Assembly: GCA_001179505.1 (NCBI GenBank) | Contig: CDMY01000244.1 | Coordinates: forward strand, 1 to 64,000 | From: Vitrella brassicaformis CCMP3155 | Lineage: Eukaryota > Protista > Chromerida | DNA: 64,000 bases | Direction: 5' to 3' | Shown: positions 1-64,000 of the stretch, piece after piece | Numbering within the stretch: position 1 is the first letter of the stretch | How the letters are laid out: the number at the start of each line of letters is the position of its first letter | Program-made: the position numbers and the translations under genes | The notes under the pieces: generated by a model | The model's database searches: none | What the model was told of the DNA's origin: nothing | The model's input: the letters and a program-made list of their open reading frames with translations, nothing else

Positions 1-1403
1 CTACAGCCCGCCCCCCAACAATCGCGTGGATGAAGACACCGTTGATGCCCCGCACTTCGGCCAAGTGGCTGACCAGCTGCAGCAGCCAATGGAGCCACAG
101 CCACAGCAAAAGGGCCAGGGAGTACAGCAGCAGCAGCACCAGCAGCTGCACCAGCAAGAGGCTGATGTGGTGGTGGGTCCCCTCTCTCACCCTGCAGCAG
201 CAATCGGCCAGTCCGACAATGGTGAGGCGTCCCCCGCAGGTGTTGTTGCTCAGCCCCAGCTGCAGCCAACGCCCTCGTTTGCGCCGCCGTCCATTCCCAA
301 CTCGGCTCATTTCCTCCCTCCCCCGCCACCCATCGCCGTGGCCGTGGAGACGCCGCAGTTCCCCCTGTCTGAGGCGCAGCAGGGCGCTGCTGATGGAGGG
401 GATGTGGAGGGGCAGGGGAGGGTGCGGGTGTGTTGGCGCCTCCGGCTGTGGAGCTGCCTGTCGGTGACCCGGTGATGCCCTTCATGCCGCAGCAGATGAT
501 GGCCCCGGTGCCCCCAGCGCCCGTTTTGCCGCACCCCTTCAATCTCATGATGGCCCTCGCGGCGATGGGCAACGGCATGCAGCCCAGCGTCATGTTGCCC
601 ATGATGCCCCAGCCGTTTGCCTCGGCTGCTCCCCCGCCCTGCCAGTTTGGTGCCATGCCGTTGGCCCTCGATCCTGCCATGGCTATCGCCAACAATCCCC
701 AGCCACCAGCACATGAGGTGAGCAAGGAATACACACATACACTATGATTGTGTGTTAGCATCTGTGTGTATGTGTCTGTGTGCAGATGCCGCTGCGTGAG
801 CCGCCGTTCCACAACAAGACCATCACCCCGCCACCGCCCCCTCCCGACACACACCTCAACGGCGCCGGCCACAACGGCAGCCACATCGGATACGGGCAGG
901 GAAAGCAAGGCGGCCATGACAACAAAGAGGGGCTACTGGGCGACCATGGTCAGCACCATGGCGGAGGGGGTGCGATGGGGCAGGGCGGCCAACATCGTCA
1001 TCACCAACAGCAGCAGCCCGTGCATCACCCGCAGGGCGCCTGCGGCGGGTGGGGAGGCCACAACATACACCCCGCCGACCACCACCACCACCACCAGGGG
1101 CCCCAGGCGGACTTCAACAACACCAGCTTCAACCCGCACATCACCAACGTGCATGCCCACCGACAGCAGCCGCAGCCGCAGCAGAGGCCCAACGCATACA
1201 TGTACCCGACCATTCTGCCGCCCCCGCCTGCCGCCAACGGACAGCACCACAACCACCACCACAACAAAACCAACCGGCACAACGGGTGGGGCGGCGGATG
1301 GGGCGGCCAGAGGGGCGGGCCAGGAGGCAGTGGGGGCCGGCTGAGAGGAGGGCGCAGCGGCCGACGAGGCGGGGCGGGTGACAGCCGCCGTCGTGGCCAC
1401 TAG
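1..1403 (+). CDS. 3' end of a gene encoding a low-complexity Q/P/H/G-rich region with an RGG-type tail (5' part outside the window)
   Basis: ORFs 26-475, 430-747 and 780-1403. The latter two are joined by a clean intron 718-785 (GAG|gtgagc...tgtgcag|ATG). Ends GGWGGGWGGQRGGPGGSGGRLRGGRSGRRGG...RGH* (TAG 1401-1403). A frame break near 410-453 is unresolved. Confidence 0.7.
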
Positions 1404-2363
1404 GAGATCGCCCACATGAGGCGGGCTGGACGTCTGCTTTGTGTTTTGGGACGGTTGGGTGGGGTGGGAGGGGGGAGGGGGGGGCATACGTGAGTATATT
1501 ATGAATGAGCTGATTGACTGACCGTTCCTTGACCGTTTGATTTTCCCAGAGATGTCTCCATCTGGCTGCCATGGTGTCACGCTGGCGAGGTGGCCGGCCA
1601 GTGAACACATCTTGACTTCTTGGCTTATTGTGCCTGGCCGCCTGGCTGTCTGGACGTCTGACTGTGACGCACATCAGTGCGTGTGTGTGCGTGCGCGTGT
1701 GTGTGTGTGTGTGTGTGTGCGCCTGATTGACAGCAGTGAACATGAGCCACCGAACACACCAGCGAGAGAATGACAGCCGGTATACGTCAAATGGGGGAGG
1801 AAAGGGCTGCAAGGGAGGGGAGAGACAAGGGAGGGGAGTTATGCGTGTCTGACTATAGCGTGCCCGCGTCTGTTTGAAGGGGGAGGGGCGTGTGTGGCTG
1901 CCAGTGTTCATGGGGCTGAGAGAGAGGGCTTTGTCAGTCGGACAAATGACAATCGAGCGATCTTCAGAGGTTCAACAACATAATCCAAACCAGGCACTGA
2001 GACATCAGGCACACGAACGTGCCGAATCCCCCAGCATGTCACTTACCGATTTGTGGCCACGGAGCACAACTCAATTCAGCACCGCTCCCGTCGTTGCGAG
2101 ACCGCTCGTCTGCGTTGCTTGTCATCGCAAAGAGAAAGATCGATGGAAGGTATGGTCTCAGCACAGCTACCTGCACACGACCGCATCATCCCACCGCTCG
2201 GAGCTCTGCGACACGTCGGAGACTGGGGGGAACTGGGGGTCACCTTGCTCCTCAATATACGCGAGAAAGTATGAGCGCCAAAAAAACAAGCAAGGTACGC
2301 ATTCCACGAGCCGCCCATCATTCGTATACATAAGATCCATGTGTACGTCTGCTCCCTCGTCTC

Positions 2364-5300
2364 ATGCAGAAACCTTCGCCTCGCAAGGGCGGCGTTTCAT
2401 CGCCTCGAGTGTTCCACAGGGGCTGGTCGCGCGTCAGAGATGCCGTCTTCGGCGCCGTCACTGACGACGAGCGCAAGACGTCACTTGACTTCCTGCTCGA
2501 GAGCAGACGGAGGCAGCGACAGCAGGCATACAGACGGGCCGGACCGGCACGTGCGGCCCCTCTCACCAAGGCAATGGGCCTCTTGGGCTTCATCCCGACT
2601 GACATGAGCATGCAGGAGCTCAACGAGGCAGGCATCGCCGCGGATGAGTGGCTGAAGCGGGTGCACAACAAGCTCCAGGCCGGCGGGATGCCGTCCGCAC
2701 TGAATTATCCGTGTCCGACCGATTGGAAAGGCCTGAGAGGGCCGATCCCGCGGTCCTTCTACGAGGTCCAACACCCGGTTGCACATGTCGTCGAGCCCAA
2801 GGTGGATGGAGAGGCGGCGACATTCAAGCTCGTCTTCCAATGGCTTCTGAAGAGGCTGTGCGACCAACAACGGAAAATCGATGTCTTGTGGGAGCTTTTC
2901 TCTGTGAGAGACGACTTGGTCGAGTCGAACGATACCAGGACGGGGCAGCAAAGTGCCCCTGTCGACAGCTCCCAAGTCTCGGCGCAACAACAGGAGGGTT
3001 CTTTGGGAGAGATTTCCTTCACCCTTTCGGAATCTATCGAGCAACCAGTTGCAAGCCATGGATCAGCAACCACGGGGCCGGACCTTGTGGCTCGGGGGCA
3101 GTGCATTCTCCTGCGAAATGTGGTACACAGCTTTCATGAAAGCCTGCAGGGATTGCAGAGCCAAGTCAGTAAGTGGGCACGCGCTCACCTTCTCGTGAAT
3201 GCAGGAGTGTGTCGTATGGCTCCGCTGTCTCGTGCATGCAGCTTCGTGTGACGAATACGCGGATGGACAAGGCCTCCTTCCCGCAGCTAGAGGCGCCCAA
3301 ACATGTGCGCCACAAGGATGTGCAGACGATGCCTGAGGACGAAGGCGAGGAGCCCCCGGATGCCGCACGGCTGCTTTCCAAACCGGTGTGGTGAGACATG
3401 ACTTCGTGAAGGCCTCTAATGGCCGACTGAGCGACTTTCTCTTTGTATTCATCAGCCCTGGTCGCTGCCTCTTTTGAAGACCCTGGATATCTACTCAATC
3501 AACGAACGAGTCGGCGGAACTGCCTGCTTACATCGTCCTCTTGTTCTCTTGTTGGTCATTCTTCACCCTCATTCAGTTCACTGACATCCAGAAGGATCAG
3601 CACGAGATGTGTCGCGCCCTCACGGCGCACCAGCACACCATCTTCGAGCTGGCTGACCAGGCCAAGGACTACACTGAGACAAAAGACATGATCAAAAGGT
3701 CAGGCAGGCGACTCGCTCCATGTCCATGTCTCACTCCACATCAGCCGTATGCGCGGGTGTGCTCAGGCTGCAGGCGAGGCAGAATGCGACCGACGAGACA
3801 ATCAAGGCCATGAAGGCAGAGATCAAGAGCTTCTCAGCTCTTCAGCAGAGGATCGAGGAGACACAGCTGGATGTGGTCGGGAGCCAAGAGAATTAGATTT
3901 GCCATGCATCGGTGGATGTATGCATAAAAGGGGGATTGGTGTACCTTCAGGCCAAGCTTCGATCGGAGCTCAGTGAGAGGAAAGAGGACCTTGAGCCGGT
4001 GGCAGAGAAAGCCACCAAACTGGCCAAGCAGCTCGACACAGTCCTTGATCGACTGCAGGTATGACTGTCTGCATGAAGAGCCGCTAGAGAGCTTTCCCAC
4101 TTGTGCCGTTTGTCGGTCTTCACATACATACAGGATGTTGAGACTGACATCGTCAAGAAAGGAGACGTCAGCAACATGCAGAAGAAACTGGACCACCGGT
4201 AGGTAGTGGGCAGGAAGGCATGCAAGTCTCGCTCTATTCATGTGGTCCCTGTGACCCCCAACAGGATCTCTCGGTTCAAGACGGCGGCAGAGGAGACATT
4301 CGGTAGCTCTCAACCTTTGATTTGTCCGTTGATTGCTCAATTCTCTTTTGCCCGCAGGTCTTCTGGACAAGAAAGTGATAGAGCTGTACGAGTGCTTCTC
4401 CAACGCGTTTGGCGACACGACCACGCCCCTCATCCTTCAGAAGCCCGTCAAGACCCACCTGCACACAGACACCCCGCAGTCTGTCCGGACCCCATCTCCC
4501 CCAGACAGCGGCCGCATCACCGCCCATCGGCCGATCAGCGGTGGGGTGGATGTGAGAAGGTCGCCTGTGGACCCGACCCTAACAACGGTCTGTGCGTCCT
4601 GTCTCAGGTACACACATACAGGGAGTGCAGACGAAATCAGTGTGTTCTCGATGGCACATATGTGCCTAATTGTCTCAAACGGAAGGTCATTCGACCCCAC
4701 ACCCCTCCAGCCTTCTCCATCGATATGCAAGCCGCTTCCCAGCAACTTCGGTATCATAGCCACACCCAACTTCCTCCATCCGCCCAAGCGCGGCGAATCA
4801 CAGAGGGGCACCTCCAGAAAACACGAAGGCAGGCGATAGTTTGTAGAGAGAACACATACAGGCACACCGACAACGAATGTTTGTGCTGTTGCAGATGATT
4901 CTGAGCAACCGAGTGAGACGGAGATGCTGCGACCCAAATCTCAGCCTGCAGGCATGTCGCCTCGATCTTTCCACCGCATTGCAACTCCTGACTTGCGATG
5001 CGGTGGAATGGCTGAATCGGGCGCCGAGAGCGATCAATCTATTCCCCTTGCGCCGCCTCCCCCACCCCCCTCCTCTCTTCCCCCACAGCCCCTCTCCCCT
5101 CCAAAGGCCCTTGCCGCAGCCTTCATCAATGAGAACCACTGTGCCAAGTCACCGAGGGCCTTACGAGCCAAACGGCCCAACAACCGAAAGGCGACGTGGC
5201 AAGGCAAGAAGGGCGGCATGCCTTCGGTGCCACCGAAGCATGGCAGCACGCTGGATGGACACCACGCCTCCTTTGAGATGTCGAGCCTTGAGCGGTCCAT

Positions 5301-5391
5301 CGACACGTTCACAATCGACGGGTTTCACTCGTCTGACGGAAGGGGGGCAGCGAAGGGAGGGCCGAAGGGGAATGGAAAACGGAACAGATAG
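2364..5391 (+). CDS. Multi-exon hypothetical protein with a central coiled-coil region and a Pro/Ser-rich C-terminus
   Basis: 295-aa first ORF, then spliced heptad-like exons (e.g. LQARQNATDETIKAMKAEIKSFSALQQRIEET; LRSELSERKEDLEPVAEKATKLAKQLDTVLDRLQ). Last exon corresponds to ORF 4924-5391. No family motif recognised. Confidence 0.55.
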
Positions 5392-5588
5392 ACATTGGGG
5401 GACGCGCATTATAGGACAATCCAATGTCCATCGGATATGAAGCTCCCTATGACAATCCAGGGATGGTCTCTAGAGTTTGAACTTGAACCTTCCCTGGAGA
5501 CGCTTGAGACGCCGTCATGCTGGCCACCGCAGAATTGTAAACGATCTAGAAATTTCCCGAATTCGAAGGCCGGTTGTGCGTCAGCGCC

Positions 5589-8500
5589 ATGAAGCTTTTC
5601 GCTTTTTTCATCGCTGTCGTCACGGTCTCCCTGCAACATGGTGAAGGCAGGCGCCAAAGGAAGGCCCAGTCGGCCAGGGTCCTCCAGGCCTCATACGACT
5701 ACAACCAGCGCAGCACCAGCCTGGATGTCAAACACCGCATCCAAAAAATGTCCCTCGACGAGGCCCTTGCGGCCGTCGGCCACCTGATGCCCGCTGAGGT
5801 AGGAGGGAGATAATAGATCTACCACGTAGACGTCACCATTTGGTGTCCCTCTGTGTGTGTAGGTTCACGAGATCTTGGCCGAGAAGCTCAGCAAGCCCCT
5901 CCGCAAGAAAGCCGCAGCCCAGATCCGCCGCCAGGCAGCCAACCTGAAGGCGTCCGTCGATGGGGAGGCAGATCCAAGGCAGGAGAGCAAGGCCAACGTG
6001 CAGGGCAAGACCAACGTCGTGGTGGAGAAGGTGGGGAACACCCTCCCCTCCCGGCACTCACTGCTGCGCTCAGGCGACGTAGAGATCTTTGCTTATTCTT
6101 GCCCGTGTCGTGTCCCTGTCAGATCAACGAGATGGCTTTGGATACCATCAAAGATCTCGGTAAGTAAGGGAGCGGGCGGGAGAGAAAACACCGCCAACCA
6201 TCAGATTGCGGCTGCTGGCTGCTGTTTTGACAGATCTGACCAAGATTGACTGCAAGGCCACCATGGACAGCCTCGATGAGGAGCTGCATCCTGCAGGTAG
6301 CCAGGACGCCCACATACACATGGCTTCCGTCCCGCCACCTGGCTCTCTGTGTTTGTTTGTGCAGGCTGACAACTCCCGGCTGGAGTCTGACCTCAACGAC
6401 GACCAGTCAGAGCTGTTGCAGTGGACGGCCAAGAAGGACGAAGCCCTCCAAGCCATACAAAGCTTACAGGTAGACTTACTGCGTCTGTATGGAGCTCCTC
6501 TTATTTTCCTGTCTCTCTTCTGTGCAGGATCAACTGGAAGAGCACAACAAGGAGTGTGATCGCGAGATAGCGTCGACGGAGGACCTGCACACCATCATAG
6601 AGGGCGACTACAACGTGTCGAGCAAGGTGGTGGCCAAGACCGACTGCGCCAAGGCCCTCGATGTGGATGTGGGCAAGGCCTTCATCGACCTGCAGCGCAG
6701 GGGCTGGCAGCTGGACATGCCGGGCACGACGAAGGAGAGCTTTATCCAGACACAGACCCTCCATCACAGCGGCGCCACCAAGCAGACACAGTCACCAGTG
6801 TTGCTGCAGTGCATCAAACCCAACGGATACATGTTCATGTGAGCAGCGCACATCCACCAAGGACGCACCGACACGTGTGCACTTCTGCCACCTTTTCTTC
6901 TTTCAGGACTTTCCAGAACCCACGGATCTCCCAGGCGTTGGTCAAGCTGTCCAGCAAGCGCCGCGAGAAGGTCAACGCGGCTCTTCTACAGGTGAGGGAA
7001 CACACACACACACACAACAGACACAGACACAGACACAGAGAGAGAGAGAGAGAGATCGCCTTCTACAACACAAAACATGATCCTGTTTTGTGTCCTCTTT
7101 CCAGCTCTCGCAGGAGCGGCAGGACCCCATGGTTAACGGCACCATGTCCCTCAGCAACGGCACCATTGGTGTGGACGAACCCGACACGCCCGCACAGACA
7201 GAGGTTCCCGAAGAGATGGCCGACGCTAAGTGCACCATAGCCAACAGCCCCTCTGCCCCAAGTTCAACGACATCCTCTCCGGCCTCGTCGCCGACATCTA
7301 TGCGGAAAAAATGACCGTCGAGGGGTGAGAGAGTACCACACACAAAACGGGTGGGTGCTTGGTTGCACGTGAGTTTCACTTCATGTGTGGATATATGCAG
7401 TTATCTGGAGGAGCTTGTTCGGAATTGCACTGAGATCCGCGAGAACATCCAGATGGACATCGACAGCTGGCAGCGCACCCTGGCCCTCGCCAACACACGC
7501 ATCGGTCAGCTCGATGCGCGGATAGAGGAGATCAACACCGACCTGGAGGAAGTGCGAAAGTGAGATCTGCCCGCCTCATCCCTACGTATGTCTGTGTCCT
7601 AAGTGCCGTGTCTCTGTCATTGCAGGACTCAGGGGCTCAAACAAGATGCCCTTGACAAGAAGAAGGCCGAATGCGATACTGCCATCGAGGAAGGTGACTG
7701 ACAGACAGACAGACAGACACTACCGAGAGACGCGTTGAGGACGAACTCTCCTGATGTGTCTGTGCATACGTTGCAGCGACCACTGCCATATGTGGGATCG
7801 GCAAAATCAAGGGTGACTTGGCCAAGATGTCCGGCACTCCAGATATCATCGAGGTCAGAGGGAACAACAACCAAACCACAGAATGCCCTTCTGCCGTCCC
7901 ATACTTGTCTGTGCCTCGTCGTGGTTCAGGACTGCGAGGTCAGCGATTGGGAGTATGGCGTGTGCAGCAAGGAGTGCGGCCCTCAGGGCGGCCTCCAGAA
8001 TCTCACACGACAAGTCATCACCCAGCCCACCCCCGGGTACGGCACGCCCTGCCCGGCGCTCGAGGCTGAGATGGTCTGCAACAAGCACCCATGCCCCATT
8101 GACTGTCAAGAAGGATCATGGTCCGAGTTCACGAGATGCTCGGCCGAGTGCGGCAACGGAGACCAATACAAGTGACTAAGACTGACAAGGCCTGAAGAGG
8201 GGAGACACGGTGGCTCCATCTGTCTGTCCGCGTGTGTCGTGTCGTGTCGTGTCAGGTTCCGTGACATAATTCGAGAGCCCCGCTACAACGGTCGCCCGTG
8301 TGATGCGCGCATGGTGGTCAAGCAGTGTCAGGTGACTCACACAAACAGACAGACAGACAGGCAGAGAGTGTGCGAGCGAACGCATCGATCAATCGTTTGC
8401 CTGTGTCTGGCCAGCGCGACCCGTGTGACAAGGACTGTGTGCTCAGCGAGTGGACTGAGTACAACGCATGCGACGTGGCGTGTGGTGGCGGCTTCCACGA

Positions 8501-9973
8501 GAGGCGCAGGAACGTCCTGGAGCCTCCTACTGGCCAAGGGTACTGCCCGCCGGCAGAGGATGTCAGACGGTGAGCTCTCGGGCGCAGGCAAAAGGGAAAT
8601 GGGGTTTGTGGACGGGTGTCTCGTATGTCTGTGTGTCAGTCACGAAGAAAAGACGTGCAACGAGCAGCCATGTCCCGCGGAGCGCCCCGTGTGCGAAACC
8701 AAAGCTGACGTGGTCCTCATTCTCGATGGTTCTGGGTACGTCAAGACAGCAGGCACCCCCCACACACAATGTTTCCACTAATGCGTGCCTCTCTGTGTCC
8801 AGATCGATGAGTGAGGAGCAGTTTGGCAAGATCAAGACCTTCGCCAAGCGACTGGTGCTGCAGACCAAGCTCAATTCGACCACCAACGCGCAGATCGGCA
8901 TCGTCCTCTTCTCCCACTGGAGCGAAATCCTGTCAAGGATGACCGACGACAAAGAGAAACTAATCAAGAAGATCGACGCACTCAAGTGGCCGGGAGACGA
9001 GGCGTGTCTCGCATCGGCGGCATTCCATGCCAAGCGGGTGCTCCAAAACGGGGTACGTAAGTGGGGCGTGGAGAAGTGGGGGGGCCCTGCACAAGGGGGA
9101 CAGGACACAGCTGGCAATGCATGCATGTGATGTGTCATTCATTGATCAGGGTCGCGAGGACGCTGCCAGCATTGTGCATCTGATCACTGACGGCAAGCCA
9201 TCAGGGCCCATCCTCACGTCAGCAGAGATCGACTACTACACTAAGATGGGCATGTAAGCACAAAGACACACGCTGGCAGAGAGACCCATAGTTCCCTCCC
9301 TTCACCGTCCATCGATGGGGTGACCTCTCTCTGCAGGTACTTCATGGTGCCGCCGATGCTGACGGGCTTCGAGCAGGAGTGGACGTATGAGTCCAAGGCG
9401 GCACACGAACTCATGTAAGAAGAATTGTCCTACCCACAGCCATTCTCTTCCAATCGTATGTATGTGTGTGTTTTTGAAGGGACTTCGCCATACTAAACAT
9501 GATACTGATTGGCGGCGACACCGATTCGCTGGACTACTACATGCCCCTCAACCACGACCTCTTCCGCCTGGAGGAATTTGACGAGCTCGATGACGTGCGT
9601 AAACGGCCACATGAGCCACACAGCCGTGTTGCATTCTGTCTGGTGGTCTGTCTGTGTTTGTCGTCAGTTTGTTGACGACTGTGTGATCATGACCTGCCCG
9701 GAAATCGCCAACCTGACGCCACTAGATCCCACTGCCTCGACCGTCGATCGCACAACCACGTAAGGCCAAATACTGACACGGACCTCTCTGCATCTAGATC
9801 TGCATGGAATGGATGTGTGTGTTGTTCTTGTCAGCATTACGAGTGGCAGCACGTTCCTGGCGCACAAGGCCACGGTAGTCAACGGCGCCACGGGCAAGGC
9901 CTTCTACCTCTCCAAGAGCAAGTACCGGCACTACAAGAGAAGATACTGGGGCAAGGTCCAACGCTTCAACTAG
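5589..9973 (+). CDS. Secreted protein: signal peptide, long coiled coil, three thrombospondin type-1 repeats, von Willebrand factor A domain, basic tail
   Basis: MKLFAFFIAVVTVSLQHGEG signal peptide. TSRs DCEVSDWEYGVCSKECG, DCQEGSWSEFTRCSAECG, DCVLSEWTEYNACDVACGGG. vWA: ADVVLILDGSG|SMS...QIGIVLFS...VHLITDGKP. Last exon 9835-9973 ends KYRHYKRRYWGKVQRFN*. Confidence 0.85.
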
Positions 9974-10718
9974 AGAGGGGGCTTTCTGGAGGGAGGGAGG
10001 GAGGGAGGGAGGGAGGGGGGGAGGGTGGAGGGGAGGACGGAGACACGCGCTTGTGTAGATAGATCGCTGGTAAGCTAGGAAGTGTCCCACGTGTGTGTCT
10101 GAAACTATCGTTGCCTCTGCATACGTGGCGCGGGTAGCATCATGAAGGGTGGCCGTTCAGACGGGATGCATGTGACTTGAGTGAATGCCATTTGAATCGC
10201 ATCGCATCAACACTGAAATCAATGCATGGTTCAAAGGAAAGCACGTCTGCCGTCTGTGTGCACATGCATCGCATCCACAGACTCGATCGTCAGATCGGTC
10301 GCGTCTCTTCCTTGCGTCTGTTTGTCACGTTGAGTGTCTGATCTCGCAGGCGTCGCAATCCCAGGCTCACCATGCCTCAGCGATCCCGGTAGAGACGAGA
10401 GCGAGAGATGACACCCAACGCATCAAACAGTCGAAGGACACCAGGCAAGCCGGCAGGCAAATCCATCTAGGCACGATTGATGGCACACACGACAGGGCTT
10501 TCCTAGCTACGGGTGTCCTCGACAGGTGGCTGTCAGTCAGAGCAGAGAGAGGGCCAACAGCGGCCAGGCTACTTAGTGTCGCGTCGAATTGTATGCACAC
10601 GGCGCACTCTCAGGCCAGCTGAGCTATCTATCTATGTATACGAGAGAGAGAGGGAGAGGATTATACACGCTCGCCGGCAGGTATACCGGCTGGCTGGCTG
10701 CCTCTCGGCCGCCGATCT

Positions 10719-11525
10719 TCAGTCAAACGCGACAATATCGTCGACGGAGTCCTCCAGCCGCTGCGATTTTCTGCACGGCTTGGGCAGCGGGTTGAGGCCC
10801 GAGCAGGCTATCAAGGCACCGTCGCAGTTCTTGTGGCCACACTGTACGATGGACGAAACACACAGCACACCAGTCAGGGGGAGAGCAGTGCAGACATCGC
10901 GCTGCGTGTCCGGTAGGTAGGTAGTACACGTGATTGTGTGCCGACTGGGCGGGCGGACCTTGATGCAAGCTGATGCACAGCTGTTGAAGAGGCAGGGCCA
11001 TTCACACTTGCTGGCGCCGCACGCGATGGATTCTGCCCAACACTCAGAACAGCCAGGGGATACCTGCACACACACACAGAGGTAGGTATATAGAAGACCT
11101 ATGGCTGTCGGCTCGGCTCGGCTGTAGTACAGTACCCACCCCCCCTGGCTGGCTCTCTCACCGTCTTGCCATTGAAGGTCGCTTTATTCAGACAGTCGCG
11201 GGACTTGTCCCGTGATCCGTACGCTGCACAGATCAGCACACACAAGAGAGGATCCGATCCGTGCTGGAGATCTTTGTCTATCTGTCGTTGCCTGTGCTGT
11301 GCCTATCTTACTGCTTCGCCCGCAGCTGAAGACATGCGGGAACCATGCCTTGTCGAACACGATTGCCCTGTCACTCTCGTTGTCGCACTGGCCCGCTGGA
11401 GCGGCCCTCGCCTTCCCTCCCTTGACCGCCGCCTGCACGGCGCTGTCTGGCTGGTTCGGCGGTGATGCGGCCACGATGATGACTGAAACCAAGACAAGCT
11501 GGACAGTCCACCACGAGGCAGCCAT
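10719..11525 (-). CDS. Small secreted cysteine-rich protein (4 exons)
   Basis: Signal peptide MAASWWTVQLVLVSVIIVAAS. Spliced product ...QCDNESD...FSCGRSTYGSRDKSRDCLNKATFNGKTVSPGCSECWAESIACGASKCEWPCLFNSCASACIKCGHKNCDGALIACSGLNPLPKPC...; GT-AG junctions keep the frame. Confidence 0.75.
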
Positions 11526-11678
11526 CGCAGGTGCAGGAAAGATCGCCGCAAAAGATCGTCGCACCAGCGGTTTCATGGGCTTTCATGGAGCGCCCTAAGA
11601 TCACTAATTTGCGAGCTCAGGAAAGGAAGTCCCCACGCTGCTTTGTGGATAATTTCATGCTCCCTGTTGATATTTGTG

Positions 11679-14600
11679 ATGGTTCCGTCGCTCAAGCATG
11701 AGATCTTCGCCTTCAGCAAGCAACTCAAGACCACGCACTCTGTCGGCGGTCTTCTGGCCATGCTCAGCAGATCCAAGCCCCCCATTTCGTCCTTCGATGC
11801 GCATGCTCTTTCTATGACACTCAGCAAGGCGGCCTTCCTCTGCAATGGCAACGCATCCGCTGTCCGCCTGATGCAGCCATTCATGGACAACCTCAAGCAA
11901 CGGACGGCACAAGTCATCTGCCATGCAGATGCACCCACGGACTCAACATCAACGTCGCCTCTCAACCGGGTTGATACGGCTTTCCTCACGAGCGTCGTGT
12001 GGGCGCTCAGTAAGCTGGACCAACTCCATGCCGAAGACCCGCTGACCCAGCAGCTGGCTTCATTGATTGAGGAGCGCCTCGCGTCGGGTGGCGAGACGAT
12101 TGAGTCGCGGAATATCAGTAATGTGGTGTACGCATTCGGCCGAGCGCGGATCTGCCCGTCAAGGCTGTTCGATTCGTGCGCCAGGAGGATGGAGGGGCAG
12201 CTGGCGACCTTTACAGCTCAGGGGCTGGCCAACACGGTATGGGGCTTTGCGAGACTCAAGTATTCATCCGACGCAGTGCAGGGTCTGCTGCATGCCGTCG
12301 TGGAGAGGCTGGAGTGGCTGCCCACAAAGGCAATCGAGGAGTTCACGCCGCAGAACCTATCAAACATCGCGTGGGGGCTGGCGGTGCTCAACTACAACGA
12401 CAAAGGTCATCGCTTCATCTGCATCATATCCGCCTTGATGCTGCCCAAGCTGTCCATCTTTTCGCCGCAGCACATGTGCAACTTGCTGTGGGGCATCGTG
12501 ACGCTCGGCGCTGGGAACACGGCGGACGAGCCGTATCTGAGTGAGGAACTGGCCACTGTCGTTGCCATTGCGGAGGAGGCCCGCTACCAGCTGAACCATT
12601 TCCACGAACAGCACCTCGGCAACATCATCTGGGGCGTATCGACCTTCCTCAGCAACCTGTCAGCCACACTTTATCTCTCACCGGACGGCAAGGCGCCCTT
12701 CACCGAGTCGATTGAGCAGCTGGTGTCGTTTCTGCGTGTTGGCCGTGACGAGGTGCTGCGTCGGGCTCCTGCGGCCTTTCCGACCATCAGTCTGCACGCC
12801 ACGGCCATTTCTCTCGCCAGACCGCCATTCAAAAGGCTCTTAGGGCAACCAGATGAGGTCGACTATCACGTTTTGCAGCTCGTGGCTGAAGGCTTCATGA
12901 AGCGAGAGGAACACGCGTCAATTGAGGAGCGGGTATCTGACATCGTTGCCGCAGCAGAGAGCCCAAGAGAGGCCGAGGAGCACCCTGCTGTGTTGCGCGA
13001 GACGGCACACGCGTTGGTCGTGTACAAGCCACCTTACTGGAGTGCTAATCCACCCTTTCTCGACCCAGTTGACGAGCAGCTGACCAGCGTCGAGGGGCAG
13101 AATCATGTCGCGAGGGTCTCTGGCGAGACCCAGCAAACGGTGGGGGAGGGGGAGGGTGAGGGTAATGTGGTGGACAGCGACGAGCCGCCAGCGAGGTCCA
13201 GAGGAGGTCGTCTGCATTTGTATCTTCGCGACACGATGCCCCACCTGCATGCCTCGCTGTGGAACCCGCGCATCCAGTGTGGCTTCCTCAATCGATTGGA
13301 CCAAGAAGTGTCGGGTAGGCTAGACGCAGGCAGATAGCAGCTGATGTGCTCAACACGTGTGTGTGCACATTTGTGTGTTCAGGTCCAGTGTTGATTGCCA
13401 ATGGCGGCCTGGCATGGGAAATGCTCAGACTGACATTCGACGCGCGACTCGTCAAGAGGTACAGACACACACGTTCATCACATCAAGCCAAGCTGCACTC
13501 ATTTCTGTGTTGCATGAAATGAATGCAGGGAGTATGTGGCACTGTGTCACGGTAAGGCCCCTCTCGGCCCTCTCCCCCTTATCACTGCCCCGCTGCGGTC
13601 CGAGCAATTGAGAGGGCCTAAAGGGGGCACCCAAAACATCACGTCAGTGTCTGCCCAGGGGGACCATGCAGTCACGCAGGCCGAGTGCACCGGGCACTTC
13701 TGCAGGCTGCCCGGTGTGTCTGGCGATGACGCTGTTGCTGTCATGAGCCTCATGCGCGTCAAGATATGGACAGGTGAGTGAGTCAGTGGGACACATGGAA
13801 TGAATGCCTCACTGGAATGCGGGCATCAAGCGCCCGTCCTTCTGTTTTGTGCAGGTCGCACCCACCAGATAAGGGTGCATCTGCGGCACATTGGCCATCC
13901 CATTGTGTGCGATAACAAGTATCTGGAGCCAGACAGATGCGCCAAAGACCAACAGTGGTGAGTACGTAAGGCAACACAGACATCTACCTGTATATCGCCG
14001 CACTCTCATTTGCCCGCCTCTCTGTCTGTCTGTCTGTCTGTCTGTCTGTGCCATGTACATGTATCTGTCACAGGTGTCCGCGCATCTTTCTGCACGCCGA
14101 GAGGCTGTCTTACGTCGACCTGACCAAGCTGATCGATGCAGAGAGAGGCGGGCAGGGCGATGCTGTGTTGGCCTCAGCCGAGAGGATGTCAGAGTTCTGT
14201 GGGGACCCACACAACACCGTCGATCTGTCCTGTCCGCTGTCTAAGGACCTCCAAGACGTGCTGGACAAGCTGCAGAGAGCTGTGTGTGAGTGACGGCATG
14301 TAGGGGAGCCGGGCGGCCGGGAGCCCACTGCCATGGTGTAGATGAGTATTGCATGTGTGTGGGTGGGTGGAATTCTTGTCCATATGCTCATCAACGTGGG
14401 GCACGTCAGCAAACTTGGCCGGATCCTGGCTCTTCTCCGGAAACCCTTCAAACCCGGCTTGCGCTTTCAAGGGCGTCAATGACCCCCAGACCCCGCCGGG
14501 CACCGGCGACACATCGCTGTATCGTGAGGACAAGACAGTGATGGTGGCGATATACATGGGCGAGATCGCCAACAGGTATGTATGTATCTATGGAAGGCAG

Positions 14601-14977
14601 ACAGACAGGCAGACAGACAGACAGAGACACGAGAACGGTCTGTCGGATGGGGTGGGTGCTGTGCTGTGTGCAGGCGCTTGGCTGACCTTCCCATGCCCTC
14701 CCGCGTCCGCAAGCTGACAGGACAGAGGTGGACGCTCCATGACTGCGCGCGAGGCTCTGACGCGAGATGGCTTGTGGACCGACATCTACCGACACCCAAG
14801 CGCGACAGTTGCTTAAGCCAGTCTACGGCAGAAGGGCATGGCACTGGGAGTGGCCAAGGTGGACTTCCAGCCGCACTAAGTGGCGGCAGGCACGGCACAA
14901 CCAGCCAGCCCAGCCGACACACAAAAGGCGGCCACCCAGTAGATGAATGCATGCATGTGTGCATGTCATGTGGGTGA
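11679..14977 (+). CDS. Helical-repeat (HPR/OPR/FASTK-like) RNA-binding region fused to an RluA-family pseudouridine synthase
   Basis: Repeats SRNISNVVYAF, AQGLANTVWGF, PQNLSNIAWGL, PQHMCNLLWGI, EQHLGNIIWGV at 37-47 aa spacing. RluA motifs LVVYKPPYW, GFLNRLDQEVSG (catalytic Asp), EYVALCHG, TGRTHQIRVHLRHIGHPIVCDNKY, RIFLHAERL. The gene stops at 14293 or continues through in-phase intron 14286-14409 into exons 14410-14575 and ~14672-14977; start and end are uncertain. Confidence 0.85.
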
Positions 14978-15237
14978 CGTGATGAAGTAGCTGTGGGGCG
15001 ACAGGAGGGAGGCGGGTAATCGATCAATGATCCATGGATGGCATGAATGGAATATATTGAACATCTATGTACATTGATTGAGCCGAAAGTCACAGACAGA
15101 CGTTCGAGCACCGACCGACACAGATAGATAGATGGAATCGACGTGCGTACAAAGCGTACAAATCCAACAACACACATACGCACCGCATGGATGCATGGAT
15201 CCTTCTACCTAGCTAGTCCCAATACGCTCTCCGAAAC

Positions 15238-17527
15238 TCACTCCTGCGACAAATCGCCAGCCGGGACATAGCCCAGTTGTGCCTGTATGGCACGTCCACC
15301 CCCCCACCCACCTCTGTGTAGGCACTCTGCTCGCGCTCGACTCACAGGTCTCCGCGCCAGTCGGGTGCTGTCTGCAAAAGTGTCCTCGCGACGCATCCAC
15401 ACTCTTGCCTGCATCCATGGCCACACACAAGACGCAGAGAGAGGCTGAAGGGCTGCTCCTCCCCCCCACCCACCACCTACCCAGGAGCCCCCTATCGTGC
15501 TGGATTGCCCGTGTGAACACCGACTCCCCCGTGCCGATGAAGGTGTGTGCCCGTGCAGCGATCCACTGCTCCACGATGGCGTTGTAGCCAGGGTGGCCCA
15601 GGTCGGTCTCGAAGAAGACCATACTGCCCGCCGGCATCAGCTGACGCAGTTCCACCCTCTCGTCAGCCGTCGCATCCGTACACACAAATGTCTGATCGAA
15701 TGAATCAACACACGTACGTAGAGGAGAGAGGTGTAAGTGACAGCTTGTGTGAAGCGCGTGACGTGATACCTTGGTGACGTTTGTGGTCGCCATCAGCGCC
15801 TTGAGCCGCCGAGCCTGATGGACGGACGATGCACACCGCCCGTGCACATCAACAGATAAAGGGATGGATGCTCCCTGTCCAGTCACCCACCACGTCGGGC
15901 AGAGGCGGAGCGAACTCGGCACGATATCGCGCAAAGTCGCCCCGACGCACATGGGCCGCGAGATACCCCCCAGGTGGCAGGTTGGCAGCGATAAAGGCAT
16001 CACCCAGATCACGCCACTTGCTGCACGCAGAGAGGTGATAATCACCTGTCCCTGGGCATTTTGCGATGGCCGTCCACCCACCGGTTGAACAGGAGAACAT
16101 CGTAGAGGTCTGTCTCGACGAGGGTGGGAGGGAAGGGCACCATCAGGTTGTCTGCACGCTGACAAACAAATCCAACACAGTGAGCATCAGCACCCTGGTC
16201 TCGTACGTTTCCACCTTCAGGAGTATGCTACTCGCCTCTGAGAATGCCGGCTCCTCAACGATCGTCTCTGCCACGTCCTCAGCGGTCGGCCCGTGAGCGT
16301 ACAGATAACACCTCTGAATGAACAGACAGACAGAAAGACAAGCAGTAACCGCAAGTCTCTCTCTTTGTCTCTCTGTCTCTCTCACCGCGTCGCGCGCGTT
16401 GACGATGTCACATTTGCCTGAGTAGCCTGCACGCAGCATTCAAAAGGCGCTGGTGAAAAGTGGGCGTGCAGGTTCATCTGGCGGCCGTGCACGACCCACC
16501 GACTTGATGTGGGTGAGAGCATGAAGACTCTCCGTCAGCACAATGGTGACGGTAATTAACAGAGCGGCCACCACCTGACGAATCGCACACAGATAGGCAA
16601 GCCACTGGAATGGACTTTTATGTCGGTGTGTGTGCCCACCTTCACATTTGGTGAAGTCTTGCATCTGCAGTCTGTTCTGGTCCTTGTCGAATGACGCATC
16701 GGGGAAGAAGCCCTTCCATTGGCCCCACAACAGCGTATCGACCTGCACACACAGACACACAGACACACAGACACATATGCTTGATGGCTCTACAGTCTGG
16801 CGAGTGGGTGGTTTGCTCTGACCTCGAGCATCCCGTCATTGGCCGTCTCGATGTATTCGTCCCACTCCATCACCGGCACAACAGACCGCATCACTGCACA
16901 CACACAACAAATCACACAATCGTAATTAAGCCAGCACCCACAGCAGACCTACCTTGCATGTCGAAGAAGGCCCCCCACGGCAACCGCGGGCGGTCGTCAG
17001 TCGGTGCCCTCCAGTGAACCACATGGCACCAGGGCGGCAGCACCAGCACCCACATCTCATGACACGATCGGCCGCCGCCGCACCGCTGCCATGTGTGCTG
17101 GTTGAGCCTATGGACCACCAGAGCGGCACGGTAAAAGACATCCTTCTGCAGCTGCACAAGGGAGGAAAGCACTCATTTCATTCACTGCCTGCACTGCAGA
17201 GGGGTTCTCTCTGCTCTGTCTGCCTTCCTTGTTACATACATTGAATCCTTCCCCTATCTTGACATCGTACAGCAGGAACCGCAGGGCGCCATGGCACCTC
17301 AACCCGCCAGGCAGCAAGATCCCATTCAGTGCAGCAAGTTGCTCATGATGTGTTTGGTCTTCACGGGGCTCCTTCCTGCGGCCCTTGACGAGCTTGTAGA
17401 GGGCGTCAGCATCGATAAAGAGGCTCCGGCACACCGGAGATGGGTGATCTTCGAAGGCATTGCTTGGCCTTGAGCCCGTACACACGATAAGAATGAGTAG
17501 CAGGGTGTGCACTGCGCGTATTCGCAT
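15238..17527 (-). CDS. POFUT2: GDP-fucose protein O-fucosyltransferase 2
   Basis: Signal/anchor MRIRAVHTLLLILIVCTG. Motifs FLLYDVKIGEGFN|LQKDVFYRAA, WVLVLPPWCHVVHW, YLAAHVRRGDF, FVCTDA, AIVEQWIAARAHTFIGTGESVFTRAI match POFUT2 signatures. Ends AQLGYVPAGDLSQE*. Confidence 0.9.
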
Positions 17528-17656
17528 GAGGCGGTGCAGCGCCAAGATCTGCCATCTGCGAGCTTAGCTGAAAGGATTGCGTTGGTGAAGCGGATCTCGT
17601 GCCACTCACCATCTTCCAGCCCTCGTGATAGCCGCTGCTTCAACACACGCCAAAAC

Positions 17657-19476
17657 ATGCAGCTTTCACGAATGTGTGTTGGCTTTGTCTTCCTTCTGCT
17701 GGTGTGCTTCCCACGATGCAAAGGCGACGTAGGCATACTCACCTTCTACTTCGGTAAGTAAGCAGCACAGGAGCACACCCCTCACTCACCTCATCTTATC
17801 ATTTGATCCCTTCCCTCCACTTCAGGTGAGCTGGAGGCGCTGAATGCGACTTTGTCAAGGTCTTCGGATCTGCAAGTGTATGAGATCGCGGGCAGGAGGT
17901 TCTACAGCGGGCTGCTGGAGGGCCAGAAGATAGTGGCCACACTCACGGGCATCGGCCTGGTCAACGCTGCAATGACCGCAAGTGAGTCGGGTGGGTAGAC
18001 ATGCGAGGCGGGTCAACAGGAATGCTGTGGACACGTACTTATGCACTCTCTGTATGTGGTCTGCGTGCACTGCAGCCATTATGATTCAGCACTTTCCGAC
18101 GCTCGATGTGATCGTGGGCAGTGGAATATCGGGAGGGGTGGACCCGTCCCTGCGAGTGGGCGACGTCATTGTACCAGATTCATGGATCTTCAACGAAATG
18201 GTGTGGATAGACCGCTCAGCCGTATGCACTCGCATCATCTGCATGGCCTCTTGGGCTGTCAGTTCCACTACGCGAAGACTGCCGAGCCATTGCCCAATAA
18301 CACCACCCGAGACCCCTCCCTGGAGGCCGATGCTGACTTCGTGTTGCCCGACTGGCGCCTCTCACTGCCGTGCGTCGACGGGTGCTTCCTCGCCACAAAA
18401 GGTCCCTGCACCCTTACCATACACCCTTATGGATGTATGTATACCCACAGAGGAATGAGTAATCAGCGACTCATTGTCTGCAGGTGTCCCATGTTTGTCG
18501 CCTGGTGTAAACCACACCGCTGGTGTGGGCTACAATGGACCTACTGCTGAGGCCGAGGCCAGCAATGGGTGTGCTGCCGGGGACGTCGGAGGGGGAGGGG
18601 GAAAACAGCACGCGAACTTCGGGAAGGTGGAGAGCAACTACATCCAATCACGAAGCATCCCGCCCCTTTTCGGCGGTCATTGTGCCCGTCAGGATGCGTC
18701 ATTTGATCACGGTGCAGACTGCAGACCTTTACAGCCCATCAGAGGAAGATGACACGATCGAAACTCCCAACCAGGTCCTCGATTTCCCCGTCGATCCCGC
18801 CCTCCTGGAGCTTGCTAAGGGCCTCAACGCCACTGCAGGCCCGAGGCTTGCTGAGCTGAATGGAGGGGATGGTGGGCTGCCGTACCTTCCACACGTGGTG
18901 GTCGGTGGCAGGGGCGCGTCCGCTGACACATTTCTCGATAACGCCGCGTACCGCAAGTGGCAATTTCAGAACCTTGACATCAGGTGGGCGGGACGGGGGC
19001 AAGACGAACGGCGCAAATGGCGCTCATTTCTCGCCGGTTCAGGTCGATTGACATGGAGAGCACGGCGGTTGCGCATGTGGCCTACCAGGGCCAAAAGCCT
19101 TTCATCATATTCCGGAGCCTCTTGGCCGGCGGAGAGGCCGAGGCAGAGACAGAGTCCGAACAGGAGAACCTTCTCGGCGCCTTCTTCGGCGTCGCCGCGG
19201 CCAACGGCGCAGCCGTCATGGAGACTTTCATCAAGCTGCTCTCGGACAATGGCACAATTGTGTCCAACAGCGAACCAGCCGATGCGCCACTGGAGCCGGC
19301 CCCTGCCGGCCACATCCCCAGTGACGTGTTCAATGACGAGGAATTGGAGGAGTTGGTGGGCATCATCACTTTCTACCAGCCTGAGCTGGACGCCGTCATG
19401 TCCTACAACAACGACACAAATTTTACGAGAGTGGGACCGATACAGGTGGGGTGGGGCGGGGCGGGGAGAGAGCCGA

Positions 19477-19507
<31 letters not shown>

Positions 19508-20674
19508 GGCTTGCAGCGCGGCATCACTATGCCGTGTGTGTGTGTGTGTGTGTCTCGCAGGGTCGCATTTTTTATGTTGGCCGTCTGGAGGAGGTCCCTG
19601 TCGTCCTTACACTCAGTGGCGTTGGCCTCACCAACGCTGCACAAGTAAGAATTGGCAAAGACTGCATATCTGCCTGTGGTTGAGTGAACGTCTGTCTGTC
19701 TGCCTGTCTGTGTCAGACGACCCAACTGCTCATCAGCGAGTTTGGCGTCAAGTACATCCTTGGCAGCGGCATCGGTGGGTCGTTGTCGGAGAAGGTCTTC
19801 ATCGGCGATGTTGTCATCCCAGACAGATGGGCTCAATATCAGATGAGCCACCAGGCCAGAGAGGATGCACAAGGCAACTACTCCCTCCCCGAGTGGGCAA
19901 ACAAATGGCTGGTCAGCTCACCAAACAGAAGGATCATATGGCGGGGCAGAGAGTCCTTGGAACACCGGCGTGTCTTGTGTGTCTGGTGTGTGGACGGTGC
20001 AGGTGCGTGCTGGTGGGTCTGAGTGTCTTGTGAATGATACGCTCGTGTGTGAGTTGGCCAACGACACGGCGAATTACTTCTCCGACTTCACTACGCTTAT
20101 TGAGGTGGCAGATCCCGACGCAGCTGACGACACGCGCTACCTCGAGGTGGGCGGCCGCCGGCTCTTCGACATTGAGGTCGACCCCATAATGTTTAGAGTG
20201 GCGGCACAGCTCACCTCCACTGCGCCAGGGTACGGCTCATTCGGCAAGTTCATTGACCTGAATCCCGTTGGCAGGGGGCGGCCTGAGATTCAGCACGGCG
20301 GGAGGGGCCTCGCGGGCAACTCCTTCATCGACAACGCTCACTATCGCACGTAAGTTAAGTGGTCATGTCAGCCACACACGACAGACACACGACACACGGA
20401 GAGGTCGCGTTTCTTGCTACGGCCTAGGTACATGCACGAGACCTTTGAGAGCGACATCGTCGACATGGAGTCGTCGGCCACGGCTGCAGTGGCCCACCAG
20501 AACGCTATTCCGTTCCTGATTGTGAGGTCTGCATCGGACCTCGCGGGCGGTAGTGAGGATGGGGACGACAAGTCGGCCGTCAGCGACCTCATGGAGTTCC
20601 TCGATGTGGCTGCCGACAACAGTGCGATGGTCATTGCTGCGTTCCTGCAGGAGTGGCGGAGGAGAGACGATTGA
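17657..20674 (+). CDS. Secreted protein with two tandem MTA/SAH nucleosidase (PNP_UDP_1; bark-storage-protein-like) domains
   Basis: Signal peptide MQLSRMCVGFVFLLLVCFPRCKG. Domain 1: LTGIGLVNAA, GSGISGGVDPSLRVGDVIVP, FLDNAAYRKW, IDMESTAVAHV. Domain 2: LSGVGLTNAA, GSGIGGSL..FIGDVVIP, FIDNAHYR, VDMESSATAAV, VRSASDLAGG. Confidence 0.85.
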
Positions 20675-21479
20675 TGGATGGATGGATGGATGGTGTGTGA
20701 ACACGTGTGTATGCGTGTGTGTGTGTGTGTGGTGTCCTATTATGTCTACTGCTCTGAGAGCCAGGTGCATTTGGGCATGTGTGGTGGTGAGATGGCGGCT
20801 TTATGCCGTTGAGTGCATTCATGCCTTGGCGCTGCGTTTGGGGTCGAGCTGCAGATGCGAGAGGCCTTTTTGCCGCGCTGCTCGAGTGAGACCACTTTGC
20901 AGATCGGTCGGTCGATCGATCGGTCGGTCGTAGTGTATGTGTGTCGGTGTGTCTTGCGTGTTCCAGAGCCCTTATTGATACATACAGTACAGGGGTGCAT
21001 GTGCACATGCAGATGTGCGGCAGCGTCGTGGACCGTAGTTCCGTTGTGGGCTGCTGCCTAACGATGCTTGCATGTAATGGGCATACTCGTATACCTACCG
21101 ACATCTTGGCCATCAAAATCGCCGCAGGATTGGCCAAGATGCTTGCCACCTTGCCGTGGGTCCACTTTCAAGCGGCACCCCAATCATACAACTGCTGGCC
21201 GGCGCGACCATCGTAACCCAGTGCCAGACCGATTCTGTCTGACGGGTCACTAACCGCCGATCGTTTTCTGAGCGACTGTGGCCTCGCTGCGGCCAGCCAA
21301 GAACACCAGCAAGGTCTCCTCGTCCCGCACGACACGGTGAGGGGTCAATCAAGAAGGAAAATGACAGTCAAACGCACTCAAACTCTCACTCTCTGTCTGC
21401 CTCATATACGTGTGCAGATCTAAGTTAAGTTCTGCAGATCTCTCTGACGTTGGCTGAAGTTTCTTCAGAACGCACAGCC

Positions 21480-24400
21480 ATGAGCGGGACGGCGTGTGTG
21501 AGCCCGTCTGGCATCGGTCCCCTGCAAAATCGGCAGCGCCGCGAGGCTCGCGTGGACAGCGTCATCCCTGTGATGGTGGCGCGCCCAGGGCACTACAGCC
21601 AGGGCACGGTCGTCAAAGCCGTCACCAACCTGCTGCCAGGTCAGCCAACGGCAGAGAAAAACACGTGTGCAGCAAGAGGGCCGGATGTGGTGCGGTGCGG
21701 TTGGTTTCTCTCTTGCCTTGCGTGTGCGCTTCCAGTTCGTGTGACACTGACAGATGACAAGCAGGCGCCCCGTCAGCTCAGTGTCTACTCTATCAAGTGA
21801 GCGAGCGAGCCACACACCACACAGACGAGCACATGCCATGCCACACGTCCGTCCGTCCATGCCGTGCAGGTTCACCCCCGAGCTGCCGGGCAACCTGTCC
21901 CAGCAGACGCGCATCGTGGGCCAGATGAAGGCGGAGCTCATCAACCGCCTCTTCATGGGCCAGCGCACAACACCCATATTCACCGGCATGACCATCCTCA
22001 CCGTGGCACCAACGTGCATCCAAGGCGAACCTGACGAAGCTGTGGAGTTTACGGCTTCGGTCGTGGTGGGGCGTGACCCGGACGGGTGTGAGGTGCGGCG
22101 GGAGTACACAGTGGTCATCGAATGGAAGGCGACATTCCCGCTGGACCCTGCCGGCATCGAGGGGCTGGACAGGAGGTCTCTCGTCAAGGCCAAAATGCAC
22201 AACGCACTGGTGGGTGGGTACAATGGATGTGTGTGTGGTCAATCAAAGCAAAAAGGGTGTGGTGTGGATTGGTATGTTGTGTTGTGTGTATTGATGTGTG
22301 TGTAGTCTCTGTATGTGGACAACGCTGTTCGTCACGCCATCAGGGGCAAAATGAGGACCTGGGCACAATTCCGCGACGCGTTCTACAAGTACAAACAGAG
22401 ACGCTTGGAATGCATGGAACGCATGGAATGGAATGGAATCCATGTGATGTGACTGACACATGCTCAACCAGCCCCCTGTGTTGTGTGTTGTGTGTTGTGT
22501 GTTGTCTATTAGCGTGCATCCGGGCGAGCTGCTGCAAGTGTACAAGCGCTACTCACTCGCCAAGGGCTTCAGGTAGGTCACCCCACGTGGTCTGTTCCGC
22601 GTACTTGATCTTCGTCTGTCTGTGTCGGTGCCGGACCCACCCCCCAATGCACCCACCCGTCCCTCAGCACTGCCACTGTCGACACGGAGCCCCACGGTCC
22701 GCATGTGGCCATTGGTGTGCGGCACCTGCTGCTCGAGGGCCGTGCGGCTGACATCCTCCTCAACATACAAGGCCGCACTCAGGGCACCGGCCAAGACAAA
22801 CAAGACGCTGTCAAGCTGGCCCTTCATGGACGGTCAGTGAGTGGCGGAGGCGGACGGGAGGGGGCTGCGGGATCTGGATGCATGGAGATTGATGGATCAT
22901 CGTTGTTGATGTTTGTGTGCTGCGCTACAGGACGTGTGTGACGCCGATCACTGGCATCAAGTACACGATAGACGACGTTGACTACTTGACCACTCCTGAC
23001 CACACCTTCACGGACAGCAAGGGACAAGTGGTCACCTATAGACAGGTGAGGTGGGCGGGGGGAGAGGATATAGAAAGGGACAAAGGGACACACAACACCT
23101 CCCCTCCCCACTCACCTCACCCCATCGATGATTTGATTTATGTATGTGGCATGCACTGCAGTACTTTCTGGATCGTTATGCTCAGGAGGGCGTCGTAGAC
23201 TATCCGGCCGGCCGTGACTATCCGATGCTGGTGGGTAGGTGGATGCATTTAGCGCTCACATTCACAGATGCAGAGAAAGATCACCAGCCAGCCACACACG
23301 ACATACATACCTGTATGCCTTGTCTTCAGGTGTGCATCCGGCGAGGCAGGGAGGTGCGCATACCGCCGCCCCTAGGTAGGTCCACCCAACCACACCCACA
23401 CACACCCATACACACACACAACGAGACACCGACCGACACAGATGATGGATGCGTCTTGTGTGTGGGTGCAGCCTACATGACGGGCATATCGAAGCGCGAG
23501 GGTCAGGAGCTGAATCAGGTGCGGCAGGAGCTCACCAACAGGACCCGCATGAACGCCGCCCGCCGCGTGGCCGAAACCCAGCAGCGTGTCCAAGCACTCA
23601 TCGGCACCAACAACAGCCCATCCACACAGGCCGCCATTGCCGACAGCGGCATCGAATTCCGCGGCGAGTTCCTTCAAGTGAGCTGAGCTACCTCTGCCCA
23701 GACCACCACCACCACCCAGGGAGACCTCACGAGTCTGTCTGTCTTATGTGGGTGTGCAGGTGGAGGGCCGGGAGCTCAGCAAGGACTTGTTTGCGTCCCG
23801 GATGAGCGTCGGCAACCTCCCCGAGGACGCGTCACCTAGTGACCCGGTGGAGGGCCACCGCATCAGTTCGGCCCTGAAGTTTCGCGTGGACAGCGCGCCC
23901 CAGGCCGTGGTGGAGATCTTCATCGTGCACCAGCAGGGAGAGAAAGAGAAGAAGGAAGTCGATGCCCTCACGACAGCACTCACCACACAGATGAATGAGT
24001 GAGTGAGCGAACGAACGAAACACAACACGTCCCATCCCACCTACTCGTGTGTGTGTGTGTGCGTGTTGGTACAGGTACGGTCTGCGTCACAACGTGACGG
24101 CGCTGCGGGACACTCTGAGGGGAGCGGTGCGACGGGGTGCCTGGCCGTCAGAGTGGGCGGAGTACGTCAAGTACGGCATCCACCAAGTGAGGCTCAAACG
24201 GGACAGACACAGGAACAACCAGCAGCCGGCAGAGTGAGCAAGCTTTGGTTGCAACAGGCAGGGAGGGAGGGAGGGGGGGAAGGAATGACAGAAGGGGAGA
24301 CGAACGATTGATTGTGTGACTGCCATCCGTGTGGCTGGCCGGCAGGTGTTTCATGGTGGTCATCATGCCACTTGGTGTGCATCGGGATGTCTACGGCACG

Positions 24401-26245
24401 ATCAAGCGGCTCATGTGCATCGAGCAGCCGATCCTCTCCCAGTGCGTCAAGAGCAAAACCGTTCACGACAGATTCGTCAGAGTAACCAACCCACCCACAC
24501 ACCAACTCAAGCCACCAGGGCTGAACCAACACACTCTGTGTGTGTGTGTGTGTGTGTGTGATTGTAGGAGCCGGCCAGCTCCATGGTTCGGTCCAAGCTG
24601 GTGTGTCAGATGATCAGCAAGATGGGCGGCTGGGGCTGGACCCTCCCCGCCATCGCAGACTCGGTCTCCGAAGAGACCGACGCCGGCGTCAAGGTCCGCA
24701 AGGAGACCATGGTCATCGGCATCAACGCGGGGCAGGTGCGGCGCACACAGGTCCTCACCATGACCGCATCGTTCAACCAAGAGTAAGTTGGCCATATCAT
24801 CAAAGGCAGGCGCATTCGTCACATTGTCATGCCGTCCGTCATGACGCTTGGTTGGGTCAGGTTCACTCGTTATCTGAGTGTGGTTGAGGTGCTGAGGTCT
24901 GAGCCGTCCGCGGCCACCTTCATGGAGATGGAGGCCGACAAGCTGCAGCAACACCTACCGGACTTCACACGACACTACGCCGAGAAGAACGGCGGCAAAC
25001 TGCCCGAACGGATCGTCATATACCGGTACACACACACACATGCACACACACACACACACACACACGCACACCAGCAACAAGAGAGCACCCACAACGCCGT
25101 GCGCTCCATCTGTGCCTTCGTTGCTGCAGTGACGGCCTTCCCGAAGCCGAGAAACGCATCCTCTTCAAGTAAGTACGGTGCAGACACGACACACCCCACA
25201 CAAGACACCAGCAAGGGTGTCGGTCGGTGCCTATCTTTCTATGTGCCATTTTTTCAGGCTGTACGAGGACGCCATCAAGGCCGCCATCCAGGACTTCCCC
25301 CGCCGCACACGTCTGGTGCACCCCTCAGATGTGACACAGACAGGCCAGTCGCGGCCGTCGTCCTCGCCGCCTGCCTTCAGCCCCTGCGTCACTCTCTGCA
25401 TCGTGGCCCTGCGCGGCACACAGGGCGTCAAATTCGCCCAAGTGCATCCCGACCAGCAGGTCGGTCAGCTCGCAGACTGACAGACTGACAGACAGACAGA
25501 CCACCTCATATAGCATATGGGTGGGTGTTACGGCTGCATCTGTGTGTGTGTGTGTGTGTGTGTGCAGGTGACGAACCCTCCTCCCCACACCGTGTTTGAC
25601 CGTGGAATCAACCGGCAGCACAAATTCGACTTCTGTAAGGAAGACTGGCGACCTAATGGCGGCAGCATTTCCTACCTACATTTGTTTGCCTGCATGGCAC
25701 GGTTGGGTGTATGGCGTCCGTCAGACATTGCTCACCAGCAGGTGCCCACCGGCAGCGTGAGTCCGACCTACTACGACGTGCTCTACAACAGTCCCCTGCT
25801 GGACGCTCCCAGCGGCGGCAGCAACGGGTGTGTGGGCTTCAATGCCGACAACTTCATCAACCTGACCACTCAGCTGGCAAACCTCTACCAAAACTGGTGC
25901 TGGTGACTGGTGGGGGGCCGGGCGGGCAGGAGAGGACACACGGCACGGCCCCTGTGCTGTGCTGCATGCCCCATCCATCCAGAGCCCCTGTCTATTTGAT
26001 TGTGTGTGTGTGTGTGTGTGTGCAGGGCGGGCCCCATCCGGATGCCGCAGCCACTGATGTACGCCAAGAAGCTATCGGTCGGTCGGTGAGGGGGAGAGAC
26101 GATATGATACGGTCCCACTCCCGTACGGCGCCCGACTTGTTTGTGCATGTGATGGATCGATCGATTGATTCATCAGGATTTGGTGTCCGAGTATCTGCGT
26201 GAGCGGCCAGACGAAAGCCTCCGCCAGAACCTCTTCTACCTGTGA
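21480..26245 (+). CDS. PIWI-clade Argonaute (N-PAZ-MID-PIWI), predicted non-slicing
   Basis: N-terminal RPGHYSQGTVVKAVTN. PAZ: TGIKYTIDDVDYLTTPDHTF...YFLDRY. MID: VYGTIKRLMCIEQPILSQCV, QMISKMGG. PIWI: MVIGIN, LPERIVIYR|DG, NPPPHTVFD, SVSPTYYDVL, LANLYQNW.GPIRMPQPLMYAKKL. C-terminus ESLRQNLFYL* (TGA 26243-26245). Confidence 0.92.
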
Positions 26246-27269
26246 TTCTCACGTGTGTGTCTGTGTGCGTATATATGTGAGTGTGGATGGCTGCGTGGAT
26301 GGAATGGAGCCTTGACGCTTTAAGTGTGTGCACAGGGCATGCATTATGGCATTTACGTGTTTATTTCTTCATGGCATGGGGCCGACGGCTGTGAGGGCAT
26401 TGCATTTATATACCGGCGTGGCGTGGTGCCGTGAAGAGAAGGACCGGTTGGTCTATTGGTTTGTTGGTCTATTGATTCCATTATACATATGGTGGAGAGA
26501 GGACTTGTCGCTCAGTCGTCATACAGCCTCTCGCTGGCGGAAAAACAGCAATGATCTTCCGATCCGATAAAAAGGCGGCAATTTGTTTTCGCCTTGTCCT
26601 CGTGCACATCCATGTGGCTGTGTTGCGCGTGTCCATGTGCGTGTCCATGTGCGTGTGAGTGTGAGTGTGAGTGCATGGACTCACGGGCCCCTCTGTCAAT
26701 CCGATGGAACCGATCGTCGTTGAGATGGGCAGAGGCCATGTCAGATCATGTCAGCTACACAGACAGGCACATAATGACTGACTGACATGCACGCGTGAGT
26801 CGGTCGACCGGCACATTAACGACCGAACAGAGAGATACACACATACATACATACGCATACGATATGCCCCGCCCTCCGCTCGGTCGCTCCTTCGCTCCTT
26901 CGCTCGCTCGCCCTCACACCTCACTCATCATCTGTGGGTGAGGGAGACAGTGACGTGACGCACTGATCAGATCCGCCACTCATGTGTGCTCGGTGTGGCC
27001 GACAATCACACATACATATTACAGACGGACAGACAGTCAGAGATGGGTAAGTACATACATACACACAAATAAACGGATATGAAAGTAGTCGATGCTCCTC
27101 TCAGGCAGACAGACAGGCAGGTGGGCACGCTGGCCAGCTGCCACACGCACCAAGACGTCAAAAACAGCACACATACACCACACGCACACACACACACACA
27201 TAGAGTCACGCCATATACTCAGTCAGTGTGCCTGCAAGACGCGGCCGGCGACCCACACGACCGGCCGGA

Positions 27270-30200
27270 TCAGCACCCGCCCCCGCCGTCTGTCCCGTGC
27301 CAGTCGAGGTACACAATCACACACGTCATATTGTCCATCGAACCCTGCACACACACACACACACACACACGATGATCATGGAAACGATGCCAGCCAACCT
27401 CCTGATCCGCTGACCTCTTTCCAGGCTGCGCGTATGACCTTATCGGCCGCCCTCCTGAGACGCTTGAGGACGTCGGCATCCTTGTCGGTCCCCTTGCCGT
27501 CTCGGGGGGCTGCGCACGCCTTGGCGTGGACCTCCAGCCCACTCTCCTCACCCCCACCCGCTGCCGCACCGGAGGAGCCGTTGTTGCGGCGCCCTGGACG
27601 GGGCACACAACGACCCTGCACACAGACAAACACAGCATACACAGAGGACACAAATGAGAGAAAGGGTGGGTGTTGGAACGTCGACTGACAGAGGGGCTGT
27701 CGCCTTCCCCCCTGCCGATTGCCGCAGTCAGGACGACATGCGTCAGCCGGCAGGGGGGACGCGCCCGCCCGTCCGCTAAATGTTCATCCCATGCCTCACT
27801 GTCGCACCCGCATGAAAGACCATGCTCACGTGGATCGCACGACTGAATCCTAGGTGCTGCCTGCCTGCCCCCTCGCCGCCTTTCTCCATCCATCGTGTAA
27901 CCAACCATTCATACTCACCTCATTTGCTCCTCCGCCGCCCTTATTGGTCATGTCGTATGTCATGGTCCATCCCTTGTCTCGCTGCACACCCCTCGCCACG
28001 ATGCTCGCCCACGACGGCGCTGCTGGCGTGGCGGACTCGGACGAAGAGGAGGACGACGATGCAACGCCCATGGTGCTGCCGCTGCTGCTGCTGCTGCTGC
28101 CTCTGTCGGCCGCTGCAGCAGCGGCAGCCGTTGGGGGCTCACTCGTGTCGGAGTCGTTGGGGGTCTTCTCGGTGCTATCTCCTCCCGATGCGCGGGAGGT
28201 GGCTGTGTTGTCCTTGATGTCCTTGTGGGAGTTGGGTGAGGAGGGGTGGACCACGACCGACTGGGAGGATGCAGACGAGGGGGAGGCCTCGTCACCGTCC
28301 AACTGAGGGATCAAACGAGATATGCTTCTGGCGGGAAAGGGGGAGGGGGGTTGTTCCTCGCCGACCTCGTTGGCGATGATTTTGATGGTTTCTTCATCGG
28401 ACAGCACGTCCCACACGCCGTCGCTGCACAGCACCATGAAGCGATCGCCGGGCTGCAACGGACGCTGCACACACAGGAGAATGAGGGAGACTATGAGGGT
28501 GGGTTGGTCGACATCTGGTCTGCCTCATGGCGGTTGTTTGTTTGTTGTGGGTACCGAGTAGCACTCTGGCTCGGCAATGACGAGGTCGCTATTCTGCCGC
28601 TTGATATCGAAGTTGCCGAAGGCTCGCGAAACCGCAAGCCGACGCTGCACACCGTGACCGCTAACCCTGCAAACACACAGCAAACACACACCATCTTCCT
28701 TCCATGGCTTTCCGTGTCGCCTTCTCTTCTTGGGTTGCTTTGCTTGCTGACCTGGGGCAGCCGACATGCACGACCCAGCCTCCCGCCCGGCGGATGCGCT
28801 CCATTTCGTCATGTCTGTTGGGCTTGTGGTCGTGAGTCAGACGGACGGCACGGTAAGACACTGTCGCCGCCACAGACGCCTGCACACATGAACAAAGAAC
28901 ACACACGACACAGGTGGTGCGAGCCCATCCTGCTGGCGCCGCTCCCTCCAAAAGTCGTTTGCGCATCACATCACCTGTGGCAGTCCCTCTCCCTGCTGCT
29001 GTTGCTGCTGGTTGTGCGATTCCCCCTGCTGCTGCTTCCCGCTGTTTTCGCCCCCATCCCCACTCCCCCCTGCCGCGTTGGCCCCCTCGTTGGTCGCTGC
29101 CCCCTCCTCCCCGCCGTCCCCACCCCCAGAGCTACCATCCTCCATCTTAATGTCGCCGTCCCGCTCCTCATCCTTATCGTCATCGCTGCTCTCGCTGTCC
29201 ACCTCCATACGATCACCACACGCCGGCAAGAGCCCGTTCGACGTCCGCCGGCAGATGCCGATCTTGCCCAGGGGCTCCTCCGACTGCTCCTCGGGCAACG
29301 GCGACGAGGGAGACATCTCGATGTCACCTTCCTTGTCCACCACCGTGGCAGTGTTGGTGCTGTTGGGGGAGGCGCTGCTCCCGGTGCCGTTGAGCAACGA
29401 TGATGCCTCGTTGACCGACTCGAATGGTGTGCGGGAGGGCCGGTCGGGCGAGACGGTGGCCGCCAGGTCGTCGAGGTCACCGATGGGTGAGATCTTGGGG
29501 AGCAGGGGAGTGCCGGGGGGCTCCAACGGCTCGTCGCCGGCAGCATCTGCAGCTGCGTCGCCGTTTTCGCCATCATGATGTGGCTGCTCCGCCCCCCTCT
29601 GCGCCTCCCTGTCTCCATTCCTGACATCCTCCTCTTTGGTCTCGACACCAGCAGCGGCAGCGGCAGCCGCCGGCACCAGGTCGCCATTCACCACCACCAC
29701 TTCAGCCCCCTCTTCATCCGCTGGCACGTCAGCTCGACTGTCGCTATCGTCGGCCTGGTCACCCTCAGCCACCGGCAGGACGTCCACCGTCTTCGGGGAT
29801 GCGGTGAGCGGCGTGTGCGGCAGGGAGCCCTCCGGGGTGGGTGTGTCGAAGGGCAGCTCGTTCTCGTCGTTGGTGGTGGCCAGCACTGCCCGTGAGTCGC
29901 CGATGTGCGCCAGGTGGAGCACGTTGTGGAAGACTAGGCACACCAGGGCCGTGCTGCCGTCCTGGCCAGAACACCTCTCCAAGAACCGTCTGGTACACAC
30001 ACACACACACAGACAGACAGACGAGGTCAGGGCATTTCGCATCGATCTATCGCCTTCTGACCTGTCGAGCTCCAGAAATGCGTTCCGAAACGCCTCGTGG
30101 AAGTTGGCGCGGAAATGCTGGATGGACAGGCAGAACGACAACCACAGCTATCTATGATGCGGTCGGTGTACGTGTGTCGGATCGTCCGTCCGTCTGCCCA

Positions 30201-31082
30201 CCTACCTCTTGCAGGAGTATGAGGTGATGCAAATTGTCCCTGGCTGCATTTGACGAACAAGAATCCATCAACACAACACCCTCTCTTAAGAGACTGATCC
30301 ATCCCTGCCGTGCACGACCCTGCTCCCACCGACTGTCCCACAAACCTACCGAACTGCGCCGCATCCTTGCCCCCATGGCCATCAAACACCGCGAAATACG
30401 CTCTGAAGAGACAGACCCACACCACACCACCAGACGGGCCGGCGCCTACGAGTGAGAGAATCCCCTTCCCACCCACCCCATCTTTTGTGCGTGGCGTACA
30501 TACATTTCATCTCTAGCGAATGGGTCGACCCCCTTGCTGCTCCCGAGGGGCGTGGGCGGCCTCGTGGAGCTGCTGCCACTGTTGTAGGGCTGCACCAACC
30601 CGCCCCCCTCACTACCATCCTGTTCCTTCTCCTTGTCCCTCTCGTCCTGTGTCGGCCCCATGCCGTCCTGCGTCTGCTGTGCCCGCAGGCGAGTGGACGA
30701 TGAACCGATGGGCGACGGCTGGGGACGGGGGAATGTGGCGTAGTGTGCGAGGGTGGATGTGCCGCGGCCGCCTGAGCGGACCACTATGCGGCGGGATGGC
30801 TGCTGGCTGCCATTGCCATTGGGAAGGGGCGGCAGGGGAGAGGAGGGGAAGGGGAGCGATGGGAACATCAGATGCACGTCCTCCATCACCTTCCGACGAC
30901 CCTGTATGATCAGACACATACATCACAACAACACAAACACAACAACACAGTGTGGGTGTGCGCATGACATGGCCATGGTCTTGTTTGCCGCGTTGTTGAA
31001 TTGAATGGCGCCCTGCCCTCTCACCTACCTGTGACTCGGCTGCTGCAGCGAGTATCCTAAGTGAGTACTGCGGTTGGCTCAT
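27270..31082 (-). CDS. PP2C/PPM-family Ser/Thr protein phosphatase with large low-complexity insertions
   Basis: Motifs GRRKVMED, YFAVFDGHGG, DGSTALV, AHIGDSRAVL, LTHDHKP...EMERI, LAVSRAFG, FMVLCSDGVWDVL, SMDNMTCVIV. The metal-binding aspartates are all present. Confidence 0.9.
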
Positions 31083-31636
31083 TGCACTGTAAAAGCTCGT
31101 CACCGAACGACTGTGACTTCCCGCTCCCGGAGTGGCCACCTAACAACACACACACAGAACACACAGACCGCACCAAATGATAGAAGTACGCGTCACGTAA
31201 ACCGCACAAGATAGATCCCTGTGCTCTCTTCTTTGCTCACATACATTCTGCTCTCGCGTCCTTGGCGTCATCTCTGCGTCCTTTTTGGCTTTCGGATTCT
31301 GACGCGGCGACGTCGGCGGCACTTCCGGTGGAGGCTCGCCGCTCGGGCACGATGCTGACGAGGCAGCCATGCCGCTGGTTTTCGTGGTTGCTGCTGCGCT
31401 GTACTTATCAAGGTGGATCAGACGACGCAAAAGTGGCTATCGCACAAATTGAGGATACCGCCGCCTTTGACTCTGGCTGCGGAGCTAAGATACAACAAGT
31501 ACCTTCCATTTCTACCTCCCTCCTTCCCGAATGCGAGCTTGAATGGAGCGGAGGAGGCGAGAGAGAAGGCAACGATGTGCTGGCCGCCCATGCTTCTGTG
31601 AAAGCCAATTCAAAGAGAGAAGGCGTGAGTTTCGCA

Positions 31637-32791
31637 ATGGCTGCAAACGAGAGTTCTGGTGGTCTTCGCATCATCGGTGCAGGCTTTGGGCGCACAGGGT
31701 GAGCCGATGGGTGGATCGCTTGACAAAAGGATGGATGCTTGTGTTGATGCCTAGCTGCAGGACGTTATCGCTTAAGAAAGCCCTCGAGATGATAGGCTAT
31801 GGCCCATGCTTCCACATGACAGAGATCATCTTTGACCCCAAGGCGCCACGGAAAGCGCGGCAGTGGAAGCAGATCGTGGACAGAGATGGCAATGACGTCG
31901 ACTGGCACAAGGTAAGCGCACGCAGACAGACAGACAGACAGGCCGGCGGGCAGGCTTGGATGGATTGCACTGATCACCATGAGCCACATGTGTCTTATCG
32001 ATGCGATGCATGCTGCAGGTGTTCGAGGGCTATGTGTCTGCCGTGGACTTCCCAAGCGCCCTCTTTTACCAAGAGCAGATGCAGGCGTTCCCTGACGCAA
32101 AGGTGGCTGGCTGCTTTGCTCACAGCTGCCCACCCTCCCTCCCTGATCGCACACACTGTGTCGCCTCTGCTGTCCCTCTGCCTGCAGGTGATTCTCACCA
32201 TCCGCGACCCTCACAAGTGGTACGCGAGTGCGCGTGAGACCATCCTGCGGAACCGCCATAACTTCAAGTCCTTCCCCGTCAACGTCGGCATCTGGCTGGT
32301 GGGGCTCGCCGACCTCACCGACCTCGTCATGAACTACGGCCGACTGCGGTGCTGCACTGACGCACACGACATGGACAAGATGACGGAGGAGGGCAGTGTA
32401 CGGCGATTCAACGAGTGGGTGGAAGAGGTGAAGCGGACAGTCCAGCCAGTAGACAAGCTGCTGGTCTTCGAGGTACGCACGGACGGACCAGCAGGAAACA
32501 AAGGTGCATGGACAGACAGACAGACAGACAGACAACATGCCATGCACAATCGGTTTGTGGGTGTTTGGTCAGGTGTCGGATGGGTGGGAGCCTCTCTGTC
32601 GGTTCCTGGATGTGCCGGTCCCCCCCGTGCCGTTCCCCCGAGTGAATGATCGTGACGAGTTCACCACGCGCCAAGGGAATTACATGAGGCTCCTCACCGC
32701 CATTGGCTGGGCGGCTGTGGTGAGCGCGGCGGGGGCTCTAGCAGGCTGTGTGTGGCTGGTAGGCCATGGCATTAGGAAGATGAGCAAGTGA
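31637..32791 (+). CDS. Sulfotransferase-family P-loop protein (bacterial/fungal Sulfotransfer_4-like) with a C-terminal hydrophobic anchor
   Basis: LRIIGAGFGRTG|TLSLKKALEMIGYGPCFHM, AVDFPSALFY, KVILTIRDPHKWYAS, LLVFE|VSDGWEPLCRFLDVPVP.VPFPRVND. Tail LLTAIGWAAVVSAAGALAGCVWLVG. Confidence 0.85.
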
Positions 32792-33252
32792 CTAACAGAC
32801 GGCATTGGTGGTTAATATATGGGGTGTGAGCCGTTTGTAAGTGTGTGTGTATGTATGTATATACGGACGTGTGGGTATGTGCGTTAGCTTTTGACGTGTG
32901 CATAGGACAGCATCGTGCTTGTGATCTGTTAGACAGCCATCCGCCCGCCCTCATTGCACGACTGCTGGCAGTCATGCAGTGAGGCCGGGCGGATGGCTGT
33001 CTAACATGATCGAGCAAGGACGTGGCGGCTATCGGTAATCCGTCGGGCTTGGCAGGCTGGCAGCCATGAATCGATGCATTCACCATTCTTGCAATGCTTT
33101 GAGCCCTTTTTGCAGAGCCCTTTCCGCTCGCTAAGCTTGCAGACCTGCTGCGAGCTCAGAGATGCGGCAAAGGAGGCGTTCCAACGAAGATCTGCACGGC
33201 AACAAACTGTAAGCAAGCGGGAGAGCCGCTGCTGCCAAAGATCTGCGCAGAA

Positions 33253-34027
33253 ATGGAGGCCAAATCAGTGCCGTGCGAAGGCGGGCCGAGCAAGGGCGAC
33301 GAGGCGTCTTCTCCTCATCGACTGCTGGGGCCTCTGCTGTCCATTGGCGACACTGTAGTCCGCGACAAGGGCGAGGAGCGAGGCCTGCCCATCCTCTCAG
33401 TGGCCTACTCCCTCGTGCTGCCTCGGGTGTGCGATGCCATGGTCAGGAGCATGCCAGTGGAGGACATCATGAAAATGATGATGCGGAACTTCTTCGGTGA
33501 GGGACACTGGTTGCAACACGGACGACACAATGCGCCTTTTGATTGTGTTGCGTTTGTCGTTGGTTGGTTGGTTCAGGGTTTATCATATGGGAGTTCAAGG
33601 ACGAGGAGGCATCGCAGAAGCACGACCACTCGGTCATGCTGCATATCTTCCCAGGTAGGAGCGAGTGAACGCATGTGTGTGTGTGGAGGACACAGACAGA
33701 CAGGAGAGGTTAGAGAGGTAGGTGGTCCTTTGTGAGTGGCTGGCTTGTGTGCGTGTGTGCGCCTTCAGAGAAGGTCGACAGCTCACTTGAGTTTCCGCAC
33801 TGTCACAAGAGGAACTGGTAAACAAGCTCGGTCAGAGCGCCACAGCAACACGTCGGTGTGGTCATTCATTTACCCTTGGCGGGGTGTGGTGTCAGGGCGT
33901 CGATCAACATGAACGGGACGTACCAGCACATCCTCTACAGCTTCGTCAAACACGACACTGGTAGGCCTTGCGCTGTCTGTGTGACGATCGGTGGATGGAT
34001 TACACGCGCTGTGGATGCATTGCATAT

Positions 34028-34059
<32 letters not shown>

Positions 34060-34485
34060 ATGGTTGCTCAGGTGAGGCCATCACGCCTGATCTGTCGATG
34101 GCCGGCCAGGCTGCTGAGTGTCCGCATGACCGCCTGAAGCTGTTCGAGCACGAGATGGAGACGGGCATCCATTTCAGGGGGCAGGTGCGAGTCAACGCAG
34201 TGCAGGTACGTACGTATGTATGCTGTGGACACGTTTCCATAGGCATCGCATCCACCTGACTGACTGACGCATACATACATAACTGTGTGTATGTGCGCCC
34301 CACGTATGTGTGTGGTCTATCGGTGTGGCGTGAATGGTCTGACTGACAGGAGTTCACGTACAAGAAGGGTGTGGTTCAGTACATGGATAAGCGTGTGCCG
34401 CATCGACTGGACAAGTATGGTGAGTGAGGAAGAAATGGAATGGACAGCCGACGGGCCTCCCTCCCTCCATACGTTGGTTGGCTGC

Positions 34486-34519
<34 letters not shown>

Positions 34520-35125
34520 AGAACACCTTCTCCCTCAATGTTCGTGGGGCGATGGACCCAACGCTCAACACACTGTTCACCATCCTCAACGATAGACCCC
34601 TCCCACAGGTCAGCCAGCAAACCCATCTCGTGAGGAGCTTCATCAGATCTCGCACTCCCATCTCGTACTTCGATGGATGGATGTGTGAATGGATGGATGT
34701 GTGGATCAGAATGCCGACAAGCAGTGGCAGGTGCCGCTGTCGTCCCTCGAGGAGGCCACATTCGTCATCCGCCACGTCACCGCAACATTCAACAATCCCG
34801 ACCTCTCTGCCTTCACTGCGATGGGTGGCGACGCGGTCAAGCTGGCGTCTCTGCCAATCGACGAGGCATTCCGTTATGCCGTCGAGGTCGTCAGCAGACA
34901 TGAGGACAGGTGCGTGACCAAAGCAATGAAGGCCCACATACGTACCTATGTGTCCTGTTTGGTTCATGTGCTGTGCTGTGGTGCATGTGCAGGTTCCCCC
35001 TCGTTATGGCTCTGGACAGTGGCGGTATGATGAAGGCTGGCGTGGTGACGGGTGAGGCCGTCGAGGGCCTCGTCGGCCACAGCCTGAGGACAATGCCCGA
35101 GGTCCGGGTGCCAGAGCATGTGTAA
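33253..35125 (+). CDS. Multi-exon hypothetical protein
   Basis: About 8 exons bounded by GT-AG, with globular-looking sequence (e.g. SINMNGTYQHILYSFVKHDT; HDRLKLFEHEMETGIHFRGQVRVNAVQ; FPLVMALDSGGMMKAGVV). No family recognised. Confidence 0.55.
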
Positions 35126-35663
35126 TTAATTCGATAGATCTGCAGCTGAAATCGATGTGCGGACGGTAGGCTCTCGCCTTGACTCCTTTATTTTGCCAGT
35201 GCTGCGGCATGGAATTAGTGCAGGCAGTATGGTGCAGTATGTAGGCCTGCCTGGTTTATCCGTTTATCTCATCGTTCGTAGTGCTAGTGACTGACTGAGT
35301 GCTGCCTGGGATTTTGAGTCCTGTGTGATTGTCTCGGTTGATGATGCAGCATGGTCGATGGATGCAGGCAGTTTCATCTAGTTGCTTTATCGTGCGTCCG
35401 CGAGGTTTTGTTTGGATGTGCTGACCCAATTTTGTGCTGACCAGTTGACTGTGTGCATTGCTGATGCCGCCCTCGAGCGGAGATCAATGGAAGCTGTCAG
35501 CCACGAGCCCAAAGAACGGGTCGTCTGGGCCCCCCGGGATGGCACAAGTGAGAAGAGGCAAACAACAATGAATTCAGTCTGGTATACATGCACGAGTCGG
35601 GTCCCCACAACCAGCCCCACCGCACCACAACCACACGAGGACGCAGGGCACACAAATGGACGA

Positions 35664-36799
35664 CTAGTTCTCCTCCCCGCCGGCCCCCATGCCCATCATC
35701 CCCTTGGCCCACGTGGCCACCTTCTGGACGCCCTTGGAGGCCGCCTTCTGCAGGCGGACCCGGGCCACGCAGGCGTGTGTGAACGCCATGCGGAGGCCGC
35801 GAGCCGCGCCGCAGCACCAGCAGCAGCTCTCTTGCCCCACCACCACCCAATATCCCCCCACCCTCTTCCAATGGGCGCGGTCCCACTTGGTCAGTGGACT
35901 GACATAGAAGCCGTCCTCGCCCTCGCCCCACAGCGCCACCGGCACCACCAGGCGGTACCTGCCATCGCTAAACCGCGCGTTGCACGGGGAAGGGGTCTGG
36001 GTCGGGAGTGGTGAGTATGTGGTGGCGGTGGTGGTGGTGGGTGGGTCTGGGTCAGGGATGGGGATGGGGGTGGCCAGGCCGAGGGCGTGCTGGCGCATCG
36101 TCTCCCTGTCCTCCTGGAAGCCAACCACACGCACAGAGAGAGGACAGAGTGTGTGTGTGTGTGTGTGTGCGTGTGTTGTGAGGTGACTGTGGTGAGAGGC
36201 CCTCACCCTCATCCACTCGATGTCCATCTCCCAGTACTTCATGATGTACTCCCTGTTGTCCTCTGTGACGCCCTACACACACACACAGGGGTACACGTGC
36301 ATTGTTGTCCGTCATGTGCGCACTACCAGTGCACCAGTGTGTGCCAATGATCAGGCTTACCATCTCACTGTCGTATTCCGCCCTGGCCTCGTCGTCGGTC
36401 AGCACCGTCTTAGCCGCGTTGATGTCCTTGATCAGCTGATAGCTGTGGAGGCTCTTCTTGTCGGGGTGGAGGTACGGGTGCTGCACCCACACACAGACAG
36501 CACAACACAATCCAGCTGATGCAGTCACATAGGCTCAAGTATGCGTTCATGTCAGTCGACACTCATCGCATCATCGTCTTCTCTTGTTTTCTGTTCTCTT
36601 CACATCACATCACACTACATGAAAACGCTCCGCCCCGCCCCTCTTTGTGTCCATCGGTATGCAGGCGAACCTCACGACAGACCTTCCTGTAGGCCTTCTC
36701 TATCTCCTTCTTGGTGGCGTAGGGCGACACCTCCAGCACGGCGTAGTGGGCGAGGGTGTAACTGATGGCAGCGGGCGGGTAGGCGTAGTACTGCGGCAT
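35664..36799 (-). CDS. J-domain (DnaJ class C) protein, apparently intact copy 1
   Basis: HYAVLEVSPYATKKEIEKAYRKVCRE|HPYLHPDKK...IKDINAAKTVLTDDEARAEYD, with HPD motif. 4 exons with an open frame to ...GAGGEEN*. Confidence 0.8.
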
Positions 36800-37071
36800 G
36801 GCGGGCCGGGTAGCAGTGGAAGCAGCGGCACCGACGCGCCGACAATGGCAGCTTATCTCACGGGGTTTCAGGGTTAGGGTTTGCTTAAGGTTCTCGTGAA
36901 AGCAGTGCTGGATGTGCGAGTGATGATGATGAGAATGAATGTGTGAGGATGTGGCAGACCTGTACGACCGCGTCGTTTCGCCTCGGCTGCAATCAATTCG
37001 ATCACTCCTGAGGGTTTTGCGAGCTTGGCGTCAAACACGGCAAGGCTGCGAGGCGCAAGGATGGAGATCTG

Positions 37072-40000
37072 ATGCATCACGAGAGTGCAAGACTGAAGCC
37101 TGCTCGCCTGCTCAACTTGCTCGTGGTGACGTCGCTGCTTCCCGATGGCACCCACGGCGGCCGAGTGAGTATCTCCAGACTGACACTCGACACCTTCTAC
37201 AAGGCCGTGAGCAAACCGGACTTCTGCTTCGTGTACTTTCACGCGTAAGCCAACAACACAACAGAGATCTTTTCCTGCTGATGGATCTACCGCGTCTGTC
37301 TGCACCATGTGGACGTGTTGTTGCAGTGATTGGTGTTCGCACTGCGGCAGCGTCGGGTTGGAATTCGCTAAGGCAATGCGCAAGACCCTCAAGATACTTC
37401 CAGGTCAGTGCAGCTGTCTGTCTATGAGGGAGGTTCAAATGTCCAACTTCTATATGTCCTCCCTCACTGCATCCATCCATCAGATCTGCAGCGTACGTCG
37501 TCGTCTTCTCCCCTGGATGAGGTCTTCCCCCCGCCCTCCATGGCCACCGGGGCGGCCACAGACTCGCCCGAGCGCGACCGTCCCCCAGCCAGGACCAGCC
37601 GTGCGCCACTCACGGTGCAGTTCGCCACTGTCGACGGTACCGAGGAGGAGGAGCTGGCCTACACGTGGGCGTCAGATGGGTATCCCGCACTCATACTCTT
37701 CAATAAAGGTTAGGTGCGCGAGAAGGGGTCGGGAGAAAGCGGCCCGGCCCCTCCATGTCCGTACCTGTTCGGCTGCCTGCGATCAGGCTTTTGGCTCGAG
37801 TATGACGGCTCCCGGACCGCCGACGCAATGGTGAGCAGCCTTTGTTGAGCTGCCCGGATACAGTCCCGTGCGACCGTCTTTTGCTGTCCGTCTGTCTGTC
37901 TGTTTCTGCCTCCGGTCAGATCGAGTGGCTCACGTTCCGCATCCAGAGTAAGTGAGCCGCTATGCCACCGGCAGCAGCCGGATTCCGAATGTCGCTAATC
38001 CCTGCTGGTGTGTGTGTGTGCAGGGGGCCTGATTGAGCTGACGGCTCCGTCTGACCTGCACATGCTGAGGGAAGACGAGGAGACCGCTGTTGTGGGCTTC
38101 TTCAACAACACGGTACCCCACACACAGGAAGCAACGCACCCACAGGCGTCCTCATGGATGGTATCTTCTACATCTTCTGCTCTGTCATTGATCTGTGCAG
38201 GTTGACGGTCTTTATGACGATGACGACTTCCAGGAGTTTGCAAGGGGCTGTGGGGACTACCGATACGCATACGTAAGACACACGGGAGGTGAGGGCCCTG
38301 TAAACCATCCCACGTCATGTGCTGCCGTGTCGTCGACTGGCAGTCTTTTGATGGCGAGCTTGCTCCAGAAGGACAGCTCGGGTGAGCAGACATTCGGAAT
38401 GGGCTCATCACGTTGAATGTGTTGTTCCATTCCTGTTTGTTTGTCAGCATATATTTCCACTCCCGTCATCCGCCAAGGTGGCAGAGATGGGACAGAGAAG
38501 GCTACACCACACACAAGACCAGGAGGCGACACGAGACGGCATGGGATGGTCATCACCACGATGCACCTGACCGTGACACAACCAGTGGCCCTCCTCTCGA
38601 CTACGTTCACTTCTGTGATCGGGGCAGCATTCCGCTGGTGAGAACAGAAAGACGAGACAGGTGTTGTCCCCTCATTGACTGTGGACGTTCGCGTGTGTGT
38701 GCATATGGGTGTCCTAGGTACCGTATTGGTCCCCGGTGGATGCGTCAAGGTATGGCGATGGTGCATTTGAGTACCTGGTGTTCGTATTCATGTCCAAACG
38801 GAGCGACGAGGAGGTCAGTCAGCGGTCGCCACTCAGACGTACACCCACTTGTGTGTGTAAATGGTGTGCGTCTGATCAGGCCTTCACGGCCTTCCGCGAT
38901 GACCTGGAGACCCTGATCCAGACTCTCCGGTCGCGCGACGGTGTGTATGAGGGCTACCTGCTGGTCCTCGTCGACATTGACGAAGCACCGTCCGTCGGTG
39001 AGGAGCTAAAAACGGAGAGGTACCTTACCTTACTGGTGTAACTAACGGTGGTCCACTGCGCAGGTTGGCAGTTCGGCATCGATGCATCATCGGCCCTGCC
39101 GGCAGGTCGGCCAACATAGCCCTGCGTGGCGATGGTGATGCATCGATGCCCACTTGTCGCTGGCTGCGTGTTCTTCTGTTACAACCAGTGGGGGCCTTTC
39201 GTCCATCGGATGAGCGCAAGTTCGTCCCCAGTCAACCCATGACACCATCAGAGAATGATGACGATACTGTAGGTAGACAGACATGTCGAAGACGCTTGCC
39301 AAGCGTACTACGTGTGCAAGACGACTGACTGTGTGTTTGTGAATGTGTGCAGGTGAGTGACGGTCAGGCTTTGGAGGACATTGGCGAGTTCGTGAGGTCG
39401 ATGAGGCAGGGCACGGCGCGTTCACTCATCGTGAGCGAGGAGGTGCCCACGCAGGGAAGGGATCCGCCCGGGGAATCTCTTGTCCAGGTAGGACGGCCGC
39501 AGCATCAGGCACGGACACATTCAGGTGTATCTCTGTATGTGTGTGTGTGCCGGTGCAGAGGGTTGCGGGCAGCACCTTCGATGCGGCCGTCATGCAGACA
39601 GCCAACGATGTGCTGCTCTACGTATACACAGAATGGTACCACACTGACCAGATGCCCATCAGCAGACGCCCTTGCCGCGTGGTTGACGGTGTGTGTGTCC
39701 TCAGGTGCGGTATGTGCAAGAACATGTTCCCCGTCATTTACTCGCTGGCCGACAAACTCAGGAACATGAACGTCACCACTCTGGTCAGACGAAAGAGATC
39801 TATGGCTGCCGGCACGATTGGCGCTCATTCTAACTCTTTCCCGTTCGTTGTGTGCGCAGACCTTCGCTGCGATGGACGGAGGACACAACGAGGTACGCCA
39901 GGCGACTCATGAGCGAAAGAATGGGCAGGGCTTTTACCTCTGTGTGTGTTTTGTCTTGGCTGTCCTGTCAGCACCCCGCTCTGCCTGCAATCGACGGCTA

Positions 40001-40375
40001 CCCCACCCTCCTGCTTTACCGGGCGCATTCCAAGGACAGGCCCATCGAATACCGAGAGGGTAGGTACCCACACACGTGTACAGAGCGGCATCCATGGCAT
40101 GGCATGCATCAAGTTGGGGTGCGGTGTGCCCGGTTTGGTTCAGGCCGGTCTGTGCAGGCTCTGGCCACCTGGCTGCAGTATCACGTGTCTCAGCCCTTCC
40201 ACCCCTGGCCACCCACATGGACAAATGGTAAGTGTGAAGCCTACAGCTGCCCATTGATTGTCACTCTCTCTCGGTCACTTTCGTGGTTGCACATGCAGAT
40301 GATTTGATGGACAGCGAGGCCCTTCACGAGACAGACGAGGACACGTGCATCAAGGTGCATGAGGATGGTGGGTGA
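37072..40375 (+). CDS. Protein disulfide isomerase-like protein (a-b-b'-a' thioredoxin folds)
   Basis: Active sites FHA|DWCSHC and YTEW|CGMCK. Motifs FATVDGTEEEELA...GYPALILF, LEYDGSRTADAMV, FAAMDG, IDGYPTLLLY...PIEY. Hydrophobic N-terminus LLNLLVVTSLL. Confidence 0.8.
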
Positions 40376-40611
40376 AGATGACGTGTCATCGATGGACGGA
40401 TGCGCCTGGCGAGCAGCTGGTGTGAATGGGGCTGCCGCTGCTGTGCGTGTATAGGCTGGCGTGACGATGTGTGTACTGAGGAGTGTGAATGGCAGTTCTG
40501 CAACCAGCCACTGTAACAATACACCGGATGAGAAGTATCAGACATTCACTTCACGAGTGCACGTTATGGGATGGATGGAGACACTCAAGCTCGCCAAGGC
40601 CAACTAGCTAG

Positions 40612-43600
40612 CTACTCGTCCCCTTCCTTTTGCGCCTTCTTGAGGCGCTTCCTCCTCTTATCTCCCACCGCCTTGTGCCGTCTGTTGCCCTTGCCCTTCC
40701 TCTTGTGTCGCGCCAGCCTGGCCTCTAGCTCCTCCAACTTGTCATACTGACGGTCCGCCTCGTCCAGATGGCGGCGGCCCTCCTCCTCACGCCGCAGCCT
40801 CTTCTTCTTGCACTCATCGCCAGACCCTGAAATAAATAGGCATTCTCAACACACATACGCAGACGAATGCGATTCGCGAATGTCTGCCATCTCTGCCCTG
40901 CCGAATGCACCTTCCTCAGACGACATGATTTCGTCCTCCACGACGAATCCCTGCTGCCCCCTGTCCACCTCCCGAGCCGCCGCGTCGGCCTCCTGGTACA
41001 GACGCTCCTCGTCGACGAAGGCCCCGCCATTGTCATTGTCCAGCTGACTCTCGTCCACGTGAGCCTTGGCGGCCTTCTGCTTGGGCGCTGGTGGTGGGGG
41101 CGCCTTGATGTGCTCGCGAAGGCCGTCCAGCGCCTTGGTCGGGTCGGGCTCACTGCCTGACGACTCCTCCGAGTCCTCCCACTCCATCTCCTCATCATCG
41201 TCATTGTCACGCTGAGGGGGCTGGTCCTCAGCCGACGGGCGGTCCCTGCCTTGTGGGTGGGGTCTCTGACGTCGCTTGCGTCTCCGTTGGTTGAGTGCTG
41301 GGTCAGGTTTGTCGAGCCAGGGGTTCTTGTGGCAGAGACGGTCGAGGGCGTCGTCTTGGAAGTCATGCTCGTCCATCTCCCGGCGTGGCACTTGGATGCG
41401 CCGGCCCTCCTGACGGCGCTGCAGCCTCCTCCGCAGGGCAGCCTCGCCCCAACCTGGTGAATGAAGACAAGATACAGATGGATGGATGGATGGCTGGATG
41501 GATGTCTCTGTGTGCGTGTGTGTGTGTTACCCTCATCGCTGGATGGGTCAGGTTCCGAGTCCGACGGCCGATCCTCCTCACCCTCATCACGGTCGCCATC
41601 GTCTTCATGTAGTGCTGTGGCCGGCCTGCTCTCCTCTCGCGGCCGCGGAGGCCCTGCAGCAGGCTGAGCACCATTGGCAGCCACGGCCTGAACACATGTA
41701 TGTATGAGTAACCATGCCGACTGGGGGAATGGCTGTCTGCCAGTAGAGGTGAGTCAGTCGGTGGGGCATGTATCAATAAACCACCTGCGTGTTGTTGATG
41801 TGGAACACCTTCCGCCAGTTGATCTTGTCGCCAGACGTGCTGTTGTTGGCGACGAGGTCCTCATACGACAGGGGAAGCACCATGACAGGCGACTCACCGG
41901 ACGGCAAGAAGGGCGATTGCCGCCCATAGCGCGCCATGGCAGCAGCGCGGAAGCGACGGTAGGGCGAAGACGCGTCAGGGGCGGCGCCGGCCACACAATC
42001 CAGCAAACCGTCAACCTCCTGACGCCTGAGCGAATGTTCGGCAGGCAGCAGAGGGAAGACTGAGTGACGGACAACCTTCTCTCCTGCCTCCTCACCTCTC
42101 CTCGTCCGTCCCCTCTCCCGTGGCGAAACTCTCCACAAGCTCCTCTACGATGTCCGGGGGCAGGCCGTCGGTGTGTCTGGAAGCCTGTCTGCCGGATGAT
42201 TTGGTTGCCGAGGCTGGCAGGGTGGTGTTGGGGGGACCGTGGCTCGCCCGCTGGGTCTCATACTGTGAGTGGGTGAGGGGACGCTCGCTTTGGGCCTCCA
42301 ACACGCGGATATACCTGGTGAAGACCGCCTCATGCAAACGCCCCACCGACACGCTGTCCTGTTGGGCAAACAGGGTTGAGCAAGAGAGAGCAAGTGAAAT
42401 GACCAGGTGGCATTCACTGTGTGACCTCGCCAGATCCCTGACCTCTTCCTGCCGGTACTCGGGGACCATGTTGAAGCCCTCGCCGGTCCCCTGCTGCTTG
42501 GACGCCGTGGAAAGCGCCTTGGATGCGCGGCAGAGGGTCCTCATGGACCTGACGAATGAATCGATAGGGAGAGCATGTCAATTGTCGGTCAATTCGTCGG
42601 TCGAGATGCTTACTCCTTGAGGGCGTCATTGTTGAGAGCATGGAGCCCGCCCGCTCTCGCCTCTGCATACAACACACTGCGATACTCCTCACGAGCTGAC
42701 AATTAAGGCAACAACACAACAACGGAGAGCGCATGTATGTCTGCAGTCGTACATATGTCTTGTGCGTATCTGATTTCCCACGTACGTACGTGTCATCCAC
42801 GGTGGGAGGTGGCCGCGGAAGGGACTGTTGCGCATCCGTTTGAGCAGCTCGATCTGCTTGCTGGCTGCAAGGGCCGCCCACCCGACGCGCCACAACAGGT
42901 GATGAAGACACGATGCAACCAAACAATGCTGGACGAGGGGAGGGAGGGAGTGACACAAACCTCGGGATCCCAGTGACCGAGCGTGTGTCTTCGTCCCCCC
43001 ATTTGTGTATACCTGAATGAACTCTTGTGTGGTTTGTTGCGTCGGCACGCCAGCTGCAGGCTGGCCATCGGAGGGCTGCAGTGGGCTCAAGGTCTTCATG
43101 CCGGCCTCCACGTCCTCTAGCACCTCGGTCAGAATGGCGTACGACAGGCTACTCTCGCATATCTGGGATGGAAGACAACACAAACACAGCCAGTCCTGAT
43201 GGGTCATTCCATTCCCTGGCCGTGTTCAATCTTGGCGTCATCTATCTCATCTGACCATGAGGCGGATCGCTATGGCATGGAAGGGCTGCTTCAAGTATGA
43301 GGGAGAGGGGGTCACACGGCTATCAAACAGCAACGGCTGCACAGACAAGCAACGGAAGATCGCCCTGTGCCATCTCTATTTTTTGTCCGTGCTCACCCGC
43401 AGCCCGTGTGTGCATTCGCGCAGGCGTTGGACGCTCTTGGCGAGTTTGTCGTACCCCTCCAGGGCCTTCCGCAGCCACTCCCTCAGCGGGTCAGTCGGCC
43501 CCTGTCTATCGGGCAGCAGCTCCCCCAGCAACTCCAACACCCCCGACGCCAGCGCACCCGCGCGGTAGTACATGGTCTCCTGTCTGTGGTCGCTCTCCTC

Positions 43601-44530
43601 GCCGCGCGGGATGCCCATCAGGCTGAAGTAGTCGTTGAGGATGAGCACCTTGGCGTTGATGAGCAGCGGCAGGTGGGTCGCCACGACCGGACGCATCCTC
43701 TCGTAGAAGTATCTCTGGCCGTCCGCCACATCGCCGGAGCTCCTGTACTCGAGCACATCGTCCAGAACCTTGAGCTCCTCCTCAAGTGGCTCTACGATGC
43801 TCTGGCGCTCTTGTTTCTCGCTCTCGGCCCACTGGGGAGGCTTGACGAGCCTCTGCCGCTCCCCTACTCGCCGCCAAGTGTCGACAGTCGCCACCTTGGC
43901 CTCCGCCCTGCGCACCTCCTGATGGGCCCGCCTCAGCAGCTTCTTGAGGTGGTGAAGTCCCGGCCCGGCCTTGCCGCGCTGCTGCTCCTCCCTGTCCTGC
44001 TCCTCACGAACCCTCCTGATCTTGGCCTGGCACAGCCGCCCAGCCATCTGGGCAGCCGCCATGCCGTCCGCAAGAGATACCACGTCGCCCTTCTTGTGAT
44101 AGTCGAGCAGCAGTGTCTCGATGAGGGCGATGTACAGCTCCATCTTGCTGAGGAACTTGTCGACCTCGGCCTTGGTGAGGTTGCGGTCCTTGGACGCGGC
44201 GTCCATGAAGGCGGTAGCGAGGCTGTCGACGAGCTTGTAGGGGTCGCCGTGGAGGGAGATCTCAGCCATCCTTTCGCCGTAGATGGACACGTTTGCCTGC
44301 ACAGCAAGCCGGGCCGTGAATGCGATGACGGCCACGAGGGTCTCCTGGACATGTTGGAAGGCCGGATGCCGTGCACTCAGTTGCCCTCGCAGCTTCTGTA
44401 TTGCCTCCACTGACTGGTGGCCGTAGAAGAGGGCGGTGGCGACGTCGCCATCGTTGCGAAGCAGCACAGCGAGGCGCTGTGCGGCTCGGATGGCATGAAG
44501 GTCTTTAGAAATCGCCGGCTCACACTCCAT
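40612..44530 (-). CDS. Large hypothetical protein: alpha-helical N-terminal exon, acidic middle, Lys/Arg-rich C-terminus (probably nuclear)
   Basis: 384-aa ORF 43376-44530 followed by spliced exons down to ...RRHKAVGDKRRKRLKKAQKEGDE* (40612). Assigning all exons to one gene is inferred. Confidence 0.5.
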
Positions 44531-44796
44531 CTGTACCTAACCAACAGCTACAAACTCCGCTCCAGGCAACAAAGAAAACTGGCCACTTGGCTAGTAACGG
44601 CTCGCACGACCCATTGAAGAGGCGCGTTATTACGACATGACGAATCAACGGCAGACAGCACAGATCTATCTATCGACACATGCCGCGAGGCACACATGCA
44701 TTGCAACCCCATTCAAACTCGCCGAATGCCCCAATCTGCATCACAAAACAGAGAGTCCCCGGGGCGGTATCCACATCGGTTCCCTCGTCTGTCTGC

Positions 44797-46596
44797 TTAC
44801 AGTAGGTGTAGGCGAGTTCGGGCGGCGTCAGCAGCATGTGACTCAGTAGCCGAGACTGACGAAGAACGATCAGTGACGCCGATGCGAGATATCACCCGAC
44901 AAGCTTGTGTATCCGCTGGCTCGCTCACCTGAAGAGATTCGGGGAGGCCGTACGGCACCGCAGTGACCACTGCACGCTGCGCCTCGACGCGCCTGAAAGG
45001 GATGGAGAGACCAACACAAGTCACATTCATAACCCTCCTCCGCCACTGTTCGCACCTGGCCTTGCCCAGTTTCTCTCGGATGATGGTGTGTGCGTGGGGG
45101 TCGCGAAGGTCCACGAGCATCTCCAGACGCAGCGCTCCCCGGCTGGTCATGATGTGGTCTAGCACTTGCTCGAGGACACGGCCATTCCCTGGCGGGCAGT
45201 AGGGGCTCCACGCCAGCAGACGAGACGAGTACTCGGCTGACACGAGCACCCCAGCTTCCAACACACCACTCTGAGAAAGACAGAGGACGATTGACAGACA
45301 GACAGACAGACAGGCAGACAGACAGATGTTGCCACCTGGCCTTCTCTCGCGCTGTGGTTGGTATGATCTGACCTCTGGTTGGATGTAGCCGTAGAAGGTA
45401 GCTGTGCCGGGGAAGGCCGTCGACCCCTCAGCCACACACACATGGGGGAGCCGGTCCTGCAACAACACCACACCACCATTGTCATTCATGGCGAGCAGTC
45501 TTTCTTTCCGTCTGGGTGGCTCACCTGAATGACAGTATGGCCCACAAAGGCCTCCTTCAAGCCAGCCACAAGGCTGCCTGATGCACTGCTCGAGGCATCG
45601 ACCTCACTGTCGCCATTCAGTGTGGCCGGCCAGGGGATGGCGTGGACATTGGGATCGTTGCACACATTGCGTCGACCTGATGGAGCAAGACGCAACAGTG
45701 AGAAGTTGCTTGTGCTGCACACTGTGCTGTAGCACTGTCTGTATGTGCCCCGACCGACCGACCGACCGACCGACCGATGTGTATGGCGTCCAGCTGGCAC
45801 ATCAGCCGGTGATTCGCCACCTCATATGCCTGCACAAAACGGCAGCAGGATGGTTGGTTGGTGGACGGCCTGCTGCTGTTCGTCCTTCTCGTTCTTTGTC
45901 TCACCTCTGCAGGGACGTTGAGGAATCTCCGTCGGTTGAAGTGACAGAAGAAGTGCACACCCATCGATGTGCCCTCGCCGCTGCCGACACCAGGCCTCTG
46001 CAGAAGCGATTGGAAGTACTGCTGGCCGGACAGTTCGCACGTCCGCAGCATCTGCTCCTCCCAAAACTCACTCACCATCGGCTGACACCCCACACCCCAC
46101 ACAGAGAGAGCAGCGAAGCATGTGTGTCGGTGGGTAGTGGTGGTCTGTTTGGTACGCTACCTACATCGCTGCCTTGGTAGACGGGTGTCAGCACACAGGG
46201 GATGCTCGGACGCTCTGCCGCACTCGCATCATCAGCCGCCCCTCCCACATAGCATCTGGTCTTGAGCATGCAGGCGAATTCTTTCGGGGCTCCCTTGAGC
46301 TCAGTGGGGTCATAGAGGGTCAGCACGTCAGCCTGCCCGCTGTCCAGAGAGCGACGCAGCGAAGGGCACTTTTGCAGCAGCCCCTTGATCTCCTCATAGT
46401 CATCTTCCGCCTCGCCGTTGAGGGCAATCTTGCCAGCTAGGCCAGGCAGGTAGGAAACAGTTCTGACGGCGCCAAGGCTGCAATGCGGCGGAGATCTGTG
46501 GAAGATCTGCCGATAGGCCTGGAGGTGAGATGTTTGGCAGGCGGCAGGAAGCGTAGGACGGCTGAACTGGCAATGTTGATGGACAAGGGCTCTCAT
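44797..46596 (-). CDS. Multi-exon hypothetical protein with a possible mitochondrial-type leader
   Basis: Leader MRALVHQHCQFSRPTLPAACQTSHLQAYRQIFHRSPPHCSLGAVRTVSY has no acidic residues. In-frame exons follow through ORFs 46072-46596, 45617-46102, 45486-45800 and 44797-45489. Confidence 0.5.
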
Positions 46597-47045
46597 TCAT
46601 CAGCGGCTGGCGGTTCCCTTCTCTTCCCTGTGCGAGCTTCTATCGGGAAGAAGGGGGGGGTCGTTTCCATCCTTATTGGCTTCGCAAAGCTGTACAGGCA
46701 AGCGTATGTAGCTAGCTCTGCTTTGTTGTGTCGAAGTTCTCAATGCACGTCCGTTTGTCCTTCCCTCTCTGTGCCGTGCGCTTCTCTGGTTCGACGATAC
46801 GCCTGACGCGAGTGTCGTGAGCCTTGATCACGAGCGACCTCTCTCGGCCACTCGAGAATGAGGAGGGCCACAACACCGCAATAACGGCGCACTACCAGGA
46901 CAGTCGCACTGACCTCACGTGGATAGAGATCACACTGCTATATGCACACAGGACCACCAAGATACACACCCAAACCACCATGATTCAGCACCGAAAAACT
47001 CATGCATCACTCTCTACTTCCCCCTTCTCCCACCCACGGATACCG

Positions 47046-50000
47046 TCACTGTGAGGCGTTATTCTGTCTGAGATCTTCCACCTTGCCCCCTCTGCCCTTC
47101 GCCCTCTCCCCGCTCTGCTTCCCTCCGGAGCCGCCGCCACCGGCCAGCGGCACCACTGCCGACTCGTCCGCTACTGCTGCTGCAGCTACAGGCGGCTGTA
47201 AGGCCCTCACATCCGACCAAGCCTTCGTTGGCGATGGCGATGGCGGTGGCTTCGATACGGCCACAGCCTCAGGGCCGCTGGGGCTTCGGGCCGCCGTGGT
47301 TCTTGTGCTTTGGTGAGAGGGTGATGAGGGGGACGAGGGGACGCGGGGAGACACCGAGGGAGAGGACGTCACGCGGCCTGACCGGCCCTGAATGCAGACA
47401 GACGATCGACACGTGTCACAATCAGGGAGGGAGGCAGCTCAGCCTTGAGCTGTCTTGTGGAGCGGGCGGGCGGGCCTACCGTTGAGGGTGCCTGTCGCGG
47501 CTCGGGCACAAGGCTCAACGACTTCTGTCCGTCAGCCACCTCACGTGGCAAATGAGCGCCACTAGCAGCTGGAGAGAGAGTCGCTTCTGGCGGCGCGAGA
47601 GGGTCCTCGAGGATGAGCTGCGAGTCCTTGACGCCCGTCACCTTGACGAGGCACTCAATCGGCACCCCGTACCCCGACAGAAAGTTGCGACCTTGCTCAT
47701 AGCTCTTCTCCAACAGACACGCCAGACTCACAGGCTGACACTCAGAAACACAGACAGACAGACAGACAGACATGCATGCAGACGGGACGAAGGGGAAAGG
47801 GGAGGACGTCCGCTCACCGTGGCTCCTGCCTGGGATGCGATCCTCAGCAGAGCGTCTTGCTTCGACCCGCCCGACAGAAAGGTGTCGACTACGACCACCC
47901 TGTCGGCCGGACTCAACAAGTTCTTCTTCACCAACAGCTCCCTGTGTCACACCCACACACGCACACCAACAGCAGCGTAATGGTTGGGGACAGCCACGTC
48001 TGTCCCATCGTGTCCTGGCCATGGCTTACTTGACGCGTCCCCCATGCACACGGCTGGTGTATATGGCCTGGTGCGAGTCGGCAGCAGTGGAGGTCTCCCC
48101 TTTGTGGTGCGCCTGCACCACCGGCACCTGCAGCTGCACCGCCAGAGGCATCGCCAGCACCATGCCGCTCTCGTCCGTCAGCAGCTTGGTGGGCCGGTAA
48201 CGCGCCAAACGAGGGCCCAGCTCCTTGGCGCATTCCTGACAGGCACACGTGCAGGAGACAAGCCCTTCAAATGAGACAGAATGAGAGGTGCTGTTTGGTG
48301 GTTGGCTTACGGTGACGAGCTGGATGTCGACTTGTGCCTCGAGGAAAGAGGAGACGTCGAGGATGCCCTCGGCCTCGTCCAGCACCCTGCCTTCACGAAG
48401 CAAACGCTCCCTGCACACATGCATGCATGGCATGGGAGCAACACAATTGTGCATCTGTATGCTATGCCACCTGCCTGTGTATGACGGCCGTCACCTGAGT
48501 AGAGAGAACCCCTTGTGCTGCCGCTGGATGTCGATGTTGGTCTCCACATTGTGCCGCATCCACGGCTGGAACTCCAGCTCGAAGTCGGCCTGCAGTGCCC
48601 CCATCAGGTTGTTGATGGCCGAGCTCATCGACACCAAGCTCTTGCGCAGGTCGAGTATGGCCAGGGCGGCAGACACCTCGCCGCTCTCGAAGATCTCACG
48701 CTGCCCGTCAAAGTAGCACAGCACCGTGCGGAAGGTGCCTTGCCGACGCATCGACGACTGCACCCACACACACAAAGGGCAGATGAGGTGACCTCGGGTG
48801 CGAAGGGCAGCGTGCTGTCGCTGACCTTTGACAGAAGCAGATTCTGCGTGAGCTTCTCGACGTGGAGGCCCAGACGATTGAACACATACATTGCATTCTT
48901 GCCTGAGCCGAAACACGACACACACACACACACAGATATGAGAGAAAGCGCCTTGGTCTGGCTGTCTGTGCGTACCTTCTCCCGTTTCCACGGCTTCAAC
49001 CTCGAAGCCCGACCGCTCCGCCACACACGGCAGGCCAGTCACCTCATAAATGTACCGGGCCTTGTACGCAGCCAACTCCTCCAAACTCCTAACCAACCAC
49101 ACACAGACGACGCTAGACACCTTCTGTCACCACAGCTGACTGCCTGACTCACTCACGTCTTTGCGTCCACTTTGACGTCCTCGAAGTCGGGAAAGTTCTG
49201 CCTGAACTCGACGCCGAAGTTCTCAAAGACGCCGCCGAGGCTGGCCATCATGTAGTCGGGGACGGCACTCACATACACGTGGTTGAAGGCCACCGAGGAG
49301 GGCTTCTTGTCGATGACGTCCAGCCCGGGGTACAGCCGCCGCTGCTCGCGGATGGCCTCGGCGGAGCCGCAGAAGAGCTGTATCTCGTCCTCAAGCTCAA
49401 AGGCGTCCTCAAAGTGCCTGTCACAGAAACGAGGAGTCGGTGTTGTGTTAGTGTGCTTCTCTTGCGGCGTGTGGCGTTTACCTGATATCTAGTTCGTCTT
49501 CATCTTGGTCCAGTGTCGGGGCAGAGGCCGCATCCGCAGACACCGAGGATGGTAATGGCGACGACGACGACGACGAGAGCTGAACACACACGTAGACGAA
49601 GCGAAATGCAGGACGGCCTGACGATTGCATGCATCGAGGAGCAGATCCACTCACGCGCCTACCGCCTCTGAATCGACATCGTCGTCGGCATCATCTTCCG
49701 CCTCGTACCTGCGGCACACACATGGCAACACGACAACAGATCAGTTCACGCACCACACTCACAGACAAATGTTCTTTCTCCCCTTCTGGAGGTCACCCCA
49801 CCCACCAGTCTTCTTGCTCGTAGACGGTCCTCGTGAGCCTTCTGCTGCCCTTGCGGACGTGCGCGGGCGCAGCAGCTGATCCATACGACGAGGCCATCTC
49901 CTCCATCTCATCGTAATACCTCTCCACCTCATCGCTTATCGAACGCTTCCTTTACGCACACACAGACACACTCAGGCAGATCCATCAACACTGCTGCAAG

Positions 50001-50238
50001 CGGCCTGTTCAGCTGACCTGTGGTGTCCCCGCTCTGCCCTTAGATCCGTGATGCTTCGCCGCCGCCTTCCGACTGTTGCAATTCCCTCCACCAAGCCGCA
50101 GCCACCACCAGCTCTTGCCCGCCGCCGCCTCACCCAGGACCTTTGGCGGCCCTCCCTCAATGGAGCATGGATGAATGCAGCGGCGGCAGATGGTGCTGCG
50201 AGGAAGGAAATGAGGCCTTGTAGGGCCACGACTGCCAT
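47046..50238 (-). CDS. Putative plastid-targeted protein with an unknown middle domain and a C-terminal xanthine phosphoribosyltransferase (Xpt)-like type I PRT domain
   Basis: Bipartite leader MAVVALQGLISFLAAPSAAAA|FIHAPLREGRQRSWVRRRRARA. PRT domain RERLLREGRVL...ILDVSSFLEAQVD...KLLTDESG...LQVPVVQA...LLSPADRVVVVDTFLSGG...QAGATV...LLEKSYEQGR aligns by eye with Bacillus Xpt. Confidence 0.75.
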
Positions 50239-50420
50239 GGATCCTGCGAGACCGACGGAAGAATGGGCGCGCTGATGGCAGATGGCACAAGATCAGGAAA
50301 GAACGCTGACTGCACGACAGGTCGAACACCAGGAAGGAAGGGAAGACTCTCCACGAAATATGCGAGCTTGACAGATCTGCTATCTCAGCTCGCATGCCTT
50401 TCCCAGCTCTCCCCGCGGCC

Positions 50421-53400
50421 ATGGAGCGGCGGCAAGGCGATGGCGGTAGAGTGCTATCTATCGACTCGGTTGATGAATCCAGACAAACAACCGATTCATC
50501 GTCGGTCGTCCAGGCGTCGGGCGAGTCGGCGCCTCTGTGGCTGTCGCTGGGCAACCATTCCCACAGCAGCAGCCACATCTACCACCAGCAGCAGCATCAG
50601 GACAGCAGCATCAGCGCCAATCCCTACCACATCGTCCTCTACAAAGGGCGGCAGATTGTGGTCTACAACCCATACCAACAGAGGATTGGCGCGCAGTGTC
50701 TGACCAGCGTCGAGGAGGAGGCCATACGCGTCCGGTAGGCAGGCACTCGACAGACAAGGGAGAGATCTCCGTGTATGTGGGATTTCACGGGTGGCCCCGC
50801 GCGTGTGTGCCTGTCTGTTCTCTGTCAGGCGACTGGCTCGGTGTCCGATGTGCTCCCAAGTGGTGGACTTGCAGTAAGACATGCACACACGGCACAACAC
50901 AGCACCATGCAGAAGGAGCGAGCACCCTTCAATCTCCCTGTGTGTGTGTGTGTGTGTGTCAGGACCTTCTCCTTCATGGCGTCATCCTACTTCCACATCC
51001 TTCACGTACGCTATACACACACATCCATCCATCGATCCATCCATCCATCGATCCATCCATCCATCCATCCATCCATCGACCGCCCTGTGCTTTGTTTTTC
51101 TCCTGCCCTTCTTTCTGCTCAGGAGGTGTACATGCGCCAGTTCCACCAGCGTAACTCCAGCCCGACTGGCCAGGCCGCCCCTATGGCCACCAACAGCGGC
51201 GAGCATGGGCACGAGGCTGCTGGAGCCGCCGAGGCTACCAACCCCTTCATCGTTCAACCGCCAGCTGATGGCGGGCCACCTGAGAGCGGCGGACAGCCTG
51301 TCACCAAGGTGGGTAACTGGGTGTTGGGTGCGCGGGACTGAGAGGACAACAGGGTCCGTTGTGACGCGTGCTTGTGTGTGTTTGCCGGTCAGAACATTCC
51401 CCCAGGATTGCTCGTGACGGGGTACTATGACCGGTTCTTCATCGAGATCCGGAAACTCGGTGGGATAGAGAGTGCGATGGGTGGGTCCATCATGTCGGCG
51501 CGTATAATGTGTTGTCCCTTGATGACTGCAATGCACAGGTTCCGGCAGCTACGGTCAGGTCTATCTCTGCAGGCACGTCCTCGACGACCTCAGCCTGGTA
51601 TGCTTGTGCGCACACCCGTGAGCATTCTGGTCAAGGTCGGCAGGTCAGAAAGACCATTGCGGCGCTCTGTCGTGGCTTGTGCAGGGCGACTACGCCGTCA
51701 AGAAGGTGCCTGTGGGCGACGACAGGCAGTGGCTCAGAAATGTAAGCCCTTACAGCCCATACACATGAATGAGAGCATCTGCATGTCTGCGTGTCTGGTG
51801 CAGATGATCCGTGAGGTCAAGATTCGCGAGAAGCTCCACCACCCCAACATAGTCGACTACAAACACTCCTGGCTGGAGGTGGGCAGGGCGACGATCCCAT
51901 CCTCTCCGTGTGCAATCCCGCAGCTCTCGCCGCTCTCACTTGTGTGTTTGATCAGATGCATCGGCAGTCAGAGTTCTGCGTGTCGGTCCCCTGGCTGTTC
52001 GTCCTCATGGAATTTTGCAATGCCGGTGCGTCTGACCATTGACACGCGACACCCAGGGCCCTCTTGTCTCACCTATGTGCCGTTGGTGTGTGGTGTAGGC
52101 AACCTGGAGGACTTTGTGTGGGATGCCCGCAACGGGCAGCCACAGTACCTCACCGACATGCAGATCTGGTGTGTGCGACCAGAGAGGAGGCACAGACACA
52201 CAGACAGAGGAGGCGACAGAGAGCTGTGCAAGGTTGCCTTCGGTGTTTTGTGTGTGTGTGTGCAGGAAGCTGTTTCTGGACGCGTGTCTGGGCCTGCAGC
52301 ACCTGCACCACATGGGCATACTCCACAGAGACCTGTGAGCACATCCATAGAGGGAGGGACCGAACAGACGGACGCCTTGAGCGGCATGGCATCTTTGCAT
52401 GTCTTCAGCAAGCCGTCGAACATCCTCCTGCAGTACTCTGTCGACGAGCTCACCAACAGACAGGTGGGTCGGTGGGGCAGAGACAGAGACGACGAACACA
52501 CACCGCCCCATCTGCTCCTTATTCATTTGCTCGTATGTACCTGTCTGCAGACCTGCAGAGGTCTCCTGGCCGACTTCGGCACTGCAGAGGTCACCAGCAG
52601 CAGCACACACCAGATACATTGCACCTGGACTATCGGACGCGTTCCTCGCTGCAGTTGTTTTCCGAGCGTGCGCGGCGCGTCAACCGCCACGGGTTCACGG
52701 GGACGGTCGAATACACCGCACCCGAGCTGCTCGAGTGCGACGAATCTGTAGGCAAATATAATGCACGACAGACAGCCCGACATCGTCTCGCTGGATGAAT
52801 GAAGGTGTCGCTATGCGTCGTGTGTTGTGGTGTTTGGTGTGAGGGCAGGGCCACTACAACGAGGATTACGACGTGCACGCCGACATGTGGTCTCTGGGCA
52901 TCCTCCTGTACGCCCTCTGCTACGCTCAGGTCCCTTACAGCGACCCCGACCCACAGGTGCGCATCACACACACAACACACACACACAGAGCCGCTGCATC
53001 CATTCGTCTCGACCTTCGTGTGCGCTGTTCACCTTTAATGCCCTCCACCCATCCATCAGGCGTGTCGGTTGAAGATCCTGGCGCACACGACAATCGCTCT
53101 GCCCTCCCATCCCCGCCGCGGCCCCGACCTCCAGCACCTTATCCACGCCCTCACTGCGCGGGTCAGCCAGCACAAACAAAGAGACATACACTCAGACCGC
53201 CACACAGTTCAGGCCGGTGGGTTGCTGTGTCAATCGTCCTTGTGCGTGCAGCCTCCAGCGTTGCGCCCCTCGACTGACGACTTGCTGGCGAATCCGCGCA
53301 TCGTCGACATTCTCAGGGACGCAAACATTCTCAACGGTACAACACATGAATCAGCACAGCGTCAAGGAGTGCCCTGAGTTGTGTCTGTATGGGTGTCTTT

Positions 53401-54116
53401 ACTCAGAGGCGTCGAGTGAGTTGGCCGACATGGTGCGGCCGCGTGTCGTCGAGACGGACTCAGCACCCTTACCAAGGGTAACCCAGCCACACACAGAAGG
53501 AGGCAACAGCAACCAGCCCTCATCAACTGTGCGTTTCCCTCCCCTTGTGTCTGTCTATCTGTCTGTCTGTCTGTCTGTCTGCTTCATTCAGCAACCGTCT
53601 CGCGGCAACCAGCTGTCCCGCACACGTTCTCCCCTGCTGCCGTTCGCCTGCCCCGACCCATCAGCTGACGTCATCATGGACCCCGCTTCCCAGGACAGCA
53701 TGCCGTCCGCCCTCCCGCCCCCAGCCCTCCCCATGCCGCCATTCATCGACGACCGGGCCGCTGCAGCCCGCAGCCGGCAGGCCGGGGGTGCACGCAGGCC
53801 CCCGGCATATCCAGCCAGTGGCAGGGGAGGGGCGGCCTTTGATGCTGCTGCGGCTGCTGCGCCATCGAGCAGGCCATATGAGGTCAGTGGCAGCCTACCC
53901 ACCTACACACACGAACTGGTTGGTGCGTTCGTTTGATGGTTGGTTTGTTTGTTTGTCGTCTGTGTGCAGTTCGATCGTCGCATCCACAGCATCAGTTCCG
54001 ACACGGACATGTCGCCGGGCGGCGTGCCGTCTGGCCCCGCCAAGGCGTATCCGAACATCCCCATCCCGCTGCCCAACACCCCCCTCCGGCCCCCACCAGC
54101 ACCACCTAATGGCTAG
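50421..54116 (+). CDS. IKS1-like Ser/Thr protein kinase
   Basis: [16 protein letters not shown] and CPMC N-terminal elements; [14 protein letters not shown]|[51 protein letters not shown]|[26 protein letters not shown]. Confidence 0.85.
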
Positions 54117-55285
54117 TAAATGATGATCATATGGTTCGCATGACCGTTGTTGGCATGGCGTGGCGTGAATGGGTGGATGTGTGAATAATGACGGATGGGT
54201 GGGTGGGTGTGGATGTTGAGTGATGGACTGACTGACTGACTGACTGACTGACATGTATGAACAACAAAGGAAGGAGTCCAAGAAGGAGTCCATCCATGTC
54301 TGTCTGTCTGTGTGCGTGGCATGAGTGAGGCGCGGCGCCTATTGAGTGGACAGACATCAGTGAGACGATGTGCATTCGAAACAAATACGCTCCTGACTCT
54401 GCCTGCCTGCTGGTGTGGTGGAATGGGCTGAGTCGACATAAGTAGATGAGGCCTCTCTGAGCACCCAGCAGAGGTCAAATGGAGGCCCTCTCCGCCCAAG
54501 CATGAGCATCTCTGGCATCACACCTCCGTCTGGACGTCGACATACGCGGAAAGCGAAATTCAAATGCGCGAGATTTTTGCGAGCTGAGACGGAGACAAAA
54601 ATGGTCTACGAGCTCGCAGTCCATTTTTCACAATTTTTCGCCGCGGTTCGGCTTTGCAGCTTTGTTTCGGCCACAGATGCTCCGTTTCTTTTTCTTTTCG
54701 GTTGGCTGTTGGCTAAAGTTGTCCGCCCCATCTCCCTCTACCCCTCCCAACTCGTCCGGATTCATCCGCCACTTTTTTCCTCCACCGCCGTGCCCCGGGT
54801 GAGGCCTCGTCTGATGGCGCCCTGCCTTCTGCGGAGCGGCTGGCGTCCCCCTGGCGCCTGCAGAGTGCGCACGCACGTTCTCTTCACATAAACCGCCCAT
54901 CAGGTGAGTACATATGAGTGTGGCCTCGTGCGTCATATCTCTTGGGTGCGATGATGATGTGGTGTCTGGATGATTTGTAGGGATGAGGGCATGGTGCATT
55001 TCCTTTCGTGGGTAGGCTCGGATGCCTCCTGTTGCCGTGTTTGTGTGTGCAGAAGAAATGGTGATTTCGTCGTTTTATTCCCGTCTCTTTTGCTCGACGC
55101 ATTTCTCTTAGGTGGATGAGGTGGGTGACTGCCTCATCACGTTCACGTCGGATTTCCTATCTGCTGCTTTCCAGAAACGCAATCCTCTGGTCCGACGAGA
55201 AAAGCGCGAAAAAGAGACAGATTCAAAATTGTATCTGATTTGTTTGTTGGCTCATGTGGGCGGCGTGGTTTGGTCGTCATGTCAG

Positions 55286-55495
55286 GAGGATTCGGCGGTG
55301 AGAGATGTCCAACCGGCCGAGACCAAGGAGGAAGGAGCTGTCGTTGGTGAGCAGGCCCCTGTGGCTGCTGTTGAAGAGAAGAAGGAGACCGTGACGGAGT
55401 TCATCTTTGTGTCTTGCAGCCGGCCGAGAAGTTTTCCCAACGACGACAGCCTCCTGACCAACAAGAAGGCATGCGTATGGAAGCCACAAAGGTAG
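55286..55495 (+). other. Orphan exon-like coding fragment upstream of J-domain copy 2
   Basis: Acceptor tgtcag at 55280-55285, then an open frame EDSAVRDVQPAETKEEGAVVGEQAPVAAVEEKKETVTEF. Upstream intron-like segments at 54905-55110 and 55120-55285. No secure start codon. Confidence 0.3.
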
Positions 55496-55612
55496 TCGCG
55501 TATTCACGTGCACTGTCAGAGATTCAGAACGCTCACTTATTTCTTCAGCAGAAAAACGAGCAGTGTCTTCGATCTGAGTAGGCCAGTCGCCTCATTCGCT
55601 GCCCGGCCCGCC

Positions 55613-56654
55613 ATGCCTGAGTACTACGCCTACCCGCCCGCTGCCATCAGCTACACCCGCTGCCACTACGTCGTGCTGGAGGTGTCGCCCTACGCCACCA
55701 AGAAGGAGATAGAGAAGGCCTACAGGAAGGTCTGTCGTCAGGTACGTACGCATTCAGCACCGATGGACACAAAGAGAGGCGGAGCGGGGCGTTTTCATGT
55801 AGTGTGATGTGATGTGGTGTGAAGAGAACAGAAAACAAGAGAAGACGATGATGCGATGAGTGTCGACTGAAATGAACGCATGCTTGAGCCTATGTGACTG
55901 CATCAGCTGGATTGTGTTGTGCTGTCTGCAATGTGTGTGGGTGCAGCACCCGTACCTCCACCCCGACAAGAAGAGCCTCCACAGCTACCAGCTGATCAAG
56001 GACATCAACGCGGCTAAGACGGTGCTCATCGACGACGAGGCCAGGGCGGAATACGACGCTAGCGAGGTAATAAGCCTGATCATTGGCACACACTGGTGCA
56101 CTGGTAGTGCGCACATGACGGACAACAATGCACGTGAACCCCTGTGTGTGTGTGTGTGTGTAGGGCGTCACCGAGGCCAACAGGGCGTAGGTCATGAAGG
56201 ACTGGGAGCAGTACGTCGAGCGCATGAGGGTGAGGGCCTCTCACCACAGTCACCTCACAACACACACACACTTATCCCCTCCCCTACCTGTGGACACTCT
56301 GTCCTCTCTCTGTGCGTGTGGTTGGCTTTCAGCGGGACAGGGAAGAGATGCGCAAGCACGCCCTGGGCCTGGCCAACTCCCATCCCCATCCCTGCCAAAC
56401 CAGCCCCACCCGCCACCACCACCGCCACCACCTACGCACCACCCCCGCCCCAGACCCCTCCCCCCGTCAGCATGTGGTTCGAGGACGGCTCTTATCGCCT
56501 GGTGGTGCCGGTGGCGTGGTGGGGCGAGGGCGAGGACGGCTTCTATGCAAGCCCGCTCACTAAGTGGGATCGCGCCCATTGGCAGAGGGTGGGGGGATAT
56601 TGGGTGGTGACGGAAGGGGCATGGGGCAAGGTATGTGTAAGGCAGGCATCATGA
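55613..56654 (+). pseudogene. J-domain gene copy 2, disrupted
   Basis: Exons and introns are near-identical to the 35664-36799 copy. In-frame TAG at 56188-56190 (GAG in copy 3), a +1 frameshift near 56376-56380 (GCCAACTCCCATC vs GCCACCCCCATC in copy 1), and 3' truncation after GGYWVV. Confidence 0.8.
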
Positions 56655-56787
56655 TACATTGATTAATTACCATGTCTCATTCTTGTTCTTCTTGTTGGTT
56701 GGTGTCTCTCTGCTGTGGTTCAGGCCGCCGGTCGGCAAATTGCTGCTTACATTTTATATCGGCTGGCTCGTGAAGACTTGTCCATGC

Positions 56788-56920
56788 GCTGGAGGTGTCG
56801 CCCTACGCCACGAAGAAGGAGATAGAGAAGGCCTACAGGAGGGTCTGTCGTGAGGTACGTACGCCCGCATGCCAATAGACACAGAGAGAGGCGGGGCGGG
56901 GCGAAGTGACGTGAGTGCAG
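56788..56920 (+). pseudogene. Fragment of J-domain exon 1 plus the start of intron 1
   Basis: CTGGAGGTGTCGCCCTACGCCACGAAGAAGGAGATAGAGAAGGCCTACAGG...GGTACGTACG matches the second half of exon 1; no start codon and no downstream exons. Confidence 0.75.
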
Positions 56921-57061
56921 AGAGGTGGAGAGAGGACGATGATGCGAGAGCCATGGCTGCGTGATCATATGACGCATTGATGTGTGCTCTAAGGTTCAGA
57001 GAGAAGAAGGTGTGAACGTTCACGCCCCTATCGCCCACCGCTGCTGCTGCTGCTGCCCGCC

Positions 57062-58433
57062 ATGACTCAGTACTACGCCTACCCGCCCGCTGCCCTCAGC
57101 TACACCCGCTGCCACTACGTCGTGCTGGAGGTGTCGCCCTACGCCACCAAGAAGGAGATAGAGAAGGCCTACAGGAAGGTCTGTCGTCAGGTACGTACGC
57201 ATTCAGCATCGATGGACACAAAGAGAGGCGGAGCGGGGCGTTTTCATGTAGTGTGATGTGATGTGGTGTGAAGAGAACAGAAAACAAGAGAAGACGATGA
57301 TGCGATGAGTGTCGACTGAAATGAACGCATGCTTGAGCCTATGTGACTGCATCAGCTGGATTGTGTTGTGCTGTCTGCAATGTGTGTGGGTGCAGCACCC
57401 GTACCTCCACCCCGACAAAAAGAGCCTCCACAGCTACCAGCTGATCAAGGACATCAACGCGGCTAAGACGGTGCTCATCGACGACGAGGCCAGGGCGGAA
57501 TACGACGCTAGCGAGGTAATAAGCCTGATCATTGGCACACACTGGTGCACTGGTAGTGCGCACATGGCGGACAACAATGCACGTGTACCCCTCTGTGTGT
57601 GTGTGTGTGTGTGTGTGTGCAGGGCGTCACCGAGGCCAAGAGGGCGGAGGTCATGAAGGACTGGGAGCAGTACGTCGAGCGCATGAGGGTGAGGGCCTCT
57701 CACCACAGTCACCTCACAACACACACNNNNNNNNNNNNNNNNNNNNNNNNNNNNNNNNNNNNNNNNNNNNNNNNNNNNNNNNNNNNNNNNNNNNNNNNNN
57801 NNNNNNNNNNNNNNNNNNNNNNNNNNNNNNNNNNNNNNNNNNNNNNNNNNNNNNNNNNNNNNNNNNNNNNNNNNNNNNNNNNNNNNNNNNNNNNNNNNNN
57901 NNNNNNNNNNNNNNNNNNNNNNNNNNNNNNNNNNNNNNNNNNNNNNNNNNNNNNNNNNNNNNNNNNNNNNNNNNNNNNNNNNNNNNNNNNNNNNNNNNNN
58001 NNNNNNNNNNNNNNNNNNNNNNNNNNCCCATCCCCATCCCTGCCAAACCAGCCCCACCCGCCACCACCACCGCCACCACCTACGCACCACCCCCGCCCCA
58101 GACCCCTCCCCCCGTCAGCATGTGGTTCGAGGACGGCTCTTATCGCCTGGTGGTGCCGGTGGCGTGGTGGGGCGAGGGCGAGGACGGCTTCTATGACAGT
58201 CCACTGACCAAGTGGGACCGCGCCCATTGGCAGAGGGTGGGGGATATTGAGGGGTGGCGGGGCAAGAGAGCGGCTGCTGCTGCCGCGGCGCGGCTCGCAG
58301 CCTCCGCATGGCGTTCACACACGCCTGCGAGGCCCGGGCCCGCCTGCAGAAGGCGGCCACCAAGGTCGCCCAGAGGATGGCCACATGGGCGAAGGGGATG
58401 ACGGGCGGGTGGGCCGGCGGGGAGGGGAACTGA
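57062..58433 (+). pseudogene. J-domain gene copy 3 (spans the gap; 3' part frameshifted relative to copy 1)
   Basis: J domain with HPD is intact. After the gap the G run near 58238 has 5 G instead of 6, and in the ancestral frame the Trp codon reads TGA. It could still encode an intact J domain with an altered tail. Confidence 0.65.
57727..58026. other. Assembly gap (300 N)
   Basis: Run of N inside the third J-domain copy. Confidence 0.99.
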
Positions 58434-58515
58434 TCATTCATGTGTGTGCTGTGCGTCCGTTGGTCGGGGGTCGTCCGTTGGTTGGGTGGTTGTGGTGCAG
58501 CCGGGGATAGCCTTG

Positions 58516-58881
58516 ATGGAGAGCGACGCGCCCCCTCGCCCCCCTTCAGCCATCTCATCCCTCTGCGACCTCTACTACAGATGGGAGCCCTCACCTAACG
58601 GAAGCTCGAGTGGAACGTCCACTTTCCCCCTCACCACACACCACGCGGACCCACCCCAGCCACAGCCTGCGACAGCAACACAAACCAGCACTCAGGGCAG
58701 CGATCGAGACGACCAGCAGTATCAGGATGAGGGCGGGGAGCAGCAAACGCAAGTTGACATGAGGGACAGTGGCGCCCATGTAGAAGGGGCTGCAGAGAGT
58801 GAGGCGAGGAGGGCTGTGGTTGTGCTGCAGCCGGGTGGCAGCCCGCTGACAGGACAGGATGCATCTTCGCCAGCCCGCTGA
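58516..58881 (+). CDS. Possible short orphan ORF (Q/T/P-rich)
   Basis: ATG 58516, 121 codons, no intron-type microsatellite inside. No motif recognised. Confidence 0.25.
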   Translation: MESDAPPRPPSAISSLCDLYYRWEPSPNGSSSGTSTFPLTTHHADPPQPQPATATQTSTQGSDRDDQQYQDEGGEQQTQVDMRDSGAHVEGAAESEARRAVVVLQPGGSPLTGQDASSPAR

Positions 58882-59280
58882 CCAGTTGGGATCACTCCCG
58901 CCGGCAGAGAGGGAGGGGGAGTTCATGTTCATCTCTGCCTACATTTTATATTGTGTTGTCTGTTGGTGAACTACACATTATATTATCTGGTTGGTTGGTT
59001 GATTGGTGTCCCGACCATGTGAAGACATAACGATGATGTGACGGGACAGCTCACTTGCGATACATCCAGCCGTGTGCGGTGCACTACAGATGGATGGCTC
59101 TCGTGTGTACCACGGTGGACAAGGTGGACAGGGTTGGGCAATCAATAAGCGTTTTGACGGACGGACGGACTGACGGACTTCTCATATCACCACACACACA
59201 CCTACACATGCCTCCATCACTGTTCGTGCGGCAAGGCAACCCATCAGCAGATGTCTCCCTCCCTCCCTCCCTCCCTGCCT

Positions 59281-61187
59281 TCATCCATTCTCCCGGCCTT
59301 GACCTTTGCTCTCCCCCTCAATGTCAGCCCGCCACTCGTACATGTCACCGATGTCTATACCAGCAACCGACAAAGCCTCCTTGACCCACAAAGGAGGCAC
59401 ACCCGCCCCCTGCACGCCGCTGTTCCCCTTGCCCTCATCGGCCTTCTCCCCACTCTCGCGACCTGTGTCGGCGTCAGCAGCGACTTTCCGCTTCTTGGCT
59501 GGCGGCTGCTGGCCGTCAGGGTCGGCTTTGAGTGGGGCGGCGGCGCTGTTGCCCCTGCTCCTGTCTTTTGTCGCTGGGAAGTGGTGCTTGAGGAAGGTCC
59601 TCACGAAGTCGGGGAAGGTGTCGTTGAGGATGGCCTTGCGCATGGACGTCATGAGGGCCTTCATGTAGTGCAGGTTGTGAAGGGTCACCAGGTGACACGC
59701 AGTCGCCTCCTGATCACACACACATGCACATGCATCCATGACAGGGGACAGAGAGCGGTGTTTGTTTGTCGGCGTGTTGGGGTGGTAGCCCACTCACCTT
59801 GGTGACGATTGAGTGCAGGAAGGCTCGTGTGTAGTTCTTGCAGGTGTAGCACTCGCACCCCTCGTCGATGGGCCTGAAATCGCCCGCATACTCCCTCTGC
59901 TTCAGACGCATCAAACCTGCATCCAGCACGCACACACACGTGGCTCGCTCTCCTTTTCCCCATCGACACATGCACCCACCCCCATCCACCCCCACCATGT
60001 GTGACCATAGCAGTGCCGAATCTGGCCGTCCTGCACGGGTAGACGCAGTCGAACATATCAACACCCAACGCCACACACACCACAATGTCCACAGGGTAGC
60101 CCACACCCATCAGGTAGCGCGGCTTCGTCGCCGGCAAACCACTCTCGGGACGAGTGCACTGCTCACACACACCACACAGACAGACAGACAGACAGACAGT
60201 GTGATGTCCACCAGGCTGCCTGCGATGTCACCGCTCACCTGTTCGACAATCCTCCAAAAGACGTCTTTCTCCTCTCCGCCCGACAGCCCCCCGATGGCGT
60301 ATCCCGGCAGGTCCCTCTCAATCATGCCCTTCAGCGACACGGCCCGCAGGTCCTCGTGCAGCCCGCCCTGCACTATGCCGAACAGGTTCTGCTCACTGGG
60401 CCTCGCGTGCGCCTTGATGCATCGGTCGAGCCATCTGAATGTGCGGTGGGTGGCCTCCTCCACTCGGTGACGGTCGGGCAGCGTGGCGCTCACCACATCG
60501 TCCAAAGCCATCATGATGTCCGCACCAATAGCATTCTGTGGGACCGATACAATGCACACACGTCATCCATGAGGGGGGGTTGTGCTTTGCTGTGCTGTGC
60601 TGTGCTGTGTGTCGGCACCTGGTATTCGATGGACTTTTCGGGCGTGAGCAGCATGAGTGAACTGTCGACGGGTGACTGGAACTGCACGCCCTCCTCGGTG
60701 ATCTGCGCCAGCTTGAGCAGCGACACCATCTGGAACCCACCGCTGTCGGTGAGAAGGTTCCGCGGCCACCGCATGAACGAGTGCAGCCCTCCCGCCCTCT
60801 TGAGCACCTCACACCCCGGCCGGTTGCCGAGGTGGTAGGTGTTGCCCAGCATGATCTGGAAGTCAAGAGCTTCCATCTGCACACACGACGCAGACGACAC
60901 AGACAGGCAACCATTGAGCTGATATGAATCGTTTCCCTCTTGCCTTGCCTGCCTGAGTGAGTGACCTGTTCCGACGTGATTCCCTTGATGGTGCCTTGTG
61001 TGCCGACAGGCATGAACACAGGTGTGTCGACAGGGCCGTGAGGGAGCGACAGCCGGGCAGCACGAGCCCGATGGAGTCTGCCTTGCACGGCGAAGGCGAG
61101 GGCGCGGCCGGGGGGGATGGGAGGCGCAGATCCGCCTCCCTGCTCATCTTCTCGAGGCCTTTTCTGCCCTCTCTGGTCCAGATCCAT
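59281..61187 (-). CDS. QTRT1: Queuine tRNA-ribosyltransferase catalytic subunit (eukaryotic TGT)
   Basis: [98 protein letters not shown], zinc site CECYTC...HN. Confidence 0.96.
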
Positions 61188-61715
61188 CTTCGCCCACGCC
61201 CCTTCCAAAACCCTTCGGATCGAAGTCATTGCACTGTTTTTTCCAGGTTCTCGGCTTTTGTGTATGTGTGTGAATGCGCGAGACCTTCACACTCATCTGT
61301 TGACATCCAGACGTCGATGTATCTGGCATTCACTTCGTTCGTCAGACCATTCTCACTCAGTCACTCAACTGGCTAGCCTCACAACAGGCTCGCTTACTCA
61401 TGCATCGCCCCGCCCGTCCCCAGCTTACTCACACGCCCATCCATCCATCCATCCATCCATCCATCCATCCGCACCCACATAGCATATAGCCCGCCAGAGA
61501 CATCGACAACCGACAGAAGAGCTAGCTTAGCTGTATGTACACAACACACTGATCTATCTAAAACCAAGGGGCATCTATCTCATCCTTTGCTGTACAAGCC
61601 AAGCCACGCACCAAGAAAAGCCTACAACGCGTCAGCCAGTGCAGTGAGTGCACCAGCCCATCTAATGTATCTACGACAGCCCAGCCAGCCCTCTCTCCCC
61701 TGCCTGTTCATTCAT

Positions 61716-63650
61716 TCAGCTGGCTGGCTTGAGTCTCTTTACGTTGACACACACCTCATTGGACCTCAGCCACGGCAGCTTTTGTGGCCCATTGTACATG
61801 TGCAGCCGGAAGGCGTCGTCGTCAGCCACAGCAAACACCCCATCCCTGGCTATCTCCACCTTCAGCTCCTCCAATCGCCGCTGGATCTCATTCTCCGTCG
61901 CAAATCCAGCGAAGCGCAGGACAGCCACGGTCTCTGGCAGCCTCTCTTGCACCGACACCGCAATGTCATATGGCTCCGGCGCACGGCCGACCTGCTGATA
62001 CTCGGATGGCAGCACGAACGTCATGTAGAGGGCACCTTTCCGCGTCCTCTCTATCATGATTGGTGTCGTCAGGTCCATCACCACGCCGCCATCAGTGTCG
62101 GTCGTCGCTGTTGGTGGCTTGGGTGGTCTCTTGGCAGGGATTTGGGTGTCATTCATCATGCCCATGGCGCCAGAGTAAGACGTTCCGTTGGATGCTGCGG
62201 TGGTGGACGCGCCGAGGGGGACGTTGTTGCCCAGATAGTAGGCCAGCAGCTTTCCCAGGGCCGTGCCGGTCGCGAGGAGGTCTGTCGTGATCTTGCCTGG
62301 CGAGACCCGCCCCATCTTGACGCTTGCGATCGAGTATCCGCTGTAACGCCTCACCTCGTACTCATCAACCTGCAGACAGACAGACAGACAGACAGACACA
62401 CCACACCACACCACACGCACACGCACACGCACACATGAATGAGCGAATGCATCGCGGCGGATACGCATTGCATTCATTCAGATAGTCGGTCCTTGTTTGT
62501 TCTTTCATACCTTCCGTTCCAGTGAGTATCTGGGCGTTTCTATCCCCTGAGGCGTCCGCCTGAGTGCGTTCTTGCCCTCCCGCAGCAGAGGGGCAAGGGG
62601 AAGGCCACGTCGAACAGCACGCAGCGACCGCCGCATCAACGGTGGCAACGACCGTGCCACTGACTGAGACGCGGTAGGGAGTCTCGCCACCACCTTGGTG
62701 GTCAACTGGGGCATGTCGGAGGCCAACGTGGGCAGCAGGTCACGCAGCACCTGTCGCCGTAACGCCCCCAGATCCCGCCGCCGCGGCACGGCGCCCAACA
62801 GAAGCGACACAATCTCACTGCGGATTTCAGGTGCTTGCTTCAACAGATCCTGTAAGGACGGACACGCGGTGTAGGGCGTGCCGTGCGTCAGTGGATGTGT
62901 GGTTTGCCTTGCGTACATACCTGTGCTAGCACCGATCGCTGGCTCATGGTGGTTGCTGGCCGCAGGAGGTGGTCTATCTTTTCCTCCCACGACATCACTG
63001 ACATGACGACAAGGCAACACACATGGGTGCGGGCGGAGTGCAAACCACTGCCAGCGGGAGGTGCGCGTGTCACCCACCTGTGGCGTCGGGTGAAGCCAGG
63101 GGCGCTGCAGATTGCTGGTCCGGTGCAGAACGCAGACGAGTGAGCTGCGACATCCTGTCCGGCACATGCAGCAGGAAGGCTGACCCTCCGAAGCCTGCAA
63201 CACGCAAGTGCATGGAAGATGCACGGTTCCCCTTCCCCCTGCCGTCTGTCTGTAATCCTCACCAGGCCGATGTGCAGTCCTCGCTGCATGGGTGAGAGAG
63301 CGGGTGGAAAAGAAGCAAAGGACCAGACAGACAGAGATGGAGATTCGCATATGGGCTGCCATATCGACACTGATGCCGCTGACACGCGGGAGATGATGAT
63401 GGCGGGATCTTGCAAGCTCGCCTCGAAGCTGAGCTCGCGGATGCGATGACTCGTCCGCCGCAGTCTTTCTCCATCCAGATCTCTCATCTGCACCCATCTA
63501 TACGAGTTGCTTCACTGCAGCGGCTTTTCCTTCTGTCTGTCCTCGTTCTCGGTGTTCAGAGTGTGCCCAGCCGCCAGACCCACAGATCTCCGCATCGGCA
63601 TGAACCGCTGAGCCGTCGGGTAGACAGCCCTTCATCATCAGCCGCCCCGC
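61716..63650 (-). CDS. SOUL/HBP heme-binding domain protein with a long N-terminal extension (5' end uncertain)
   Basis: [12 protein letters not shown]|[37 protein letters not shown]...[31 protein letters not shown] are SOUL signatures. Confidence 0.8.
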
Positions 63651-63793
63651 TATCTCGTGCTTCTGTTGCATGGATGCGTCCATCCATCCGCCGCTCTCTT
63701 CTGAGGTCTATTAGTACTGCTCCGTCTGATCAGAGGCTCATCATCAACAGAAGGCCGGCGGGGACAACGCGGGGATTTTCCTCATTCGTCGCT

Positions 63794-64000
63794 ATGAGTG
63801 CAGCGGCTGCCACCGCGGCTGCCGAGCTTCCCTCGGCCAATGTGTTGTCGTCCGAGAAGAGTCCCTATCTGCTGCAGCACGCCCACAACCCCATCCACTG
63901 GTACCCCTGGGGCAGTGAGGCCTTCGCAAGGGCGCAGCGGGAGGACAAGCCGGTGTTCCTGAGTGTGGGGTACAGCACCTGCCACTGGTGCCACGTCATG
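63794..64000 (+). CDS. SPATA20: 5' end of a SPATA20/YyaL thioredoxin-domain protein (runs off the window)
   Basis: [54 protein letters not shown] is the diagnostic N-terminus. Confidence 0.93.

Follow-up and report, generated by a model that had tools for sequence, protein, structure and literature searches.

A nuclear gene that apparently is intact rather than decayed lies within the window, the 64,000-nucleotide stretch of Vitrella brassicaformis CCMP3155 DNA analysed here, and we read its product as a PIWI-clade Argonaute that would be loaded with a guide RNA and act without slicing, with a probability of roughly 0.6. The predicted protein of 939 amino acids probably follows the usual N–PAZ–MID–PIWI layout (Table 1). 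The analysis shows how the gene is built, which residues it encodes, how similar it is to the PIWI clade and to which family it belongs; the protein's RNA binding, its lack of cleavage, the source of its guides and its biological role are all features that we infer.

Table 1. Exons of the PIWI-like gene and the domain features assigned to them, with positions in the window
Feature	Positions	Strand	Basis
Whole PIWI-like gene, 21 coding exons	21480..26245	+	Hand-built from the Vitrella brassicaformis CCMP3155 sequence
Exons 1-7	21480-21639, 21736-21796, 21870-22209, 22306-22388, 22513-22572, 22668-22832, 22931-23045	+	
Exons 8-14	23162-23230, 23330-23375, 23472-23677, 23760-23998, 24075-24233, 24346-24481, 24568-24782	+	
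Exons 15-21	24861-25025, 25130-25168, 25258-25459, 25568-25634, 25725-25896, 26026-26077, 26177-26245	+	
Exon 7, PAZ core (YTIDDVDYLTTPDHTF)	22931..23045	+	PDB matches and Pfam PAZ
Exon 13, last part of MID and first part of PIWI	24346..24481	+	MILI alignment and Pfam Piwi
Exon 14, QMISKMGG and first catalytic position in MVIGINAG	24568..24782	+	Alignment A3, profile search
Exon 15, candidate glutamate finger, then EKNGGKLPERIVIY running into the second Asp	24861..25025	+	Subfamily alignment, spacing
Exon 16, second catalytic Asp741 in YR|DGLPEAEK	25130..25168	+	Alignment A5, profile against Siwi
Exons 18-19, conserved PIWI-domain core, NPPPHTVFD...KFDF|Y...GSVSPTYYDVLYN...YQNW	25568..25896	+	PDB, P0001
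Exon 20, fourth catalytic position in PLMYAKKLS	26026..26077	+	Alignment to P0001
Exon 21, C-terminal ...RQNLFYL then TGA	26177..26245	+	Translation

The gene model was built by hand, and its translation, splice sites and phases were checked computationally. From an ATG at 21480, the coding sequence of 2820 nt runs through 939 codons and a stop with no internal stop and no frameshift; all 40 splice sites are canonical, with GT-AG in every intron, and the introns measure 73-128 nt. Donor types and intron sizes agree with the transcript-proven introns of a paralogue, C334. An earlier, sequence-only reading of this DNA had described an open frame across about 20 exons; the open frame and the multi-exon structure stand, the exact number of exons is 21, and each motif and coordinate given in that reading was found in its place. 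Because the reading frame is open, the gene does not look decayed. Codon statistics add signs of coding constraint: identity to the paralogue C531 is 0.59, 0.71 and 0.445 at codon positions 1, 2 and 3, respectively, and GC3 is 0.79 compared with an intron GC of 0.555. Across 422 codons shared with C531, pN is 0.36 and pS 0.60, giving a dN/dS of about 0.4 that covers alignable exons only, with dS saturated, and is uninformative on recent decay.

Both the PAZ domain and the RNase H-like PIWI domain that characterize the Argonaute superfamily can be recognized, the former in exon 7 and the latter in exon 13, the first-Asp and YRDG profiles and the C-terminal exons. All 11 PDB matches of exon 7 are PAZ domains of PIWIL2 or PIWIL1 (best E 0.0028). 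Exon 13 aligns to MILI 496-532 (E 5.8e-5), with the Y, K and SQ in shared columns. A Pfam run on stop-free segments returned PAZ and Piwi matches only, both from single-exon queries and both sub-threshold: PAZ on exon 7 at E 0.029, under the curated cut-off, and Piwi on exon 13 at E 0.0031, covering model positions 2-40. Exons 18-19 match PIWI-clade chains only, weakly (E 0.23-3.3), and are 52% identical to a transcript fragment, P0001, that itself contains Pfam Piwi. No PDB match came from exon 14 or exon 15 as single queries, nor from an exon-15 profile.

The pocket that would receive the 5′ phosphate of a guide is complete in the predicted MID domain, as had been claimed from the letters alone. 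It comprises Y584 (codon 24392-24394) and K588 (24404-24406) in VYGTIK at 24389-24406, Q600 (24440-24442) in SQC at 24437-24445, and Q627 (24607-24609) and K631 (24619-24621) in QMISKMGG at 24607-24630. The tyrosine, the first lysine and the first glutamine occupy the corresponding MILI columns, and Q627 and K631 share columns with QMN.K.GG of PIWIL1 and EfPiwi. The free C-terminus described earlier was also found: LFYL is followed directly by the stop at 26243-26245, and because this end meets TGA the terminal carboxylate is left free.

Comparison with solved structures upheld the earlier placement of all three diagnostic slicer positions. Asn666 (AAC at 24724-24726, in GINAG) lies in the column of Siwi D670; like the two positions that follow, it is the catalytic one and no look-alike. 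The relevant alignment (A3), of this gene and four paralogues, yields a profile that matches Siwi 638-670, ending on D670; in a search against the PDB it matched only PIWI-clade chains and AfPiwi (E 0.0034). The second aspartate is intact in RDG: Asp741 (GAC at 25131-25133) is in the Siwi D740 column, and the profile of the YRDG exon (alignment A5) matches Siwi 720-786 (E 4e-13). At the fourth position, Lys914 (AAG at 26066-26068, in YAKKL) occupies the histidine column of YAHKL, by way of P0001, the YAAKL of which aligns both to this motif and to YAHKL of EfPiwi and PIWIL1. The first aspartate is thus absent, the second is present, and neither histidine nor aspartate is found at the fourth position. 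A glutamate finger probably remains, as E707 (24925-24927) or E709 (24931-24933): both are invariant in three subfamily members, and the spacing, with R722 on Siwi K722, places Siwi E708 between them. The predicted active site would therefore read Asn-(Glu)-Asp-Lys in place of Asp-Glu-Asp-His, with two of the four slicer residues replaced. Asn666 is not a sequencing slip, because asparagine also stands at this position in C334 and C239 (GIN) and serine in C531 (GVS).

With the MID pocket and the C-terminal carboxylate kept, the protein should anchor the 5′-monophosphate end of a small guide RNA. With Asn-(Glu)-Asp-Lys instead of Asp-Glu-Asp-His, it should not hold the two metal ions needed for target cutting. 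Predicted guide anchoring together with predicted loss of metal binding makes a guide-loaded, non-slicing effector the most likely mode of action; such an effector would seek out complementary RNA and either bring in other factors or hold the RNA. Its guides would probably be made by Dicer-like and RdRP enzymes encoded in the genome, and there is a described precedent in alveolate PIWIs that are loaded by an RdRP-coupled Dicer (PMC5340916).

The gene, referred to as C244 where it has to be told from its relatives, belongs as an ordinary member to a family with at least 13 PIWI-like loci in the Vitrella genome, a census that is a lower bound. A count of paralogues and their tetrads had been proposed in the sequence-only reading; a full D-E-D-H tetrad was found in 0 of the 13 loci examined, and C244 is not a singular feature. 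C244, C531, C334 and C239 form a subfamily with the tetrad N/S-?-D-K/A. Like C244, its three sisters and P0001 carry K.GG(W/H)GW..PAI, IYRDG(L/V)PEAEK, SPTYYDVL, YA(K/A)KL and an LF(F/Y)L end. Per-exon identity to the sisters is only about 33-82%, the fourth position is lysine in C244 and alanine in the sisters, and in the C334 transcript the frame is interrupted by a stop ahead of the last exons, whereas C244 is open throughout. The search for RdRP and Dicer partners also succeeded, with at least five RdRP loci and four RNase III loci in the genome.

Searches for the gene's own products saw only fragments of limited length and retrieved for this copy no transcript, no orthologue and no deposited protein. 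An exhaustive search of representative sequences with exons 18-19 yielded P0001 and one spurious repeat protein, and not the gene's own product. Neither exon 3 nor exons 18-19 gave a match in word searches, in which P0001 retrieved nothing beyond itself and P0003, a Vitrella-like fragment of genomic DNA in an ENA metagenome. Two metagenome scans found no relatives, and an ESM Atlas look-up of P0001 gave noise only. In the library searched, no paper was found to describe chromerid Argonautes.

The reading could be wrong about clade or chemistry, and we consider both errors highly improbable. Were the protein a member of the AGO clade, the YRDG region would suit it as well, as this region gives similar scores for Siwi and human AGO1 and does not discriminate between PIWI and AGO, and plant AGO1 is among the weaker MID matches. 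Elsewhere, the evidence, which comes from separate exons and profiles and from the sister fragment P0001 set against solved structures, goes the other way. The PAZ exon matches PIWI PAZ domains exclusively, the first-Asp profile has no AGO match, and the Vitrella genome yielded no ArgoL1 or ArgoMid signal. Against most PIWI chains, P0001 reaches 50-57 bits (Siwi 34, MILI 29), compared with 21-29 bits against AGOs; between EfPiwi (56.7 bits) and the human AGOs (at most 29 bits), the advantage of PIWI in the C-terminal region is about 27 bits. The terminal LFFL of P0001 aligns to the LFFL or LYYL with which PIWI structures end, and in C244 the YA-x-KL motif and LFYL end are of this PIWI type (a YAHKL-type motif with an L-F/Y-F/Y-L end), with histidine replaced by lysine. 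The claim of PIWI rather than AGO clade is therefore supported by the PAZ, MID, first-Asp and C-terminal exons, for which PIWI structures match best, and the predicted product is supported as a PIWI-clade-like Argonaute. Residual slicing through a non-canonical N-E-D-K site might be argued from the kept second aspartate, the probably kept glutamate and the fact that the fourth position varies (His or Asp) among active Argonautes. It is hard to credit, however, given that the first aspartate is a metal ligand, the replacement of which abolishes slicing in Argonautes studied, that lysine at the fourth position would put a positive charge at a metal-ligand site, and that the asparagine and lysine changes co-occur.

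A non-slicing PIWI-clade product could also be reached by readings that differ from ours in what the gene now does. It is unlikely that the gene is a silent or recently inactivated duplicate, the open frame of which merely reflects a recent loss of selection. The family is large and partly decaying, as the stop in the C334 transcript illustrates, no transcript of this copy was found, and C244 is a long, lone branch because its nearest paralogue is only about 45% identical. Yet 939 codons in 21 exons without a stop or frameshift, 40 of 40 canonical splice sites, intact pocket residues and C-terminus, and codon-position identities and a GC3 of the kind that coding genes typically show all argue against this, and the missing transcript is uninformative because the searches were confined to short fragments. 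We think it decidedly unlikely that the product is functional but not a silencing factor, binding pieces of abundant structured RNAs, such as tRNA 3′ ends, and helping an RNA-processing enzyme as its chaperone or import factor. Its model would be Twi12p, described in the paper on alveolate PIWI loading as the most divergent Tetrahymena Piwi, which acts without target silencing, binds tRNA 3′ fragments and imports Xrn2, the nuclear import of which requires it (PMC5340916). The PIWI that C244 appears to encode is likewise divergent and its active site broken, but nothing in its sequence points to tRNA fragments or Xrn2.

A guide-loaded, non-slicing effector would have counterparts in known systems. 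Metazoan PIWI structures (Siwi 5GUH, MILI/PIWIL2 7YFY, PIWIL1 9S0Z, EfPiwi 7KX7 and Drosophila Piwi 6KR6) have the same domain order and can be aligned to C244 over the PAZ core, the pocket (Y..K, SQ, Q...K.GG), IYRDG, PTYY..V, YA-x-KL and the C-terminal L-F/Y-F/Y-L. These structures keep D-E-D-H, whereas in C244 the first aspartate is asparagine and the histidine is lysine. Unlike animal PIWIs, C244 has no Arg-Gly or Arg-Ala repeats in the 35 residues before its N domain, it carries lineage-specific inserts (one of about 17 aa ahead of the first catalytic position and another, of about 24 aa, within exon 17), and its host is a unicellular alga without a germline. Slicer-independent PIWI proteins are already known, and a slicer-dead paralogue is a familiar thing: Drosophila Piwi silences without needing slicing, and ciliate Twi12p lacks catalytic residues. 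Ciliate PIWIs (Tetrahymena Twi1-12 and Paramecium Ptiwi) belong, like Vitrella, to the alveolate lineage, and both groups have an expanded Argonaute repertoire, PIWI-only as far as seen, with Dicer and RdRP partners in the genome; we know of no nuclear dimorphism or programmed DNA elimination in Vitrella. Human AGO1 and AGO4 and worm WAGOs keep guide binding, have lost slicer residues and silence through recruited partners, a similar logic in a different clade, as the PAZ, MID and C-terminus of C244 are of PIWI type.

Among free-living organisms, chromerids are the nearest relatives of Apicomplexa, a group most of whose members have lost RNA interference. C244 looks intact and represents a PIWI-like family with at least 13 loci beside RdRP and RNase III genes, and it therefore offers a handle on the kind of small-RNA machinery present in the apicomplexan ancestor. 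A far broader proposal, which we regard as unlikely, is that the Vitrella small-RNA system relies almost entirely on non-slicing PIWI-clade proteins to which Dicer and RdRP supply small RNAs; the N/S-E-D-K/A subfamily would then be an old, selectively maintained effector, for example in genome surveillance at the transcriptional or chromatin level, as ciliates have. Such a system would reflect the condition of the ancestor shared by chromerids and Apicomplexa, prior to the loss of RNAi in most parasites.

Functional clustering of the PIWI gene with its surroundings was considered and rejected. Its genomic neighbours are PNP_UDP_1-like, FAST_1, O-FucT, PP2C and sulfotransferase genes.

The PIWI-like gene on contig C244 was modelled by hand from reading frames, GT–AG sites and the colinear exons of its closest paralogue, which lies on contig C531. 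In this model 21 exons are separated by introns of 73–128 nt, all GT...AG, and the joined coding sequence of 2820 nt (939 codons) contains no internal stop; a frame open across about 20 exons had been claimed in the sequence-only reading, and every motif and coordinate named there is correct in the spliced model. Some donors look weak (GTAC.., GTGC..), but these are normal for Vitrella: a spliced transcript of the C334 paralogue (L011, 99–100% identical to the genome) uses the donors GTACGC, GTAGGC, GTAAGC, GTACGT and GTGCGT, with introns of 67–141 nt. In many introns of the C244 gene, (TG)n or (CA)n tracts adjoin the acceptors, and the introns of the paralogues carry similar tracts.

Similarity searches were run exon by exon, using single exons or profiles of exon alignments rather than the joined protein. 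The gene had been placed in the PIWI rather than the AGO clade, and this placement is supported by a comparison of scores, rather than a tree, against references without ciliate or other protist sequences. The PAZ exon (exon 7) matched only the PAZ domains of PIWIL1 and PIWIL2, MILI was the top-ranked match of the MID exon (exon 13), and PIWI chains were the sole, weak matches of exons 18–19. A profile of exon 14 aligned with the corresponding exons of four paralogues (A3) matched only PIWI-clade chains and AfPiwi, and no AGO-clade chain. P0001, a C-terminal fragment from the C334 transcript, scored 50–57 bits against five PIWI-clade chains (EfPiwi, two EfPiwi variants, PIWIL1 and Drosophila Piwi), compared with 34 bits against Siwi, 29 against MILI and 21–29 against human AGOs. 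The profile of the YRDG region (A5) did not separate the clades. No AGO-type ArgoL1 or ArgoMid domain exceeded the threshold in searches of the Vitrella genome.

The 5′-phosphate pocket is complete and the slicer tetrad is altered at its first and last positions, as had been described. Exon 13 matches mouse MILI 496–532 (E = 5.8e-5), with Y584, K588 and S599–Q600 on the Y..K..SQ columns, and the A3 profile sets QMISKMGG on QMN.K.GG of PIWI-clade structures. In the same profile, the Asn666 column coincides with residue 670, where the Siwi match ends; D670 is the first catalytic Asp of Siwi. The A5 profile matches Siwi 720–786 (E = 4e-13) and, counted along this alignment, Asp741 falls on Siwi D740, leaving the second catalytic Asp intact. 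PLMYAKKLS of the C244 protein aligns to PLIYAAKLS of P0001, which aligns to P..YAHKLA of EfPiwi and PIWIL1; Lys914 therefore stands in place of the histidine. Neither exon 15 alone nor its profile matched a structure. All three alignable subfamily members share both E707 and E709, and ungapped spacing from the Siwi alignment lands Siwi E708 between them; spacing and invariance together suggest that the glutamate finger is probably kept. The site thus reads N-(E)-D-K.

The V. brassicaformis CCMP3155 assembly comprises 72,700,666 bases in 1064 contigs (PMC4501334). Searches with Pfam Piwi and exon queries recovered at least 13 PIWI-like loci, including the C244 gene, and the exons that were read sort these into two subfamilies. 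Subfamily (i) (C244, C531, C334 and C239) has N (C244, C334 and C239) or S (C531) at the first position, D at the third and K (C244) or A at the fourth, and ends in LF(F/Y)L. Subfamily (ii) (C309, C425, two loci on C227, C413, C537, C319, C786 and C964) has D, E or A at the first position and, where readable, T, S or C at the third and E at the fourth, and ends in LWFL. A D-E-D-H tetrad was seen in none of the 13 loci examined, a number that sets a minimum for the size of the family.

PIWI proteins that act independently of slicing are well known. The pocket and free C-terminus of the C244 protein would be expected to bind a small RNA by its 5′ phosphate, whereas cleavage is not expected, two metal ligands being replaced by Asn and Lys. 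The protein is best read as a non-slicing effector that is loaded with a guide and predicted to act via recruitment or sequestration. Dicer and RdRP are a plausible source of its guides, as described for Tetrahymena Twi2p and Twi8p (PMC5340916). A search for these enzymes found RNase III domains at four loci and RdRP domains at at least five, two of them on one contig and one in a frame that stays open for 1585 aa. The flanking genes bear no relation to RNA silencing. Among functional alternatives, the chief one is a Twi12-like role in RNA processing.

The main null hypothesis is that the gene is a silent duplicate. In the sister C334 transcript, an in-frame stop lies 5 codons in from the 5′ terminus, upstream of the called P0001 reading frame. 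For the C244 copy itself, searches constrained by query length, and perhaps by withheld records of this genome, recovered neither a transcript nor an orthologue nor a deposited protein. Against silence stand the open frame with canonical splice sites throughout, the intact pocket residues and a GC3 of 0.79 versus an intron GC of 0.555. Across 422 codons alignable with C531, the three codon positions show identities of 0.59, 0.71 and 0.445, and pN is 0.36, pS 0.60 and dN/dS ~0.4; this ratio averages across an old divergence at which dS is saturated.

Positions of the gene, its neighbours and RdRP loci in the Vitrella genome
Feature	Contig	Positions	Strand	Remarks
FAST kinase-like (FAST_1) domain	C244	11487–13334	+	616-aa open frame
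O-fucosyltransferase	C244	15212–16186	−	weak match
PNP_UDP_1 phosphorylase-superfamily domain	C244	18978–20674	+	upstream neighbour; E 7e-6; nucleosidase-like motif continues to ~20674
PIWI-like gene	C244	21480–26245	+	
(TG)n/(CA)n intron tracts	C244	21640–26176		e.g. 24530–24560, 25030–25065, 25545–25565, 26000–26022
PP2C phosphatase	C244	27853–30147	−	downstream neighbour; at least 2 exons
Sulfotransfer_4 domain gene	C244	31543–32646	+	downstream neighbour; E 7.8e-20
RdRP (PF05183)	C246	44845–48477		
RdRP (PF05183)	C246	116216–118083		
RdRP (PF05183)	C91	122840–126010		
RdRP (PF05183)	C338	7638–9573		
RdRP (PF05183)	C379	26550–26966		

No paper on chromerid Argonautes was found in the literature searched, so the family as a whole is undescribed there, and it is of some evolutionary interest. 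Within subfamily (ii), near-identical exons (IVCKVGGAAWGLNVKGRKPLMAIGVDSRK; IYRTGLGEGQK) are common to loci on C425 (L014 7912–8529), C227 at ~629.5 kb (L016 7507–8332) and C413 (L018 2201–3210), which look like a recent triplication of one gene; all three have Thr at the second-Asp position. The C334 transcript L011, a contig of JGI metatranscriptome 3300017148, matches the genomic locus (L022, C334:56500–66499) in seven blocks and contains an intron in its 3′ UTR. P0003, encoded on an environmental metagenome contig (L027; ENA ERZ893784, k147_991288), is nearly identical to the C334/C239 C-terminus and reads through an unspliced intron; the sample therefore contains Vitrella-like DNA.
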